From a bacterium (GTDB lineage: Bacteria > Zhuqueibacterota > Zhuqueibacteria > Residuimicrobiales > Krinioviventaceae), in NCBI GenBank assembly GCA_963693055.1, contig OY843751.1, positions 480,001-544,000 of the forward strand: a stretch of DNA of 64,000 nt, in the 5' to 3' direction. Positions within the stretch are counted from its first letter, which is position 1; every line of letters starts with the position of its first letter. Shown here piece by piece: positions 1 to 64,000 of this stretch. Under the pieces are notes generated by a model. The model did no database searches. It worked only from the letters and a program-made list of their open reading frames with translations, and had not been told where the DNA came from. Position numbers and translations under genes: made by a program.

Positions 1-2
1 AA

Positions 3-1313
3 AAGCGGTGCAATGCTCACCGTACAGTTCCCGGTTCCGAGAATACCCTGCAACGTTTAGAGGTGCAGGTGCAGGAAGCGGACCTGATTCTCTGGTTAAA
101 AAATCAGAATTTCCCCCAAAAAACATACTGGTCAGAACGAGATGGTCGGCTGAAAATGGCAGGTGTGGGTGCTGCTCACATCTTTCAAGGTAATACTACC
201 GAATATACCGAGGTTTTTGAAGAACTGGATCGCCTGCTAAAGGGTGCGGATGAAGATGTTCGTTATTATGGCGGATTAAAGTTTGATCCCGATCATGCGG
301 TATCCGAACTGTGGCAGCACTTTAAACGTTATTATTTTATTGTGCCCCGGTTCGAGCTGTTGAAGCGTGATTTGCATTATTATTTCGCAATCAATTATGT
401 TGTGGATATTGAAGAGCCTCAGCTTGATGAAATTCTGGCTGACCTGCAAAAACTTGATTTCTCTTTTTATAAAGATACAAAAGAACTGCCCGCATATACC
501 GATCTGATCATGGACCCGGTCAAATCCATTTGGGACCGCAATGTGCAGCAGGCGCTGACATTGATCGAAAACGGGACTTTGCAAAAGATTGTGCTTTCCG
601 GTCGATCAACCCTTACCTTTGATGAAACTATCAATCCATCTCTGCTTTTTGAAAAGCTGATTGGTCAAAACTCGAACTCTTTTCATTTCTGTATTCAACC
701 CGATGCGGAAACCGCGTTTATGGGTATTACGCCTGAGCGGCTTTATCGCCGTGAAGGACGCGAGATTTGGAGCGAAGCCATTGCCGGTACACGTCCCCGT
801 GGTCGTGACGAAGCAGAAGATGAGGCGCTGGAAAAAGACCTGCAATCCTCGGACAAGGATATTCGTGAGCACCGCTGGGTGAGTGATATGGTACGTTCAG
901 GACTGGGGCCCTTGTGCCGATACATTAACGATGTGGACCGTGAACGTATTCTCAAACTGCGCCATGTGCAGCATCTGCAAAGCCTGTTTATTGGATTGTT
1001 GCGGGATGGGATCTGTGATGGCGAGATTATTTCTCACTTGCATCCTACCCCGGCAGTGGGTGGTTTCCCCAATACCATATCCATTCCCTATATTTCCGAG
1101 ATTGAAGGATTTGATCGCGGCTGGTACGCGGGACCGGTAGGCTGGGTGAGTCGTGATGCCGCAGGTTTTGCTGTGGGTATCCGCTCGGGCCTTGTGAATG
1201 GTAATAAACTGACAATTTTTGCGGGTTCCGGGATTGTTGAGGGAAGTGATCCGGATAAGGAATGGGAAGAAAATCAGACAAAAATTTTAAATTTTACAAA
1301 ACTCTTTCAGTGA
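3..1313 (+). CDS. menF: Isochorismate synthase (5' end likely outside window)
   Basis: Chorismate-binding motifs KIVLS, TPERL, EAIAGTRPRG, EH.WV, LHPTPAVGG, GWYAGPVGW, FAGSGIVEGSDP..EWEE. Frame is open from nt 3 and leads directly into menD. Confidence 0.9.
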   Translation, partial: KRCNAHRTVPGSENTLQRLEVQVQEADLILWLKNQNFPQKTYWSERDGRLKMAGVGAAHIFQGNTTEYTEVFEELDRLLKGADEDVRYYGGLKFDPDHAVSELWQHFKRYYFIVPRFELLKRDLHYYFAINYVVDIEEPQLDEILADLQKLDFSFYKDTKELPAYTDLIMDPVKSIWDRNVQQALTLIENGTLQKIVLSGRSTLTFDETINPSLLFEKLIGQNSNSFHFCIQPDAETAFMGITPERLYRREGREIWSEAIAGTRPRGRDEAEDEALEKDLQSSDKDIREHRWVSDMVRSGLGPLCRYINDVDRERILKLRHVQHLQSLFIGLLRDGICDGEIISHLHPTPAVGGFPNTISIPYISEIEGFDRGWYAGPVGWVSRDAAGFAVGIRSGLVNGNKLTIFAGSGIVEGSDPDKEWEENQTKILNFTKLFQ

Positions 1314-1314
1314 T

Positions 1315-3066
1315 ATGGGAATTGGCTTAGAAAACATAAATGCGTTGTGGGCGTCATTGATTATAGAAGAACTGGTGCGTAACGGCATTGAATATGCCTG
1401 CGTCTCACCGGGATCACGCTCTACACCCCTTACCATTGCCGCGGCACGTAACGGGAAATTAAAAAAACGTATCTGCTATGATGAACGCGGTGCCGCGTAT
1501 CATGCATTGGGGTACGCCCGTGCAACCGGCAAACCCGCTCTGCTCATCTGTACTTCCGGTACTGCGGCGGCCAATTATTATCCCGCCATTGTGGAAGCAA
1601 GCATGGACCATGTGCCCATGATCATCCTGAGCGCTGACCGTCCGCCCGAACTGCTGGATACCGGTGCGAACCAGACCATCCATCAGCAGGGTATGTACGG
1701 AAAATATGTGCGCTGGCAGTACGAACTGCCGTGCCCGGATGAAAATCTTGATCCGCGTATGGTGCTCTCTACGGTGGACCAGTTACTGCATCGTGCAACC
1801 GGTGACAATCCGGGGCCTGTGCATCTCAATAACATGTACCGCGAGCCACTTGCTCTGAAAACTGAAAAAGTAGATGATACCTGCGTGCAAAAACTCACCG
1901 ACTGGATGGTGAACGGAACGAGTGCTTATACGGATTATGCCAGATCGGTCAAACAGCTTGATTCATCTTTTGTTAAACGAATTTCAGAATTAATTAACAA
2001 TGCCAAAAGCGGAGTGATAATTGCCGGGCGTATGCAGAGCACGGATGATATTGCCGCAGTACGAAAACTGGCAAAGCATTTAAAATGGCCGGTATTTGCA
2101 GATATTTTATCCGGCAACCGCATACAACAGGAAAACACTATCTCTTTTTATGACCAGATGCTGGCAGTCGAAGAAGTAACAGAGGAATTGAACCCGGATG
2201 TGGTACTGCATTTTGGAGGTCAATTTGTTTCCAAGAGATTACTGCAGTTTATTGAAACCAAAACTCCGCAATATTATATTCATACAGCCGGGTACGCAGA
2301 GCGAATTGATCCTGTGCACAGAGTAACGCATCGTTTAAATGCGGATATTGCTTCTGTATGTGCGGCTTTGAAATCGTATACCTCCGTAGGGAACGCGGAA
2401 ATAACCACATTGGAGAAATTGAGCGCCAAAGCATTACTGGCCGTGAACGAGATTCTGGATGAAACCCATAAAATGACCGAGCCGGGAATTGCACGCGCTA
2501 CTGCGTCAGGACTGCCCGAGAACTGGGGACTTTATCTGGCGAGCAGTATGCCCATAAGGGACATGGATATGTTTGTAAAATCCCTGCCGGATAATGTGCG
2601 CATTGCCGGAAATCGTGGTGCCAGCGGAATTGACGGTACTGTTGCCTCTGCCGCGGGCTTTGCGGAAGGATTGGGAAAACCGGTGGTGTTGATGATAGGT
2701 GATCTGGCCCTGATCCACGATATGAACTCTCTGGATGTGGTGAAAAAAGGTGCTCAACCCCTGGTAATGGTGGTAATTAACAATAAAAGTGGTGGCATTT
2801 TCCACTTTTTGCCAGTATCGCAGCACAAAAAGGTGTTTGAGCCCTGGTTTACAACCCCACACAACTATGCTTTTGAACCTCTTGCGAGACAATTTAACAT
2901 ACCCTACATGAAATGCGAAACCCTTGATATATTCAAGCAAGAGCTGAGCAAAGCCACTCAGAATAAACAGACCATTATTCTGGAAATTGCAACCCGCGCG
3001 GAAGAAAACCATCGGTTTCATCAAGACATCCTGGAACGGATCCGGGAAGTTATAAAGTACCGATAG
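1315..3066 (+). CDS. menD: SEPHCHC synthase (ThDP-dependent)
   Basis: SPGSRSTPL, DERGAAY.ALG, CTSGTAAANY.PA, ADRPPEL..TGANQTI, NRGASGIDG, GDLALIHDMN. Confidence 0.96.
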   Translation: MGIGLENINALWASLIIEELVRNGIEYACVSPGSRSTPLTIAAARNGKLKKRICYDERGAAYHALGYARATGKPALLICTSGTAAANYYPAIVEASMDHVPMIILSADRPPELLDTGANQTIHQQGMYGKYVRWQYELPCPDENLDPRMVLSTVDQLLHRATGDNPGPVHLNNMYREPLALKTEKVDDTCVQKLTDWMVNGTSAYTDYARSVKQLDSSFVKRISELINNAKSGVIIAGRMQSTDDIAAVRKLAKHLKWPVFADILSGNRIQQENTISFYDQMLAVEEVTEELNPDVVLHFGGQFVSKRLLQFIETKTPQYYIHTAGYAERIDPVHRVTHRLNADIASVCAALKSYTSVGNAEITTLEKLSAKALLAVNEILDETHKMTEPGIARATASGLPENWGLYLASSMPIRDMDMFVKSLPDNVRIAGNRGASGIDGTVASAAGFAEGLGKPVVLMIGDLALIHDMNSLDVVKKGAQPLVMVVINNKSGGIFHFLPVSQHKKVFEPWFTTPHNYAFEPLARQFNIPYMKCETLDIFKQELSKATQNKQTIILEIATRAEENHRFHQDILERIREVIKYR

Positions 3067-3077
3067 GGGGAGCCATC

Positions 3078-3869
3078 GTGTCGCTTTATGTGCATCAATG
3101 GGGAAATCCTGAAAATCCTGCATTGCTGTTTTTACATGGATTCATGGGAAACGGTCGTACATGGGTGCCATTTGTTAAAGAATTAAAATCCCATTATCAT
3201 ATTATTGCACCTGATCTTCCCGGTCATGGTGAATCCCTGTATCTCAAAGAATCGGGAGATTATGATTTTGTAGAGACTGCAGAACAGGTAATACAGGTGC
3301 TGGACAAGCTTAAAATACACACTTCTTCCATAGCAGGATATTCCATGGGAGGCAGGCTGGCAATGTACCTGGCAGTCCATTATCCGGACCGGTTTAATCG
3401 ATTAATTGTGGAATCTGCTTCACCGGGCATTGATGATGCAAAAGTACGCGAGGAACGCTACCAAAAAGACAAATCCACTGCCGATTACCTGGAAACTGCA
3501 GACCTGACCGCATTTCTGGAAGCCTGGTATGAACAGCCGATTTTTGGGGATCTGAATCGTCATCCTGATTTTTCAGAATACGTCGCTTCTCTGTTGTTCA
3601 ATGAACCTGTTGAACTGGTGAGGGCGATGCGAGGGATGAGTCAGGGGGTACAACCCCCGCTTGAAGAGCATTTAAAGGAATTGGACCTGCCTGCTCTTTT
3701 TATAGCCGGGGAGCATGACGAGAAATATAGTGCAATTCTTGAACGTTTATCACAATATCACAATCACTTTGAGTTAAAAATTATACCTGAATGCGGGCAT
3801 AGCACGCATTTTCAAGATCCGCAAACATTTTTACAATTGATCAAAGAATTTTTAAATACAGGAGGTTAA
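3078..3869 (+). CDS. menH: SHCHC synthase, alpha/beta hydrolase
   Basis: LHGFMG, DLPGHG, GYSMGGR, ESASPG; lies between menD and menB. Confidence 0.92.
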
Positions 3870-3870
3870 C

Positions 3871-4692
3871 ATGTCTGTTGTAGACTGGAAATCCGCTGGA
3901 GACTATACCGATATCAAATATCATAAAGCAGAAGGCATGGCAAAAATTACTATTAATCGTCCCGAGGTACGCAATGCGTTTCGTCCATTGACGGTTTTTG
4001 AAATGTCAAAAGCTTTTGAAGACGCGCGTGAAGATCCCGAAATCGGCGTAATTATCTTGACAGGTGAAGGTGAAAAGGCTTTTTGCTCGGGTGGCGATCA
4101 AAAAATCCGTGGAGATTCCGGATACAAGGATGAAAAAGGCGTACACCGTTTGAATGTGCTCGATTTCCAACGCCAGATCCGTACGTGTCCCAAGCCTGTG
4201 GTTGCTATGGTTGCGGGATACGCCATTGGCGGCGGGCATGTGCTGCACGTCATGTGCGATCTTACCATTGCCGCGGATAATGCCATCTTTGGTCAAACCG
4301 GGCCCAAGGTGGGTTCTTTTGATGGTGGATATGGTTCCAGTTACCTTGCGCGGATTGTGGGACAGAAAAAAGCGCGCGAGATCTGGTTTCTCTGTCGTCA
4401 ATACGATGCTCAGCAGGCGCTTGAAATGGGACTGGTAAATACAGTCGTCCCCTATGAAAAACTCGAGGAAGAGACCGTGCAGTGGTGCCGCGAGATGCTG
4501 CGTAACTCGCCGACTGCGCTCCGTTGTCTCAAAGCCGCAATGAATGCCGATTGTGACGGACAAGCAGGCTTGCAAGAGCTTGCGGGATGCGCAACCATGC
4601 TCTATTACATGTCGGATGAGGCGCAAGAAGGTAAAAACGCCTTTGTGGAAAAACGTAACCCCGATTTTAGCAAATTTCCAAGACAACCGTAG
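3871..4692 (+). CDS. menB: 1,4-dihydroxy-2-naphthoyl-CoA synthase
   Basis: [53 protein letters not shown]. Confidence 0.97.
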
Positions 4693-4742
4693 AATCTTTT
4701 TAACGTAAGAAACGATCTTGTATGTTAAATTGTCAAGATTAG

Positions 4743-4821
4743 AACCACAGAGCCACAAAGAACACAGAGAAAAAATGATTTAGATCATGAAATCAAAATT
4801 TCTGCTGTCTTTGTGGTTCCG
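4743..4821. repeat. Imperfect inverted repeat of ACCACAGAG-type REP-like motif
   Basis: aaccacagagccacaaagaacacagaga (4743-4770) opposite tctgctgtctttgtggttcc (4801-4820); a related inverted copy lies at 6779-6807. Confidence 0.5.
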
Positions 4822-4962
4822 TAAATTTGCTTTTTTATGTGGGAATTCTAGGATTTATTCTTGAATTTTAACTGATTGTTATATATTTTATTTATCATAG
4901 GGGAACAGGACAGCTTTGGCGGGAGTGTAATAAATCAATGTACTATTAAAAAGAGGTGACGT

Positions 4963-5484
4963 ATGAAATCATATAAATTGATTTTTATTATACTGTTGTC
5001 ATTGTTTGCATGCAATACAGAAAAGAGCCCGGTAACACCGGAAGTGGGTCCGGGGGATGATTATAAAATTTATCAGTTGGCTCTTGATGCTTATTTTAAT
5101 GAAAATGTGCCCGCAATTATTCTGCAAGATTCAACCTGGGGGGATGATATTGGCACTCACCATATATCTACACTCGAAGAAAATGGTGTAAATGTAAAAG
5201 AAGAAACGCTGCTGAACTATGAAACAATCAACCAGACTAAAGTTGCGCTTGAATCCATTTCGGGGTATGATATTACATTTCGCAGAGATGTTCCCGATTC
5301 ACTCCGGTTTTCCAAGCCCAACGTGAGCTTGTCCCGTGTGGGATATGATGACGCAAATACAGAAGCCATTGTAACGGTGGGTGTAGTCTTTGCTCCGCTT
5401 GCAGGCAGCGGTATTCTGTATTATTTGAAATATGTTAATGGTGAGTGGGGTGTTAAAGGTTCGCACATGATCTGGATTTCGTGA
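4963..5484 (+). CDS. Hypothetical lipoprotein
   Basis: Signal peptide with lipobox LFAC; RBS agaggt. Confidence 0.75.
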   Translation: MKSYKLIFIILLSLFACNTEKSPVTPEVGPGDDYKIYQLALDAYFNENVPAIILQDSTWGDDIGTHHISTLEENGVNVKEETLLNYETINQTKVALESISGYDITFRRDVPDSLRFSKPNVSLSRVGYDDANTEAIVTVGVVFAPLAGSGILYYLKYVNGEWGVKGSHMIWIS

Positions 5485-5510
5485 GGGATTTGAAAAAGGG
5501 GAAGTGATAA

Positions 5511-6731
5511 GTGTGTAATATGTTATTAAATTTTGATGTTAAAATTTTTATTATAGTATTTTTTTTGAATTCACATTTCGTATTTTCTCAAGTACAGTAT
5601 GATGAAATTGAAAATGAAATTCAAAGTTATCAGGATACAGATATAGCAGTTATTTCAAAATCCAGAAAAATGATTAAAGAAAAAATTGAATTAAATGATA
5701 ATGAAAAAATTAGCGCAATTTATACTTTTGTAAATAATAAATTTGATTCAACACAATATATCGCTTTTGAGGATGAAGAGCAGTGGTTGATTTTGATGTG
5801 GCTAAAAGATTTTGCACAAGTACTTGATGTAATTAAGATATATAATCCAAAAACTGATGATTTTTTGTCAAAAAAGATTTTACCTCCAATTGATTTCTTA
5901 AATGAAAAATTGAAATTTGAGGTTGATGATAAAAAAGATGAAATTTGTGATGCAATAAAATTGTCCGAACTTGAATTATTTGAAAAACAGTTTTTACTCA
6001 TTTTCCTTGAATATATAATATTGAGTGATGATGAAAAAAAATCTTTTCAAGAAAATATTAATGTAATGGCAACAAATTATTTGAATAATTTCCCAAATTC
6101 GTATCTGGAAAATTATGTTAGGAAATATATTAGATTTATATACAAACTTTCAAACTTTGCTGGGAGTTTTAATTTTAATTTTGGTTATCACCAGTATCAG
6201 GGAAATCTTGGTGAATTTTTTAGCGATATATTATTTTTTGGTATTGTATATGAGTTACAATATAAAAAGTTTATGATTGGTATCCGAGGGGCAATGGGGT
6301 ATAGTAGTAATGTTAAAAAAGAATTTGATTATAATGGACATTGGGAAAGAGATCTTCCATTAATAGTATTTGAACCTGAAATGATGGTAGGATTTGAAAT
6401 TATTGATTTGAGTAAATTTAAAATCTTACCCTATTGTGGGGTTGGATTTATGGATATCGCTTCTCCGGAAAAAATTGCTGAAGAACCTGGCAACGATGTT
6501 GAAATGACTTATGTTATGACATATAATGTTGGTTTAAATATTGATTTAAAATTTAAACCTATTACATTTTACTCACAATATCGGAGGGAAACTGGTTATA
6601 CAAATATCCGTATTAGAATGGGTGTGAGCTATCCTCAATATGAAAATAAACTTCCGGAATTAACCGGGAAAAAGTATTTTATAGAATTAGGATTTGGTCT
6701 ATCTATAAGGAGGTTGGTTAGAGATTTATAA
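5511..6731 (+). CDS. Hypothetical exported protein, possible C-terminal outer-membrane beta-barrel; very AT-rich
   Basis: 406-aa ORF with signal-like N-terminus ending VFSQ; amphipathic aromatic strands in the C-terminal half. Confidence 0.65.
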   Translation: MCNMLLNFDVKIFIIVFFLNSHFVFSQVQYDEIENEIQSYQDTDIAVISKSRKMIKEKIELNDNEKISAIYTFVNNKFDSTQYIAFEDEEQWLILMWLKDFAQVLDVIKIYNPKTDDFLSKKILPPIDFLNEKLKFEVDDKKDEICDAIKLSELELFEKQFLLIFLEYIILSDDEKKSFQENINVMATNYLNNFPNSYLENYVRKYIRFIYKLSNFAGSFNFNFGYHQYQGNLGEFFSDILFFGIVYELQYKKFMIGIRGAMGYSSNVKKEFDYNGHWERDLPLIVFEPEMMVGFEIIDLSKFKILPYCGVGFMDIASPEKIAEEPGNDVEMTYVMTYNVGLNIDLKFKPITFYSQYRRETGYTNIRIRMGVSYPQYENKLPELTGKKYFIELGFGLSIRRLVRDL

Positions 6732-6815
6732 ATAAGGTTTGTACGTTATTATCGAATCAATAATTGTTTTAAAAAAATCCTCTGTGTCCCCTGTGTCACT
6801 GTTGTTTTTATAGAG

Positions 6816-6840
6816 TTCCGGGGCCTAATAGACCCCGGAA
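6816..6840. terminator. Hairpin between convergent genes
   Basis: ttccgggg...ccccggaa 8-bp stem. Confidence 0.6.
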
Positions 6841-6850
6841 TTATCAAATC

Positions 6851-8491
6851 TTATCTACTTCCCGTATGTTCTTCAACCACGCGTCGCAGCCATTTTACCA
6901 TTAAAAAGATTGCAATAGCGGCCAGCATAGCGCCAATAAAGTTGATTGTGAAAAAGACGGCCTTGTTATCATAAGTGTCCCACAAGCTTGAAAGCACACC
7001 GGAAAGCTTGTTACCAATGGCGGTAGAGAGAAACCAGCCGCCCATCATTAACGCGGTTAAGCGCGGGGGACTCAGTTTTGATACCAGCGAGAGTCCCATA
7101 GGACTTAGGAACAATTCACCGATGGTAATCACACCGTAAACCCCAAACAGCCACACGGGCGAGCTTTTTACCAGTCCGTTTTGTGACGCGAATACAGCCG
7201 CAATCATAACCAGTGTAGACATTGCGGTGATAAACAGTCCCCAGCCAATCTTGCCGGGTGTGGAGGGTTCTTTATCTCTTTTACGTAGAAATCCGAAAAA
7301 CATCACGACAACCGGTGTAAGCACAACAACAAAAAACGGATTCACAGATTGGAAAATTTCAGTAGATACAAGTTTAAGGCTCTTGCCTTCAGCAGGCCAT
7401 TTGCTTTTTCCCAGATTGTTGAAATAAGGATGCGGTCCCATTTCAGTGATTGCATGACCATTGCCGTCAACCAGGGGAGCGCCATGCATATCCAGTTTGG
7501 GTACTTCTCGGGGTGCAGTATCCACTTCCTGAACCATACCAAAAGTGCCGGCAACAGATTCTACAGCAGCTGGCATGCTGCGATCGGTATAATTTTCAGC
7601 CCAGATTGTAAGAGCTGATCCGTTCTGATGGAAAATTGCCCAGAAAATGATCACAACTGCAAAAATGGACAAAAGGGCAGCAATGGGAGCTTTATCTTCT
7701 TTGGTAGCACGGAGCCACAAGGAAAGATAAAACAGTGCTACAGGGATGCTTGCAAACAGAAACGCATCAGTAGAATCTGAACCGAAAATGTTGTTGGGGA
7801 TGAACCAACCCAAAACACCTGCAACAATGGCAGGCAGAAATACGTTTGATCCAATCTTCCACAGGGGCATATCTTCTTTGGTTGCGGGTTTTAAAATATC
7901 TGCATCGCGTACGTGTTTTTGTCCGCTCATGAACCAGATCACACCCAGGTACATACCAATTCCGGCTGCGGCAAAAGCGTATCCCCAGCCAAAGTGGTTG
8001 CGCAAATATGCAGCAACAAAGTTACAGACAAACGCGCCAATGTTGATGCCCATATAAAAAATGTTGAATCCTGAATCTTTGAGGGATTTGTATTTTTCAT
8101 CATCATAGAGATTGCCAACAAGTGTAGAAATGTTGGGTTTAAAGAATCCGTTACCAATGATGATCAAAAACAAAGCGATCCAAAAAGCGGTCATGCCGGG
8201 CATTGCCAGACCTATATAACCGGTACCCATTAACAATCCACCAATGACGATAGAGCGTCGATATCCCAGTACACGGTCAGCCAAAAGACCCCCAATAAAG
8301 GGAGAAAGATAAACCAGTGCCAGATAAGTGCCATAAATATCTGAAGCACCTGCTCGTGACAATCCCAATCCACCGGTTGCTGTGTCACTCATGTACAGAA
8401 AGAATATACCAAGCATCAGGTAAAATCCGAAACGTTCCCACATTTCGGTAAAAAACAAGACTACCAGTCCTTTAGGGTGATTCTTGAACAT
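6851..8491 (-). CDS. POT/PTR family proton-dependent oligopeptide transporter (MFS)
   Basis: HPKGL..LFFTEMWERFGFY (ExxER), GGLLADRVLG, GNGFFKPNIS, FYMGINIG, FQSVNP, GELFLSPMGLS. Confidence 0.95.
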   Translation of the reverse strand: MFKNHPKGLVVLFFTEMWERFGFYLMLGIFFLYMSDTATGGLGLSRAGASDIYGTYLALVYLSPFIGGLLADRVLGYRRSIVIGGLLMGTGYIGLAMPGMTAFWIALFLIIIGNGFFKPNISTLVGNLYDDEKYKSLKDSGFNIFYMGINIGAFVCNFVAAYLRNHFGWGYAFAAAGIGMYLGVIWFMSGQKHVRDADILKPATKEDMPLWKIGSNVFLPAIVAGVLGWFIPNNIFGSDSTDAFLFASIPVALFYLSLWLRATKEDKAPIAALLSIFAVVIIFWAIFHQNGSALTIWAENYTDRSMPAAVESVAGTFGMVQEVDTAPREVPKLDMHGAPLVDGNGHAITEMGPHPYFNNLGKSKWPAEGKSLKLVSTEIFQSVNPFFVVVLTPVVVMFFGFLRKRDKEPSTPGKIGWGLFITAMSTLVMIAAVFASQNGLVKSSPVWLFGVYGVITIGELFLSPMGLSLVSKLSPPRLTALMMGGWFLSTAIGNKLSGVLSSLWDTYDNKAVFFTINFIGAMLAAIAIFLMVKWLRRVVEEHTGSR

Positions 8492-8668
8492 AAAAAAAAT
8501 CTCCTGCTAAATTCGTTCGTTAACAATCTTTTAATTTAATAAATTAATACAAGAATTCCAGATAATTCTTGGCGGATTGCGGTTGTTTTTGCAATTCTGT
8601 TGAAATTTCTTGCTTTCCTGCAAAAATCTTGGTTTATTATGTGCTTAACCAATGAAACGGAGGAAACA

Positions 8669-10966
8669 ATGCGTCATCTTAAGCAGGTTGTTTATTTAAT
8701 ACTTGTTTTGGTTCTGGGAACCGGACTGATTTCAACAGTATTTTCGAAATCAGAGATTAATGTAATTCCCAAACCCAATAAAATTGTGCAAAAGAGCGGC
8801 AGTTTTTCCTTGTCTGCAGATACCCGGATTGTTGCGGATAAAGACCCGCAGGTACAGTACTGTGTGAGTTATCTGCTGGAAGGATTAAAACCTTTTCAAA
8901 TACAACCCGGTGTAGATGCAAAACGTTCCGAAAAAAAGAAACAGATTGTTTTGTCAATAAGCGCGAAAAATGATAATAAAGAAGCATATAGCCTTTCTGT
9001 TAGTGAAAATGGAGTGGAAATCAATGCTTCCGAGCCATCCGGATTGTTTTACGGAGTGGTTACACTGCTCCAGTTGTTACCACCGGATGTAAAACCCGCA
9101 ACCACGTTAGAAATTCCAGCGGTAACCATTGAAGACTCGCCGCGCTTTGAGTGGCGTGGTATGCATTTGGATGTGTGCCGCCATTTTTATCCTGTTGAAT
9201 TTGTAAAACGTTATATTGATCTGCTGGCAATGCACAAGATGAATGTTTTCCATTGGCATTTGACAGAAGATCAGGGCTGGCGTATTGAGATTAAAAAATA
9301 TCCCAAACTCACCGAGGTTGGGGCATGGCGTGTTGATCGCGAACACCAGCATTGGAACGATCGCACTCCGCCCGATCCTGGCGAAGAGGCAACCTATGGT
9401 GGTTATTACACCCAGGAACAGATCAAAGACGTGATTCAATACGCGCAAGAGCGGTTTATTACAATTGTTCCGGAGATTGAAATGCCAGGACATGCTGTGG
9501 CGGCTTTGGCATCGTATCCTGAACTTTCCTGCACCGGCGGCCCCTTTTACGTCATGCCGGGTGGATATTGGCCTATTACTGATATTTTTTGCGCGGGTAA
9601 AGAAGAGACTTTTGAATTTTTGGAAAATGTTCTGGATGAAGTGATTGCCCTGTTCCCCGGTACCTATATTCATATTGGCGGCGATGAGGCTAAAAAAGCC
9701 AATTGGGAAAAATGTCCCGATTGTCAGGCACGTATCAAGTCAGAAGGCCTTCAAGATGAAGCCGAATTGCAAAGTTATTTCATTAAACGCATTGAAAAAT
9801 ATTTGATCTCTAAAAACAAGAGATTGATCGGTTGGGATGAGATCCTTGAGGGTGGGCTCGCTCCCGAGGCAACGGTTATGTCATGGCGCGGTATTGAAGG
9901 CGGTATTGAAGCTGCAAGTCAGGGACATGATGTTGTAATGACCCCAACATCGTGGTGTTATTTTGATTATTATCAATCAAAAGATAATGAACCTTTGGCC
10001 ATTGGCGGATTTTTACCTTTGCGTAAAGTTTATAATTATGATCCTGTACCAAGAGAACTTGAAAGAGCTAAACGTAAACATGTTTTGGGTGCGCAGGGGA
10101 ATGTGTGGACCGAATATATGCCCAACGGTCGTCATGTAGAGTATATGGCTGTGCCTCGTATGAGCGCCATGTCTGAAGTTGTCTGGACCGCTAAAAAGTT
10201 TAAAGATTGGGAGGATTTCCAATCCCGTATGCTTGCCCAATATGATCGTTTGGATGCAATGGGTGTGAATTACCGCCAACCGGACATTCATGGATATAAA
10301 GTACGAAATGTTTTTCCGGATTCTCTGATTGTCGAATTGTCATTTGTTCGTCCGAATGCAGTTATTCGCTATACCCTGGATGGATCTCAACCCGGTTTGC
10401 ATTCTCCGGTTTATGAAAAGCCTATTTTGATTGATAAAGATGTGGAACTCAAATCTGCGGCATTTATCAATGATCGCTATGTCAGCAGGATCAAATGCGG
10501 ATCATTTATGAAACGTGAACCTGCCCAAGCGGTTAAAGTATCAAATCCCCAAAATGGTGTGGCTTATACCTATATCCCCGGTAGTATGAAAACCGTCAGG
10601 AATCTTGAATCGGTTAATTTTGTTGAATCGGGTACTCAAAAAAAGGTAGCGTTGCCAGAGAATACCCGGGATGAAGCATATGGATTGATCTATAAAGGCT
10701 ATATTGATGTACCCAAAACCGGGTTGTATACCTTTTATTTGACATCGAATGACGGAAGCGCCATGTACCTGAATGACGAGTTGATTATCGATAATGATGG
10801 TGAACACAGTGCGATAGATAAAGACGGATTTGCTCTTTTAGGAGCCGGAAAACACCCGTTCAAGATTTATTATTTTCAGGCGGGTGGCGGTAAAGAATTG
10901 ATACTGGAATATGAAGGGCCCGGTACGAAACGACAGGTGGTGCCGGCTTCTGTATTGAGTCATTAA
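8669..10966 (+). CDS. GH20 beta-N-acetylhexosaminidase with C-terminal CHB_HEX/FN3-like and PA14 domains
   Basis: D.PRF.WRG.HLDV.RHF, HWHLTEDQGWR, PEIEMPGH, HIGGDE; IRYTLDGS.P; PA14 SNDGS..Y...LIIDNDGEH. ATG 8669 follows ggagga. Confidence 0.93.
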   Translation: MRHLKQVVYLILVLVLGTGLISTVFSKSEINVIPKPNKIVQKSGSFSLSADTRIVADKDPQVQYCVSYLLEGLKPFQIQPGVDAKRSEKKKQIVLSISAKNDNKEAYSLSVSENGVEINASEPSGLFYGVVTLLQLLPPDVKPATTLEIPAVTIEDSPRFEWRGMHLDVCRHFYPVEFVKRYIDLLAMHKMNVFHWHLTEDQGWRIEIKKYPKLTEVGAWRVDREHQHWNDRTPPDPGEEATYGGYYTQEQIKDVIQYAQERFITIVPEIEMPGHAVAALASYPELSCTGGPFYVMPGGYWPITDIFCAGKEETFEFLENVLDEVIALFPGTYIHIGGDEAKKANWEKCPDCQARIKSEGLQDEAELQSYFIKRIEKYLISKNKRLIGWDEILEGGLAPEATVMSWRGIEGGIEAASQGHDVVMTPTSWCYFDYYQSKDNEPLAIGGFLPLRKVYNYDPVPRELERAKRKHVLGAQGNVWTEYMPNGRHVEYMAVPRMSAMSEVVWTAKKFKDWEDFQSRMLAQYDRLDAMGVNYRQPDIHGYKVRNVFPDSLIVELSFVRPNAVIRYTLDGSQPGLHSPVYEKPILIDKDVELKSAAFINDRYVSRIKCGSFMKREPAQAVKVSNPQNGVAYTYIPGSMKTVRNLESVNFVESGTQKKVALPENTRDEAYGLIYKGYIDVPKTGLYTFYLTSNDGSAMYLNDELIIDNDGEHSAIDKDGFALLGAGKHPFKIYYFQAGGGKELILEYEGPGTKRQVVPASVLSH

Positions 10967-10976
10967 CAGTAAATAA

Positions 10977-11003
10977 ATGCCCCGACTTTTTCGGGGCATT
11001 TTT
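10977..11003 (+). terminator. Intrinsic terminator after GH20
   Basis: atgccccga-ctttt-tcggggcat followed by a T-run. Confidence 0.65.
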
Positions 11004-11021
11004 AATTCAAGGATTGGTAAA

Positions 11022-11705
11022 ATGCAAAAACAAAGCAGAGTAGATATATTTTCATTCAAAGCTGTAATATTTGATATGGACGGTGTGATTGTAGATTCCG
11101 AAGGAATGCATTTTAAAACCATGCAGGATGTATTTGCAAAAGAAGGTGTGAATCTTGAATATGATCATTTTATGGATATTGTGGGGCACACAACCACCCG
11201 CAACATTCAGGATATTAACAAGTGGTTTGGCCGGGATTTTGATCCGCCCGAGATGGTGAAAAAACTGCATGATGCTTTTGCAAAAGAACTGGATGATAAC
11301 GGAATGGATGCCCAACCCGGATTTTTTGATTTGGTTGAGCAGTTGAAATCCAAAGACATGCCTATCGCTTTATGTACTTCTTCATCCCGTGAAGAAGCTG
11401 AATATATGTTTAAATTTATTTTGAAAAAACATCCGGAATATATCACATTGTATGATATTTTTGATACCAGTGTTACGGGGCAGGATATAAAAAACCGCAA
11501 ACCGCATCCCGATCCGTATCTGAAAGCCATGGCTGGGGTTGAGGAAAATCCCGGGGACTGTCTGGTGTTTGAGGATTCGTCATTGGGTATCGCATCCGCC
11601 AAAGACGCGGGCTGCGGAATGTGCATTGCCCTGCGGCATCCCTATAATGTCAATGGCATTGGTCGTGCGGATTTTGTGATTGATTCGCTAGTGGAGGTGT
11701 TGTAA
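11022..11705 (+). CDS. HAD-superfamily phosphatase (beta-PGM/CbbY-like), paralog 1
   Basis: FDMDGVIVDSE, CTSS, RKPHPDPY, VFEDS..GI.SA..AG. Confidence 0.9.
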   Translation: MQKQSRVDIFSFKAVIFDMDGVIVDSEGMHFKTMQDVFAKEGVNLEYDHFMDIVGHTTTRNIQDINKWFGRDFDPPEMVKKLHDAFAKELDDNGMDAQPGFFDLVEQLKSKDMPIALCTSSSREEAEYMFKFILKKHPEYITLYDIFDTSVTGQDIKNRKPHPDPYLKAMAGVEENPGDCLVFEDSSLGIASAKDAGCGMCIALRHPYNVNGIGRADFVIDSLVEVL

Positions 11706-11724
11706 ATTTTTTTGCTTGCCGGGG

Positions 11725-11749
11725 GGAACATTTCATATCTTTTTCCGTA
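11725..11749 (+). promoter_or_regulatory. ECF-sigma-type promoter
   Basis: GGAAC(11725-29)-N16-CGTA(11746-49). Confidence 0.5.
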
Positions 11750-11888
11750 ATATAACAATATTTTTATAAACCCAAAGATGGGTTTTATTGATTGCTTTTC
11801 CGGTTGTTACAGAACCACCAGCACCGAGGAGAACATTTTTTATTATATGTATTGTTTAGACTGTATAAGCGGATGGAATGGAGACGAT

Positions 11889-12578
11889 ATGGAAAATACA
11901 AGCAGTGTTACAGTAGATTTGTTGTCTTTTCAGTCAGTTATTTTTGACATGGATGGGGTTGTTGTTGATACTGAACGTGTACATTTTGACACGACACGAA
12001 ATGTATTCAAGGAACTGGGCATAAATCTTACTGATGAGCATTATGCCAACTTTGTGGGGCATACTACCAATATTAAAATTCAAAATATTATTGACGAATT
12101 TGGATGTGAGCTGGATATTCCCTTTTATGTAAAGAGATTACGTAAAGCATTTGAAGATCGGTTGGAGAATTATGGCGCAGATGCCCGGCCCGGCTTTTTT
12201 GAAATTGTAAAGTATTTAAAGGAAAATCGAGTCAGTATCGCTTTATGCACTTCATCTACCCGTGATGAAGCACAATATATGTTTGAACGGATATTAGTAA
12301 ACCATCCGGAATATGCTTCAATGGATGAAATTTTCAATGTCGTTATTACGGCAGATGATGTGAATCATCGCAAACCGCACCCGGAGCCCTATTTAAAAGC
12401 CATTAAAGGTACGGGCGCAATTGCATCTGATTGCCTGGTATTTGAGGATACCGCAACGGGGATCACTGCTGCCAAAGACGCGGGCTGCGGTGTGTGCATT
12501 GCCTTGAACCATCCCTATAATGTGAACAAGCTGGCACAAGCTGACTTGACAATTGATTCGCTTGAAGAGGTGTTGTAA
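11889..12578 (+). CDS. HAD-superfamily phosphatase, paralog 2
   Basis: FDMDGVVVDTE, RKPHPEPY, VFEDT; clearly homologous to the upstream gene (both end IDSL.EVL). ATG 11889 follows ggaga. Confidence 0.9.
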   Translation: MENTSSVTVDLLSFQSVIFDMDGVVVDTERVHFDTTRNVFKELGINLTDEHYANFVGHTTNIKIQNIIDEFGCELDIPFYVKRLRKAFEDRLENYGADARPGFFEIVKYLKENRVSIALCTSSTRDEAQYMFERILVNHPEYASMDEIFNVVITADDVNHRKPHPEPYLKAIKGTGAIASDCLVFEDTATGITAAKDAGCGVCIALNHPYNVNKLAQADLTIDSLEEVL

Positions 12579-12579
12579 A

Positions 12580-15435
12580 CTAGATCACCGTCCATCTGAT
12601 GAGGAACAGTTCTTTGGATTCGAATTCATGGTGCATGCGCTGATGGATCTTTTCGATCAACTTGTCGCGTTTGGCCATAATTTCATCTTCCACATCAAAC
12701 AGATGCTGTCTTTTCACCCGTTTTTCAATTTCCTGACTTTTGATCTCTACCTGTAATTGGTGTTGGCGCAGTGTGTCCTGGGTCATACGCGATTCGCGAC
12801 TCAGGGATTTGATTTTCGCCTTTATATCTTTGAGTGCACGTTCTGCACCAATGACCATATCATCGGCCCAGGAATCAAGCTTGTCGCATTCCTGCGCGAA
12901 AAAGCTGTTGTTGAGATTGACAGATTCTCTGACTTTTTTCTGAATAGAGTCACGCGCGCTTATATCAATGTGGCGCTTAACCTCGGGCGGGATCTCTTTT
13001 AATCGTGATGATGCGGCCCTTAATTGAAAGAATTTTTCACAAATATCAGGATCAATGGTTTTGCCCGCTTCGGTCAAACCCGTCCAGATGAGGTATTCCT
13101 CCGGTTCAAAGGATTGTACCTGCAACAGGTGCAGTGCTATCCAGCCGGATTTGCCTCTGAGTCGCTCAATTACCGAGATTTTTTTCGGATGGTTGGTAAT
13201 GTCAAAGTATAATTGTGAAGGGGGAGTCTCGCCGTTTTTACCCGCGGCCAGGACAAATTCACCCAACGGATGTGACAAACGATACAAAAACTCGCCGCTG
13301 GTATTGCTGCGGGTTTTGGAGATCATTTGGTAGTTGCCTGGTTTAACCGATTCCAATGGGGATTTGGACAGGTTAAATTTTAAAGAGTCATCAAAAAAAC
13401 GGGCGTTCTGGTTTAAAATGAATTTGCTCAAATCCCAGAAATATGAGCCATATCTGTCCAATTGTTCCCGTGCGTTTTCCAATTGCATTTTAAAACGGGC
13501 ATGGACCTCTTCGTCAAAATGCTCCAGCAGGGTGCGACGGGTATCGGCCATCTTGTCCTGGATCAGTTCGTCCAGTTCCAGTCGCAACTGGGAAAAGGCC
13601 TCTTCAATCTCTTCGGTACTGCGGCAGGATTCATATATTTTGTGTATGCGTCTTTCAAAGTCAACCCCCGAATCTATGTTACCTAAAACTTCATCTGACG
13701 CACCAAAAACACCTTCAAACAAGCTGAATTTTTTATCCAGTAATTCGTATACCCGGCAATCGGTTTCGTTACGTTTGTTGAGAAAATTTACTACAACGAC
13801 ATCAAATTTTTGACCGTAACGGTGACAGCGACCAATACGCTGTTCTATACGCTGGGGATTCCAGGGCAGATCGTAATTAATGAGCAGTGAGCAGAATTGC
13901 AGGTTAATACCTTCAGCAGCCGCTTCAGTAGCGATCATGATCTCCCCGTGATCGCGAAAATATTCTACAATGGCGGTGCGCATATCCACAGCCCGTGAAC
14001 CGGCTACACGACCTGAATCTTTGTTTTTTTCCAGCCATTCTTTATAGACTTTGTTAGAGATTTCGTCATTGTTGGTCCCGTTGAAGAGAATGATCTTGTC
14101 TTTAAATCCGTTTTCAGACAGAAACTGTACCAGGTATTCCTGCGTGCGTCGGGATTCTGTAAAGATAATGGCTTTACGCAATGCTTTCATTTTGGCAAGT
14201 TCTTTGAATCCGGTATCCAGCGCTTGCAGTAAGGTTTTGGCCTTGGTGTCGGTAGCGAGACTGTTGGCGTAAATAATTAGAGAGTCGAGCTCTTTGATCT
14301 CGTCCGCAATTTTAACAGGATCAAATTCCAGTTTTTTGCCGCCATTGCGTTTTGCGCCGGCTTCGTCCAGAATGTCTTCTTCCAGATCGTCGTTTACAAA
14401 CATCTGGTCAAGCCATTCCGAGTCTTTGATGGTTTCGCCGGCCAGCAATGCTTTCAGGCGGTTCCTCATTAATCCCAGAGTACCCGAGATTGCATAGATG
14501 GAAGACGCCAAGATTTTGCGCAAAACCAGGGTCATTAAATGCCGCTGGGCATGAGGGATCGAGTAGGTGTCTTCACGCGCGATAAATTCAGATATATGGT
14601 CATAGAGCTGGTGCTCATTGTCCGTGGGTTCGTACGGCAGGGTGAGCGTTCTGCGCTTGGTATAGCGGATGTACTCTGTTACCTGGTTACGCAGGGTACG
14701 TTTGCAGAACCGTTCCAGACGAACAGCAAGTTCTTCGCTGCCGCCGGCCTTGTTAATAAACTGGGCACGAAAAGCTTCGGGATCGCCAAAAATATGCTCG
14801 TCAATAAATGTTGAAAGTCCATACAGTTCCATGAGTGAATTCTGTAATGGAGTTGCTGTTAGTAGTACCTTGTTTTTACCATCAAGTGCCCAGCGCAGTT
14901 CATGCGCCATTTTGTTTTTGGGTTTATAGACATTGCGAAGCTTGTGGGCCTCGTCAATAACCACCATGTCCCAGTCGATTGTACGCAGTTTTACACCATA
15001 TCGGCTGGCAAAGTGCACGGATGCGATTACGATTACATCGTTATCAAAGGGATTGGGGTTACCTTTGGCCTTGATCTGTTTGTAGGAGCGGGCATCGAGA
15101 ACCATATTGGGAAGATGGAACTTTTCCATCAGTTCGATGCTCCATTGTTTACGCAGGGCAGCGGGACTAATGATCAATAGTTTGCGTTTTCGTTCCGCCC
15201 AGAGTTGGCATAATAAAAGTCCGGCCTCGATGGTTTTACCCAGCCCCACCTCATCCGCCAGAATAGCACCTTTGGCCAGGGGAGAGCGCATACCAAACAG
15301 CGCCGCTTCAATCTGGTGCGGGTTCAAGTCGATGCAGGCATCGAAAAGCGAGTGGGTAAGTTTCTGGATGCTGCCCGCGTTGTGTTGTAGTGATAATTCG
15401 TGCGCGAAAAATTTCGCATGGAATGGTGTTGACAT
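12580..15435 (-). CDS. SNF2-family helicase (RapA/DrmD-like; type often found beside type III R-M genes)
   Basis: LNPHQ, LADEVGLGKT, IDEAH, LTATP, ATEAAAEGINLQ, NYDLPWNPQRIEQRIGRCHRYGQ; coiled-coil C-terminus. Confidence 0.9.
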   Translation of the reverse strand: MSTPFHAKFFAHELSLQHNAGSIQKLTHSLFDACIDLNPHQIEAALFGMRSPLAKGAILADEVGLGKTIEAGLLLCQLWAERKRKLLIISPAALRKQWSIELMEKFHLPNMVLDARSYKQIKAKGNPNPFDNDVIVIASVHFASRYGVKLRTIDWDMVVIDEAHKLRNVYKPKNKMAHELRWALDGKNKVLLTATPLQNSLMELYGLSTFIDEHIFGDPEAFRAQFINKAGGSEELAVRLERFCKRTLRNQVTEYIRYTKRRTLTLPYEPTDNEHQLYDHISEFIAREDTYSIPHAQRHLMTLVLRKILASSIYAISGTLGLMRNRLKALLAGETIKDSEWLDQMFVNDDLEEDILDEAGAKRNGGKKLEFDPVKIADEIKELDSLIIYANSLATDTKAKTLLQALDTGFKELAKMKALRKAIIFTESRRTQEYLVQFLSENGFKDKIILFNGTNNDEISNKVYKEWLEKNKDSGRVAGSRAVDMRTAIVEYFRDHGEIMIATEAAAEGINLQFCSLLINYDLPWNPQRIEQRIGRCHRYGQKFDVVVVNFLNKRNETDCRVYELLDKKFSLFEGVFGASDEVLGNIDSGVDFERRIHKIYESCRSTEEIEEAFSQLRLELDELIQDKMADTRRTLLEHFDEEVHARFKMQLENAREQLDRYGSYFWDLSKFILNQNARFFDDSLKFNLSKSPLESVKPGNYQMISKTRSNTSGEFLYRLSHPLGEFVLAAGKNGETPPSQLYFDITNHPKKISVIERLRGKSGWIALHLLQVQSFEPEEYLIWTGLTEAGKTIDPDICEKFFQLRAASSRLKEIPPEVKRHIDISARDSIQKKVRESVNLNNSFFAQECDKLDSWADDMVIGAERALKDIKAKIKSLSRESRMTQDTLRQHQLQVEIKSQEIEKRVKRQHLFDVEDEIMAKRDKLIEKIHQRMHHEFESKELFLIRWTVI

Positions 15436-15704
15436 GTAACTCCTTATTTCTCCTGAAAACGCAAAGATAATAATATACGGAAATTTTCGTCGATTGCAAA
15501 GATTGAATTGTAAAAAATAGATTAGCCCATGGGCTTTCCCTGAGTTTATCCAAGGGTATAACGTTGGTAGGCGGAGAACGTATCGAAGGGACGAGGGTTT
15601 TTTGTCCCTCGGGAGGATTGGATGAGGATGAACAATTCAAAATCATTTCATTTTGTAGAGAAAACAATTATATTCAAAAAATAATTCAAATCCGGGAAAA
15701 TGAA

Positions 15705-16439
15705 ATGAAAAATCATATCGCAATCGTTTGTGCGTTGCTGGTTTTATCCGTGTCCTATTACTGCCTTGCTGAAGAGAGTCAAATCGGCGGCGTTGCGGAA
15801 AAGTCCGTTTATTTTGCAGAGATGGATTCTTTAATGCAGGTCAAATGGCCGGATAACCGTACCATAACGATTGTTTGTCATGGTCACAGTGTGCCTGCCG
15901 GTTATTTTGAAACTCCCTTTGTAGATACGTTTGACGCCTATCCGCATCTTTGGCATAGGGCGTTAAAGGAAATCTATCCCTTTGCGGTAATCAATGTTAT
16001 AGTAACCGGCATAGGCGGTGAAACATCTGAAAGCGGGGCCAACCGTTTTGAACAGGATGTGCTGACACATCATCCGGATATTATTACAATTGATTATGCT
16101 TTGAATGACAGGGGTATGGGGCTGGAAAAAGCCAGGGTAGCCTGGCAGACTATGATTACCAACGCGCAAGCACAGAACATCAAGGTGATTTTGTTGACAC
16201 CCACAGCAGACAAAGGTTCAGATATGGATGATGCATACGATCCATTGAATCAGCATGCTGAGCAGGTGCGGGGATTGGCGGAGAAATACCATGTTGGGCT
16301 GGTAGATAGTTATGCTGCGTTTAAAGAGTATGTTCAAAATGGCGGGCAACTGGACGATCTCATGTCTCAGGTAAACCATCCCAATCGCAATGGACACGAT
16401 CTGGTGGTCAAGGCGTTGATGGAGTGGTTTCCGGAATAG
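15705..16439 (+). CDS. SGNH/GDSL hydrolase, exported
   Basis: Signal peptide, GHSVPAG (block I), GIGGE (II), YALND (III), NHPN (V). Confidence 0.85.
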   Translation: MKNHIAIVCALLVLSVSYYCLAEESQIGGVAEKSVYFAEMDSLMQVKWPDNRTITIVCHGHSVPAGYFETPFVDTFDAYPHLWHRALKEIYPFAVINVIVTGIGGETSESGANRFEQDVLTHHPDIITIDYALNDRGMGLEKARVAWQTMITNAQAQNIKVILLTPTADKGSDMDDAYDPLNQHAEQVRGLAEKYHVGLVDSYAAFKEYVQNGGQLDDLMSQVNHPNRNGHDLVVKALMEWFPE

Positions 16440-16574
16440 CCTTACTGAGGAAATATTGGTTTGGGTTAAGTACCTCCCAGAGGTTAAAGAAACAAAAAAT
16501 TACTTGATTGTTTGTTCGGTATTGGCTTAATTATAGATATATCAACTGTAATCAATGGGGATTCAGGGGATCGC

Positions 16575-17384
16575 ATGGATCTGGAACAGGATTATCTTGA
16601 AAACGAGTATGACGACAATGAGTTGAGTTTGGATGTTGAACCCGAACCTTTTGAACCGTATCTGGGGATTTTTAAATCTATTCTGGTTCTGGTTTTGTTG
16701 CAGGGTGTTACCTTTGTCATTGGCATTATTATGAGTGTGCTTGCTATTATGAATAGCAACATCGAAATTTCAGACATTGATGCCAAAGCATTTGAGCAGC
16801 AGCTCAACACAAATGGGTATTTTCTTGCCGAAAGTACGTTTTACAATGCCATTCTCTCACTGACACTTTTATATATTATTATTCAATATAGACGGGGCGT
16901 GGATTTCAAGACGTACATTGGATTCAACAAGGTCAGTCTAAAAGTAATTTTTGAGACGGTACTGATAATCTTGGCTTTGAAGGTAGTCATGGTTGTTCCG
17001 GTTTCAAGCCGATTGACGCACCTCAAAGTTGATGATTTTATGCTGATATTTGTACAATCTGATGGCCCAAAATTGTTTTTCTGGTTCACAATTGTTGTGG
17101 CAGCGCCCGTGTTTGAGGAAATACTGTTTAGAGGATTCTTTTTAGAAAGCCTGGTCCATTCCAAATTGAGTGTGCACTGGGCGATTGTTTTATCGTCTCT
17201 AATCTGGGCGTTGATTCATACACAGTATGGTCTGGAGGCCAAATTCTTTTTGTTTTTTATCGGATTGTTTTTTGGGTATTACAAGATCCGGTACAATTCT
17301 ATCTGGCCGCCCATTGCGGGACATGTGTTTATGAATTTGACATCTTTTGTTCTGGTATCAGCTATTCATTATTTCAATGGTTAA
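16575..17384 (+). CDS. CPBP (Abi/CAAX) intramembrane metalloprotease, paralog 1
   Basis: APVFEEILFRG, WALIH, AGHVFMN; multiple TM segments. Confidence 0.9.
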   Translation: MDLEQDYLENEYDDNELSLDVEPEPFEPYLGIFKSILVLVLLQGVTFVIGIIMSVLAIMNSNIEISDIDAKAFEQQLNTNGYFLAESTFYNAILSLTLLYIIIQYRRGVDFKTYIGFNKVSLKVIFETVLIILALKVVMVVPVSSRLTHLKVDDFMLIFVQSDGPKLFFWFTIVVAAPVFEEILFRGFFLESLVHSKLSVHWAIVLSSLIWALIHTQYGLEAKFFLFFIGLFFGYYKIRYNSIWPPIAGHVFMNLTSFVLVSAIHYFNG

Positions 17385-17534
17385 TTGGTTATTGGATTTA
17401 ATATTATGTTACCAGGGTCATAAAAAAGGACCACGAAACACACAAAAAAGCATGAAAAGAACTTGAATTCATGGTTGGAACTGAATGGTTTAATTTGCAT
17501 ATCAATTCTATATAGTTATGGGGATTCCGGGTAA

Positions 17535-18287
17535 ATGAGAACAAACGCTGCAGTACGCAATCCCAAACCCTATTTGGGGGTTTTTAAAACAATAGCGGTA
17601 TTGGTTTTGTTTCAGATTGTTTCTGTGATTGTAACCGTAGTTTTGGGGATAATTTCCGTTGTCAAAAGTTCATATGAATTGACAGATCTAAACATTGGAA
17701 CGTTTTTTCTACAACTGGTATCCGATGGATATTTTATTGCCCAAATTACGTTTTACAGTGCAATATTGGTACTGGTAGCCCTGTACCTCATTATTGATTT
17801 GCGTAAGGGTGTGGATTTTAAAACCTATATTGGTTTGAAATGGCCCGGTATGCAAGCTATTGGTGAGACGCTTTTAATCATTATTGCCTTAATAACCTTT
17901 GTGAGTGTTGCTGGCCCGGATATAATGGGTGGGCAGAACGCGGAATTTATGAAAGACGTTGTACAGTCTAACGGCTCTGTTGTGTTTATCTGGTTTGGGT
18001 TTGCCATTGTGGCGCCGTTTCTGGAAGAGGTATTGTTTAGAGGATTTTTTCAATCCGGGCTTGCGCATTCCAGGCTGGGCACCCATTGGGCGGTTATTCT
18101 GGTATCGCTGGTTTGGGCATTGTCGCATTCTCAATATACTCTGGGCGTTAAGGTGTATTTGCTCTGTTTTGGACTGGTTTTGGGGTATTCACGGGTACGG
18201 TATCATTCTATCTGGCCCGCCATTGCAGGACATGTATTTAACAATTTAATATCGATGATTGTAACCACGTTGTCAGTTTATTCTTGA
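17535..18287 (+). CDS. CPBP (Abi/CAAX) intramembrane metalloprotease, paralog 2
   Basis: APFLEEVLFRG, WALSH, AGHVFNN; shares PYLG.FK and GVDFKTYIG with paralog 1. Confidence 0.9.
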   Translation: MRTNAAVRNPKPYLGVFKTIAVLVLFQIVSVIVTVVLGIISVVKSSYELTDLNIGTFFLQLVSDGYFIAQITFYSAILVLVALYLIIDLRKGVDFKTYIGLKWPGMQAIGETLLIIIALITFVSVAGPDIMGGQNAEFMKDVVQSNGSVVFIWFGFAIVAPFLEEVLFRGFFQSGLAHSRLGTHWAVILVSLVWALSHSQYTLGVKVYLLCFGLVLGYSRVRYHSIWPAIAGHVFNNLISMIVTTLSVYS

Positions 18288-18312
18288 GTAAAACAAATAA
18301 TTTATAAGGGAA

Positions 18313-18783
18313 TTGAATATGAACATGACTCAAAAGGCCGGACTGTTACTACCACTGCTGATGGTTATTCTGTTGACACTGCTGTGGGGATGTGATTTGG
18401 AAAATACCAAAACCGCAAAATCGGATGGGGTGTGGGTGTTTTTGACGCTTCGTTACGAGAGTAATGATGGGTTCCAGTTTAATTATTATTATGGTGAAAT
18501 GAACAAAAAGCTGTATAACAAAATAGCCAATAACCTGATTACAAAAGGATTTTTTAAACTCAACAAGGTCCGGTACTGGAACAATGACGACAAGCTTGAG
18601 CTATACGCGGATGATGTTTATTCCGGTAATATGGTGTTCCGTATTGAGGATATACGCAAGTTGAACGAGCTCAAGGACGATCCCGTGCTTACCAATATAT
18701 ATGAAGAACTCTCGGAAACCGCCAAGTCCCTGCGAGACAGTACGCAGGTAGAGGAGAATTTGAATTTTAATGATACGGAATGA
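18313..18783 (+). CDS. Hypothetical lipoprotein
   Basis: Hydrophobic signal ending LWGC; start may be 18319 or 18325. Confidence 0.7.
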   Translation: MNMNMTQKAGLLLPLLMVILLTLLWGCDLENTKTAKSDGVWVFLTLRYESNDGFQFNYYYGEMNKKLYNKIANNLITKGFFKLNKVRYWNNDDKLELYADDVYSGNMVFRIEDIRKLNELKDDPVLTNIYEELSETAKSLRDSTQVEENLNFNDTE

Positions 18784-19037
18784 TCTTTATGTATGTTGGT
18801 TAAGTTATTAATCGCAGTCCAAAAGTTAATAACCACGGAGGATACAGAGATTAGAACAACAAAAATTGTCCGCAGGTGGGCGGATAGGCTTAGTATAAGG
18901 ATGGTTAATAGGGAAAAGAATGGAATTTCATGTTTATGGGAAAGTTTAATGACTCTATTAATGATAAAGATTCTTTTGAGAGATGAAACCAATACCATAA
19001 ATAGAATTTAATAAACTAATGAAGAAAAAGGTGCAGA

Positions 19038-20150
19038 ATGATTCGGAAAATATTTATTGGAGTAATTTTAATGGTAACAAATATATTCCCAAGTGATTTT
19101 AATCATTTATACCCAATTATAGTGAATGATAAATGGGGATTTATTGATAAATTTGGAACAGTACAGATTGAACCGGTATTTGATTGGGTTTCCCCTGTTG
19201 TTGAGGAAGTGGAACAAAAATTAATCCCTGTTGTTTTGGATAAAAAGTTTGGTTATATAAATAGAAATGGAGATATGGTAATTGAGCCACAATACCAAGA
19301 TGCAAGTGAATTTAATGACCAAATAGCAATTGTTAAAATTAATAAAAAGTATGGTGCGATTAACTTTAATGGAGAATTTGTTATTCAACCAATATATGAT
19401 GAAATAAGTAGTTTTGTAAAATTCAATATTACTACTTTCAGAAAAGATGGAAAATGGGGATATATTGATACAAAAGGAAATATTTTGATTGATGCTCTAT
19501 TTGATGATGCGTATGAGTTATCTGAATGTGGTTGTGCACCATTTATGATAAAAGAGAAAAGGTTTTTATTTTCTAAAACTAAGTGGGGATTTATTTGTTT
19601 GGATAGAATTATTATGGAACCACAGTTTGAAATGATTTGGGATTTTAATGAAGGAATTTCTGCTTTTGAAAATGACGGAAAATGCGGTTTTATTAAATCT
19701 ACAGGGGAATTATTAACTGAAGCAATGTATGAAAATAATCTAAGTTTTTCAGATAGTTTGGCTGCTATAAAGTTAAATGAAAAATGGGGTTTTATTAATC
19801 ATGCCGGAAAGATTGTTATTCCATGTAAATATGATGCAGCTTGGAGTTTTCAGGAAGGTTTAGCCCCAGTAAGTCTTGATGATAAATGGGGGTTTATTGA
19901 TAAATCCGATAATATGATAATACAGCCCCAATTTGAATCTGCTTGGGAATTTCAGGATGGAGCGGCAACTGTGAAAATTAATGATATGTGGGGTTTTATT
20001 GATAGAAATGGTAATATTATTGTTGAACCTCAGTTCTATTTATTTGGAGACTGTGGAAATTTTATTGATGGAATTGCAAGTGTCAGAATTAATAATAAAA
20101 GAGGTTATATTGATAAACAGGGAAAGTATATTTGGAAATTGCAAAAATAG
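19038..20150 (+). CDS. WG-repeat (KWG) beta-repeat protein; AT-rich
   Basis: About 8 repeats of KWG[FY]ID..G..VI.P.[FY]D.A..F.EG.A. Confidence 0.9.
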   Translation: MIRKIFIGVILMVTNIFPSDFNHLYPIIVNDKWGFIDKFGTVQIEPVFDWVSPVVEEVEQKLIPVVLDKKFGYINRNGDMVIEPQYQDASEFNDQIAIVKINKKYGAINFNGEFVIQPIYDEISSFVKFNITTFRKDGKWGYIDTKGNILIDALFDDAYELSECGCAPFMIKEKRFLFSKTKWGFICLDRIIMEPQFEMIWDFNEGISAFENDGKCGFIKSTGELLTEAMYENNLSFSDSLAAIKLNEKWGFINHAGKIVIPCKYDAAWSFQEGLAPVSLDDKWGFIDKSDNMIIQPQFESAWEFQDGAATVKINDMWGFIDRNGNIIVEPQFYLFGDCGNFIDGIASVRINNKRGYIDKQGKYIWKLQK

Positions 20151-20368
20151 TCGTTGAATATTAAGTGAAAAGATTAATAAAAATTGAATCAAATTAAAAA
20201 TGGGAGATATAAAATCCACCCAAGGTTCATAACCTTAGGGTGGGTGGTTTTTAACTCTGGCTGCATATTATGCCTATTTGCAATTCAAATGGATTTTGAA
20301 TAATCCCTCTGTCTCAGTGGTTAATTTTTTTTGTTTGCAAATATCCCCGCAAAACCGTACATATATTC

Positions 20369-22312
20369 ATGAGATTCCGAATTACAATTCTACTCCTGCT
20401 GCTGATCACCCTTGCACATGCCAACCCGCGCAAAGTTGAGGTAAAACCGTACAACGGTGCGCCCGCACTGTATGTGGATGGGGAACCGTATCCGCCGTTC
20501 GCGTACATGTCTTATTTTGGCGAGACAGAGTATTACAAACAGGCCGCGGAAGCGGGTATTCATCTCTACTGCTTTCCGGCGTACCTGGGTGACCGGGGTA
20601 TCAATACCAAATCCGGGATTGGTCCTTTTCGTCCGGCGATATGGCAGGCTGCATATACAATGGATTATTCCAGCATTATTACTGATTTTAAAAAGGTGCT
20701 AGAGGCAGATCCCAAGGCTATGGTGATCATTCGCTTACATCTCGATCCACCAGCGTGGTGGGAGACTGCGCATCCCGAGGCGTGCAGGCAGTTACCGGAT
20801 GGCAGTACCTTCCGGCAGTGCTTTGCCTCTGATCAATGGCGAAATGCTACCGGCAAAGTCCTGCGGGAGATTGTTCACTGGCTGTTGGCATCGGATTATT
20901 GGGATAATCTTGTGGGTATTCATCTCGCCGCGGGCGGCACCGAAGAGTGGTTTTATCATATTAACGACTATTATGAGGATGTAAATCCTTCGGTTGCAGT
21001 AATGTTCCGGTTGTGGCTGCGGGAGAAATACGGCAGTCCGGACTCGCTGCAAAAATCCTGGAAAAATGATACAGTTGATTTTAGGTCCGCAATCCCTGCG
21101 GATATCAGTGGTCGGGTGCGCGAGGAGCGTTGGCGCAATCCAGAGACTGAACAGCGCGTGCTGGATACGTTTCGGTTTCACACCCAGACCCTGGTTGACA
21201 ATATCATTTATTTTTGTCAGCTTGTCAAAGAATTCAGCAATGGAGAGCTGCTTACCGGTGCGTTTTACGGCTATCAGTATTTTGTAACAGACGCGCGACG
21301 CGGTCATGGTCCCATGAGCAAATTACTGGACTGTGAGGACCTGGATTTTCTCTCGAGTCCCAATGTCTATGACCGGGTCATGGGAGAAGACTGGCCGCCC
21401 ATGAGCGCGGTACAATCCGTCCAGTTGCACGGCAAACTGTGGCTGGCAGAAAATGATACGCGCACATTCAAAACCGGATTGCTAAAAGATCGTAAACCCG
21501 AGGTCGCTCCGGCAGGACAATATGAGAGCGGTGTGTGGATCGGTCCCGCGGGTGTTGACGAATCCGTTGCGCTGCTTAGAAAAAACAGCACCCGCATGCT
21601 GGCATACAATTACGGCGGATGGTGGTTCGACATGTGGGGCGGCTGGTTCGACAGTCCAGAATTATTGCAGGTATTAAAAGATACGCAAACGCTGTGGCAA
21701 ATGACCGCCGCGGAGCCGGATACCCACCTGCAATCTCAGATTTGTGTGCTGGTGGATGAAGAGTTGGCGTTCTATGATGCCAGTTACGGCAAGCTGGCGG
21801 GAGAGATTTTGGCTAATCGATCTGCATTGGGCAAAACCGGGGCGCCTTATGATCTGTATTTAATATCCGATTGGGACCGCCTGCCGAAATCCCAATATCG
21901 GCTTATTTGGCTGCTGGGTGTTCCGGAGCTTTCAGCGCAGGAAAGGATATCGTTTTCGGAACGGGATGCCATGGTCATCTGGACAAATACAACCACCACT
22001 CGTGTATTGGCACCGGAGCCAGGGCCGGTAATGGAAAGGGTGCGTTTTACTCCGGAGACGCTCAGGCAATGGATAAAGCAAGCCGGGGTGCATAGTTATC
22101 TGTATAGTGAGGATGTGCTGTACGCCGGTAATGGCTGGCTGAGTGTGCATACCATTGCGGGAGGTGAGCGGGAAATTCGGTTGCCGTTTACCGCCAGTGT
22201 TAAGGCCCCCCTGCAAAACAAAGTGATATCAGATAGCTGTGAGCAATTCAGCATTGACCTGCCGGCAAATTCTTCTACCATTCTCAGGGTTAATGCAGTA
22301 GAAAGTAATTAA
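20369..22312 (+). CDS. Exported glycoside hydrolase (clan GH-A, beta-galactosidase-like)
   Basis: Signal peptide; GGTEEWFY and LAENDTRT candidate catalytic Glu; FRLWLREKYG..D.L..SW typical of GH42-like enzymes. Confidence 0.65.
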   Translation: MRFRITILLLLLITLAHANPRKVEVKPYNGAPALYVDGEPYPPFAYMSYFGETEYYKQAAEAGIHLYCFPAYLGDRGINTKSGIGPFRPAIWQAAYTMDYSSIITDFKKVLEADPKAMVIIRLHLDPPAWWETAHPEACRQLPDGSTFRQCFASDQWRNATGKVLREIVHWLLASDYWDNLVGIHLAAGGTEEWFYHINDYYEDVNPSVAVMFRLWLREKYGSPDSLQKSWKNDTVDFRSAIPADISGRVREERWRNPETEQRVLDTFRFHTQTLVDNIIYFCQLVKEFSNGELLTGAFYGYQYFVTDARRGHGPMSKLLDCEDLDFLSSPNVYDRVMGEDWPPMSAVQSVQLHGKLWLAENDTRTFKTGLLKDRKPEVAPAGQYESGVWIGPAGVDESVALLRKNSTRMLAYNYGGWWFDMWGGWFDSPELLQVLKDTQTLWQMTAAEPDTHLQSQICVLVDEELAFYDASYGKLAGEILANRSALGKTGAPYDLYLISDWDRLPKSQYRLIWLLGVPELSAQERISFSERDAMVIWTNTTTTRVLAPEPGPVMERVRFTPETLRQWIKQAGVHSYLYSEDVLYAGNGWLSVHTIAGGEREIRLPFTASVKAPLQNKVISDSCEQFSIDLPANSSTILRVNAVESN

Positions 22313-22397
22313 CCAATTTTTTTCGTGTGTTTCGTGGGCAATTGCAATTCAGCAGTACCAATTCATCCACAAACTTTTGACACCAGAGCAATTTTTA

Positions 22398-23117
22398 TTA
22401 ATACCCAATCCATAACAGATTGCGAAAACGCTGCAAGATGATCTTGCCGATAGGGGTTTCCGCACAACTGTTTTTCAATATTTCGGGATCCTGACCCTCT
22501 TTTGAAAGGTAACGTCTAACCAGATCAATATAGGCGTGCGTAATTTCCACATCAAACTCGGGATGGAATTGTAAGCCCCACATGTGATTGTTGTACCTGA
22601 AAGCCTGATTCGGGTCCATATCGCTATTGGCAAGATGTACCGCTCCGTCAGCAAGCTTTAACGCGCACTGGGTATGGGTCATTTGTCCCAATATGGATTC
22701 ACCCAATCCGCCCAACAGGGGGTCGGTCTGCGCTTCTTCATTCAGGCTAACGCTAAAAGTGCCAAACTCTCGTCCGTTGGGGTTGTCACCGGATTTTCCT
22801 CCCAGTGCCATGTTTAGTAGCTGGTGTCCCCAGCAGATACCCAGCACCGGCAGCATCAGATTTGCCGATGCCCTTAACCAGATAGCGGCTTCGTGCAACC
22901 AGGGATAATCATCGGTAACCATGTAATGAGATCCGCAGATCACCACTCCTGATACATTGCTATGGTCAGGCAGTTTTTGGCCCTGACTGATATCAATGAC
23001 TTTGGCGCTGTCATGAGGGAGTTCCATTGCCGAGAGGATATGCTCTTCAAAATCCCCCCGGTTTGCCACAATTTTAGCTATGGTGCTGCCTGCTTTGATG
23101 ATCAATAGAGGTTTCAT
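22398..23117 (-). CDS. Class I glutamine amidotransferase (GMP-synthase-like)
   Basis: LGICWGHQ nucleophile motif, GLQFHPE. Confidence 0.9.
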   Translation of the reverse strand: MKPLLIIKAGSTIAKIVANRGDFEEHILSAMELPHDSAKVIDISQGQKLPDHSNVSGVVICGSHYMVTDDYPWLHEAAIWLRASANLMLPVLGICWGHQLLNMALGGKSGDNPNGREFGTFSVSLNEEAQTDPLLGGLGESILGQMTHTQCALKLADGAVHLANSDMDPNQAFRYNNHMWGLQFHPEFDVEITHAYIDLVRRYLSKEGQDPEILKNSCAETPIGKIILQRFRNLLWIGY

Positions 23118-23145
23118 GAGATAAATCCGGTTTTGTACTACTGGC

Positions 23146-23622
23146 CTATTTTGTTAAAAATGTGATTCTGGTGAATCCTGAATCTTTAATAACAGATAAA
23201 AGTGCATTGACATGAACCATACCAAGCTGACTGTCTATGGATAAATATACACGTTCCGTTTTTTCGGTATAGGGGGCCAAATGTTCTCCTAGTGATTCGT
23301 ATGTTTCAAATCTCGAGTTTAAAACAATATTTCCACTCCTGTCGTAAAATATATGCGGACAAGTCTTGGGTATTTTATAAGCTCTGGCCGTTTTCGCTTT
23401 TGGTAGATTAACATATATCGGTTCCCTGGGAACCAAAACAAGATACGAATGGCCTAAAACAAGAACAAACGATAAAAATACAAGCACCTGCATATTGTGC
23501 TGCATTCTGTAAATGTATTTTAGAGAACGTTTACGAGCATGCCATTTTTCCAGAATAGAGCGACTGGCAAAATATTCCTGTACATTATAAAGCTGTCGTG
23601 GTTTTATTTGATGAAACAGCAT
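23146..23622 (-). CDS. ExbD/TolR-like protein, paralog 1
   Basis: One TM segment, VNLPKA, VYLSIDSQL....V..LL..IK.SG..RI.F.T. Confidence 0.65.
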   Translation of the reverse strand: MLFHQIKPRQLYNVQEYFASRSILEKWHARKRSLKYIYRMQHNMQVLVFLSFVLVLGHSYLVLVPREPIYVNLPKAKTARAYKIPKTCPHIFYDRSGNIVLNSRFETYESLGEHLAPYTEKTERVYLSIDSQLGMVHVNALLSVIKDSGFTRITFLTK

Positions 23623-23645
23623 AACCCTGCCCTCATATTCCTTTT

Positions 23646-24155
23646 TTATCTGGCTGTTGAACTGTTCGGATTGGTTATATAAACAATATCATTAAATCCT
23701 GTCTGGTTCAGAATGGCAATCACCTGATAGACCTGCTCCATCCTTACATTGCGATCAATGGTTAAAAACGCCCGGTCGCTTTTACCGGCATACTCTTGCA
23801 AGCCGTCTCCAAGTGTGTCAAATGTATGAAAACTGGCGTCAAGCGTCATGTTGCCAGCCCGATCCATCCAGATTTTGGGATTATTGTCAGTTATTGTATG
23901 CCATTGCGCGCTTGATGCTTTTGGCAGGATACACATGAGGCCTGGTGTCTCTGCTGTGGGTTGTATACCGAAAAAGGCAATACTGCCCAACCGACAGGCA
24001 AATGATAAAAAGAAAAAGATCCAGAGATTGTGCCTGATCCGGTTCAGATAGCGATATTTCTTTTTACGAACAGCCCACCTTTCGATGAATGAATCTACCG
24101 AGCCATAATCTCTGATATTATACGGCTGTCCCGGTTTGGGTTGATGTACCAGCAT
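23646..24155 (-). CDS. ExbD/TolR-like protein, paralog 2
   Basis: One TM segment, LPKAS, AFLTIDRNV.M.QV..VI..L..TG...I.Y.T. Confidence 0.65.
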   Translation of the reverse strand: MLVHQPKPGQPYNIRDYGSVDSFIERWAVRKKKYRYLNRIRHNLWIFFFLSFACRLGSIAFFGIQPTAETPGLMCILPKASSAQWHTITDNNPKIWMDRAGNMTLDASFHTFDTLGDGLQEYAGKSDRAFLTIDRNVRMEQVYQVIAILNQTGFNDIVYITNPNSSTAR

Positions 24156-24182
24156 GCGTTTCCCCTCCAGTGTGAATTTAGA

Positions 24183-24701
24183 TCATGCGTTTCGAATCCA
24201 TTTTAATGCAGCGGCATCTCCCAACCCTATTCCAAACCCAAGTATGGCACCCAACGGTACATTGACCAGAATCCCTTTCCAGGTAAATAAATCCATATAG
24301 AAAAGATGATGCACCAGGCTGGAGATGAAAAATAATAGCGATGCAAGAACAGTCAATGTCAATATGCTCAATATCGTGTTTTGGATGGTGATTTTATTAT
24401 AAATAATAATAGAAATGAAAAGGGCAATGAAATATCCCCATAATACAAAATAGGCAACAGGATTGTGCATTTGTGTCAGTAATCCCAGTGTGATCAGAAT
24501 AAATAGATTCAAATAGGTTGCATTGCGTAACTGGTTTTGTTTGATCAAAGCCAGCGAAGCCGAACCGGAAAATCCCAGCAGCAACAAATAAAATAAAGGA
24601 TGCTGAGGATTGTTGAATCCTGTCCCTAAAATCAGGATAGCAAACAATCCGCAAAAAACTGTTCCCAGCAACGTAGATATAATTATAGCTTTGTATTTCA
24701 C
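24183..24701 (-). CDS. Hypothetical membrane protein
   Basis: About 6 hydrophobic segments; GTG start. Confidence 0.65.
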   Translation of the reverse strand: MKYKAIIISTLLGTVFCGLFAILILGTGFNNPQHPLFYLLLLGFSGSASLALIKQNQLRNATYLNLFILITLGLLTQMHNPVAYFVLWGYFIALFISIIIYNKITIQNTILSILTLTVLASLLFFISSLVHHLFYMDLFTWKGILVNVPLGAILGFGIGLGDAAALKWIRNA

Positions 24702-24924
24702 AAGCCCCCACTATTTTTTAATTATCAGGGTTAATTTAGATACACCATAGCATAGGATTTATTTAAAAATATAATCAAAAATATGAGTGATTTAAAGAAC
24801 TTTTCGATATGTAAAGCATTATAACAGTAACACCAAGTTGATTTGTATTGTATTAATTGCTATTTTGAAAGATATATTGTAGTATTTTAGGGATTTTGAT
24901 TGGATAATAAAAAATACTGCAAAA

Positions 24925-25524
24925 TTGGGAATAATACCGGATTCCGGTTGTCTAAATGTTAAAGGGCGAGTTATAGAAAAGACTGACGCACAATTATTGC
25001 GTGAGGCGCGCGAGGAAAGTGGTGATTCTTTTAACGAGCTGGTTAGGAGGTACGAGTCCCGTGTAGCTGCGACCGTAGTGGGAATGTTGGGACGATGCCC
25101 TGAAGCAGATGACGTAGGCCAGGAAACGTTTATCCGGTTCTACAAAGCCATGCATGATTTTCGTGGCGATGCGGAATTGGGAACGTATTTGACACGGATC
25201 GCCATTAATTTGTCATTGAATGAATTGAAAAGGAGAAAACGCCGGTTTCAGGTGTTTCCCAAATCTACAGATTCAGTGCATGACATGACAGATGACAGCA
25301 TAAATCCTGATGCAGGTGACACCAAAACAGTGATCAACAAGGCTTTACAAAAGCTGGAACCGGATTTTAGATCAGTTATTGTACTGCGGCTTGTACAGGG
25401 ATATTCCACAAAAGAGTCAGCAGCAATGCTGAATATTCCCGAGGGAACCGTACTGTCACGGTTGGCCCGTGCGCAATTAAAGTTAAAAAAAATACTCGAA
25501 CCCTTAATGGGAGAGCAAGAATGA
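24925..25524 (+). CDS. ECF RNA polymerase sigma factor (true start possibly ATA at 24973)
   Basis: Region 2 ADDVGQETFIR..K....FRGDA.L.TYL.RIA.N; region 4 GYST.E.A.ML.IPEGTV.SRL.RA. Confidence 0.92.
   Translation: MGIIPDSGCLNVKGRVIEKTDAQLLREAREESGDSFNELVRRYESRVAATVVGMLGRCPEADDVGQETFIRFYKAMHDFRGDAELGTYLTRIAINLSLNELKRRKRRFQVFPKSTDSVHDMTDDSINPDAGDTKTVINKALQKLEPDFRSVIVLRLVQGYSTKESAAMLNIPEGTVLSRLARAQLKLKKILEPLMGEQE
24927..24954 (+). promoter_or_regulatory. Candidate autoregulatory ECF promoter
   Basis: gggaataataccggattccggttgtcta, with a near-copy at 26629-26657. Confidence 0.55.
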
Positions 25525-25958
25525 AGAAAATGCAGGAACTGTTAATACGATCTTTTGATCAGATCCTGTCAGTGAAGGAACAGCAGGAACTGGACCAGGC
25601 CCTGGAACAGTCAGAAGAGCTTCGCCAGGAAAAAGAACAGCTTGAAAGCATGCGAAATCTTTTATCAGCAGGGGCAGAAGAGTCTTTTCGGCCCATGTTT
25701 GCTGAACGGGTCATGAACCGGATAACAACCAAAAGTGCGCGGCAACCCACCAGTGAAATGGAGTTTTTTGATTCTCTTTTGCATATTTTTCGCAAAGTTG
25801 CCATTGCCGGTGCTATAGCAATTGTGGTGCTTGCTTCGGCTCAGTTGATTGTAAATAATCCATCTACAACAACAACTGCAACGAAGAATGTATCTGAAAT
25901 GTCATTGGATGATGTGCTGGTTTCCGCATTTATTTCCTCAATGGAGGATATACTATGA
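25521..25958 (+). CDS. Putative anti-sigma factor
   Basis: ATGA overlap with the sigma gene; soluble N-terminus plus a single TM segment. Confidence 0.75.
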   Translation: MKKMQELLIRSFDQILSVKEQQELDQALEQSEELRQEKEQLESMRNLLSAGAEESFRPMFAERVMNRITTKSARQPTSEMEFFDSLLHIFRKVAIAGAIAIVVLASAQLIVNNPSTTTTATKNVSEMSLDDVLVSAFISSMEDIL

Positions 25959-26473
25959 CCGTACAGACCAAATCTTCATTAATACTGTTAGTGACACTGC
26001 TTTTGGGGATAATGATTGGCGCCCTGGGAATGAACTTTTATAAAAATCAGAGGATGGTGCAATTCAAAGATTTCAGAGAGCGTGAAATGTTTATGGGACT
26101 GCATGAGCGTATTATTCAGCCCCATTCCGAAGCACAACGCGATTCTATTATGCAGGTGCTGGATAAATATTTACCCCGTTTTAAAGAATTGCATGAAAAA
26201 AATAAAGACGAGATAGCAGTTATTATAGATTCGTTGCAAAATGATCTAAAACCAATTTTATCTGAGGAACAATGGCAGCGATTGATTGAGCGGCGTGAAC
26301 GTATGGACCGTTGGGGCGGTCCGGACAAGTTTGGTCCTCCCCCCGGCGACAGACCTTTTCCCGGTCCACATGAGGGAAAAGACTGGAAAGATCGCAGACC
26401 TCCGGGGCCTAATGATATGCCCCCGCATGGAGGTGATGGCATGCGTCCGCAGCCCCCTCAAGCTCCTCAATAA
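25955..26473 (+). CDS. Periplasmic Spy/CpxP-like helical protein with Pro/Gly-rich tail
   Basis: N-terminal anchor, SEAQ and ILSEEQW (LTxEQ-like) motifs; ATGA overlap. Confidence 0.65.
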   Translation: MTVQTKSSLILLVTLLLGIMIGALGMNFYKNQRMVQFKDFREREMFMGLHERIIQPHSEAQRDSIMQVLDKYLPRFKELHEKNKDEIAVIIDSLQNDLKPILSEEQWQRLIERRERMDRWGGPDKFGPPPGDRPFPGPHEGKDWKDRRPPGPNDMPPHGGDGMRPQPPQAPQ

Positions 26474-26489
26474 GCGTATATACAAATTT

Positions 26490-26527
26490 AAAAAGGTGGT
26501 TCGATAATTCGGAACACCTTTTTTTTA
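26490..26527 (+). terminator. Intrinsic terminator
   Basis: aaaaaggtg...cacctttttttt. Confidence 0.65.
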
Positions 26528-26628
26528 TTAAAAAAAATAGTTCCGTTTTTCTTCGTTATGGCCCTAACCTCTTGTATATCTTGATAAATAGGTATATTGA
26601 ATTAATTGCAATGCATGTAACCTCTTTT

Positions 26629-26657
26629 GGGAATGTTACCGGATTTGGGATTGTCTA
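26629..26657 (+). promoter_or_regulatory. Candidate ECF promoter for the T9SS cargo gene
   Basis: gggaatgttaccggatttgggattgtcta, a near-copy of 24927-24954. Confidence 0.55.
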
Positions 26658-26714
26658 ATTTTCGTAACAGGTAATAAAGGAGAATAATCAAATCATTTAC
26701 CAAAGGAGAAAATC

Positions 26715-27851
26715 ATGAAGAAAAGAGCTTTTATCAACACGGCGGTTACGATAATATTTTTGTTCGGGCTTTTATTTTTTGGGGAAGAAATTCTATTGGC
26801 TCAACCCGGTAATGGAATGGGGCATCACGATGATAAAGGAATGCACGCATCATTTTTTGAATTGCTCACAAAAGATCAGTTAGCGGAAATACAATCACTT
26901 GTTGAAACCCTGCGAGAAGCGGGCAGTGACCGTGAGGCGGTTCGTAAAGCTGTGGACGCCAAATTGGACGAGTGGGGTGTTGAGCGCCCGGAACCCCCTA
27001 AAGGTGGTGGACATGGTATGCATGGTGGTCCTTTTGCGGATCTGACAGAAGAACAGCGTGCCGAACTGGAGACGCTCGTTAAAACCCTGCGCGAGGCGGG
27101 CAGTGACCGTGAGGTGGTTCGTAAAGCTGTGGACGCCAAGCTGGACGAGTGGGGTATTGAACGCCTGGAACCTCCGGAAGGGGGAAGATATGGCGGTCCC
27201 GGTAAACACGGAATGCCTTTTAAAGATTTGTTGACCGATGAACAGCAAACAGAGCTGGAGACCATGATCAGTAGCATGAGAGATGCCGGCAGTAGTCGTG
27301 ACGAGGTTCACGAGGCAGTAGAGTCTAAACTGGAAGAGTGGGGTATAGAGATCCCTGAGAAACCAGATCAGAACATTCATGAAGCTATGAAGGGCTTGAC
27401 AGCGGATCAACGCAAACAGGTACACGAGCTGGTCAAAGACATGCATGAGCAGGGAGCTGAACGTAAAGTAATTCAGGACGCAGTCAAGAGTATGTTGGAA
27501 TCGTTTGGGATAGAAATGGGTGACAGTTCCGAATCCGGTGATTCGAAAGTCGAAACTCAAAACAATTATGGAAGTACAATCCTGGCTGCAAGCAATTTCC
27601 CCAATCCTTTTAATCCTGAAACCCGGATCAGTTTTGAGCTGGGTAAAGCCGCTAGAGTAAGAGTGTCTGTTTATAATGTTAAAGGCCAGCTGGTAAATAC
27701 CTTGATGGATGAGTATCGTAATGAAGGGACCTGTCAGGTACAATGGAACGGAACGCTGGGAAATGGGGATACCGCGCCTTCGGGTATGTATTTTTTTAAA
27801 ATAAATGCCGATGATGAAACATTAACTGAAAGCATGTTATTAATGAAATAA
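26715..27851 (+). CDS. T9SS type A sorting-domain (FlgD-Ig) protein with four helical repeats
   Basis: Signal peptide; repeats LT.[DE]Q..E...LV..LRE.G..RE.V...V..KL.EWG; C-terminal NFPNPFNPET.I.F...YNVKGQ.V.TL...WNG...SG.YF...MLLMK. Confidence 0.88.
   Translation: MKKRAFINTAVTIIFLFGLLFFGEEILLAQPGNGMGHHDDKGMHASFFELLTKDQLAEIQSLVETLREAGSDREAVRKAVDAKLDEWGVERPEPPKGGGHGMHGGPFADLTEEQRAELETLVKTLREAGSDREVVRKAVDAKLDEWGIERLEPPEGGRYGGPGKHGMPFKDLLTDEQQTELETMISSMRDAGSSRDEVHEAVESKLEEWGIEIPEKPDQNIHEAMKGLTADQRKQVHELVKDMHEQGAERKVIQDAVKSMLESFGIEMGDSSESGDSKVETQNNYGSTILAASNFPNPFNPETRISFELGKAARVRVSVYNVKGQLVNTLMDEYRNEGTCQVQWNGTLGNGDTAPSGMYFFKINADDETLTESMLLMK
26901..27172 (+). repeat. Intragenic near-identical 95-bp direct repeats
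   Basis: 26901-26995 vs 27078-27172, offset 177 bp (59 codons). Confidence 0.85.
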
Positions 27852-27956
27852 GGAAAATTTTCCGGTAGGTTTTGGAAAAAAGGCGGTTATTTCATATAGT
27901 ATTTACTAGAAGTAACCGGAAGTCAAACAAAGATTTTAAAACTTACCGGAGGACAA

Positions 27957-28784
27957 ATGTACAATACTCGTAGTAGTTTGTATGACAGGATATTAGAAAA
28001 AACACCCGAGCAAGTATTCATCAATTCTTTACGAAAAGAATTTGAATTATCACCGGCAGAAAGTAAAGGGATATTGGATTTAGCCAAGCAGTGTTTATTT
28101 GGCGAGGTTCCCCAGACAGTTGGTAAAATAAAATATATCTGCGCATCCACCAAGGCAAAACATGGCAAGCCCCTGGGTGAGCAGGAATTGAAAGAAGTAG
28201 AGTTAACACTGGATGCCGGTGTAGAAGATTTAAATGTATTAAAAGAAAGCGGTCCCAAGGCACTGCGCCAGTTAAAGGTCTTACGATTGACCGAAGAAGC
28301 CTGGGATCAGGAAGGTTCTTTGACACAAGAGGATTTGGCCCGGATCCTCCAGGTTACGAGCCGCACTGTACGCCAGGATATAAAGTCTTTGCAGACTGAT
28401 GGCAACTTTATTCACACGCGCGGAACAGACCATGACATCGGTCGGAGCTTGTCACACAAAAGCCACATTATTGAACTGTATTTGCAGGGAGACACATACG
28501 ATGCAATTATTCGTAAAAGTCGTCATAGCGCGTTTTCAATAAAACGATATGTGTGCAGCTTTGGCAGGCTGTTGTTATTACTGAATCATGGTATGCAGGA
28601 TATCAAAGAGATCAGTCGGTTATTAGGCCAAAGTGAGCGTTTGACCCGTGAGTACCTGGATATTTTTGAGCATCATAAACAGGGTGACAAATGGCCGCCG
28701 ATCTATGTAGAGTTATTGGAGCAATTAAAGGTGTTATACCCCTCGAAAAAAAAACAAACCAAGGAGGGGATCGATGAAGACTAA
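27957..28784 (+). CDS. DUF1670-like protein, subtype A (element 1)
   Basis: A.DQ.G.LTQEDLA.IL..T.RTV..DI, TRG..HDIG...SHK..II.LY..G, HS..SI.RY; RBS ggagga. Confidence 0.8.
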   Translation: MYNTRSSLYDRILEKTPEQVFINSLRKEFELSPAESKGILDLAKQCLFGEVPQTVGKIKYICASTKAKHGKPLGEQELKEVELTLDAGVEDLNVLKESGPKALRQLKVLRLTEEAWDQEGSLTQEDLARILQVTSRTVRQDIKSLQTDGNFIHTRGTDHDIGRSLSHKSHIIELYLQGDTYDAIIRKSRHSAFSIKRYVCSFGRLLLLLNHGMQDIKEISRLLGQSERLTREYLDIFEHHKQGDKWPPIYVELLEQLKVLYPSKKKQTKEGIDED

Positions 28785-29589
28785 GCCTTTAAATCGTTAT
28801 GAATCAATAGCTAAGCGTAGCTTTCAAAATGCGATTATTCGATTACTGGAAGAAAATTATAAAATGCTGGGAAGCCACAAAGTCATCCGGATGATTGCGG
28901 AAGATATTGTCGCATTGCAAAATGAATTTTATCCAGAGCTGGAAAAGAAAAGTTTTGGTCAGATTATCTGGCGGACAACCAAAGCGACAAACCGAAAGCC
29001 AAGCTATGGCACAAAAGCGGAAGATTATGAGGTTCAGACAGTTGTGCTACCGTTGGTAACAGATGCGGATATTGACAATCGTATCAAAAGCCATTATTCT
29101 TATCCCCCAAAAGATGGCAGTGCTAATTATGAAAAACAAACAGAACGGGATATTAAAGTAATGGCGCGGTTATGCAAGAGTGCGGCAGAACAGGGCGGCT
29201 GGTTGACAGGTGCAGAACTCAGTGTATTGTTGAATCGCTCATTAAACACTATTGGTCGGTATATGACAATTTATCATGAAACGCATGATGATATATTGCC
29301 GACTAAAGGAATGATGCTGGATCAGGGCAGTAAGCCGACGCATAAAGCCGCAATTATAGATTTGTACGAGCAGGGATATCCCGAACCGGATATCGCCCGG
29401 ATTACAAATCACACAATTGAATCAACGAGTCGGTATTTAAAGAGTTACAAGAACGTAAAATCATTATTGGAAAAAGGTTTTAATTTAATGGAAATGGTAA
29501 GAATAACCGGATTAGGACGGAGTACAATATTACAATACCGTGATCTGGTTTATCATTATCATTCAGATTTAATACAAAAGAAAACTTGA
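28774..29589 (+). CDS. DUF1670-like protein, subtype B (element 1)
   Basis: GQIIW, A.EQGG.LT..EL..LL, LPTKG...DQG...THK..II.LY..G, HT..S..RY; RBS aaggagg; overlaps the end of A. Confidence 0.8.
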   Translation: MKTKPLNRYESIAKRSFQNAIIRLLEENYKMLGSHKVIRMIAEDIVALQNEFYPELEKKSFGQIIWRTTKATNRKPSYGTKAEDYEVQTVVLPLVTDADIDNRIKSHYSYPPKDGSANYEKQTERDIKVMARLCKSAAEQGGWLTGAELSVLLNRSLNTIGRYMTIYHETHDDILPTKGMMLDQGSKPTHKAAIIDLYEQGYPEPDIARITNHTIESTSRYLKSYKNVKSLLEKGFNLMEMVRITGLGRSTILQYRDLVYHYHSDLIQKKT

Positions 29590-29862
29590 AAATTTGAAAA
29601 GGAATTAATAGGTTAGGTTGTCATTGTTTTTCAGCTAACTCCAGTCGCCCTACGAGCTCCTTTCGTTAGCTGAAAAAATGAATAAATGTTCTAATCTTAA
29701 AAACAACCTACCGGAAATATTTCCTAAACGTAAATAGTATCATATGACCAGAGGAGAAAAAGAAATTTATAAAACCCCCTAAAAATACAACGGAGCGTCA
29801 GATCATTAATAAATTTGGTGATCTGTCATTCTGAAAGTAATAAAAGGGAAATATAAAAGCAA

Positions 29863-30687
29863 CTAATTGTTCTTTGAAAGATTCAACTGACTCCTTTGAT
29901 TTTTAATTTTATCAGGCAAAAGATCAACATATTGTTGTATGACACGTTTGGAAAGTCTTGCCAGCTGGCTGATTTGATCAAGGTTTTTAATGTCATGCTT
30001 CCAAAGTAATTCAACACGATGGTAATCTTTGATATACCTGTCAACCGCTTCGTTGCTGTGTTTGGTTTTCAAAGCGATTTCGGGAGTGAGATATCCCTCA
30101 AGATACAGAGTGATAATTTCGCGTTTATGAGTAATAGCGCCGGAAAGATCATGGATGTTGCCACGCGTTGGTAAGAGATGCCCTTCTTTTTGGATTTCAT
30201 TTACATATTTACTGACAACGGCATCACAGACACCGAGTAACATAGCCAGGTCAAGTTGAGTAAGCAGAGCACCTTGATCAAAAGCTTCATCAACCCAACG
30301 TTTGAGGCGTCTTTTCCTTAAAGTTTTGGAATCAAAACCATGCGCGATATGAGAAGTATCCTGATCAGTAATGAAAGAGAGGACAACGGGTTTCATTCGG
30401 GTAGCGGCAATACTTTTTCCGCGTTTGGGGTATTCATCGACAGGAACAGCCATCCAGACGAGTTGCCCATAGTGAATATGGTGCAAGTCATCATCAATAG
30501 AGGAGACAAGGAAATAGTCATCAATGATTTTAAGGATATCATCAATGATGGCATTGGCAGTGATGGCTCCTTTGTCATAGCCATAGCTATTCAAAAAGTT
30601 GTACAGTAGTAACTGCTTGAGATCTTTATCTTTAAGTCGTCTCATTTTTTTGAGTTGAATTTGTTCTTTAGTCAAAGGTTTACTCAT
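29863..30687 (-). CDS. DUF1670-like protein, subtype B (element 2)
   Basis: GQLVW, AFDQGALLTQ.DLAMLL, LPTRG..HD....THK..II.LY..G, HS....RY; ATG 30687 follows aggagg. Confidence 0.8.
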   Translation of the reverse strand: MSKPLTKEQIQLKKMRRLKDKDLKQLLLYNFLNSYGYDKGAITANAIIDDILKIIDDYFLVSSIDDDLHHIHYGQLVWMAVPVDEYPKRGKSIAATRMKPVVLSFITDQDTSHIAHGFDSKTLRKRRLKRWVDEAFDQGALLTQLDLAMLLGVCDAVVSKYVNEIQKEGHLLPTRGNIHDLSGAITHKREIITLYLEGYLTPEIALKTKHSNEAVDRYIKDYHRVELLWKHDIKNLDQISQLARLSKRVIQQYVDLLPDKIKNQRSQLNLSKNN

Positions 30688-31519
30688 TTTCTTTGCCTCC
30701 TGATAGATGTTGAGGAATGGATTTTTTTTTCGCGTCGCCACCAGGTTCCGCAGGAGATAACAGATCGTTTAATCGCGTATTGTTTTGTTGAAGATAGGTT
30801 TGGTAGAGTTGGATATACTCGCGCACCAGGCGGTCGGATTTCTTTGCAATGAGTCGAATCTGGTTCGGAGAGAAATTTTCCTTGTATAAAAGGGCGATCT
30901 GCATAAAGTCAGCGAGGTAACGTTTGATGCTGGTTTCAGAATGATTGGTTTTTTGTTCTATTTCTGAAAAGGTATAACCTTTAAGATACAGATCAATAAT
31001 GATGGTTTTATGAGACAGTCCGGGACCCATGTCATGTTTCATACCTCGTGTCATGATAAACATACCGTGATGACGGAGATGATAAATGTCACGTTTAACA
31101 GTGGCCGGACTGGTGGTTAAAAGCATTGCCAGGTCTTCATAGCTGAGTAAAGCACCCTGATCATAGGCTTGTCGAGTCAGACGGGCGATCCGGTGTCGTC
31201 TAAGTCCGGCAAGGCCATAATTAGCCAGGGCTTGCAGATCTGTATTAAAGTCAATTAGTTTGAGACGGACCGTAAGCTTTCGGGTTAATCTGATATGTTT
31301 GCCGGCTGGTTCTTCAGCGGCAACAGCTTCATAAGCGACTTCACCTCCTGATAATGAAATGTTGGAATGTTCCTGAAAGTATTGGTCAAATTGTTGATAG
31401 TAAGCTTCGGCAATAATAGGAGTCAAATTGAAATCCTGAGACAGTTTTTGGACAATAGCGTTTTTAGCTGTCTTGGATTCGAGTCTTTTTAAACCATAAT
31501 TATTTTTAACATCTGCCAT
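30680..31519 (-). CDS. DUF1670-like protein, subtype A (element 2)
   Basis: AYDQGALLSYEDLAMLL..S.ATV.RDI, TRG..HDMG...SHK..II.LY..G, HS..SI.RY; ATG 31519 follows aggaga. Confidence 0.8.
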   Translation of the reverse strand: MADVKNNYGLKRLESKTAKNAIVQKLSQDFNLTPIIAEAYYQQFDQYFQEHSNISLSGGEVAYEAVAAEEPAGKHIRLTRKLTVRLKLIDFNTDLQALANYGLAGLRRHRIARLTRQAYDQGALLSYEDLAMLLTTSPATVKRDIYHLRHHGMFIMTRGMKHDMGPGLSHKTIIIDLYLKGYTFSEIEQKTNHSETSIKRYLADFMQIALLYKENFSPNQIRLIAKKSDRLVREYIQLYQTYLQQNNTRLNDLLSPAEPGGDAKKKSIPQHLSGGKENE

Positions 31520-31596
31520 AAGAATCTCCTTATTTCTGTTTTTATTAAAACAATGATTCCTATGGTCATATGCACTAAACTTTAAATAGTTTATAG

Positions 31597-31620
31597 AGCA
31601 GAGGTGCAAACCTCTGCTTT
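31597..31620 (+). terminator. GNRA-loop hairpin, probably the original 3' structure of the T9SS gene
   Basis: AGCAGAGGT-GCAA-ACCTCTGCT-TT. Confidence 0.55.
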
Positions 31621-31649
31621 CCGGTTTGTAATCATACGAGGATAATAAT

Positions 31650-32474
31650 ATGAAAACAAAATGGATTATGCTCTATACTGTTTTGCTCTTTGTAATGTTT
31701 TTGGGTTGCAAGGCAAAAACGTACGAGTGTTACGAGTTGAACAGCAAAATCACGATTAATGGTAATAACGCTGATTGGGAAAAAATTCCCCAGTTATACG
31801 ATGAAGACAATGAAACCGTATTTGCGTTTGCTAAAAACGATTCATTTGTGTTTGTTATGATCAGCTTTAACAATGAGAGCATGGTCCACAAGTTTACCAT
31901 GGGCGGTGGTGGAATCTGGTGGAGTGCTGATGGGAAAAAGGAAGAAGCGTTTGGGTTGTTCTATCCTCCTGTAACTCCGGTAGCCATGGGAGAACAGGGA
32001 CGACGACCGCAGATGGAGCGTAATTTAAATACAAATCAGTCACGCCCAGGTGAGACACGTGGTGGTGGTATGATGCAGGATGTTCCCTGGAATTTGATTA
32101 CTCCACGTTTTGTAAACAATACAACCGGTCAGGAAAAAAGTTGGAGTGAAGAACCCTTTGTTGCTACGGCAGGTGCTCAGGATAAAACAGGTGTATGTTT
32201 TGAATTCAAAATTCCGTCATCAAAGATATCCGAAAATGGAATTGATCTGGCTGCCAAAGAATTTTATGTAGGTTTGGAAATTTCCGGCGTTGTAATGAAA
32301 TCCAAGGACAGACCCGAAGGTGGTCCTGGTGGTGGTATGGGCGGCCCCCTCAGAGGTGGTATGGGAGGCGGATCGGGTGGAGGTCCGGGGGTATCTCGAG
32401 TCAGCGATATGTCCAAAGATACAAAAGAATGGTTCAAGCTGATCAATATCATTTTTCAATCAAAGGCTAATTAA
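31650..32474 (+). CDS. Hypothetical lipoprotein with Gly/Met/Pro-rich segments
   Basis: Lipobox FLGC; ITINGN.ADW (CBM9/DOMON-like start); GGPGGGMGG tail. Confidence 0.75.
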   Translation: MKTKWIMLYTVLLFVMFLGCKAKTYECYELNSKITINGNNADWEKIPQLYDEDNETVFAFAKNDSFVFVMISFNNESMVHKFTMGGGGIWWSADGKKEEAFGLFYPPVTPVAMGEQGRRPQMERNLNTNQSRPGETRGGGMMQDVPWNLITPRFVNNTTGQEKSWSEEPFVATAGAQDKTGVCFEFKIPSSKISENGIDLAAKEFYVGLEISGVVMKSKDRPEGGPGGGMGGPLRGGMGGGSGGGPGVSRVSDMSKDTKEWFKLINIIFQSKAN

Positions 32475-32561
32475 ATGATTGTTATTACCATTTATTTTAC
32501 ATTTTTGTTGGGAAAATGTAAAATCTTGGAACAATAAAGTTACTTATACGTTTAAGTTCTT

Positions 32562-32626
32562 AACAACCTTTACCCAGGTTAATATTAGAAGGACAGTTGC
32601 CCTACCCAGCGGCTGTCCTTTTTTTT
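32562..32626 (+). ncRNA. Candidate sRNA 1 (two hairpins, UACCC loops)
   Basis: Promoter GAAC-N16-CGTT (32529-52); aacct-TTACCC-aggtt; aaggacagttgc-CCTACCCA-gcggctgtcctt plus T-run. Confidence 0.6.
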
Positions 32627-32767
32627 AGTTAATGTTGGCTATTGTACAATTTTTTGATTCTATTTTTAGAAAAAAAGTTTTTATAAATTTTTTTTAATTT
32701 AGTGGTTATTTTTTTAAATTTTGCGTATTTTTTCTGAACTTTTTTGCATGTAATACGTTATAAATAA

Positions 32768-32838
32768 AACAACCCCTTTACCCGGGTTGATAGCAGAAGG
32801 ACAGTCGCTCCTACCCAGTGGCTGTCCTTTATTTTTTT
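32768..32838 (+). ncRNA. Candidate sRNA 2, paralog of sRNA 1
   Basis: Promoter GAAC-N16-CGTT (32736-59); caaccc-CTTTACCC-gggttg; aaggacagtcgct-CCTACCC-agtggctgtcctt plus T-rich tail. Confidence 0.6.
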
Positions 32839-32885
32839 AATTGTGAATTTAATTGAACTTTTTTTTATATGCATGGTTGAAATAA

Positions 32886-32952
32886 TATACCCTCCATTAT
32901 CCCTTTATAGTCAAGAGGGCGGTTGTTTTGGATAAACAACTGCCCTTTTTTT
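32886..32952 (+). ncRNA. Candidate sRNA 3 (divergent)
   Basis: Promoter GAAC-N16-GGTT (32855-78); 5' TACCC and TATCCC; terminator agggcggttgttt-tggat-aaacaactgccct plus T-run. Confidence 0.45.
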
Positions 32953-33025
32953 ATGGGATTAATTGAATAGAGTCACCTGTTTTATCATTTATTGTTTGGA
33001 AATAAATGATAAACTGGAGGGTAAT

Positions 33026-33568
33026 ATGAAAAGAATAATCATTGGTGTTGTATTGGCTTCGATTGCTTCCTTTGCATGGGGCGCGTTTTACTGGATGGGT
33101 CCGTTGAGTGCTAATGCGTTCAATATTCAACCAGATGATAACAAGCTCCGAACTGCTTTAAAAGATGCTTTGCCGGAAAACGGAACGTTTTTCGTCCCAA
33201 ATCCCAATATGGACCAGGCCCATCATGCAAAGCTGCATGAAGAAGGGCCCATTGCCATGATCCATTTTATTCGTGATGGTAAGCCGTCAAATATGGGTGC
33301 GTTTATGGGATTTGGGTTCTTGATAAATATGTCCCTGGCTGCGTTTCTTGCCGTATTGTTGAAACTCAGTGCTCCCCGGTTGTCTGGTTATGGTAAGCGG
33401 GTTGGTTTTGTAGCACTGATTGGTCTGGCAGCATCCGTTTTCACCCGGATTGGTGGTGGCGTTTGGTGGTATCACAATGCAGCATGGGTATCCGTTATGT
33501 TCTTTTATGATTTGACTATTTATATTATCATCGGGCTGGTTTTGGCTAAATTCGTTAGATCCGAATAA
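33026..33568 (+). CDS. Hypothetical membrane protein
   Basis: ATG follows ggaggg; about 4 TM segments. Confidence 0.7.
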   Translation: MKRIIIGVVLASIASFAWGAFYWMGPLSANAFNIQPDDNKLRTALKDALPENGTFFVPNPNMDQAHHAKLHEEGPIAMIHFIRDGKPSNMGAFMGFGFLINMSLAAFLAVLLKLSAPRLSGYGKRVGFVALIGLAASVFTRIGGGVWWYHNAAWVSVMFFYDLTIYIIIGLVLAKFVRSE

Positions 33569-33635
33569 AAAGGACTTGATAAAATGCCCGGTATGTTCTA
33601 ATTTGTATTTTATTGAAAAGAAAGGAATTTAAATT

Positions 33636-34400
33636 ATGGGTTGGCTGGGCAAAGCCATTGGCGGATCTTTGGGGTTTATGGTAGGTGGACCTTTTGGTGC
33701 TATTTTCGGTGCAGTGTTGGGGCACCAGTTTGATAAAACACAGACCTATTCACCCTATGACGGGCAACAACAGCGCCAATCATTTACGGATCAGGAAAAA
33801 AGTCAGGCTGTCTTTTTTGTTTCCACATTTTCTCTGCTTGCCAAGCTTGCAAGAGCAGATGGCAAGGTAACGCGTGAAGAAATTAATGTTATTGATGATT
33901 ATATAAAAAACTATTTGAATTTTGACAATGACGCGCGTGACATGGCGGTCAAGATATTTAATGTTGCCAAAGATTCAAACGAAACGTTTGATGCCTTTGC
34001 ACAGCAGTTTTACGGATTGTTCCGTAATGACCGGCAAATGCTCTACAGTATGCTGGAACTGCTGGTACGTGTAGCCAAAGCAGATGGAAATATTCATTCC
34101 AGTGAAGAGCAGATGCTACAACGGGCCGCAATTATTTTCAATATTGGAACGGCAGAATATGAACGAATAAAGGGTATGCATGTTCAGGATAATAATAAAT
34201 ATTATGCAATTCTGGGTGCAACGCCAAATGACACAGACGATGAAATTAAAAAGAAATACCGGCAACTGGTGAAAGAATATCACCCCGATGCTGTTATTGC
34301 CAAGGGAATGCCTGAAGAATTTATAAAATTTGCGACCGAGAAATTCAAAGAAATTCAGGAAGCTTATGATAACGTTATGAAAGAACGCAAAGCTGCCTGA
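33636..34400 (+). CDS. djlA: DnaJ-like co-chaperone (TerB-like domain plus J domain)
   Basis: MGWLGK.IGG.LG..GG.FGA..GA.LGH.FD, LA.ADG.V...E, C-terminal J domain with HPD. Confidence 0.9.
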   Translation: MGWLGKAIGGSLGFMVGGPFGAIFGAVLGHQFDKTQTYSPYDGQQQRQSFTDQEKSQAVFFVSTFSLLAKLARADGKVTREEINVIDDYIKNYLNFDNDARDMAVKIFNVAKDSNETFDAFAQQFYGLFRNDRQMLYSMLELLVRVAKADGNIHSSEEQMLQRAAIIFNIGTAEYERIKGMHVQDNNKYYAILGATPNDTDDEIKKKYRQLVKEYHPDAVIAKGMPEEFIKFATEKFKEIQEAYDNVMKERKAA

Positions 34401-34432
34401 TTGAACGTTGGACCTATTTAATACCATGGAGA

Positions 34433-35341
34433 GTGTCTATGAAAATTTATGATAAAGATATTTCAAGACGCCAGTTTATCAAGGTAACGGCGGGTGCTGC
34501 CGGTGCTGCCAGTTTAAGCAATGTGGCGCACGCGGCAGATAAAAAGCAAAAACGATCAGCCACAGATAGAGTAACTTTGGGTAAATCCGGATTAGTGGTC
34601 AGCAGACTTGCCATGGGCACCGGTTCGCAAAACGGCAAGGTGCAACGGCAACTGGGACAGGATGGTTTTAATGCTCTGGTACAATATGCATATGATCAGG
34701 GAATAACATTCTTCGATACCGCGGAAAACTATCCCGGCATGCATGATATGCTGGGCATTGCATTAAAAGGCTTTGACCGTGATAAAATTCAGATTCAGAC
34801 CAAAATGCCGTGGTGGAAATCTCCCAATCCGCAAAAAGAACTGGACCGCTATCGTAAACAATTGAATTCCGATTATTTTGATACCCTGCTGATCCATTGT
34901 GTGACCACACCCGATTGGGACGATACCCAGAAATACATCATGGATTTTTTGATGGAAGCCAAAGAGAAACAGTTGGTAAAAGCACCAGGAGTCTCGATCC
35001 ATGGCAGACTACCGTTAAAGACCGCTACGCTGGACGATTGGGGCGATGTGCGTATGGTGCGCATTAATCATGTCGGAGCCAGTATGGATGTTGCGGCCCA
35101 GGGAGAACAACCGGATGTGAATGCAATTGTGGCAAATGTTAAAAAAATGCACGACAGCGGCAAGGGCATAATCGGTATGAAACTCATTGGTAACGGCAAG
35201 TTCAAAGATCCCCAGCTCCGCAAAGATGCCATGAAATTTGTAATGGGACTGGATTGCGTGGATGCGGTTTCAATCGGGTTCAAGAGTCCCGCAGAAATCG
35301 ATGAAGCTATTGGAAATATGAATACGTATTTGAATATCTAA
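34433..35341 (+). CDS. Tat-exported aldo/keto reductase
   Basis: SRRQFIK Tat motif; LGKSG..VS.L..GT, GITFFDTAENY. Confidence 0.88.
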   Translation: MSMKIYDKDISRRQFIKVTAGAAGAASLSNVAHAADKKQKRSATDRVTLGKSGLVVSRLAMGTGSQNGKVQRQLGQDGFNALVQYAYDQGITFFDTAENYPGMHDMLGIALKGFDRDKIQIQTKMPWWKSPNPQKELDRYRKQLNSDYFDTLLIHCVTTPDWDDTQKYIMDFLMEAKEKQLVKAPGVSIHGRLPLKTATLDDWGDVRMVRINHVGASMDVAAQGEQPDVNAIVANVKKMHDSGKGIIGMKLIGNGKFKDPQLRKDAMKFVMGLDCVDAVSIGFKSPAEIDEAIGNMNTYLNI

Positions 35342-35378
35342 GTTTTCAGTTGTTAGAAATCAGTAATCAGAAATAGAT

Positions 35379-35416
35379 AAATCCCTCCAAGTATTCGTGT
35401 TTGGGGGGATTTTTTT
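35379..35416. terminator. Hairpin terminator between convergent aldo/keto reductase genes
   Basis: aaatccctccaa...ttgggggattttttt. Confidence 0.55.
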
Positions 35417-35518
35417 GTTTGAACCATTTTACTGCAATCTGCTCGTGACAGAGATCATCTCTGTCACGAATTCAAGTCTTTTTGTTTATAGAAATAATCC
35501 TAAAATTAGCTGGCTTGA

Positions 35519-36472
35519 TCAAGCGGTCCTGAACAGTGGTTCTACCTGTTTGGCAGCCTGGGCCAGCATGTCCATTTCTTTGTCTGAGAGTGGGGTAATG
35601 TTGGATGCTATATCCAGTGCCCGTGGAAAGAACAAGGGTTCACCGGGCGGGATGGCCGCGGTCACACCCTGTGCAAAGGTGAATCTCAGGGCAATATCTG
35701 CAAGCTGATCATCCTCAATGGAAATGGGATGGTACCAGCACTTGTCATACATTTTTTCATCACCTTCCTGAATCCTTCCGCCTGCCAAGCCTTTTAAGGC
35801 CAGAATTCCCATATTGCGTTCTTTGGCTTTAGCAACAGCCTTGTGGGCAAAATTGCCCTGCAGCCATGTGGCGTAATTGATGGGCATGAGAATGGTATCA
35901 AAATCATATTTTTCCATCGCCAACAGGGCCGCTTCTTCGCTGTGGGCCGAGAATCCCACATAACGGATTTTTCCATCTCGCTGGGCTTTGTGAAATACTT
36001 CCATAGCGCCATCAGGACCAAATACCTGCTCAACATCCTCAATCGAAGAGAGTGCGTGCAGCTGGTACAGATCAAAATGGTCGGTGCGCATGTTTTTCAG
36101 AGACTGGTCCAGTTCTTCCTGTGCGCCGGCTCTGTCTCTCTTGTTGGTTTTGCAGGCAAGAAAAGCGTTTTTACGAAAAGGCTCTAATGCGGGTCCCAGT
36201 TTTAATTCGGCATTGCCATAAGAGGGGGCAACATCAAAATAATTTATGCCGCGGTCCACAGCTTGTGCAACCGCGCTATTGGCATTGTTTTGCTCTTCGT
36301 CCATAACCAGTATGCCCCCAAAACCAATTGCAGAGAGCATTTCGCCGGTACGTCCAAGTTGTCGTTTGGGGATGCTTTTTGTCCCTGCATCACCGGTACA
36401 ACTCAACAAAGTAGCCAAAGAAATAGCAGCGCTTCCGGTTAAACCCGATTTTATAAAGTCTCTTCTCTCCAT
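35519..36472 (-). CDS. Tat-exported aldo/keto reductase
   Basis: RRDFIK; LGRTG..LS.IGFGG, GINYFDVAPSYG, DHFDLYQLH. Confidence 0.9.
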   Translation of the reverse strand: MERRDFIKSGLTGSAAISLATLLSCTGDAGTKSIPKRQLGRTGEMLSAIGFGGILVMDEEQNNANSAVAQAVDRGINYFDVAPSYGNAELKLGPALEPFRKNAFLACKTNKRDRAGAQEELDQSLKNMRTDHFDLYQLHALSSIEDVEQVFGPDGAMEVFHKAQRDGKIRYVGFSAHSEEAALLAMEKYDFDTILMPINYATWLQGNFAHKAVAKAKERNMGILALKGLAGGRIQEGDEKMYDKCWYHPISIEDDQLADIALRFTFAQGVTAAIPPGEPLFFPRALDIASNITPLSDKEMDMLAQAAKQVEPLFRTA

Positions 36473-36598
36473 AAAAACTCCTTACAGATGCTATTTTTTT
36501 ATTTCAGGATGAAACAAGCGCTGAAATATTACGTTTGCATTTATAACAGGTTCATTATATATTAACATTGAAAGATATGTAATTATTGCGGAATTGCA

Positions 36599-37687
36599 AT
36601 GAAAATAGTTGATGGATTTAAGACTCTCAAGCGGTATTTTGATATCCTGACTACGGATATAAGCCTTCGTGATATGGAGTACATGATCAAGCGGGAAGGC
36701 CCAAGTGTATTTCAATTCTACAACCAGGGAAATGCGAGTCCTGATAAAAAACGAAACCGTTTTTTTCAAACACTGAGTTTAATTAAAAATCTTTTTTTGG
36801 GATTTATTTTGAAAATGAATCCTACTAACAGATGGATTTATATACCCGCTGTCTATTTGGTTATTACAGGCTTGTTGGAAAATCATGACCTTACTGTATT
36901 AGCCGGGTTTGTTTTACTAAACCTTTTGCTTGCGTTTGAAATGGCGGGCAAGATCATGGCCAAAGATGAGCTCGAGATCGCCCGGGACATTCAGATGCAA
37001 CTCCTTCCGGAAGCTCCTCCGAATTTAAAACAATATGATATCTCTTTTTTCTCCGAAGCTGCCCGTGAAGTAGGTGGAGATTTTTTAGATTTTATCCAAA
37101 ACGGGGAAAAACTGACAACGGTCATTGGTGATATATCCGGCAAGGGGATGCGTGCTGCTATTCATATGGTACAGGTGCATACAATCATCAATAGTCTTAA
37201 ATCAACAACAGGTACACACGAGTTTTTGTCGCAATTGAACGACCGGTTAGAGGGTGTGCTGCCCAAATCGGTTTTTGTGACCACCAGCTTTTTGTGCATG
37301 AATGGCAATGATTCTGTGGATTTTTACCGCTCGGGCCATTTGCCCATGTTTAAATATGATGTAAAAACGCAAAATTGTGAATCAATTGTACCACCGGGAT
37401 TAGGAATAGGGCTTGCAAGTACAGAAATATATGAAAAATCTCTGGTATGTGAGAAATTGAATATCAATACAGGTGATGTTTTTCTGTTATTTACTGACGG
37501 ACTGGTAGAAACTATGGATAGTGAACAACATGAATATGGTGAAGACCGATTGATGCAGGTTATGTGTGAACATGCAACCCTTTCGAGTAAAGAAATTCAA
37601 GATGCCATTTTAAAAAGTGTTGCCTTGTTCCGTGGTAAGCAAGCACCCCACGATGATCTTACCCTGGTCATTATTAAATGTATCTAA
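36599..37687 (+). CDS. Membrane PP2C/SpoIIE (RsbU-like) phosphatase
   Basis: EL.IAR.IQ..LLP, VGGDF.D, GDISGKG, FTDGL.E, DDLT. Confidence 0.92.
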   Translation: MKIVDGFKTLKRYFDILTTDISLRDMEYMIKREGPSVFQFYNQGNASPDKKRNRFFQTLSLIKNLFLGFILKMNPTNRWIYIPAVYLVITGLLENHDLTVLAGFVLLNLLLAFEMAGKIMAKDELEIARDIQMQLLPEAPPNLKQYDISFFSEAAREVGGDFLDFIQNGEKLTTVIGDISGKGMRAAIHMVQVHTIINSLKSTTGTHEFLSQLNDRLEGVLPKSVFVTTSFLCMNGNDSVDFYRSGHLPMFKYDVKTQNCESIVPPGLGIGLASTEIYEKSLVCEKLNINTGDVFLLFTDGLVETMDSEQHEYGEDRLMQVMCEHATLSSKEIQDAILKSVALFRGKQAPHDDLTLVIIKCI

Positions 37688-37759
37688 ATCGTGTTTCTAA
37701 TCATTGAGAATAATTCTCACTTTACACTTTTATTAAATCCATATAAATTTTTCATTCAG

Positions 37760-38174
37760 ATTGCATACCTGATGTCACACGGACAAGCCAAGGTAAGTTC
37801 ATATCTACAACTAGCTGGCCCTATCAGGGGTTTATTGATAACCATTAAATTTAAAATATGAGCAATGTTAATCGATATATCTTTTATCCCATTGTACAAG
37901 ACCTTGTATTAACAAAAAAGCTGCAATATTTTGGAGTGCAGCGCCTTTATGCGCTGCGTCGGGCCGGAGGTCCGAGATTAAGCCGATCGGTATATTAAAT
38001 ATTATGAAATCATAAAGTATAGTAAATTCATTATTCTTGTCAAAAAGCCAATAAATCAAGATTGTCTTTTACTGTCCGCATTGCATAAAAGCAATATTTT
38101 TTACCATCCTCACATTTTCTGTCTTGTACAAAATATTTGTAGGAAAAGCATTTGCCTGCCGTCAGGTATGCAAT
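37760..38174. repeat. Nested inverted repeats; REP- or MITE-like non-coding unit
   Basis: 13-bp IR attgcatacctga (37760-72/38162-74); 11-bp IR ttgtacaagac (37892-902/38121-31); two internal GC hairpins at 37938-37975. Confidence 0.55.
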
Positions 38175-38232
38175 GTTGTTGTGATTGGATTGATAAAGAA
38201 AAACGGTGGTATTTTTTATAAATGAAAAATCA

Positions 38233-38268
38233 AAAAAAAAGCCCTGATGTTTAGTCAGGGCTTTTTTT
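38233..38268. terminator. Bidirectional intrinsic terminator
   Basis: A-run gccctga...tcagggc T-run. Confidence 0.8.
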
Positions 38269-38283
38269 GAATATCTTGGAACC

Positions 38284-39165
38284 TCAGGGTTTTTCTATTT
38301 GAAGTTCAAAGTTTGTTCCACACAATGATCCAAACAAGCCGATACCTCCCACAATACCGCCTTCCAACTCGGGATGTTCTCTGTAATTGTAATGCTGCAA
38401 GTTTTCATCAATAGCCGCAATCTGCATGGTGTTTGATCCAAAGAATACGATCATTGCATTATACCAAGATATAACGGGCTTGTTGTCATAATCTGATGAC
38501 TCGAGGTCCTTTAACTTCATAGATGCCCAGATACGGCGGGGCTCACTGTTTTTGCCGCCATCGTATTCTTCCTGATCATCAGGGAAATTATGGCTGTCAC
38601 TGAAAGGATAGATATATTCTGCGTTTTCATAGGTTTCGTTGCAAAACATTTCAATAAAAATGATCTGTTCCGGATCTTTATGTTCCAGATAAACCGGTTT
38701 ACGTAAACCTAATTCTGTTTGATATTCTGTGTTTACCTCGGTAGTGCTCAAATCTGTTTCCATTTTTAATAAAGCCGGTACTGTTGTAACAGAGCTTACT
38801 TGTTGATCACCGGTGTTTATATTCAGCGCATAGGTTTTTTCCGGTTCAATCATCAAGTCATCATTGTAATAATAACCGGGTTGAGTTGCAGATTCAACAA
38901 GCACTGTGGTTTTTCCACTGCCGGTTTCGGTTATGGTTACATCTGCATTGCGTATAGCCGCTTCTGATTTGTCATAATAATCATAAACCGGCTGCGAGTA
39001 AAAGACTGTAATTGCATGCTCTTCAGAAAGAGGCTCATTTCCATATAAATAACCATATACTACAATTTCTTTATCATATTCCGGATCTGCGGGGTTTTTG
39101 TCGCATCCCATAAACACAATGGATATTGAAAATACTATTATTATTAATTTATATATATTTTTCAT
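38284..39165 (-). CDS. DUF4249-like lipoprotein partner of the TonB-dependent receptor
   Basis: Lipobox FMGC, IVVYGYL, A.VTI, GGIGLFGS. Confidence 0.75.
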   Translation of the reverse strand: MKNIYKLIIIVFSISIVFMGCDKNPADPEYDKEIVVYGYLYGNEPLSEEHAITVFYSQPVYDYYDKSEAAIRNADVTITETGSGKTTVLVESATQPGYYYNDDLMIEPEKTYALNINTGDQQVSSVTTVPALLKMETDLSTTEVNTEYQTELGLRKPVYLEHKDPEQIIFIEMFCNETYENAEYIYPFSDSHNFPDDQEEYDGGKNSEPRRIWASMKLKDLESSDYDNKPVISWYNAMIVFFGSNTMQIAAIDENLQHYNYREHPELEGGIVGGIGLFGSLCGTNFELQIEKP

Positions 39166-39180
39166 GTCTGATATCCTCTC

Positions 39181-41397
39181 TTAATAATTTACAGAAAAAC
39201 CAACCGTGGGAATGAATGGAAGCATGTTGGCATCATCCACAACCGCGGGATTTTGATTAGTATCAAACTGTCTGAACCAGACATTTTTATTGTTATAGAC
39301 ATTGATCATCTGGATGAATATTTCACCTTGTTTGCCCCAGAAAGAGGTATCCCGAAAGAGACCAATATCAAGTCTGTGATATGCAGGCAAGCGATAAAAG
39401 TTTTTCTCACCTTCCAAAACTGTATCGTATTCACGACCGTTTTGATCAACAACCGTATAGCGGGCAGTTGCTTCGGTATACGGCTGACCGGATCCGTATT
39501 TGAAGGCAAAGTTTAAGCGCCATTTGCGGGACAAGCGGTAATCCTGAATGGCTGTGAATGTATGACGTCTGTCATAAGTCGGATAATATTCTTTGCCAAA
39601 ATTATATCCGTCAACTTGTTTTTTCGTCCATCCCAGGGAATAGCCAAACCAGCCAGTGAACCCCCAAATGTTGTTGCGTAAATAGATATCCATGCCATAC
39701 GCTTTACCTTTACCGCTTAAAAAGTTGTCTGCGGCTGACATGTTTTCAACGGATTCGTCCGCGTCTCTAAATTCACGATATTCGGCAATATTGTAATATT
39801 TTTTATAATACCCTTCAACGTTAATAGAAAAGGTCTTGTCGTTATCATAAGAGTAACCCAAAATAAAATGATCAGCTTTGCCGGGCTCAAAAGTGTCATC
39901 AACAGGGAACCACATATCTGCAAAGCTCAAGCCTTCCATTTGTACCAGGTTTAAAAACTGGTGATATCTGCCAACGCTTAAAGTAACATCTGATTTATCT
40001 GTCAGTATGCGCTTTAAAGAAACACGGGGATCGAACCGTACATAATTACCATCTGTGTATTGGTCCAACCGGAGCCCGGTTTGTAAAATTGTTAACGGAG
40101 TGATCTTGAGATTGTCTTGAAAAAAGATGCTGTTATAATATCCTCCAAAAGAGTTACTATATTCAGTGTCTACCACATAATAATCCAGATCAAAATCTAC
40201 ATATTTAGTTTCAAATCCAAAATCCATCGAGTGACCTGATGATGGAGTATAGGTGAGCATGCCTTTCAAGGCAAGGTCTGTAACTTCATTAAAGTTGCCA
40301 AATTCAACCTGATCAAATGTAATTTTACTGTCACTGTCAAATCTGCTTCCCGCAAACACAAAGTGAGAAAACAGTTTGCTGTTAAACAGGTGGGTCCATT
40401 GAGATGAGAATGTACGGTTGCCCCATTTCAATCCAATATCTGTACCACCGCTGCTCATATCAAGCACATCGTGACCAGAGTAAAAACTGAGGCTTGCCTG
40501 ATTGTTATGATCAATATCCCAGTTGATTTTGCCGTGTCCATCATAAAAATAGTAGGGAAGATCAAAGTCTACCATTTTCTCAGCAAGTTCCAGATACGTT
40601 CTACGTCCCGAAATCATCCAAGAGCCGTGTTTCCAGGGGCCTTCAAGGGTTGTGCTTGCACTCAGTAAGCTCAGGCTGGTTTTACCTTCAAATTCCTGCC
40701 GGTTACCTTCTTTATTAACAACATTCAGCACAGAAGACAGTCTGCCTCCATATTGTGCGGGGTATCCGCCTTTTAACAGTTCAACCGATTTAATAGCGTC
40801 TGTATTAAATGTGCTGAAAAAACCAAACATGTGATTGGGATTATAAACATCGATGTGGTCTAACAAGATCAGGTTTTGGTCCGCGCTGCCGCCCCGAATA
40901 TACAATCCTGCAGAAAAGTCAGACAGTGTTGCAACACCGGGAAGCATCTGCAAAGAACGGAACAGATCCGCTTCTGCAACTGAAGGAATGGATTTTAACT
41001 GTGGGACCTTCATTGCTATTTGTCCCGGCTTGATATCCATTTCCCGTTGTTCACGGTCAGCTTCAACAACCACGTCTTGCATTGTAATTGTTTCGGATTC
41101 AAGATCAATGTCAAGAGAAATATCATCATTATTTTGCAAAGATTGTGTTACTATTTGTGTTTTGAAACCAATATAGCGAAAGCAAATTTCATATGTGCCG
41201 GCAGGGATTGACGTTAATACAAAATATCCCTTCATATTTGTAGTTGTGCCGATGGTGGTATCCTTTATCCAAACGTTACCCATAATAATTGGTTCTTTAT
41301 TGCCTTTTTCTCTTACAAAACCATGTATTGTGGCCGCGTTAACCGGTAACACCCCCGCGACGATACATAACAGGATTAACACTTTTTTCCAACTCAT
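39181..41397 (-). CDS. TonB-dependent receptor with N-terminal carboxypeptidase-regulatory-like domain
   Basis: GTTTN.KGYF, LQMLPGV, IRGG..DQN..LLD, KGGYPA.YGGRLSSV, RLP.YHRLD; aromatic C-terminal residue. Confidence 0.93.
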   Translation of the reverse strand: MSWKKVLILLCIVAGVLPVNAATIHGFVREKGNKEPIIMGNVWIKDTTIGTTTNMKGYFVLTSIPAGTYEICFRYIGFKTQIVTQSLQNNDDISLDIDLESETITMQDVVVEADREQREMDIKPGQIAMKVPQLKSIPSVAEADLFRSLQMLPGVATLSDFSAGLYIRGGSADQNLILLDHIDVYNPNHMFGFFSTFNTDAIKSVELLKGGYPAQYGGRLSSVLNVVNKEGNRQEFEGKTSLSLLSASTTLEGPWKHGSWMISGRRTYLELAEKMVDFDLPYYFYDGHGKINWDIDHNNQASLSFYSGHDVLDMSSGGTDIGLKWGNRTFSSQWTHLFNSKLFSHFVFAGSRFDSDSKITFDQVEFGNFNEVTDLALKGMLTYTPSSGHSMDFGFETKYVDFDLDYYVVDTEYSNSFGGYYNSIFFQDNLKITPLTILQTGLRLDQYTDGNYVRFDPRVSLKRILTDKSDVTLSVGRYHQFLNLVQMEGLSFADMWFPVDDTFEPGKADHFILGYSYDNDKTFSINVEGYYKKYYNIAEYREFRDADESVENMSAADNFLSGKGKAYGMDIYLRNNIWGFTGWFGYSLGWTKKQVDGYNFGKEYYPTYDRRHTFTAIQDYRLSRKWRLNFAFKYGSGQPYTEATARYTVVDQNGREYDTVLEGEKNFYRLPAYHRLDIGLFRDTSFWGKQGEIFIQMINVYNNKNVWFRQFDTNQNPAVVDDANMLPFIPTVGFSVNY

Positions 41398-41458
41398 TGG
41401 GTTCCTTTCAAACATTATTATTGATTTGGTTGTAATTTAATTTGGATTCGGTCGGTAA

Positions 41459-41484
41459 TACGGAAATGATTCACACAGGTTTCA
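41459..41484 (-). promoter_or_regulatory. ECF-sigma-type promoter
   Basis: Minus strand TGAAAC-N16-CGTA upstream of the receptor gene. Confidence 0.55.
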
Positions 41485-41664
41485 TTTTACCAGCAAAAAA
41501 ATACATTTGTATGTTTAATTTGCGCTATTGTATTATATTTCTTGAATTTCGGCATATGATTATTTTCTGGTTTTTTAATGATGAATAAATATTTATGTTT
41601 TGTTACATTATAAATTGTATATTATGGTTTATAAGTTTTATTTGAAAATGGAGTTTTTAAACAG

Positions 41665-42912
41665 GTGCAGGAAATTCTTGAATTAGGTAAACAGGCAAAA
41701 CAAGCTGCTTTAAAATTGTCTACGCTTTCCGGCGAAGCCCGGCAAAATGCTATTGCTGCCATGCCTGACAAATTATTGTCTGTTAAAGGTGAACTTGCCA
41801 AAGCCAATGCCGCAGATGTTGAAGAAGCGAAACAAAATGGCCTGGCTGGTCCGCTGTTAAAACGCCTTGAGATAAGTGATAAAGTTTTTGATTATATGAT
41901 GAACCGACTCCTGGAGGTTGCTCAACTCCCTGATCCGTTGGACAGAGTACTGGAGGGGCATACACGTCCCAATGGTTTGCGGGTGGAAAAGATCAGTGTA
42001 CCATTGGGTGTAATTGGAATTATTTATGAATCCCGTCCCAATGTAACGCCTGATGCTGCGTCGGTATGTTTGAAAAGCGGAAATGCTGTGATTTTGCGCG
42101 GCGGGTCAGAATCTTTACGCACCAATATAGTATTGGCAGATGCTATGATATCTGCTCTTGTGGAAAGTGGTGTGCCGGAACATGCGGTGCAAATTGTAAG
42201 AGTACCAGGGCATAAAGCCGTTAGCGAATTATTGAAACTTGATCAATATATTGACGTATTGATACCCCGGGGCGGGAAAGGTCTTATTAAGCGAATTGCA
42301 GAAGGAACACGCATACCGGTTATAAAACATTATGAAGGACTTTGTCATTTATATCTAGCAAGTGATGCTAAGGAAGACATGGCTGTGGCGCTGGCGGTGA
42401 ATTCAAAATGTCAAAAAGTTGAAGTTTGTAACGCGCTTGAAACATTGCTGGTAGACGCAGAATCCGCAGAACGTTTGCTGCCTGTTCTGGACAAGGCATT
42501 TAAAGGAAATGGTGTGGAATTGCGTGGTTGTGAAAAGACACGTGCGATTTTACCAAATATTAACGCTGCAACAGAAGAAGACTGGTCAACAGAGTATCTG
42601 GCACCTGTATTATCTGTCAAAGTTGTTGATGGAATTGAAAAAGCTATGGACCATATCAATACCTATGGTTCCGGTCATACAGATGGTATTGTTACCCAAT
42701 CCCTTGAACTGTCAAACCAGTTTGTGAATGGAGTGGATTCGGGTTCGGTTCTGGTAAACGCTTCTACCCGGCTTTCCGGTGGAGGCGATTATGGTTTGGG
42801 TGCGGTTGTTGGTATTTCGACTGACAAATTGCATGCACGCGGTCCGGTAGGGCCCAATGATTTGACCTCCTATAAATGGGTGGCATATGGAAATGGACAT
42901 TTGAGAAAATAA
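41665..42912 (+). CDS. proA: Gamma-glutamyl phosphate reductase
   Basis: VPLGVIGIIYESRPNVT, LKSGNAVILRGGSE, IPRGG, CNALETLLV, GISTDKLHARGP. Confidence 0.96.
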   Translation: MQEILELGKQAKQAALKLSTLSGEARQNAIAAMPDKLLSVKGELAKANAADVEEAKQNGLAGPLLKRLEISDKVFDYMMNRLLEVAQLPDPLDRVLEGHTRPNGLRVEKISVPLGVIGIIYESRPNVTPDAASVCLKSGNAVILRGGSESLRTNIVLADAMISALVESGVPEHAVQIVRVPGHKAVSELLKLDQYIDVLIPRGGKGLIKRIAEGTRIPVIKHYEGLCHLYLASDAKEDMAVALAVNSKCQKVEVCNALETLLVDAESAERLLPVLDKAFKGNGVELRGCEKTRAILPNINAATEEDWSTEYLAPVLSVKVVDGIEKAMDHINTYGSGHTDGIVTQSLELSNQFVNGVDSGSVLVNASTRLSGGGDYGLGAVVGISTDKLHARGPVGPNDLTSYKWVAYGNGHLRK

Positions 42913-42925
42913 AAAAAGAGATAGA

Positions 42926-43582
42926 TTGATGAAAAAACAGTATACGCATATTTTGTGGGATTGGAACGGAACTTTGTTGAATGATATGGATCATTGTGTA
43001 GTCTCTATTAACAAAGTGTTACGAAAACATAATAAACCTGAAATTGATATGGAAACCTATTACCGGGAATTTGATTTTCCTGTTCGTGATTATTATGAAA
43101 GAATAGGATTTAATTTTCAAGAGATCCCCTTTGAAGTCGTAGGTACAGAGTTTATAGAAGAATATTATGAAACCTGGACAGAGTGCAAAATGACCCAGGA
43201 TGCTATTGATGTACTCAAGGCAGTTAAAGAGGCAGGTATTTCACAGTCCATTTTATCTGCAGCCGGTACTGACAAGCTGGAAATGTGTACCGAGTATTTT
43301 AATATTCAGGATTATTTTACAGAATTAACAGGCCTGGATCATCATTACGCGCATGGCAAAGTTGATATTGCGCTAGAATATATGAAGCGAACCGGTATCC
43401 CTCCGGAAAAGATTTTATTTGTTGGTGATACGACCCATGATTATGAGGTTGCAAAGACGATTGGCGTTGATTGTGTCTTGTATAAAAACGGCCACCATCC
43501 TGTAGAAAAGTTGGAAGCCTGTGATGCGCCAACCATCAACTCTTTAAATCAGGTTCTGGATCTGATCAATCATAATTCATAA
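42926..43582 (+). CDS. HAD-family hydrolase (phosphoglycolate phosphatase-like)
   Basis: WDWNGTLLND, SILSA, GK, FVGDTTHD. Confidence 0.88.
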   Translation: MMKKQYTHILWDWNGTLLNDMDHCVVSINKVLRKHNKPEIDMETYYREFDFPVRDYYERIGFNFQEIPFEVVGTEFIEEYYETWTECKMTQDAIDVLKAVKEAGISQSILSAAGTDKLEMCTEYFNIQDYFTELTGLDHHYAHGKVDIALEYMKRTGIPPEKILFVGDTTHDYEVAKTIGVDCVLYKNGHHPVEKLEACDAPTINSLNQVLDLINHNS

Positions 43583-44825
43583 AGTTGAGTTCTTTTGGAA
43601 GGGCGTAATTGAGTTTAAAGCTCGATATCAGTTCAGATACATTGAGCGTTGTATTGTTTTTAATACCGGCTGAGAAATTGAGCCATATACTGCTTTTGAT
43701 ATTGAGCTCTGCTCCCAGATTGAGCATAATTGTATTTTCTTCCAGTTTTTCATAACTATACAGCCCTTCTGCAAATCCTTTCAAGCTGTTTGTTCCCAAA
43801 TAGAATCTTGAAATGGCTGTAATGTTTTCTTCGCGAGCACCCAACCCACCTGGCTTGAATGACGCCGCATTAAAACCCAGTAATAATTGCGATGAGCTGC
43901 CAACAGGCAAACCCAGTGTTGCCCACACATTTACATTGTTCAATTGAACATTATTCGCCAGAGAATCCGGTTTTTGAGCGCCCAGTGCGAAAGCAAGATC
44001 GAGCTTGGTTTTGTTCCAGTTGGCTGCTTTAAATTTTGATTTCAGGCGCTCTATCTCCTTGTCCGGATCTATTCCTTTTTGCTCAACAAGTGAGAACCGA
44101 AGATTGATTATATAATCAATCATAGTCTTGATCTCTTTATCATCCGAGTTGTAATCCTCGGGTTTTACAGCGAGTCCGGTTAATAGATTATTTCTTAGAT
44201 CGTTTTTTATCTCTTTAATTGAACCCAATTCCGGAGCTGCCTTGTAAAGAAGCCATTGGTTAAATATTTCCGACTTTTCATAAACATCAAATCCATAATA
44301 GGGCTTGAATGATTTGTTGAATTCGTTTACCAGTTCGCCATGAATATCAACAGACTGTTTGAGTATTGCCACGGCTTTGAGTTGAAAAGACAGATCCTGT
44401 AACAGGTCGCCTTTATCTAAAAGGGTCATTCTTGCACCAAAAGCAAGTTTAGAAAGATTTGTGGAATCGGTTTGTGCTGCTGTTGATATTTTAAGACTGT
44501 ACCAGAGGCGGTTTTTTTTATAATCCTGAATACCGGTTCGGTCAGATTTGAACAATAAAAAGGGTGAAATTTCCACAGCAATGGTTTTGGGAATGCCCAG
44601 TTGAGAACCATTATAAAAATCTGAAAATGACATGTTGAAATCTTTGAGTGTTGAAGGACGCAATATATTACCGGGACTTCTATCCATTGCATTAAACGCA
44701 GGGATGTCAGGTATGGCAAAGTTGAGTTCGTGTTGAAGCAACGCTGTGTGATAGGGGGCTTGAGCGTATAGAATAAATGGATGAATTATCATTAAAGCAA
44801 AAAGTACTAGCAGTCTTTTTTTCAT
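43566..44825 (-). CDS. Hypothetical exported protein, possible outer-membrane barrel
   Basis: Signal peptide; amphipathic C-terminal strands. Confidence 0.65.
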   Translation of the reverse strand: MKKRLLVLFALMIIHPFILYAQAPYHTALLQHELNFAIPDIPAFNAMDRSPGNILRPSTLKDFNMSFSDFYNGSQLGIPKTIAVEISPFLLFKSDRTGIQDYKKNRLWYSLKISTAAQTDSTNLSKLAFGARMTLLDKGDLLQDLSFQLKAVAILKQSVDIHGELVNEFNKSFKPYYGFDVYEKSEIFNQWLLYKAAPELGSIKEIKNDLRNNLLTGLAVKPEDYNSDDKEIKTMIDYIINLRFSLVEQKGIDPDKEIERLKSKFKAANWNKTKLDLAFALGAQKPDSLANNVQLNNVNVWATLGLPVGSSSQLLLGFNAASFKPGGLGAREENITAISRFYLGTNSLKGFAEGLYSYEKLEENTIMLNLGAELNIKSSIWLNFSAGIKNNTTLNVSELISSFKLNYALPKELNFMNYD

Positions 44826-44829
44826 TGAA

Positions 44830-45225
44830 TCAACCTATGGTTTGAGACAAAAGAATGTTTTTAAGTATGGTTTGGGTTGCTCCGGTCAGGTTGCCGCTTT
44901 CCGCATAGAGCCCCCCAATAGATTCACCGTTTTGCTTAAATGTTACATATATATTATAGGGTTTTAAGTTTTCGACATCCAATCCTTTAAAGTTACTGAG
45001 GAATTGTAAACGATATTTTTCGTCATTTAAATCATTAACAGGCAGGGTGATAGTCTCAACAATTGAACTATCAGTAGAGGTTTCGATATTATCTTTGGTA
45101 ACGGTTAGTATCTCTGTATCATTCAAATCATAAACTGACAGCTTGTAAGCCGCTACCATAACGCCTTCAAAAATCGGTTGTATATTTATATCGCCATTTG
45201 CTTTTTGAAACTCTATTGATTGCAT
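44830..45225 (-). CDS. Hypothetical protein
   Basis: 131-aa ORF with RBS aaaggg; ends 4 nt before the next gene. Confidence 0.6.
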   Translation of the reverse strand: MQSIEFQKANGDINIQPIFEGVMVAAYKLSVYDLNDTEILTVTKDNIETSTDSSIVETITLPVNDLNDEKYRLQFLSNFKGLDVENLKPYNIYVTFKQNGESIGGLYAESGNLTGATQTILKNILLSQTIG

Positions 45226-45520
45226 TGTCGCCCTTTCTTGTTATTATTACACTGAAATTACAAAAAATACTATTTCAAAACAACAATCCGTTAAATTATA
45301 GGAATGATAAGCTTTTATAATCTGTTTAAATGATTAATAAAATACTTAAAAATGGTTTGTTTTTGTTAATAAAAATTTGTAAATTAATTACTTTGTAACA
45401 TCTTGAGTAAGTACCAGCCTGTAAATACCCTTCCGGTCAGATTAACCCGATTTACATGTTTCTCAGATGTCTTGACAGCAATTGCGGGTTTATGCATAAA
45501 AACGATTTGAGTAAAAAAGA

Positions 45521-47113
45521 ATGAATTTGTTTGAAAATCTGGGCTTGTCCCAGAAAACATTGAGAGCTATTGAAGAAAAAGGATTTACCGAACCTACCCC
45601 TATTCAGGCAGCAGTAATTCCATTATTGTTGCAGAATGTAAAAGATGTTGTAGGCCAGGCGCAAACCGGAACCGGAAAAACTGCGGCATTTGGTCTTCCT
45701 ATGATCGAAACTCTCGACAAGGGCAAACATACAAGTGCCCTGATATTGACTCCTACCAGAGAATTAGCAATTCAAGTTGCTGATGAGATTAATTCTTTGC
45801 AGGGAAATAAAGGATTGCGTATTGAGCCTATTTATGGTGGACAATCCATTGAAACACAATTGAAAAAGCTGAAAAAGGGAGTAGACATTGTTGTAGGTAC
45901 TCCGGGGCGTGTTCGTGATCATTTACAGAGAAAACGTTTAAAGCTTGATCGATTGTCTTATCTTATTCTTGATGAAGCAGATGAAATGTTGAACATGGGA
46001 TTTGTTGAAGAGATTGAAGAAATTTTAGAATATGTGAATCCTGATCGTCGTACGTTGTTGTTTTCTGCCACCATGCCAAAACCGATATTGAATATCGCGC
46101 AAAATTACATGGACGAATATGAACTGGTTAAGGTTACGCCGCAGCAGGTTTCTACCGAATTGGTTGAACAGGTGTACTATCAGGTCAATGAAGGTGATAA
46201 ACTTGAAGCACTTTGCCGTGTAATGGATATGGATAAAGATTTTTACGGATTGGTATTCTGTCGTACCAAAGTGGATGCAGACAAGGTATCTCGTAAATTG
46301 ATTGACAAGGGTTATAATGCTGACGCATTACACGGAGATATAACCCAACAACAGCGTGAAAAAGTGTTAAACAGTTTTAAAAGACGTACCGTAAATGTGT
46401 TGGTTGCTACTGATGTCGCCGCTCGTGGTATTGATGTGCAGGATTTAACGCACGTTGTGAATTATACAATTCCACATGATCCTGAAGCTTATGTACATCG
46501 TATTGGACGTACAGGCCGTGCAGGAAAAATGGGTACCGCAGTTACTTTTGTAACTCCTGCAGATTTGAAACATATGAAACGTATTGAGCGTTTTGCCAAT
46601 GCCAAGATTCAACATGGAAAACCACCCAAAGTTCGCGATATTATCAGAGCACGTAAAGCCCGTATTAAAAATGATGTGCTGGCATACTCTGGTAGTGAAA
46701 TCGATGAAATTTATTTGAAAATGGCACATGATCTGTTGGCAGAAAATGATCCTGAACAGATGCTTGCTGCTATGTTGAAATATGCATTTAGAGACAAGTT
46801 GGATCGTGATAATTACAGAGAAATTTCGGCTCCAGCACCATTTGTCGAAGAAGATAGTAACGGCAAAGTCAGACTGTTTGTAGCCCGTGGAAAAAAAGTC
46901 GGCATGAATGATAAAAAACTCAAACAACTGGTGTGTAAAGGTGTGGATGTGGCTCCCCAAAAGATACGCAATATACGCGTATTTGACGATTTTTCGTTTA
47001 TTACCGTACCTTTAAAAGATGCGGACAGGATCCTTAAAATACATGGTAGAGGTGATCGTAAACGCAAACCATTAGTAGAACGTGCCAAAGTACCGGCAGG
47101 GGCAAAGCGATAA
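45521..47113 (+). CDS. deaD: DEAD-box RNA helicase with C-terminal DbpA RNA-binding domain
   Basis: PTPIQ, AQTGTGKT, PTRELA, TPGR, DEAD, SAT, ARGID, HRIGRTGRAG; DbpA-like RLFV..GK......FSFI. Confidence 0.88.
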   Translation: MNLFENLGLSQKTLRAIEEKGFTEPTPIQAAVIPLLLQNVKDVVGQAQTGTGKTAAFGLPMIETLDKGKHTSALILTPTRELAIQVADEINSLQGNKGLRIEPIYGGQSIETQLKKLKKGVDIVVGTPGRVRDHLQRKRLKLDRLSYLILDEADEMLNMGFVEEIEEILEYVNPDRRTLLFSATMPKPILNIAQNYMDEYELVKVTPQQVSTELVEQVYYQVNEGDKLEALCRVMDMDKDFYGLVFCRTKVDADKVSRKLIDKGYNADALHGDITQQQREKVLNSFKRRTVNVLVATDVAARGIDVQDLTHVVNYTIPHDPEAYVHRIGRTGRAGKMGTAVTFVTPADLKHMKRIERFANAKIQHGKPPKVRDIIRARKARIKNDVLAYSGSEIDEIYLKMAHDLLAENDPEQMLAAMLKYAFRDKLDRDNYREISAPAPFVEEDSNGKVRLFVARGKKVGMNDKKLKQLVCKGVDVAPQKIRNIRVFDDFSFITVPLKDADRILKIHGRGDRKRKPLVERAKVPAGAKR

Positions 47114-47140
47114 TTATTTAAAAATTATTGTTTTTTATTT

Positions 47141-47187
47141 AAACCGGGTTTGTTGAGATAATGATCTTATTAATCCCGGTTTTTTTA
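47141..47187 (+). terminator. Intrinsic terminator
   Basis: aaaccggg...cccggttttttt. Confidence 0.6.
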
Positions 47188-47380
47188 TTGCATAAATTGA
47201 TTTTTTTTGTTAAAATCTTTTATTAATCATGTACGAGAATAAACAAGAATATTCTTAGATAATAGATCAAATTGTTCTATACAGAGCAAGTTTGGGAGTT
47301 TGATTTGTTATATTGCATTATGGGGTTCTGAAAAATTATTAATATACCTTATTTATTGAAAACTAGAAATAGGAATTGAA

Positions 47381-47893
47381 ATGCCAAGAGAAAATCCAGT
47401 TAATATTGAACTATCTTTGTCAATAGAGGAATTGGAAAATTTGATTTCAGCCACCATTGAGAAATATTATGAATTATTTGGACATGAATGTTTACAACAA
47501 TTTTGTGGATACGAAGAGATCGAAAATAGTGATTTAAAAGATATGTTGATGCCAGTTAAGCAGATAAATCAAAGTTTATTATATAATACCAAATGTGTTC
47601 GTATAATTCTAGTTAAGGGGTATAGAGGTGAGGGCATGTTTTTAAAAGATTTAAAAATGAGGGACGAGTTAATAACTATAATTGTGAATAAAAGTATGAT
47701 TGATGATTTAAACTCGGGACTGACAGTGCCAGCCCCAAAACAAACTTATAGAATAAAAACTGCATATATCGATGAAAATTTAGATAAATATTTTTATGAT
47801 TATAATAAACATATCTCATTGCAGACTTTTTATTCTGGCTTTGTTGAACAAAGAAATGAGAATTTGTATGAAACAAGAAAACGATTAGAATGA
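47381..47893 (+). CDS. Hypothetical protein, AT-rich orphan
   Basis: 170-aa ORF with RBS agga; no recognised motif. Confidence 0.55.
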   Translation: MPRENPVNIELSLSIEELENLISATIEKYYELFGHECLQQFCGYEEIENSDLKDMLMPVKQINQSLLYNTKCVRIILVKGYRGEGMFLKDLKMRDELITIIVNKSMIDDLNSGLTVPAPKQTYRIKTAYIDENLDKYFYDYNKHISLQTFYSGFVEQRNENLYETRKRLE

Positions 47894-47919
47894 ATTTTGT
47901 TTTAAAATATTTACTATTT

Positions 47920-50163
47920 TTATAACCTCCACGCATAACCTATCTTGCAAAAAAATACCCGGTCTGTTTCATAAAGCGGGTCCATATTGTTGCCAGTGTA
48001 ATTATCTGTATACCCGAGATACAATGCGGTTTGTGGATTGATTTTGTATGAAAACAGCAGTTGAGTAAAAAAATATTTATCAATTGATTTTACGTCATCA
48101 TCAATATAAAGAGATGAATTCCTTTTATAATAATAGTATTGTAATATTGATCGGATGAACATGCGTTTACTGAATTGATAAACGAGTTTTATATTGCTGA
48201 TATGTGCACTATATAAACGCCCCGGTTGAACATCCAGATATTCGTATTTCTGCTCCCATTCTAAAGAAAAATGGTTTCCCGGTTTAAATGTTGTTTCTGC
48301 TATTAACAGCATGCGAGTGCCAGGACGCTCATTGCTATAATCGATCTGATCTCCATATTTACATTGCAGTTCAAAAATAAACAGCGATGTGGGGCGCATC
48401 AAAGTCCAAAAATTGATCAAATTCATGGGGTATTGTTTGCCTTTGTAATAGTCATTTGCCGATTCTCCATAAATGGTTATCTCGGTTTGATATGGGCCTT
48501 TGTATATAATTCTGCTTGTCCATGCGCTGTGCAAAGGCATGTACATCCAATCCCTTTTAATATCATGACTTGCATACCAGTTCAATACCGTGAACCAGCT
48601 TCCAGGTTCTCGCTGCCATTTTAGCATTCCCCCCAATTCCTGATATCGGATGCCGGCCTGGGTAATGAATCCCAAATCGGCCCTGTACCCCGGAGCAAAC
48701 TGCCGATACAATCCATACAACATGTAATTACGGGTTTCATGATAATGGCTTACAGATAATGCCGAGCCGTTTATTTTTCCCGGATTTTGTTCAAATGCCG
48801 CAGAAATAGAATCCGGGTATTGGGTGGTTGAGTTTAACACCTGAAAACGAAACTGATCTTGTGGTGTAAAACGCAATAAACCATCTATGCCACCCAACCG
48901 ATTATGATAGTTGTCACCTTCTCTGTCTGTAAGAATGATTCCAACATTTGATGTATTATAATCATATTTGTAACGCAGGGCGGTGTTGGTATTTTCTTTA
49001 AAAATAGTACCGCTTTGGGATGATTGTTCCCCAGGAATGATTAAATTTGTAATTTTGTCTCGCAAGCTGAAAAATCCCACAGTATGGGGCCCTTCTTTGC
49101 CCGTAAGCTTTATGCCGAAATCCGGATCGGCAATTGATCGGGTGTAAACAGCGCTGGTATAGGTTTTGAAATAGTCTCCACTCTCTAAAAAGAAAGGGCG
49201 CTTTTCAGCATAGTTTATGGCGTATTGACGGTTAATATCAAGATGTTTATTATCCGCTTCTACCTGTGAAAAGTCAGGATTCAGTGCGCCGTTTAATGCA
49301 ATATTCGGAGTCAAACCCAGGCGGGCTGAAACTCCTGCATCAATATCCTGCTGATCTGTGATCATGTGCGAACCATATCCATCCTGCCTTGTTGAACTGT
49401 GAATAGAAGATAAAGTGGGAGCAATCTCAAAGTCGCGACCGGGTTTAACGTTTTGAAACCCTTTTAATTTTAATGCCTGGCATAAATAGCAATTGTTGCT
49501 TCGGTCTCTGGGAAATGAGCCAAAATAATGTCTCACGTTACGGGGATAGTTACGTACAATATCGAATCCCCATACTTGTTCTTCTGATGTTTGCTGAAAT
49601 CCCAACGAGCTAAAAGGGATTGCCATTTCTACGATATAGCCGTCAGATGTTATTCGTCCATGAGAATCCCAAATCCCTTCCCATGAAATGGTATTCCCGG
49701 TTGCATCTTTGATCAAATCTCCCTGTATACCAAAGGGATTGCAGTAAAAATTAGTACTGCGCTGGTTATCATTAAATGTATCAAACAAAACCATCACCCA
49801 GTCGTCGCTGAAAATTTTATCCCGGTCACAGAAATGGGCCCGGATATCTTGTGGAGAAGGATCTTGACAGATAAATCCTACATATACATAATCCTTGTCA
49901 TACATGAGTAATGCTTGGGTTTGTACAGGTGCCGAAATATTTTCTCCCGGCTGAACTTCAATATTAGCGTTGACTAAAAGTGCGTCTTCCCATTGAGGTT
50001 CATCCAGTTTTGCGTCAATATGAATTCCTGATTTGACCTGGGGGATATGTAACGGATTTTCTAAATTTTCATTTGAAGATGCGTTGACTGTTTTAGATTG
50101 CATTATTATCAATATAATGAAAAGCTTGAAATATATGTTCATATGCATAGTGTAATACTCCAT
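47920..50163 (-). CDS. CBM9-like plus DUF5916-type outer-membrane protein
   Basis: IHIDA.LDE..W, DTFND, NPFG.Q.D, GYIVEMAIPF.SL, NPDFSQVEAD, EKRPFF.E, TRSI; ends KIGYAW.L. Confidence 0.8.
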   Translation of the reverse strand: MEYYTMHMNIYFKLFIILIIMQSKTVNASSNENLENPLHIPQVKSGIHIDAKLDEPQWEDALLVNANIEVQPGENISAPVQTQALLMYDKDYVYVGFICQDPSPQDIRAHFCDRDKIFSDDWVMVLFDTFNDNQRSTNFYCNPFGIQGDLIKDATGNTISWEGIWDSHGRITSDGYIVEMAIPFSSLGFQQTSEEQVWGFDIVRNYPRNVRHYFGSFPRDRSNNCYLCQALKLKGFQNVKPGRDFEIAPTLSSIHSSTRQDGYGSHMITDQQDIDAGVSARLGLTPNIALNGALNPDFSQVEADNKHLDINRQYAINYAEKRPFFLESGDYFKTYTSAVYTRSIADPDFGIKLTGKEGPHTVGFFSLRDKITNLIIPGEQSSQSGTIFKENTNTALRYKYDYNTSNVGIILTDREGDNYHNRLGGIDGLLRFTPQDQFRFQVLNSTTQYPDSISAAFEQNPGKINGSALSVSHYHETRNYMLYGLYRQFAPGYRADLGFITQAGIRYQELGGMLKWQREPGSWFTVLNWYASHDIKRDWMYMPLHSAWTSRIIYKGPYQTEITIYGESANDYYKGKQYPMNLINFWTLMRPTSLFIFELQCKYGDQIDYSNERPGTRMLLIAETTFKPGNHFSLEWEQKYEYLDVQPGRLYSAHISNIKLVYQFSKRMFIRSILQYYYYKRNSSLYIDDDVKSIDKYFFTQLLFSYKINPQTALYLGYTDNYTGNNMDPLYETDRVFFCKIGYAWRL

Positions 50164-50378
50164 TTTTCATCTGACAACTAACGAGTATTGTCAATTGGGT
50201 TAGGATATACGTCTCTCATGATGTGATTGGGTATAGAGCCACACCTGGTATTTAGTTAAGATATTTTAAAGCCTGTTATTAACCGGGGATGATTTAAATC
50301 TTGTCTGGACGTACCTCTCTTGTAAACCCATTCGGATACTGGGAAAGGTTTCTATACGATTTTATTGGTTTTTGTTTA

Positions 50379-50410
50379 AAAAGGGCCGGTGTTCAAGAAT
50401 CCGACCCTTT
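50379..50410 (-). terminator. Terminator after the M56/M23 gene
   Basis: aaaagggccgg...ccgacccttt. Confidence 0.5.
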
Positions 50411-50429
50411 GTTTGGAGTCTGAAGGAAA

Positions 50430-51953
50430 TTAATTGTCAAGGTTGCTAAAATTAACATACTCTGCAGGATTAACGTTTTCATTATTTATCAGGATTTCAA
50501 AATGAAGGTGAGGGCCGGTAGATTTACCTGTAGTACCTACACTGCCTATTTTTTCACCTGTTTTGACTGTTTGTCCCAAAGTTACATTGACATCCTGCAT
50601 GTGAGAATACAGGGTCTGTACGTTGTTTTCATGCTGAATAACTACATACCGTCCCCGACCGTTGTTTATGGTATATTGGGTAACGACTGTGATAACTGTA
50701 CCATCTGCCGAAGCCAATATACTTGTCTCTTTGGGTGATTTTATATCGATCCCTGAATGGAACCTTTTCTTTTGTGTAAAAGGATCTATCTGATCTCCAT
50801 AGTCTGCACTGATTCTGCCGGTTTCAAGCGGCAAAACAAACTCTGTTTGAGATGCAGATATTGATGATGGTTCTGCTTTCGATACTGATTCAGGCATTGG
50901 CGTTTCTGCCGACACCTGGGGCAGGTATACTGCCATAGGCAGGACTAGCAGTCCCAGCAGCAGTACACCCACCCTGATGATGGTGTTGTTCGTTTTCATA
51001 AGCCTCCCTCTGCTTATTTGTTGTAAACGATTTTTTATGAATTGTGAATTACGTCCAAATTCTGGTAATAAAGCAATACGGTTAGAAGCAGCAACATTAA
51101 ATTTTAATACCTGAATTAAACCCATTCCATATTGTTTTCTCGATAAAGCAGAATTCTTTAATACCATTTGGTCACACAAAATTTCACGCGATTGATTGAG
51201 TCTCAGGTTTGTATACCAAACCAATGGATTGAAAAAATAGATGACCTGAATTAGGTATTGGAGTTTTAACCAGATATCGTCATAGCGTTTAATATGTGCG
51301 CATTCATGGGCAATAACGGGTTCTATGGTTGTGAATTCTGATGATGCCAATGCATGAGGTAGGCAAATTACAGGATTAATGATGCCAATTGTAAAGGGAA
51401 TATGATATCCCCTGGTCTCTACCAGTCTGATGTTACGTTTAATATTAAAATGACGTTTCCATAATTCTATTGTTTGTAATAACTGTTTGTCATTCAATGG
51501 AGTAGAGCGTTTAATTAACAGACGATAATGTTCCAGTCTGGCTAGTAAAACCACAAGAAACAGGAATATACCAATTAGCCATATTGCAACGAGTGTGTTT
51601 TGTATTGTAATAATATTGTTTTCAAGATTAGGTACCTGTAAAATGGCATTATCAGCTTCAGCAACAAAGGTATTGTCTGAAATGAGCAGATTGTTTTCAG
51701 CATTTACTTGTTTAGGTATTACTTGATATATGGCTGAAACCAAATTCCTTGCACTCCAGGGGGCTGAAATATCTGTGGGAAGAACCAGCCGTATCAGAAC
51801 CAGCGTCCATAATGCATAGTGCAGGTAAGGTGATTTTTTTCTAAAAATGAAGGATAAAAAAAGAACCAACAGGAATATCAGGGTTGAAAACAATACCTGT
51901 TCTTTAAGATACTCAAAAAGCTGGTGAGAGATTGTGAACAACAGGGTTTGCAT
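50430..51953 (-). CDS. BlaR1-type M56 peptidase fused to M23 peptidase
   Basis: HECAH, FFNPLVW, REILCD (M56); FHSGID, ADG.V, YSHM, GKSTGPHLHFE (M23). Confidence 0.92.
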   Translation of the reverse strand: MQTLLFTISHQLFEYLKEQVLFSTLIFLLVLFLSFIFRKKSPYLHYALWTLVLIRLVLPTDISAPWSARNLVSAIYQVIPKQVNAENNLLISDNTFVAEADNAILQVPNLENNIITIQNTLVAIWLIGIFLFLVVLLARLEHYRLLIKRSTPLNDKQLLQTIELWKRHFNIKRNIRLVETRGYHIPFTIGIINPVICLPHALASSEFTTIEPVIAHECAHIKRYDDIWLKLQYLIQVIYFFNPLVWYTNLRLNQSREILCDQMVLKNSALSRKQYGMGLIQVLKFNVAASNRIALLPEFGRNSQFIKNRLQQISRGRLMKTNNTIIRVGVLLLGLLVLPMAVYLPQVSAETPMPESVSKAEPSSISASQTEFVLPLETGRISADYGDQIDPFTQKKRFHSGIDIKSPKETSILASADGTVITVVTQYTINNGRGRYVVIQHENNVQTLYSHMQDVNVTLGQTVKTGEKIGSVGTTGKSTGPHLHFEILINNENVNPAEYVNFSNLDN

Positions 51954-52345
51954 TAGGATTCCTCCTCGTCCATATTTTCCAGATAAGATTCAAGCTCTTG
52001 AATCTCTTCCGGGCTGAGAGTGTTTGAATCCGCAAACATGGATACAACCTGAGAAGTTTCTGTCTCAAGCACGCGGTCTGCAAAAAAACGGACAAAATGT
52101 GCTAGCCCTGCAGGTCGTGAGATGAGAGGGGTATAAAGAAAAATACCATGAAAATCTTCGCGCTTTAACAGACCTTTATTTACCATGCGGTCCATCATGG
52201 TTTTGGTAGTTGTATACGCCCATCCATAGGTGACTTGAAGTTGATCATGTGTTTCTCGAACGGTTTGTTTTCCGGTTTTCCAGAGGGTCCTTAAAATATC
52301 ATATTCGGCTCTGGAGAGATTTGGCAATGATTTGTCTAGTGTCAT
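51953..52345 (-). CDS. BlaI/MecI/CopY-family repressor
   Basis: LS.AE..IL..LW, WAYTT..T.M.R...KGLL.R; ATG 52345. Confidence 0.92.
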   Translation of the reverse strand: MTLDKSLPNLSRAEYDILRTLWKTGKQTVRETHDQLQVTYGWAYTTTKTMMDRMVNKGLLKREDFHGIFLYTPLISRPAGLAHFVRFFADRVLETETSQVVSMFADSNTLSPEEIQELESYLENMDEEES

Positions 52346-52384
52346 TATTAAGCTCTGTTTGTTTTTAATATCTCTGCTAATTTG

Positions 52385-52425
52385 TAGTAGCACTATTAAT
52401 TTATAAAATTATTAGAAATTGTCAA
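52385..52425 (-). promoter_or_regulatory. sigma70-type promoter with candidate operator palindrome
   Basis: TTGACA (52420-25, minus strand); TAGT-N3-ACTA palindrome at 52385-95. Confidence 0.45.
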
Positions 52426-52544
52426 GTATTTATTTTAAAATCTTTTCTTTTTTATTTGGTTTTTACAATATTTTTTGAATGTTTATTGAATTTTACTTAC
52501 ATTGTATTAAGCTTTTTACTAAATCTAAAACGGGAGCATGGGTA

Positions 52545-53759
52545 ATGAAAATTAGAGAAATAGTTGGTGCAATAGGACCGGCATTTATTATGGCCTCTGT
52601 TGTATTGGGACCCGGGAGCATTACAACATCATCTAAAATTGGTGCTGATTATGGTTACCAGCTGCTGTGGATTATTGTTCTCGCAGCTATTGCTATGGGC
52701 GCATATATTATGATGGCAGCAAGATTTGGGGTATCGCATGAAAAAAGTATACTGAACACAATTGCTGATTCTTATGGACGCTGGTTTGCGGGATTAATTG
52801 GTATTTCCTGTTTTTTAATGGCTTCCAGTTTTCAATTTGGCAATAATCTGGGTGTAGCAACTGCTATGCAAACCATTACAGGTATACCCGAGCCGGTTTG
52901 GCCTGTTATGTTTACATCAATGGCAATTATTCTGGTGTTTTATGCTAAAAATTTGTACAAAGTTTTAGAAAAGCTTATGATGGTGTTGGTTATGACCATG
53001 ATTATAGCGTTTTTTATAAATCTTGTTTTTACCAGACCCAATTTAGCAGCAACAGCAAAGGGCTTTATCCCTTCAATTCCTAATCATGCTTATAACGAAG
53101 TTGCAGCATTGGTTGCAACAACTTTTTGTCTGCATATTGCTATTTATCAATCCTATCTTGTTCAGAACAAGGGCTGGAAAATTGATGATTTAAAAAGCAG
53201 CATGCGAGATAATATTGCCGGAATTATCATGCTTGGTGGTATCAGTATGCTGATTATTATGACATCTGCTGCCGCACTGAATCCGCGTGGCATTCATATA
53301 GCAACGGCTGCTGATATGGCAATTCAGCTTGAGGCTCTTTTCGGTCCTTTTGCAAAGATTATATTCAGTATAGGATTATGGGCTGCTGCGTTTTCTTCAT
53401 TGACCGTTAATGCTGTTGTTGGTGGCGGATTAATGGCCGATGGTTTGGGACTAGGACGTACCATGGAAGAGAAATGGCCCAAGATCTTTACTGTATTTGG
53501 AATGCTTGTGGGAATGATGATTGCCGTATTTTTCAAAGGTAATATTGTCCATGCATTGGTTCTCGCGCAAGCCTCTTCGTTATTTGCTGTACCTGCTGTT
53601 GCAATTGGTTTGTTTATGATTTTGAATAATAAAAAAGTTATGGGCAAGCTTGTAAATACCTGGCAGCAAAATATTGTTGCGGTTTTTGGATTATTTTTGA
53701 TCATGATCATGGTTTGGCGGATGTATGAAAGATTGGTAGGTTTTTTAGGACAGCTCTAG
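52545..53759 (+). CDS. NRAMP-related divalent metal transporter
   Basis: GPAFI.A...LGPGSITT...GA.YGY.LLW, FQ.GN..G; about 11 TM segments; lacks canonical DPGN. Confidence 0.85.
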   Translation: MKIREIVGAIGPAFIMASVVLGPGSITTSSKIGADYGYQLLWIIVLAAIAMGAYIMMAARFGVSHEKSILNTIADSYGRWFAGLIGISCFLMASSFQFGNNLGVATAMQTITGIPEPVWPVMFTSMAIILVFYAKNLYKVLEKLMMVLVMTMIIAFFINLVFTRPNLAATAKGFIPSIPNHAYNEVAALVATTFCLHIAIYQSYLVQNKGWKIDDLKSSMRDNIAGIIMLGGISMLIIMTSAAALNPRGIHIATAADMAIQLEALFGPFAKIIFSIGLWAAAFSSLTVNAVVGGGLMADGLGLGRTMEEKWPKIFTVFGMLVGMMIAVFFKGNIVHALVLAQASSLFAVPAVAIGLFMILNNKKVMGKLVNTWQQNIVAVFGLFLIMIMVWRMYERLVGFLGQL

Positions 53760-53777
53760 TTGTTTAATTTTTTTAAT

Positions 53778-53817
53778 AAAAAAGCCCTGTATCAGGTTAT
53801 ATGATGCAGGGCTTTTC
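53778..53817 (+). terminator. Intrinsic terminator
   Basis: aaaagccctgtatca...tgatgcagggctttt. Confidence 0.7.
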
Positions 53818-53903
53818 TCGTTTTGGGGTCCTTTGTTTGCTCAATTAATTAGAAAATGGTATATAAATTGCTATATATCTTTTGAGGTAAAGAGAGGTAT
53901 GTT

Positions 53904-55016
53904 ATGTATTTAAAATTTTTTGAAGAACCTTCAAAAAATACATTGCTCCAAACCTTGAAAGAAGTAGAGGAAACAACTGTTTATAAATCGGTTATGATTC
54001 TCGCAACGGCTAATCTGGAAATGACATCGGATGATTTTTTAAATGTATTAAACTCTCTGCATATCAAGGTGTTTGGAGGATTGTTTCCACAAGTTGTATT
54101 TGAAGACAAGTCCTTTGAAACCGGCTTGATTGTCGTTGCTATGGAACAAGATGTAGAGTTGATCAAGCTTGAAAATATAAGTGATCCTGATTTTAACCTT
54201 GAAGATTTTATTGATCCAGAGCTATCTATTGATTTTAATACAATATTTGTTTTTATAGACGGACTTGCCAAGGGGATAAGCAATGTTATTAATGAACTTT
54301 TTAACGAGTTTGGACTGGATGTAAATTATATCGGGGGTGGTTCAGGAAGCATGTCTATGCAGCAGGAACCCTGTTTATTTACTAATGATTCTTTTTTCGA
54401 CGATGGGGCTATATTGGCGTTGATGACAACTCAAAGTGGTATAGGGGTAAGTCATGGATGGAAAGATTTAACAGGGCCATTTAAAATTACAGATTCTTTT
54501 CAAAATGTGATCAAAGCAATTAACGGTGAACCCGCTTTTGAACTATATAAACGAGTTATTGCACAATATACTGATTTAGAGATCACAGAAGAAGCTTTTT
54601 ATGATATTGCCAAGTCCTATCCTTTTGGTATTACCATGTTGGATGATCACAGAATTGTAAGAGATCCTATAAAGGTTGTGGATGGGAAATATTTGGAATG
54701 CGTAGGTAATGTGCCCAATGGTTCCTTTGTTTATATTCTATCTGGTAACCGGGATGACTTGCTAGCCGCGGCAAAAGAAGCTTTGAAAAAGGGAGAAATG
54801 AATTATAACGGAAGCGATCAAAAAAGCTATATCTTTATTGATTGTATCTCCCGTGCACTTTATTTAAAAGAATCCTTTCTCTATGAAGTTACTACGGTTT
54901 ATCATCCTGAATATCAAATGTTTGGGGCGTTGACCCTCGGTGAGATCAGTAATACAGGTAAAGAATATCTTGAATACTATAACAAAACTATTGTTGTTGG
55001 AGTAATTGAATCTTGA
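53904..55016 (+). CDS. FIST N/C domain sensor protein
   Basis: VFGG.FP, FIDG, IGGGSG, SHGW, INGEPA...Y, YPFG, RDP, DCISR, GALT.GEI. Confidence 0.88.
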   Translation: MYLKFFEEPSKNTLLQTLKEVEETTVYKSVMILATANLEMTSDDFLNVLNSLHIKVFGGLFPQVVFEDKSFETGLIVVAMEQDVELIKLENISDPDFNLEDFIDPELSIDFNTIFVFIDGLAKGISNVINELFNEFGLDVNYIGGGSGSMSMQQEPCLFTNDSFFDDGAILALMTTQSGIGVSHGWKDLTGPFKITDSFQNVIKAINGEPAFELYKRVIAQYTDLEITEEAFYDIAKSYPFGITMLDDHRIVRDPIKVVDGKYLECVGNVPNGSFVYILSGNRDDLLAAAKEALKKGEMNYNGSDQKSYIFIDCISRALYLKESFLYEVTTVYHPEYQMFGALTLGEISNTGKEYLEYYNKTIVVGVIES

Positions 55017-58000
55017 ATGATGATTTAACACAATGCATGCAAAACTGTTATGAAGTTGCTTTATCCATTGGAACAAGTCTTGATTTAGATAAAATGCTTA
55101 AAAATGCATTGTTGAAATATACCAAAAAATTGAATTGTTTTGCCGGGCTTGTTCTTGAAGCTGTAGATACTAACAGTTATAATGTTATATTCTCAATTCC
55201 CAATCGGAATAAGACATCTTTGATAGAGATGGCAGACTTGATTCGTGCTAACGATGGAGATATTTATTCATTATCTGGAAAAATGAAACAATACCCACAT
55301 TTGAAAAATATTGATAAAGATTTTATTCAGTATATGAAACTGGAAGATTTTGGGCTGTTAATTCTATTTAAATATGGCTCTCCATTTAATCAGTTTATAT
55401 TTGATTCTCTGTCACCTTTGAATGAAAAGCTTGCTTATGCATGTATTGCTGCCAGAAAAAATGAAGATTTAAAAAAAGCAAATGAAGCATTGATAAAAAA
55501 AACGATTCACTTGAATGAATCTCAGAGCCAACTTCTTGATATGGTGGAGGTCAATGAAAAAACCAGAGAAGCTCTGATCAAAAGTGAACGAAAATATCGT
55601 TCAATATTTGAAAATATACAGGATATTTTTTATAGAACCGATAAAGATGGTATTATTACTGAAATTAGTCCTTCTATTTATAGATACTCTGGTTTCCCGA
55701 GAGATGAGGTTTTGGGGCAGCCTGTTGAATTTTTCTACAAAAACAAAACAGACAGAAGAAAATTAGATAAAGCTTTACGTGCAGATGGTGAAGTTACCGA
55801 TTTTGAAGTAAGGTTGAGACATAAAGATGGTAAAGTAATTTATACATCTGTAAATGCTCACGTGTTGTTTGATTTGCACCGACGTCCTATTGGTATTGAA
55901 GGCTCGCTACGGGATGTAACCAATCGAAAATTGGTTGAAATGGAGCTTACTCAGAGCAAAGAACAATTTCAAACCATAGTAAATTCATTGCCACAGGGAA
56001 TCATTACTATTGATGCGGAAACAAAAAAAATTGTTAGCTGTAATCCCAAAGCTTACGAATTATTGAAAACAACAAAAGAAAGAATGCTGGGCTCTTACTG
56101 TTACAACTTTTTTTGTCCTACACCCAAGAACTGTTGCCCGATTGATAGAAATGTTAATGTTGTAAATGATGAAAAATTTATTACTGCTGCAGATGGTGAA
56201 AAAATACCGGTTATGAAAACCGTTGTTACATTTCATGATAAAAATAAAAAATATTTTCTGGAAAGTTTCATAGATATACGTGACAAAGTCAAGGCGGATG
56301 AAGCATTAAAAACATCGGAAAGCAAGTACAGGAGCCTTGTTGAAAATATTCGTGATTTAATATTTACCATAAGCCCTGATGGAATTATTACCTATGTAAG
56401 CGACAGTATGGAAGAAATTTTGGGTTATTCTCCCGACTATTTTTTAGGAAGAAAATTGTTAGATATAATTCCTGAAGCTGAGCAAAGAAGAGCCCGGGTG
56501 TTATTGAAAAAAGGCTTTAGTGGAAATAAAGTAACACAATACCAGATTAAGACCCGTCATAAATCAGGTGAATTGGTGTGGTTAGAAGTATCTTTTTCAC
56601 GAATTTGGAACAATGAGCAGGTTGAAGGGGCCTTGGCTATTGCCAGAGATATTACTGAAAGAAAGCAGTTTGAAAATGAGCTGGTTAAAGCCAAAGAAGC
56701 CGCAGAAGAAGCTAACAAATCCAAAAGTCGTTTTTTGGCAAATATTAGTCATGAAATTAGAACTCCCATGAATTCAATTATTGGCTTTTCTGATCTTTTG
56801 GGTGACCTTTTAAACGACAAAACACAGTTGGAGTACCTTGGTGCAGTTAAATCCAGCAGTCATGCTCTTTTGGCCTTATTGAATGATATTTTGGACTTGT
56901 CTAAAATTGAGGCCGGCAAAATGGAGCTGAAATATAAATTTGTCGATATTTATGAATTTATAAATGATATCAATCAACAGTATATTTATGCGGCACAAAA
57001 AAAGAATATAAAATTTGAAGTAGAGATAGACCCGGAACTTCCTCATATGTTATCGATTGGTGAGGTACGGTTAAGGCAAATTTTGATTAATTTGATTGGT
57101 AATGCTATTAAATTTACTCATAAAGGCAGGGTGGTTGTTTCTCTAGGCTTTGATAATAAAAATAAAAAGAGTCAGACCGTTGATCTTGTCCTCAAAGTAA
57201 TTGATACAGGAATTGGAGTACCTGAAGATCAGTTTGAGAAAATTTTCCAATCATTTGTTCAAAAGAGTGGCCAGGATAACCGAAAATACGGAGGTACCGG
57301 TTTAGGCCTTGCTATTACAAAACGTTTAACTGAAATGATGAATGGTGAAATAAATATTGAAAGCAAGTTGAATGTAGGAAGCAGCTTTACTGTACATTTG
57401 AATAAAGTTGAATACAAAAAAACAGATACAAAACCCAAAACCCATATTGATAATTATACGGATGTTGAATTTTTAGGTCAATCCATATTGATTGTTGAAG
57501 ATAACAGCATGAACCAGCGACTGTTGAATAGATATTTTCAGGATTATAATTTAAATATCCGGCAAGCGATGAATGGTGTCAAGGCAATGAAAATTCTAAA
57601 AACTTGTACACCAACACTGGTGCTCATGGATTTGCAAATGCCGGCAATGGATGGATATGAGACGATACAGGAAATGAAAAAAATTAAAAGGCTTAAAGAT
57701 ATACCCGTTATTGCTTTATCTGCTACGATGGTTTCAGATTCTAATCGTGAATTCATTGATAAGCATTTTAACGAGTTTCTCAGAAAGCCTGTTATTAAAA
57801 AGGATTTGATTCATACAATCAGCAAGTATCTGAATCATATCAAAGTTGATGAAAAAAGCACCAGGGCAGAGCTGACGCAAGATAAATCGAATGTAATATT
57901 TGATCTGTCTGAAACCAAAAATGAATATTTTGATGCCCAATTTATTGAGCATTGGAATGGCATTAAAGAAACTATGGTCATTCAGGAGATAATTGATTTT

Positions 58001-58153
58001 GCTGATAAAGTTGAAATTATATCAAAGGCCCAGAATGATATAGAGTTGCAAAAATGGAGTGAAATGACCCGAAACGCGGCTAATAATTATCTTGTTGAAG
58101 ATCTTGAAGCGTTGATAACAATTTTTGATGATTTTATAAGTGAAACCAACTAG
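55013..58153 (+). CDS. PAS-domain hybrid histidine kinase
   Basis: Three PAS domains, FLANISHEIRTPMN, NLIGNAIKFT, DTGIG, GGTGLGL, receiver LMDLQMP.MDG. Confidence 0.94.
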   Translation: MNDDLTQCMQNCYEVALSIGTSLDLDKMLKNALLKYTKKLNCFAGLVLEAVDTNSYNVIFSIPNRNKTSLIEMADLIRANDGDIYSLSGKMKQYPHLKNIDKDFIQYMKLEDFGLLILFKYGSPFNQFIFDSLSPLNEKLAYACIAARKNEDLKKANEALIKKTIHLNESQSQLLDMVEVNEKTREALIKSERKYRSIFENIQDIFYRTDKDGIITEISPSIYRYSGFPRDEVLGQPVEFFYKNKTDRRKLDKALRADGEVTDFEVRLRHKDGKVIYTSVNAHVLFDLHRRPIGIEGSLRDVTNRKLVEMELTQSKEQFQTIVNSLPQGIITIDAETKKIVSCNPKAYELLKTTKERMLGSYCYNFFCPTPKNCCPIDRNVNVVNDEKFITAADGEKIPVMKTVVTFHDKNKKYFLESFIDIRDKVKADEALKTSESKYRSLVENIRDLIFTISPDGIITYVSDSMEEILGYSPDYFLGRKLLDIIPEAEQRRARVLLKKGFSGNKVTQYQIKTRHKSGELVWLEVSFSRIWNNEQVEGALAIARDITERKQFENELVKAKEAAEEANKSKSRFLANISHEIRTPMNSIIGFSDLLGDLLNDKTQLEYLGAVKSSSHALLALLNDILDLSKIEAGKMELKYKFVDIYEFINDINQQYIYAAQKKNIKFEVEIDPELPHMLSIGEVRLRQILINLIGNAIKFTHKGRVVVSLGFDNKNKKSQTVDLVLKVIDTGIGVPEDQFEKIFQSFVQKSGQDNRKYGGTGLGLAITKRLTEMMNGEINIESKLNVGSSFTVHLNKVEYKKTDTKPKTHIDNYTDVEFLGQSILIVEDNSMNQRLLNRYFQDYNLNIRQAMNGVKAMKILKTCTPTLVLMDLQMPAMDGYETIQEMKKIKRLKDIPVIALSATMVSDSNREFIDKHFNEFLRKPVIKKDLIHTISKYLNHIKVDEKSTRAELTQDKSNVIFDLSETKNEYFDAQFIEHWNGIKETMVIQEIIDFADKVEIISKAQNDIELQKWSEMTRNAANNYLVEDLEALITIFDDFISETN

Positions 58154-58163
58154 AGGTTTAATT

Positions 58164-59417
58164 GTGCTGAATGAAAGCGATATTAAAGATTCACTTGTAC
58201 TGATTGTAGATGATAATCCTAAAAATATTCAGGTTTTGGGAAAAATATTAACCATACATGGTTTCAGACCGGCAATTGCATCAAGTGGTAAGCAAGCTGT
58301 TAAAATTACACAAAAAAGAAAACCGGATTTGATATTGATGGATATTATGATGCCGGAAATGGATGGATTTGAAACTACTAAACAGATCAAGAACAATCCG
58401 GATTTGATAGACATCCCTGTAATATTTCTTACTGCCAAGGTTGAATTGCAGAGTAAACTCAAAGGTTTTGAACTGGGTGCAGTAGATTATATTATTAAAC
58501 CTTTTGAATCCATTGAGGTAATGAAAAGGGTGGAAACTCATCTGAAACTAAAAAAAGCGGTTGATATTATTACAAAATATAATAATGAGCTTGAAGTCCT
58601 TTTAGAAGAACGAACTCGCGATTTGATTGCAACAGAGCGGCATGCAGCTTTTAGTTTGATGATTCAGGGGCTTATACATAATTTTAAAAATGTGCTTACG
58701 GGTATATATAGTTATGGTGATTATTTGCAATACAAGATGGCCGACCTTGAAGAAAAGATATCTAATAATGATTTGGACATGGAAGGGGTCAGCGAGAAAA
58801 TTACAGAGATGATCCCTTATTGTGATAAAGTTGTAGAACGGTCTCATGATATGAATGATATGGTAAGCTCGCTTATGATAAAAAGTCGTCAGGATAAAAG
58901 TACTGAAATACAACTTGTAGATTTAAACGATTTGTTAAAACGGGAATTGGATTTTTATAATGCCAATATGCAATACAAACACAATGTTACCAAAGAAATT
59001 TATCTAAGTAATGATGCCTTGTATGCGCAAATCGTTCCAGGTGAAATGACCCAGGTATTTCAAAATCTTATCAGTAACGCACTGGATGCTTTTGGCGATA
59101 CCAAAAAGGGTATGCTTGAATTTACTTCCGGAAGAGAAAATGGCAATGTCTGGATATCTATAAAAGACAATGGCCCTGGTATTCCTCAGGAGATTCAAAC
59201 TAAAATATTTGAACCATTTTTTACAACCAAAAAAAGGGCAGATAATCAAGATGAAGGGCCATCAGGTACAGGTTTGGGTTTGTACATGTGTAAACAAACT
59301 GTAGAATCATACGATGGAGAGTTGAAACTAGAATCTCAAGTGGGGCAGGGAACCCGTTTTAAAATAATATTGCCGGAAGGTAATAAAGGAAATGGGCTGG
59401 ATAATATTATTTGTTGA
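58164..59417 (+). CDS. Receiver-histidine kinase hybrid
   Basis: VDD, LMDIMMP.MDG, KPF; H-box HNFKN, NLISNA, DNGPGIP, GTGLGL. GTG 58164 follows agaggt. Confidence 0.9.
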   Translation: MLNESDIKDSLVLIVDDNPKNIQVLGKILTIHGFRPAIASSGKQAVKITQKRKPDLILMDIMMPEMDGFETTKQIKNNPDLIDIPVIFLTAKVELQSKLKGFELGAVDYIIKPFESIEVMKRVETHLKLKKAVDIITKYNNELEVLLEERTRDLIATERHAAFSLMIQGLIHNFKNVLTGIYSYGDYLQYKMADLEEKISNNDLDMEGVSEKITEMIPYCDKVVERSHDMNDMVSSLMIKSRQDKSTEIQLVDLNDLLKRELDFYNANMQYKHNVTKEIYLSNDALYAQIVPGEMTQVFQNLISNALDAFGDTKKGMLEFTSGRENGNVWISIKDNGPGIPQEIQTKIFEPFFTTKKRADNQDEGPSGTGLGLYMCKQTVESYDGELKLESQVGQGTRFKIILPEGNKGNGLDNIIC

Positions 59418-60210
59418 TTAATTTTGAGGCACCTGCAGTTTTTTCTTTTCTATTGATCCAAAATAGAATATTTTTTTGACTCCGGTCCCATGCTATACCC
59501 TGGCCATGATTATTGATAGGTATTGTTTCTTGCCATTGCAAGATAGAGCCTGCTTTGGGTAGTGATAATACATAAACCTCACCCAGATCATGTCCTGTGC
59601 AGTATAATTTCCCATCAGGGCCCCACGAACCACCCGAGTTACTCATGGGTTTGAACTTTTCAATAATTGTATCCGGAAACGTCCAACTTTGCAGCTCTTG
59701 CCAGTTTTCATCGAGTTGTACCAGTACAGTAGATTCTACTCCCTTGCCGGTTTGTGCTTTAAAACGTTCATAGTGAGAAAAAACCGCCCACCAGGAATCG
59801 TTATAAAAATCTACCCAGGTGCAAGAACCCCATTTAATTCCAAAACTATGCGAACTAATATGTTCAAGCGTTTCAGCATTCCAAATTTCTATAGAACTGG
59901 TCATGGGTATACCCGGATAATTGGAATGGGCCGCGTATAGTTTTCCGTCTATGATTACACCGCTATCCAGATGTATTATGGGTTCGCTTTCTGAGCTTTT
60001 CCAGGATTTTATCAGTCTGTGTGTTGTTTTATCATACTTTGCTATTTTTTTTGTAGAGATGGTATAAATTGCATGACTGTCTACCGCTATACCCTGATGG
60101 GCATCGGGACAAGGGAATTCTAATAGAGTCTGAAATTCAGACTGCTGCGAAAATGAGCACATTGAGGATAACAGTATGAACAGAAATGTTTGAAATGCTG
60201 TTTTTTTCAT
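59407..60210 (-). CDS. Hypothetical exported protein (beta-propeller-like)
   Basis: Signal peptide; AHQGIAVD, HLDSG, SNSGGSWGPDG, GQGIAWD. Confidence 0.7.
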   Translation of the reverse strand: MKKTAFQTFLFILLSSMCSFSQQSEFQTLLEFPCPDAHQGIAVDSHAIYTISTKKIAKYDKTTHRLIKSWKSSESEPIIHLDSGVIIDGKLYAAHSNYPGIPMTSSIEIWNAETLEHISSHSFGIKWGSCTWVDFYNDSWWAVFSHYERFKAQTGKGVESTVLVQLDENWQELQSWTFPDTIIEKFKPMSNSGGSWGPDGKLYCTGHDLGEVYVLSLPKAGSILQWQETIPINNHGQGIAWDRSQKNILFWINRKEKTAGASKLINK

Positions 60211-61790
60211 AACCGCCCCATTATCTGAGCACATATAATAATAATTACAAGCGCTATGGGATAAACAGTTGCGTAAGCAATTTGAGGGGCATCACAATCG
60301 GTCATGGGGTCAATTGCCGCCAGGCCGGGTGTACTGGTCATGCCGCCGGTTAATGCGCCTAGTAATGTTAAAAAATTAATCTTGAATAAAAATCTGCCAA
60401 TGAATGTCCCTATTACCAGCGGTACCAGGGTAATTATAGCACCTACAATGAATAAGCTCATGCCATATTGTTTATAGCTTTCAGTAATGTGAGAACCCGC
60501 TTCGGTACCTACTGCGGCCAGAAAAAATAATAATCCCAATGTTCTCAAGAGCTGGTTAGCTGTTCCGGACATGGACCATACAATAGGGCCGGTTCGTCCC
60601 AGTTTACTAAGTAGTATCGCAACTGTTAAAACACCTCCGGTCAAACCCAGGCTAAAGGATGTGGTCCCATACAGGGGAATACGAAGCTTGCCGATTAAGA
60701 TACCTAAAACTATACCCACTGCAATAGGAAGGAAATCGGTTTCTGAGAGTTTACTGGCATTATTGCCCAACAGCTTTATAATATTTTTCATGTTTCCTTG
60801 ATCACTGGCGATCATTAGTTTGTCACCCATCCGAAGTTGATTGTTCGGACTAGGCGAAATGTCAATACCACTTCTGCGAATACGTGTGACATTGGCGTTA
60901 TAATTACGCAGCAGGTTCAATTCACCCAGTGATTTTCCTACAACTTTTTTATTCGTGATCAATATCCACTGCACATCATAACCCTTGCCAAGGGGCATCT
61001 CATCATCTGTTTTTGAACCAATTAAGATTTTAATACGTTCAAGATCTTTTTCCGAACCAACGGCTTTAATCATATCTCCGGTATAAAGAACGGTTTCCGG
61101 TACGGGGGTTATGGCTTCATCTTTGTGCATAACCCTTGAGATCGTTGCGCCTGTCATGGTTTTTACCTGCATTTCGCGCAAGGTTTTTCCGTTTACATTT
61201 ATATTTTCAACAATAAAGTTTGCGTTAAAGATTTTCGGGTATTGTGCATAAGCTTCTTTGTTATGATCGAGCACTGCCTGGTGAATGTCGACCTTGATGG
61301 CTTTGGGTAAAAGTCTAACGAAAAGAATAACTCCCAGCACACCAAAGGGGTATGCAACACCATAGCCAATTGAGGCAATAGGCGAACCTGCACTTTCTAT
61401 GGCTGCGGCAAGCCCAGGAGTACTGGTTAAGGCACCGGTTAAAAGTCCTACACCAATTTTATAATCAATACCGTATACTTTAACAAGCGCAATGGCAATT
61501 AATGTTGCGCTGACCATCATTGCTACAACAGTCAGAATAATCTTTAGACCTTGCTTTTGAAACGACCCAAAAAATCCAGGCCCGGCCTGAATACCAATTG
61601 TAAAAATGAATAACAAAACACCTATTTTGTTAAAATCCTGGGGAACAATGATACCAAAATAACCCATAACAAGTGCAACAAATATTACCGCTGAAATATC
61701 GAGCGATATCCCTTTAATCTTGATATGCCCAAACAAGATCCCCAGGGCTATAATCAAAAAGAGAGCAAAATAACTTTCAGATAACAGCAA
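60207..61790 (-). CDS. AspT/YidE/YbjL antiporter with two TrkA-C domains
   Basis: GALTSTPGL and GGMTSTPGL duplicated motifs, IG.QAGP.FF, TRIRRSG. Confidence 0.92.
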   Translation of the reverse strand: MLLSESYFALFLIIALGILFGHIKIKGISLDISAVIFVALVMGYFGIIVPQDFNKIGVLLFIFTIGIQAGPGFFGSFQKQGLKIILTVVAMMVSATLIAIALVKVYGIDYKIGVGLLTGALTSTPGLAAAIESAGSPIASIGYGVAYPFGVLGVILFVRLLPKAIKVDIHQAVLDHNKEAYAQYPKIFNANFIVENINVNGKTLREMQVKTMTGATISRVMHKDEAITPVPETVLYTGDMIKAVGSEKDLERIKILIGSKTDDEMPLGKGYDVQWILITNKKVVGKSLGELNLLRNYNANVTRIRRSGIDISPSPNNQLRMGDKLMIASDQGNMKNIIKLLGNNASKLSETDFLPIAVGIVLGILIGKLRIPLYGTTSFSLGLTGGVLTVAILLSKLGRTGPIVWSMSGTANQLLRTLGLLFFLAAVGTEAGSHITESYKQYGMSLFIVGAIITLVPLVIGTFIGRFLFKINFLTLLGALTGGMTSTPGLAAIDPMTDCDAPQIAYATVYPIALVIIIICAQIMGRL

Positions 61791-61944
61791 AATATTTCTC
61801 CAATAATTGAATGGATAATATACAAAAAAGCAAACACAATTTAAATTAAATTTTAGTAATTGTAGAGCGTAAAGTTTTGAATGAAATATTTTTTGTTTTT
61901 TTTACTTGAAAATTGTAAGTTAGTAAAAGTAAAAAGGACAGGTA

Positions 61945-62430
61945 ATGAAAACGCTAAAAGAGATAATTTGTATTGTTGCTATATCAGTCGTATTGGGTTT
62001 ACTGGTGAATATGTTTCATCCCGAGCCTGCTGTATTATCCTGGGAGCGGCCTTTGCCCTTGATGAATAAAAGTGATGGGATGGAGATTGGTACTGATCCT
62101 GCAATTATTTCCATAGATCAGTTGAAGGATTTGATAGAAAAGGGGAATGTTTTAATCATAGACGCAAGATTGCCTGAGGAATATAATGTTGGGCATATCC
62201 CCGATGCGATCAATGTTTCATTTGATCTGCTGGGGGAACATGTACAAAAAATATTGCAAGAACCACGCGACCGTGCTCTTGTTACATATTGTGATGGACC
62301 TCCCTGTGAAAAAAGTGTTGTGTTGGCAACAGAATTGAAAAGTTTGGAATTTACCAAAGTTTATGTCTTTTATGATGGCCTGGAAGATTGGATCGGAAAT
62401 GGTAATCGGGTAACAGAGGAGGCAGAGTGA
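61945..62430 (+). CDS. Rhodanese-like domain protein
   Basis: IDAR...EY..GHIPDA.N, YCDGPPC, GL..W; N-terminal anchor. Confidence 0.88.
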   Translation: MKTLKEIICIVAISVVLGLLVNMFHPEPAVLSWERPLPLMNKSDGMEIGTDPAIISIDQLKDLIEKGNVLIIDARLPEEYNVGHIPDAINVSFDLLGEHVQKILQEPRDRALVTYCDGPPCEKSVVLATELKSLEFTKVYVFYDGLEDWIGNGNRVTEEAE

Positions 62431-62849
62431 TGAAAAAATGGATAATTCTGGGAATCCGTCTAATACTGGCCGCGGTTTTTATTTATGCGGGCATAGGAAA
62501 AATACTAGACCCTGCAGGCTTTACTGCTGATATAGAAAATTACAGGCTTTTACCCTATTTTCTTTCTGCTTTGACTGCTGTGGTATTACCATGGATTGAG
62601 GTGATATGTGGAATTTTGCTGATAACCGGTAAATGGATTAACGGTGCATCTTTGATCATTATAATATTGAATATGGTTTTTATAATTGCTATAACAAGTG
62701 CTATTTTGAGGGGGCTGGATATAAATTGTGGATGTTTTTCTTTGAGCAAAGAAGGTTCAAGCGTATCAATAGTTCGTATCGCGGAAGATTTTTTGTTTTT
62801 AGGATTTGCAATAGTGATATTTCTTGTTAATCGTAAATCGGCTTTATAG
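62427..62849 (+). CDS. MauE/DoxX-family membrane protein
   Basis: R..LA.VF..AG..KI.DP..F, LPW.E, GLDINCGCF. Confidence 0.9.
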   Translation: MMKKWIILGIRLILAAVFIYAGIGKILDPAGFTADIENYRLLPYFLSALTAVVLPWIEVICGILLITGKWINGASLIIIILNMVFIIAITSAILRGLDINCGCFSLSKEGSSVSIVRIAEDFLFLGFAIVIFLVNRKSAL

Positions 62850-62989
62850 TATTTATCAGGAATTTTAAAAATATCTCTGTTTATCCTTGTTTATCAACAA
62901 AATTTTTATTATAACTGTATAATATAGTATTAAATGTTTTATTTGTTTAAACAAGTTTTAAATTGAATGATTTGAATAAAAAAATCAAC

Positions 62990-64000
62990 ATGAATAGCAA
63001 TTCGAGTAATATTGTTCTTTTTTTTGAACTGTATTTGATTTGGTTGCTGCCTTTTTTTGTTTTGGAATTATATTCCAGTTCAGGTAGATTGTTCTCTCAA
63101 GATTATCATCCCTTTTATATTATTAATTCTATTATTTTGCTAATCGCCTTGGTTCCCGTTTTTGCGAAATCTGTTTTGAAGCAGAATTTTCGTTATAATA
63201 TCTATATTGCAATATTTTTAGTATTAGGATTTACCCATTTGTTGCAGTGGGGGCCCATGGGTTCAGCCAGCATGTATTATATTTCTGCATTGATTTTTGT
63301 TATTGCAGGACAAAGGTTACATCGATCATATCTGCTTCCTTTCAGTATGGCTTTGTACCTGATAATCTCTATCCTTATTCTAACTGATATAGTCCCTGTG
63401 TTTTTGATCGATGAAAATCAAACATTGTTTAAAACCTTTTCTTTTTTTGCTTCGTTTGGTTTGCTGATATATATGATTGTTTTGCTGAATGGTAACCAAA
63501 ACAAAAAAGTTTTTGTGAGTAATGAGGGGGGGCTGGATTATAAAAGTTTGTTTGAAAATTCGATATTGGGTATCTATCGATCAACGCCAGGTGGAGAAAT
63601 CCAATATGCCAACCCTGCTTTGTTAAAAATGCTTGGATATAATACTCTGGAAGAATTACAGGAACGAAACCTTGAGCAGGATGGCTATCTTGAAAGTGAT
63701 TCCCGTACAAAATTCAAAGAGCAAATTGAACAAAAAGGCCGAATTGTTGGATTTGAGTCAGCATGGAAAAAATATGATAAATCTTTTATATATATTCGAG
63801 AAAATGCAATCTGTGTTCGTGCTAAAAATAAAATACTTTATTATGAAGGCACAGTAGAAGATATTACCGAACGTAAATTTACTGAGGAACGGTTGCGTCT
63901 TTTTCAGAGTGCATTGGCAGCTTCTTCAGATGCCGTGGGAATGTCTACCCCTGAAGGTGTGCACTGGTTTCAAAACAAAATATTTGATGAGCTTTTTGGA
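62990..64000 (+). CDS. Membrane PAS-domain sensor (partial; runs off the window and is absent from the ORF track)
   Basis: Open frame MNSNSSNIVLFF... with TM helices, then YKSLFENSILGIYRSTPGG.I.YANPAL..MLGY ... EGTVEDITERK. Confidence 0.85.
   Translation, partial: MNSNSSNIVLFFELYLIWLLPFFVLELYSSSGRLFSQDYHPFYIINSIILLIALVPVFAKSVLKQNFRYNIYIAIFLVLGFTHLLQWGPMGSASMYYISALIFVIAGQRLHRSYLLPFSMALYLIISILILTDIVPVFLIDENQTLFKTFSFFASFGLLIYMIVLLNGNQNKKVFVSNEGGLDYKSLFENSILGIYRSTPGGEIQYANPALLKMLGYNTLEELQERNLEQDGYLESDSRTKFKEQIEQKGRIVGFESAWKKYDKSFIYIRENAICVRAKNKILYYEGTVEDITERKFTEERLRLFQSALAASSDAVGMSTPEGVHWFQNKIFDELFG

What the first reader, a model, noticed from the sequence alone, without database searches (positions are those of the whole stretch)
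28744..30732. Identical CG-A9 slippery run at the A/B junction of both elements
Seen: CGAAAAAAAAA (nine A) occurs near the end of ORF A in both elements (28744-28754 on +; 30722-30732 on -), read as KKK. In both, ORF B is in the +1 frame and that frame is open from the run to B's ATG. B also has its own AGGAGG RBS. Known: runs of 9 A support programmed transcriptional slippage, and split-ORF recoding is common in IS transposases (IS1, IS3, IS630). Inference: loss of one A gives a ~550-aa A-B fusion alongside separate A and B proteins, which may control activity. Conservation in two otherwise divergent elements argues against chance or sequencing error.
Basis: partly seen in the sequence, partly recalled or inferred. 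Interest (0 to 1): 0.78.

Follow-up and report, generated by a model that had tools for sequence, protein, structure and literature searches.

The report
Slippery A-run fusing transposon gene pair
Two small jumping elements each carry a run of nine A's where their two related genes overlap, a feature kept across many distant relatives, and it likely makes the cell slip one base there so that a fused double-length protein would be made beside the two separate ones.

Summary
Observation confirmed. Both multi-copy DUF1670-pair elements have A9 at the A/B junction, with B in +1 and its own RBS; all 13 genomic copies keep A9. The shared 'CG' is incidental.

Among 95 relatives (90% clusters), 90 have a run of 7 or more A's within 60 nt before B's start, against about 2% of control windows. 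B's frame is open from the run to the start in 95 of 95. In the element-2 clade, purifying selection switches from frame A to frame B at the run: spacer pN/pS is 0.58 in B and 1.22 in A.

Elements needing +1 mostly carry A9 (49 of 68). Those needing -1 mostly carry shorter A_AAA_AAG/A/C motifs (25 of 27). A programmed fusion is likely (about 0.85). RNA-polymerase slippage, as in IS1447, is the best mechanism here. No RNA or protein data test it.

The trick is known from IS3/IS1/IS630, but this family has two paralogous halves, no recognised transposase and no paper found. The scan found the family and this slip site before on other DNA (e1-7719340).

The parts
26715..27851 (+). Host gene with a C-terminal T9SS type A sorting-like domain. 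Both elements sit stacked in its last Lys codon, and the stop codon is supplied by the element end.
   Evidence: TIGR04183 at 31.5 bits, cut-off 23; junction analysis
27848..29731 (+). Element 1, 1884 bp, with subterminal inverted repeats 27851-27871 / 29705-29725 and a shared AA core at 27846-27847 and 29732-29733; 7 copies in the genome
   Evidence: contig ends
27957..28784 (+). ORF A1, DUF1670, 275 aa
28746..28754 (+). A9 slip site of element 1 (AAA AAA AAA in frame A; B frame is +1)
28762..28767 (+). AGGAGG ribosome-binding site of B1
   Evidence: SD pairing energies
28774..29589 (+). ORF B1, DUF1670, 271 aa
29734..31583 (-). Element 2, 1850 bp, with imperfect inverted repeats near 29741-29755 / 31558-31572 and a shared AA core at 29732-29733 and 31584-31585; 6 copies in the genome
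   Evidence: contig 29732-31585
30680..31519 (-). ORF A2, DUF1670, 279 aa from the ATG at 31519
30722..30730 (-). A9 slip site of element 2 (A9T; B frame is +1)
30688..30721 (-). 34-nt spacer between the run and B2's ATG. It is under purifying selection in frame B in this clade and would be the fusion linker. It contains AGGAGG at 30696-30701.
29863..30687 (-). ORF B2, DUF1670, 274 aa

Best explanation
The nine-A run is a conserved feature of the overlap between the two genes of each element, and it likely works as a programmed slip site where RNA polymerase sometimes drops one A, so that a share of transcripts would encode a 543-551-residue A-B fusion.

Shown: the run, its position, the open B frame, the switch of selection to frame B at the run (element-2 clade), and B's own RBS.

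Inferred: three products (A, B, A-B), with the run length setting the share of fusion. Relatives whose B lies in -1 would reach the same fusion with shorter A_AAA_AAG/A/C motifs, probably by ribosomal -1 slippage. By analogy with IS3-type elements, the fusion, a tandem of two paralogous DUF1670 modules, would be the scarce form that acts on the element ends (untested).

Odds: a fusion is made and selected, about 0.85; polymerase rather than ribosome given that, about 0.7.
For: 1) The run is conserved. A>=7 within 60 nt before B's start in 65 of 68 +1 and 25 of 27 -1 clusters, against 39 of 2272 control windows; no control window has A>=9. It holds down to about 26-35% identity of A. Held-out sets: 8 of 8 new intact junctions have A>=7, and 8 of 10 have A>=6.

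2) The constraint is on nucleotides, not on lysine: 181 of 183 Lys codons are AAA against 133 expected, while KK elsewhere in the elements is AAA AAA in 138 of 297. The host writes KKK as A9 in only 31 of 383.

3) B is open from run to ATG in 95 of 95. Shuffles expect stops in 19.1 of 59 element-2-clade and 6.0 of 27 -1 cases. On a tree of 75 sequences, stop gains or losses in the spacer are 0 in frame B, 6 in frame A and 21 in the third frame.

4) pN/pS over 30 disjoint pairs: spacer 0.58 (0.45-0.74) in B and 1.22 (0.97-1.57) in A; upstream of the run 0.40 in A and 1.02 in B.

5) No SD-backed B-frame start upstream of the run (0 of 95).

6) Run length follows the frame needed: 9 or more A's in 49 of 68 +1 but 2 of 27 -1, with the same trend in all three groups. 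The frame label changes at least 5 times on a quick tree.

7) Precedent: IS1447 A9T gave 9 A8 and 8 A10 among 52 cDNA clones, with +1 needed for OrfAB (PMC6211511, sections 8-9).

8) Distant single-ORF two-DUF1670 proteins exist (P0027, P0066, P0080).
Against: There is no transcript or peptide evidence.

The sample is lopsided and kin are not independent: 59 of 68 +1 clusters are the element-2 clade. The selection switch was measured only there. In the element-1 clade the spacer is short and openness is not significant (6 of 6, P 0.39).

B has a strong RBS in nearly all cases (79 of 87 stronger than -6 kcal/mol outside the 8 element-1-clade rows, and 8 of 8 there), so the fusion is not needed to make B.

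There is no conserved stimulatory stem-loop, unlike IS1447. In 63 of 68 +1 cases the run ends exactly at a frame-A codon boundary, which a ribosomal mechanism would predict as well.

Some relatives lack a long run: A5/A6 after G runs (L171, L154), A5 (L046), A4 (L374).

Close-relative fusions are 97-99% identical to split A9 elements, so they show mutation or assembly error, not function.
Confidence: 0.6

Rival explanations
1. The same fusion is made, but the ribosome slips (+1, -2, or sliding on AAA AAA AAA) and the mRNA is unchanged.
For: The run ends at a frame-A codon boundary in 63 of 68 +1 cases. A8 variants in the element-2 clade all read xAA AAA AAA, the minimum for a tandem -2 shift. 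Ribosome sliding on AAA-lysine runs is reported in E. coli (PMC4363877, abstract only). The -1 relatives carry in-frame heptamers (25 of 27), and A6 cases fall in the needed phase (L339, L347).
Against: There is no conserved internal SD upstream of the run (observed stronger than null in 39 of 68) and no conserved downstream structure. The preference for 9 A's in +1 elements matches the polymerase cases (IS1447; 9A IS genes in PMC1088944). G-then-A mixed runs (L154, L171) suit a tRNA-Lys shift poorly (inference).
Confidence: 0.25
2. No fusion matters. The A-run is a ribosome pause or A-rich initiation enhancer that couples translation of B to A, and only separate A and B are used.
For: B has a strong SD and overlapping stop/start in nearly all cases. 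There is a slight excess of pairing between B's RBS and the sequence upstream of the run in the element-1 clade (7 of 8) and in -1 elements (19 of 25).
Against: It does not explain zero frame-B stops in 95 of 95, pN/pS of 0.58 in frame B upstream of B's ATG, invariant K-N and a hydrophobic codon in frame B, or A's stop moving up into the spacer while B stays open (L157, L198, L204, L019). The RBS-masking signal is absent in the element-2 clade (24 of 47; no consensus structure).
Confidence: 0.1
3. The run is a DNA-level phase-variation switch: replication slippage makes rare A8 copies that are the active, fused elements.
For: In-frame fused variants of split elements occur (P0001-P0006, L205, L131), as does one A10 copy beside A9 sister copies (L096 against L089 and L093).
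Against: All 13 copies in this genome are A9, although they must descend from active donors. Only 2 fused loci were seen against 216 intact split pairs. The variants may be assembly errors.
Confidence: 0.05

Closest known systems
IS1447 subgroup of IS3 (Clostridium thermocellum), +1 transcriptional slippage at A9T (PMC6211511; abstract and sections 8, 9 read)
   Same: Two overlapping ORFs in a small IS, B in +1, an A9(T) run at the end of orfA, 7-9 A's in relatives, and several products including the fusion.
   Different: IS1447 fuses to a known IS3 transposase and has an adjacent stem-loop. Here A and B are paralogous DUF1670 proteins with no recognised transposase domain, no stem-loop is conserved, and the family mixes +1 and -1 junctions.
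IS3/IS1/IS630 orfA-orfB recoding, including -1 shifts at A6G/C/A (PMC5009743, passages read; PMC6211511 section 8; PMC1088944, Results read)
   Same: The -1 relatives carry A_AAA_AAG (11), A_AAA_AAA (11) or A_AAA_AAC (3) of 27. Conserved 9A runs in overlapping IS ORFs are a described class.
   Different: In those elements a DNA-binding OrfA joins a catalytic OrfB. Here both halves have the same predicted fold (winged HTH plus HTH) and the catalytic part is unidentified.
Thermus thermophilus dnaX slippage (PMC5009743, passage read)
   Same: Polymerase slippage at a homopolymer gives two protein lengths.
   Different: There the unslipped frame gives the long product, in a housekeeping gene. Here slippage is needed for the long product.

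Membership tests
Programmed slippage/frameshift cassette of IS elements | Slip-prone run conserved at the ORF overlap in non-identical homologues (criterion of PMC1088944) | tested here: met
   90 of 95 clusters with A>=7; controls 39 of 2272
Programmed slippage/frameshift cassette of IS elements | Downstream frame open from the site and under coding selection before its own start | tested here: met
   95 of 95 open; pN/pS 0.58 in B against 1.22 in A, element-2 clade only
Programmed slippage/frameshift cassette of IS elements | Transcripts with changed run length, or fusion protein, detected | not testable with these tools
   No RNA holder listed; only DNA contigs were laid
Programmed slippage/frameshift cassette of IS elements | Stimulatory RNA structure or internal SD beside the site (common, not obligatory) | tested here: not met
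   No consensus pairs in 43 sequences; z-scores near controls; internal SD not enriched
IS3 family / IS1447 subgroup | orfA-orfB overlap with A9T needing +1 | tested here: met
   (T follows the run in 53 of 68)
IS3 family / IS1447 subgroup | DDE integrase-type catalytic domain in OrfB (feature recalled) | tested here: not met
   Pfam gives only DUF1670 and HTH families; NCBIfam gives nothing for B; the B profile finds no PDB sequence; B is a paralogue of A
IS3 family / IS1447 subgroup | 5'-TG...CA-3' ends and a 3-4 bp target duplication (feature recalled) | tested here: not met
   Ends read ATAAGG...AAACGT and AAAGTT...TACTAT with a shared 2-bp AA core
Any transposase or recombinase of solved structure | Catalytic fold | tested here: inconclusive
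   Model of A2 (pLDDT 78, pTM 0.44): no Foldseek hit at E<=0.001; best VIA Z 6.2, all to HTH/wHTH pieces

The most novel reading that the evidence does not exclude
The A-B fusion made by slippage is the active enzyme of an undescribed class of site-specific transposase built only from tandem DUF1670 modules. The free A and B act as regulators or accessory subunits. The family has switched repeatedly between polymerase slippage (A9, +1) and ribosomal frameshifting (A6N, -1) to make it.
Probability: 0.35. Interest if true: 0.85.

Novelty: new variant of a known kind. Interest (0 to 1): 0.55.

Why it matters
These elements are clearly mobile (7 and 6 near-identical copies here), yet they encode no recognised transposase. 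If the selected product is an A-B fusion, anyone testing the family must express the fusion and not only the two annotated genes, so the finding makes the 'missing enzyme' question directly testable. The family also offers a natural comparison of +1 and -1 recoding at one homologous site. The slippage mechanism itself is known from IS elements, and this scan has noted the family and the site before on other DNA.

Tried and rejected
Expression: no RNA holder listed. The laid runs are DNA contigs and cannot show slippage.

CG as part of the signal: rejected.

RNA stimulators: no conserved hairpin upstream, downstream or masking the RBS in the element-2 clade. There is a weak hint in the element-1 clade. 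No Rfam match. The promoter/terminator scan was uninformative.

Alternative upstream start of B (such as the GTG at 30741): no SD-backed start in 0 of 95.

Poly-Lys tail as the reason for the run: rejected by codon use and by E/G/Q replacements that keep the run.

Natural close-relative fusions as proof of function: rejected as sporadic. Their cluster sizes could not be looked up.

The -1 heptamer count is largely implied by run length (any A8 gives one), so it is weak on its own.

A motif likeness to the tyrosine-recombinase C-terminus (recalled pattern) was not borne out by fold searches. The result is inconclusive, not an exclusion.

The model of natural fusion P0002 was low-confidence (8 sequences, pTM 0.30, linker pLDDT about 48). 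Its viral fold search gave TM about 0.1 only. A deeper mixed alignment was misaligned and not used.

No relatives were found in plasmids or viral contigs. Archaeal junctions were not examined.

Literature: 'DUF1670' 0 papers, 'PF07900' 0 papers. Two of three supplements of PMC3711429 have no such terms; one could not be searched and could hold a matching frameshift cluster. Passages of PMC13343696 and the listing for IS plus T9SS target showed nothing on this family. Subscription journals and bioRxiv supplements are not covered.
Full report
Observation. The window holds two head-to-head gene pairs: A1 27957-28784 and B1 28774-29589 (+), and A2 31519-30680 and B2 30687-29863 (-). All four proteins are PF07900 DUF1670 and only about 30-38% identical to each other over their aligned parts. 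The A9 runs are at 28746-28754 and 30722-30730. B is +1 in both, open from run to ATG, with AGGAGG before the ATG. The window has 3 A9/T9 runs in all. DNA contigs of four runs show no indel.

The elements. The genome carries 7 copies of element 1 (one 92% identical) and 6 of element 2, and all 13 keep A9. Element 1 spans 27848-29731 and element 2 spans 29734-31583, each with subterminal inverted repeats and a shared AA at both junctions. All 7 element-1 copies and 4 of 6 element-2 copies sit directly in the last Lys codon of genes ending in a GxY...K* tail. The window's element 2 is stacked at the same site as element 1, and one element-2 copy is elsewhere. The window's host gene has a T9SS sorting domain. 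This targeting was a lead from earlier scan notes, checked here in this genome.

Survey. Loci came from whole-genome searches and from two collection scans that kept only the 80 best matches to A2 (80 of 288; 80 of 591), so the element-2 clade is over-represented. Of 243 candidate pairs, 27 were dropped as truncated, broken or mis-paired. The remaining 216 fall into 98 clusters at 90% identity. One had no callable B start and two were frame 0, leaving 68 with B in +1 (59 element-2 clade, 6 element-1 clade, 3 other) and 27 with B in -1. One -1 row, L096, is probably an A10 variant of a +1 element.

Run conservation. A run of 7 or more A's lies within 60 nt before B's start in 65 of 68 and 25 of 27, against 39 of 2272 control windows in the same genes. 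No control window has 9. Two held-out sets agree. In one search, 15 junctions were printed; 3 were repeats and 4 not intact, and the other 8 of 8 have A>=7. In one search, 17 rows were printed and 10 were new true junctions; 8 have A>=6, and L338 (A5) and L374 (A4) are the exceptions. Among independent 50%-cluster representatives, KK occurs in the last 30 residues of 38 of 52 A-type and 12 of 41 B-type proteins.

The constraint is on the nucleotides. At +1 junctions 181 of 183 Lys codons are AAA (133 expected). KK elsewhere is AAA AAA in 138 of 297, and the host genome writes KKK as A9 in 31 of 383. The preceding CG is not conserved.

Frame B is selected from the run onward. It has no stop between run and ATG in 95 of 95. 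Shuffles expect 19.1 of 59 and 6.0 of 27 with a stop; the element-1 clade alone is uninformative. On a tree of 75 element-2-clade sequences, stop changes in the spacer number 0 in B, 6 in A and 21 in the third frame, leaving out the codon after the SD. Over 30 disjoint pairs, pN/pS in the spacer is 0.58 (bootstrap 0.45-0.74) in B, 1.22 (0.97-1.57) in A and 1.06 in the third frame. Just upstream of the run it is 0.40 in A and 1.02 in B. The B-frame spacer reads K-N-(P/Q/L/H)-x-(L/F/M). No SD-backed upstream start explains this (0 of 95). The simplest reading is that ribosomes enter frame B at the run (inference).

Which machine slips. Runs of 9 or more occur in 49 of 68 +1 but 2 of 27 -1 elements, with the same trend in each clade. 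The -1 elements have in-frame A_AAA_AAG/AAA/AAC in 25 of 27, which is partly automatic for A8. The frame label changes at least 5 times on a quick, unfinished tree. No conserved RNA structure or internal SD was found. IS1447 has A9T, needs +1, and shows A8 and A10 transcripts (PMC6211511, sections 8-9). Conserved 9A runs in overlapping IS ORFs were described in PMC1088944 (Results). Ribosome sliding on AAA runs (PMC4363877, abstract) and the codon-boundary end of the run in 63 of 68 keep a ribosomal route open. No RNA data could decide it.

Natural fusions. Six long proteins and two loci are in-frame A-B. P0001, P0002 and L131 are 97-99% identical to split elements, so they are sporadic variants or errors. 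Three distant 50% clusters are single-ORF two-module proteins (P0027, P0066, P0080). A larger three-module form occurs both as 504-534-aa first ORFs and as 930-952-aa single ORFs. A tandem DUF1670 chain is therefore a natural architecture, though its activity is unknown.

What the fusion does. The A2 model shows a helical N-terminus, a beta-hairpin, a winged HTH, a conserved RG..HD.G...HK loop and further HTH helices. It has no significant match to a solved transposase or recombinase. B has the same predicted topology (low confidence). By analogy with IS3/IS1 (PMC5009743, passages), the fusion would be the rate-limited active form and free A or B would be regulators. This step is analogy only.

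Novelty. 'DUF1670' and 'PF07900' return no paper; one supplement of PMC3711429 could not be searched. The recoding trick is a known kind. Its use to join two paralogous, enzyme-less-looking genes, in both directions within one family, is a variant I did not find in print. Earlier scan notes already reported the element family and the slippery junction in another genome (e1-7719340, seen after my analysis). They are not independent evidence.

Verdict: observation confirmed; interpretation supported; fusion about 0.85; polymerase slippage overall about 0.6; interest 0.55.

Noticed in passing
window 27846-31585; G000 copies listed: Two unrelated elements (about 30% protein identity) insert at the same AA of the last Lys codon of sorting-domain genes, in opposite orientations, and each supplies a new stop codon. 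Here they are stacked at one site. One element-2 copy (G000 about 6088445-6090300) is not in such a gene.
   Followed up: partly
G000:C1 about 1730449, 5975640 (left ends) and 333437 (right end): Orphan element-1 ends without the genes. The one at 1730449 is also at the end of a GxY...K* gene.
   Followed up: no
P0016, P0018, P0032, P0037 (930-952 aa); P0088, P0101, P0117, P0148, P0151; loci L342, L347, L377 and others: A larger variant with three DUF1670 matches: ORF1 about 520 aa and ORF2 about 440 aa. It has the same A-run junction in most cases, and single-ORF forms exist.
   Followed up: partly
P0027, P0066, P0080: A distant clade of single-ORF two-DUF1670 proteins of 532-546 aa; their DNA context was not seen.
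   Followed up: no
L154, L169, L171: In GC-rich relatives the run becomes a mixed G-then-A tract (G5A5 and similar) at the same place, with frame B still open; possibly heteropolymeric slippage.
   Followed up: no
window 28735-28775 and element-1-clade loci L037, L041, L045, L143, L183: A pyrimidine stretch just before the run can pair with B's RBS, putting the A-run in a loop. The signal over synonymous shuffles is weak (7 of 8).
   Followed up: partly
window 26865-27358: Three 177-189-nt spaced repeats inside the 378-aa host gene (repeated helical units before the sorting domain).
   Followed up: no
window 32567-32844: Two-copy direct repeats of about 34-35 nt spaced 208-209 nt in an intergenic region, each followed by a T-tract.
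   Followed up: no

Follow-up and report, generated by a model that had tools for sequence, protein, structure and literature searches.

In the window, a 64,000-nucleotide stretch of a bacterial genome, positions 29732–31585 were found to be occupied by E2, a jumping gene of approximately 1.85 kb. E2 is a real, recently active, and site-specific insertion sequence, and no known transposase is detectable in its family. Dispersed identical copies, defined ends, and empty alleles, by which an insertion sequence is recognized, were all found for E2. The closed 6.5-Mb genome contains six copies of E2, identical across the element, four of which stand apart from the sister element E1, and seven copies of E1, five of which have no E2 nearby. 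A second close E1/E2 pair (C1, 1.346–1.350 Mb) proved to be two separate insertions in two convergent genes. In the same-genus genome G001, the allele was empty at all three sites checked, including the locus of the gene at 26715–27851; two of these alleles agreed with the sequence reconstructed around the core, and the third had a Lys codon differing at its last base. The insertion of E2 removed nothing from the target. Movement of the four genes of E1 and E2 as one block was ruled out by the lone copies of both elements and by the empty allele in G001, and the original prediction of an independent mobile element was thus borne out. An assembly artefact was ruled out by a single unitig, corresponding exactly to 29732–31585 and branching at both ends, in the contigs assembled for one sample (three runs), which may be the source. 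No RNA run was listed among those containing the element. The cargo of E2 consists of two DUF1670 genes only, and this gene content suggests that E2 encodes its own transposase activity.

The boundaries were fixed by comparison of the flanks of the copies, and the three empty alleles agreed with them. E2 extends from 29734 to 31583 with an AA at each junction (29732–29733 and 31584–31585), corresponding to 1852 bp with one AA counted; neither pair of boundaries proposed originally (29735–31577 or 29739–31582) was correct, and the length of about 1843 bp had to be revised. The two minus-strand A/B open reading frames and the imperfect inverted repeats at 29735–29755 and 31558–31577 were present as described in the prediction. 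The predicted 8-mer at 29731–29738 and 31583–31590 was also present, but only the dinucleotide AA was repeated at both junctions of all six copies, which ruled out an 8-bp duplication or an 8-bp core. The longer match at this locus arises because the element carries ATAG, by which the stop is rebuilt, and the target's own stop was TAG. The idea of a crossover core instead of a long target duplication held, with a size of 2 nt in place of 8 bp.

The target gene (26715–27851, plus strand) encodes a protein of 378 amino acid residues with a T9SS type A/FlgD-Ig sorting tail, for which the Pfam families FlgD_ig and Por_Secre_tail were above their cut-offs and TIGR04183 scored 31.5 bits against a cut-off of 23. 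The gene-proximal AA core of E1 (27846–27847, plus strand) lies within the Lys codon of this gene, the stop codon of which is now supplied by E1. The protein contains internal helical repeats, of which there are more in the G001 orthologue (open frame of 515 amino acid residues). E1 (27848–29731, plus strand; 1886 bp) carries A1 (27957–28784), B1 (28774–29589), a run of nine A residues (28746–28754), and boxes at 27852–27863 and 29713–29724. The AA core at 29732–29733 (plus strand) is common to the far junction of E1 and the gene-proximal junction of E2. The gene-proximal end of E2 (29734–29755, plus strand), identical in the six copies, begins with ATAG, which completes a Lys codon and a stop, followed by a 12-bp box (29738–29749). 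On the minus strand, B2 (29863–30687; 274 amino acid residues) has its own ribosome-binding site and ATG, and A2 (30680–31519; 279 amino acid residues) overlaps it near a run of nine A residues (30722–30730), a predicted slippage site with B in the +1 frame. The far end (31558–31583, plus strand) consists of the inverted repeat with a 12-bp box (31564–31575) and 8 nt to the core, beyond which positions 31584–31589 (plus strand) comprise the AA core and the displaced remainder of the target's own Lys and stop codons, matching the empty allele of G001. A promoter scan detected a site inside the near end of E1 (27872–27900) and, at its threshold, none at the far end of E2. In many relatives, the E2-type far end bears a −35-like hexamer at its tip and, about 17 nt further in, TAnnnT, the box falling in between. 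These motifs may represent an autoregulated promoter, the signal of which is weak in the E2 copy of the window. A 69-bp intergenic repeat occurs in two copies (32567–32635 and 32775–32844) 208–209 bp apart, each forming a hairpin followed by a T run.

The dinucleotides at both junctions were collected at 107 distinct two-ended sites representing 110 elements, including the six copies of E2 in its own genome, and were AA/AA at 91, CG/CG at 5, TA/TA at 2, AG/AG at 1, and mismatched at 8. The bases before the far core are fixed for each element, and only 2 nt vary. Identical junction pairs at 99 of the 107 sites, including those other than AA, would be expected if A and B were a transposase making a staggered cut that duplicates two target bases, namely a new enzyme with an IS630-like outcome and no carried core. 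The two loci L021 and L068, which have like ends and nevertheless AG/AG and AA/AA cores, respectively, also favor such a duplication. We nonetheless regard it as unlikely, since mismatches were enriched at sites other than AA (4 of 95 sites with AA on the gene side versus 4 of 12 otherwise; Fisher p = 0.005, although the sites are not independent), and since the core type follows the far-end variant of the element, all six CG sites having one variant that is present at 14 of the 107 sites. Moreover, in several of the mismatches an AA on the gene side is accompanied, on the far side, by what could plausibly be a final codon (Glu, His, or Arg) and a stop, and the ends are asymmetric in their distance from core to box (4 nt versus 7–8 nt). 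Both outcomes were seen among the mismatches, the target base lying either beside the gene or at the far junction, in which case the gene is followed by AA. The mismatch excess at targets other than AA points to a core carried by the element and to a circular intermediate, and the pattern fits a 2-nt core that travels through a circle, with replication or repair resolving it afterwards. The assemblies behind the eight mismatches are drafts or metagenomes, and the mismatches are not lineage-independent and could be due to later mutation or chimeric assembly. A survey of 301 genomes added five near ends with dinucleotides other than AA; no paired far end was found for any of them. No circle joint was found in viral contigs or in the contigs of the three runs of the possible source sample, in which rare forms are dropped. 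At one of 250 loci (L216), a far end was joined to a short near-end remnant; this was rejected as a circle joint and read as stacking on an old scar.

All four A and B proteins of E1 and E2 belong to Pfam DUF1670 (PF07900), a family without an assigned function, with scores of 160–211 bits against a cut-off of 25 (199 bits for A2 and 211 bits for B2). The BLAST identities were 34% between A1 and A2, 30% between B1 and B2, and 34% between A2 and B2. The claim that the A proteins resemble each other and the B proteins resemble each other was therefore not supported by BLAST, in which they are no closer than A2 and B2, but it was supported by a quick tree of 72 rows, in which A and B each fall on one side of a branch with a support of 99, in line with the conserved A-B order anticipated. 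The same four clades appear within A and within B, and these proteins therefore descend jointly from one old duplication.

Known catalytic domains were sought in these proteins by sequence and by structure. Neither profile nor fold searches detected a DDE, serine, tyrosine, or DEDD catalytic domain: NCBIfam and PHROGs returned only weak helix-turn-helix (HTH) rows for the E1 and E2 proteins, no integrase match was obtained in Pfam, NCBIfam, or PHROG, family profiles of serine recombinases and DEDD transposases gave no match, and hhalign against tyrosine recombinases gave a probability of 0.3–0.6% with a 6-sequence alignment. Among PDB sequences, a narrow profile had no match at E values up to 1, and a wide profile yielded only weak HTH rows. 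The AlphaFold2 models (pLDDT 86 and pTM 0.61 for A2; pLDDT 78 and pTM 0.48 for B2) comprise helices, a single small sheet, and three HTH-type units; in A2, a helical N-terminus is followed by the small beta sheet, a winged helix, and two further HTH units. The best structural match of A was generic (Z 6.5, rmsd 1.8, 56 residues aligned), and the winged helix of topoisomerase VI A appeared as one tied generic VIA row (Z 5.6, rmsd 2.6, 61 residues aligned). No recombinase catalytic domain was among the 50 VIA matches listed for A, which barely cover residues 1–95. Foldseek found no match for A at E values up to 0.001 in PDB and viral libraries and none for B in PDB, and the ESM Atlas gave only HTH clusters, under 0.9. 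The models thus show likeness to HTH and winged-helix proteins only, with no recognizable active site.

R113, R158, H170, H193, Y201, and Y235 of A are conserved in 101–108 of 107–108 rows, and the matching R130, H187, H210, Y218, and Y253 of B in 75 of 75 rows, so that both paralogues have Arg, His, Lys, His, Arg, and Tyr at equivalent positions. This residue set suggests phosphotyrosine chemistry. A possible likeness of the His to Tyr stretch to the C-terminal box of tyrosine recombinases was rejected for want of support from hhalign. The modelled A-B complex scored 0.41 against 0.01 for the best control, with at least 36% of contacts shared between runs and a partner pLDDT of at least 66; the mark used was reached by 116 of 157 solved pairs and 2 of 215 mismatched pairs, of which 18 and 2, respectively, lay at 0.60 or under. 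The modelling thus lends weak support to an A-B complex. Homologues of 500–950 amino acid residues held only more DUF1670 units or unrelated read-through. Four proteins (P0251, P0253, P0255, and P0262; 930–952 amino acid residues) contain three DUF1670 units and an insert of 150–200 residues without assignment.

A run of 7–10 A residues in the overlap of A and B was present in 66 of 71 clusters (171 pairs clustered at 85%), compared with runs of at least 7 in 8 of 1026 control windows. The B frame was open through the run in 65 of the 66 clusters and the third frame in 11. The shift was +1 in 56 clusters and −1 in 10, a distribution better explained by polymerase slippage than by a −1 ribosomal shift. 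Fused A-B proteins with 71–80% identity to B2 are on record, and three of the inspected ones are joined at the A-run; they could be homopolymer errors. The conserved A-run is likely to yield an A-B fusion.

The fold predictions, which resemble HTH arrays only, and the seven tyrosine-recombinase matches in the genome would accord with A and B being mere DNA-binding adaptors, with cutting performed by a host Xer-type recombinase, a topoisomerase, or the transposase of another element. This explanation is, in our estimation, quite improbable: no other element with E2 ends was present in the genome, A relatives with 61–81% identity to A2 occur in eight phylum-level groups with the same single-base precision, and the His, Arg, and Tyr residues are near-invariant in both paralogues.

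Among 89 distinct end pairs, conservation extends over about 22–24 nt per end and no further inward. Each end contains a 12-bp near-palindromic box. On the gene side, 4 nt separate it from the core, and on the far side the spacing is 8 nt in E2 and 7 nt in E1. The box and this geometry were found in all the clades seen, and more distant clades keep the box. Because of this common architecture, and because a third type (L024) combines E1 spacing with an E2-like box, the ends of E1 and E2 are best described as diverged homologues tracking the protein clade, and not as the unrelated sequences supposed originally. That the ends track the proteins was confirmed, as none of 133 E2-type pairs had an E1-type end upstream and none of 7 E1-type pairs had an E2-type end downstream. 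Relative to the ends, the gene cassettes of E1 and E2 point in opposite directions. The 2-nt core, the sub-terminal inverted repeats, and the fixed orientation are also features of IS110/IS1111 elements, which are guided by bridge RNAs. RNA-guided targeting is already largely refuted and has a very low probability here, since conservation stops about 24 nt inside the ends, the non-coding ends are short (as little as 6–30 nt from the B stop to the end and mostly 49–109 nt from the end to the first ATG), no Rfam match was obtained at E values up to 1, and the targets have a codon pattern in common but no base-pairable string.

E2 selects its target. Among the 13 full copies of E1 and E2, 11 lie directly on the Lys and stop codons of sorting-tail genes, and the remaining two are the E2 of the window, stacked behind E1 on such a site, and one intergenic E2. 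Targets with AAG-TAA or AAA-AAC retain these bases at the far junction, and AA-ATAG is found at the near one; the crossover therefore takes place within two bases, and the element supplies the remainder of the codon and the stop. A tail profile seeded with the 11 occupied tails, and hence circular for those 11, identified 228 tail ends, 147 of them ending in AAR-TAR; TIGR04183, which is independent of this seeding, was above its cut-off for both occupied tails tested. Random insertion at AA with survival of harmless insertions alone, for which insertion at a rebuilt stop would indeed be harmless, can practically be dismissed, because none of the 549 other open reading frames of at least 150 amino acid residues ending in AAR-TAR in the same genome was occupied (about 8e-9 for 12 insertions) and the orientation is fixed per clade. 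Further near-end scars were found behind at least four more tails of this genome. An orphan far end of E1 lies inside a truncated sorting tail (G000:C1:333437), which suggests that a deletion took the tail end together with most of an element. The intergenic E2 (G000:C1:6088448), whose site ranks far down by the target matrix, adjoins a repeated intergenic element and lies just upstream of a gene whose own end, about 1.84 kb farther along, is a sorting tail.

The same preference was observed in foreign pairs, which were drawn from the best 80 of 123 genome stretches, the best 80 of 199 metagenome stretches, and 167 genomes of the phylum. Of the E2-type loci with at least 450 bp of flank, 80 of 96 face a tail gene (133 distinct pairs collected); the other 16 comprise nine with a near end, several of them behind tail-like ends missed by the profile, and seven with none. 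The orientation relative to the target gene is fixed per clade, with 0 of 133 E2-type pairs and 6 of 7 E1-type pairs lying co-directionally behind a tail gene. A 27-bp matrix including 21 bp upstream (97–101 foreign sites) ranked the 11 own tail sites at 9–1007, and the occupied sites scored like ordinary tails, indicating that this matrix alone is insufficient for targeting; with 45 bp upstream (97 foreign sites), the same sites ranked at 15–111 among the positions of both strands. A long DNA footprint would suffice for targeting, and translation-based guidance is also possible. At L160, L209, L213, and L258, the TA used for insertion is that of the stop codon, and a far-end variant of their own is common to L209 and L213. 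Members of another clade (L022, L023, L031, and L047) keep the 12-bp box and core geometry and yet are not at sorting tails, and their junction dinucleotides differ at L047. A distant DUF1670 clade (L051 and L052) is located inside the loop of small GC hairpins and not at gene ends.

E1 and E2 are co-targeted: both use the Lys and stop codons of sorting tails, and at this locus they do so on the same dinucleotide. By the target matrix, the far end of E1 is a poor target (rank 39830) and the gene end is a good one (rank 186), which suggests that E2 likely inserted first and E1 later, into the regenerated site. In other genomes, too, different elements or end scars were found piled on a single stop codon, in both orders (L183, L152, L025, and L216), the order at L183 being opposite to that in the window; the same was seen in a contig of run X4 at the position corresponding to 29713–29747.

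E2 has features in common with several known systems. In IS1 and IS3, overlapping A and B frames with an A-run give a fusion, and B carries the DDE domain. E2 likewise has overlapping frames with an A-run and a likely A-B fusion, predicted from sequence, whereas its B is a paralogue of A and not a DDE domain. The DDE domain of IS1, IS3, and IS630 has no family match in A or B, the models of which contain one small sheet and are otherwise helical. Elements of the IS1111 group of IS110 have sub-terminal inverted repeats, a 2-nt core, a fixed orientation, a DEDD transposase, and a bridge RNA. E2 resembles them in the repeats around a 2-nt core and in its fixed orientation, and differs in having no DEDD match and no room for a bridge RNA in its non-coding ends. 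In IS607, a circular donor leaves non-matching junction dinucleotides experimentally (10.1101/2023.11.20.567912), and the E2 family similarly has a 2-nt core at both junctions with mismatches tolerated. IS607 uses a serine recombinase, for which A and B have no family match; it is described in that paper as having no inverted ends, and it targets a 4-bp motif, whereas E2 has inverted ends, two paralogous genes, and a multi-copy gene end as its target. The SE, GInt, RIT, and Tn554 elements share with E2 several related genes, imperfect terminal inverted repeats, and target specificity, and donor bases are likely carried to the far junction (PMC10214605). The same paper assigns them RHRY tyrosine recombinases and a 6-bp footprint, whereas A and B have no such profile match, and at most 2 nt vary in the E2 family. 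A tyrosine-recombinase fold was not among the listed fold matches of A and B, by which residues 1–95 are barely covered. TnsD of Tn7 reads 36 bp at the 3′ coding end of glmS and the gene is left intact (PMC12372198), and E2 resembles Tn7 in its proposed read-out of the 3′ coding end of a conserved gene that is kept intact. Tn7 inserts 27 bp downstream at one site by the TnsAB transposase (PMC12372198), whereas the crossover of E2 falls within the last codon, the stop is rebuilt by the element, and about 150 sites are available in each genome. Genes similar to tnsA, tnsB, tnsC, and tnsD are absent from E2, which has two DUF1670 genes only.

Taken together, we consider it probable that E2 enters the first two bases of the last codon in sorting-tail genes, supplies the stop, and moves via a circle by its own DUF1670 recombinase. 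A, B, and the slippage-made A-B fusion would bind the 12-bp boxes, and the ends would join across the 2-nt core to form a circular intermediate. The complex would read about 45 bp of tail-coding DNA upstream of the core, comparable to TnsD at the glmS end, and a mismatch-tolerant exchange of 2 nt would leave either the target or the carried dinucleotide at each side. As the site is regenerated, a later element would enter next to the gene and displace the earlier one outward, here E2 followed by E1. A phosphotyrosine link through Tyr201 of A and Tyr218 of B, aided by the conserved Arg, His, and Lys, is a guess that we offer tentatively. With slightly less assurance than for the route of E2 itself, we favor DUF1670 as a new recombinase class built of HTH units, acting as an A/B pair or a fusion with its own active site, using a mismatch-tolerant 2-nt core and no guide RNA, and recognizing a protein motif through its codon pattern; diverged clades with distinct ends would thereby share, and stack on, a single multi-copy safe harbor.

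The family is widespread. A proteins with 61–81% identity to A2 were found in records titled KSB1, Calditrichota, Ignavibacteria, Bacteroidetes, Marinimicrobia, Cloacimonadota, Poribacteria, and Gemmatimonadota. DUF1670 was present in 33 of 167 genomes of the phylum and also in the Methanosarcina acetivorans control, and 1480 representatives at 50% identity match its profile. Searches of plasmids, phages, and viral contigs found no relatives. No paper naming DUF1670 (PF07900) was found, and none of the papers listed for insertion at T9SS stop codons describes it, in the literature searched, outside of which lay subscription papers, ISfinder, TnCentral, and bioRxiv supplements; an unclassified database entry for the E2 family may exist.

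Prokaryotic transposases employ a few chemistries (DDE, DEDD, serine, tyrosine, and HUH). A 1.85-kb element that occurs in at least eight phylum-level groups with none of these detectable would add a class; A and B, which are predicted to be DNA-binding proteins, likely act as an undescribed type of recombinase. E2 is also a compact candidate for C-terminal tagging or insertion tools. One genome harboring two clades at about 33% identity, with distinct ends and one target, provides a ready pair for studies of end specificity and orthogonality. These elements also exemplify a new safe-harbor strategy: they enter the last codon of a degenerate gene end that is defined by its protein and occurs about 150 times per genome, and they repair it themselves.
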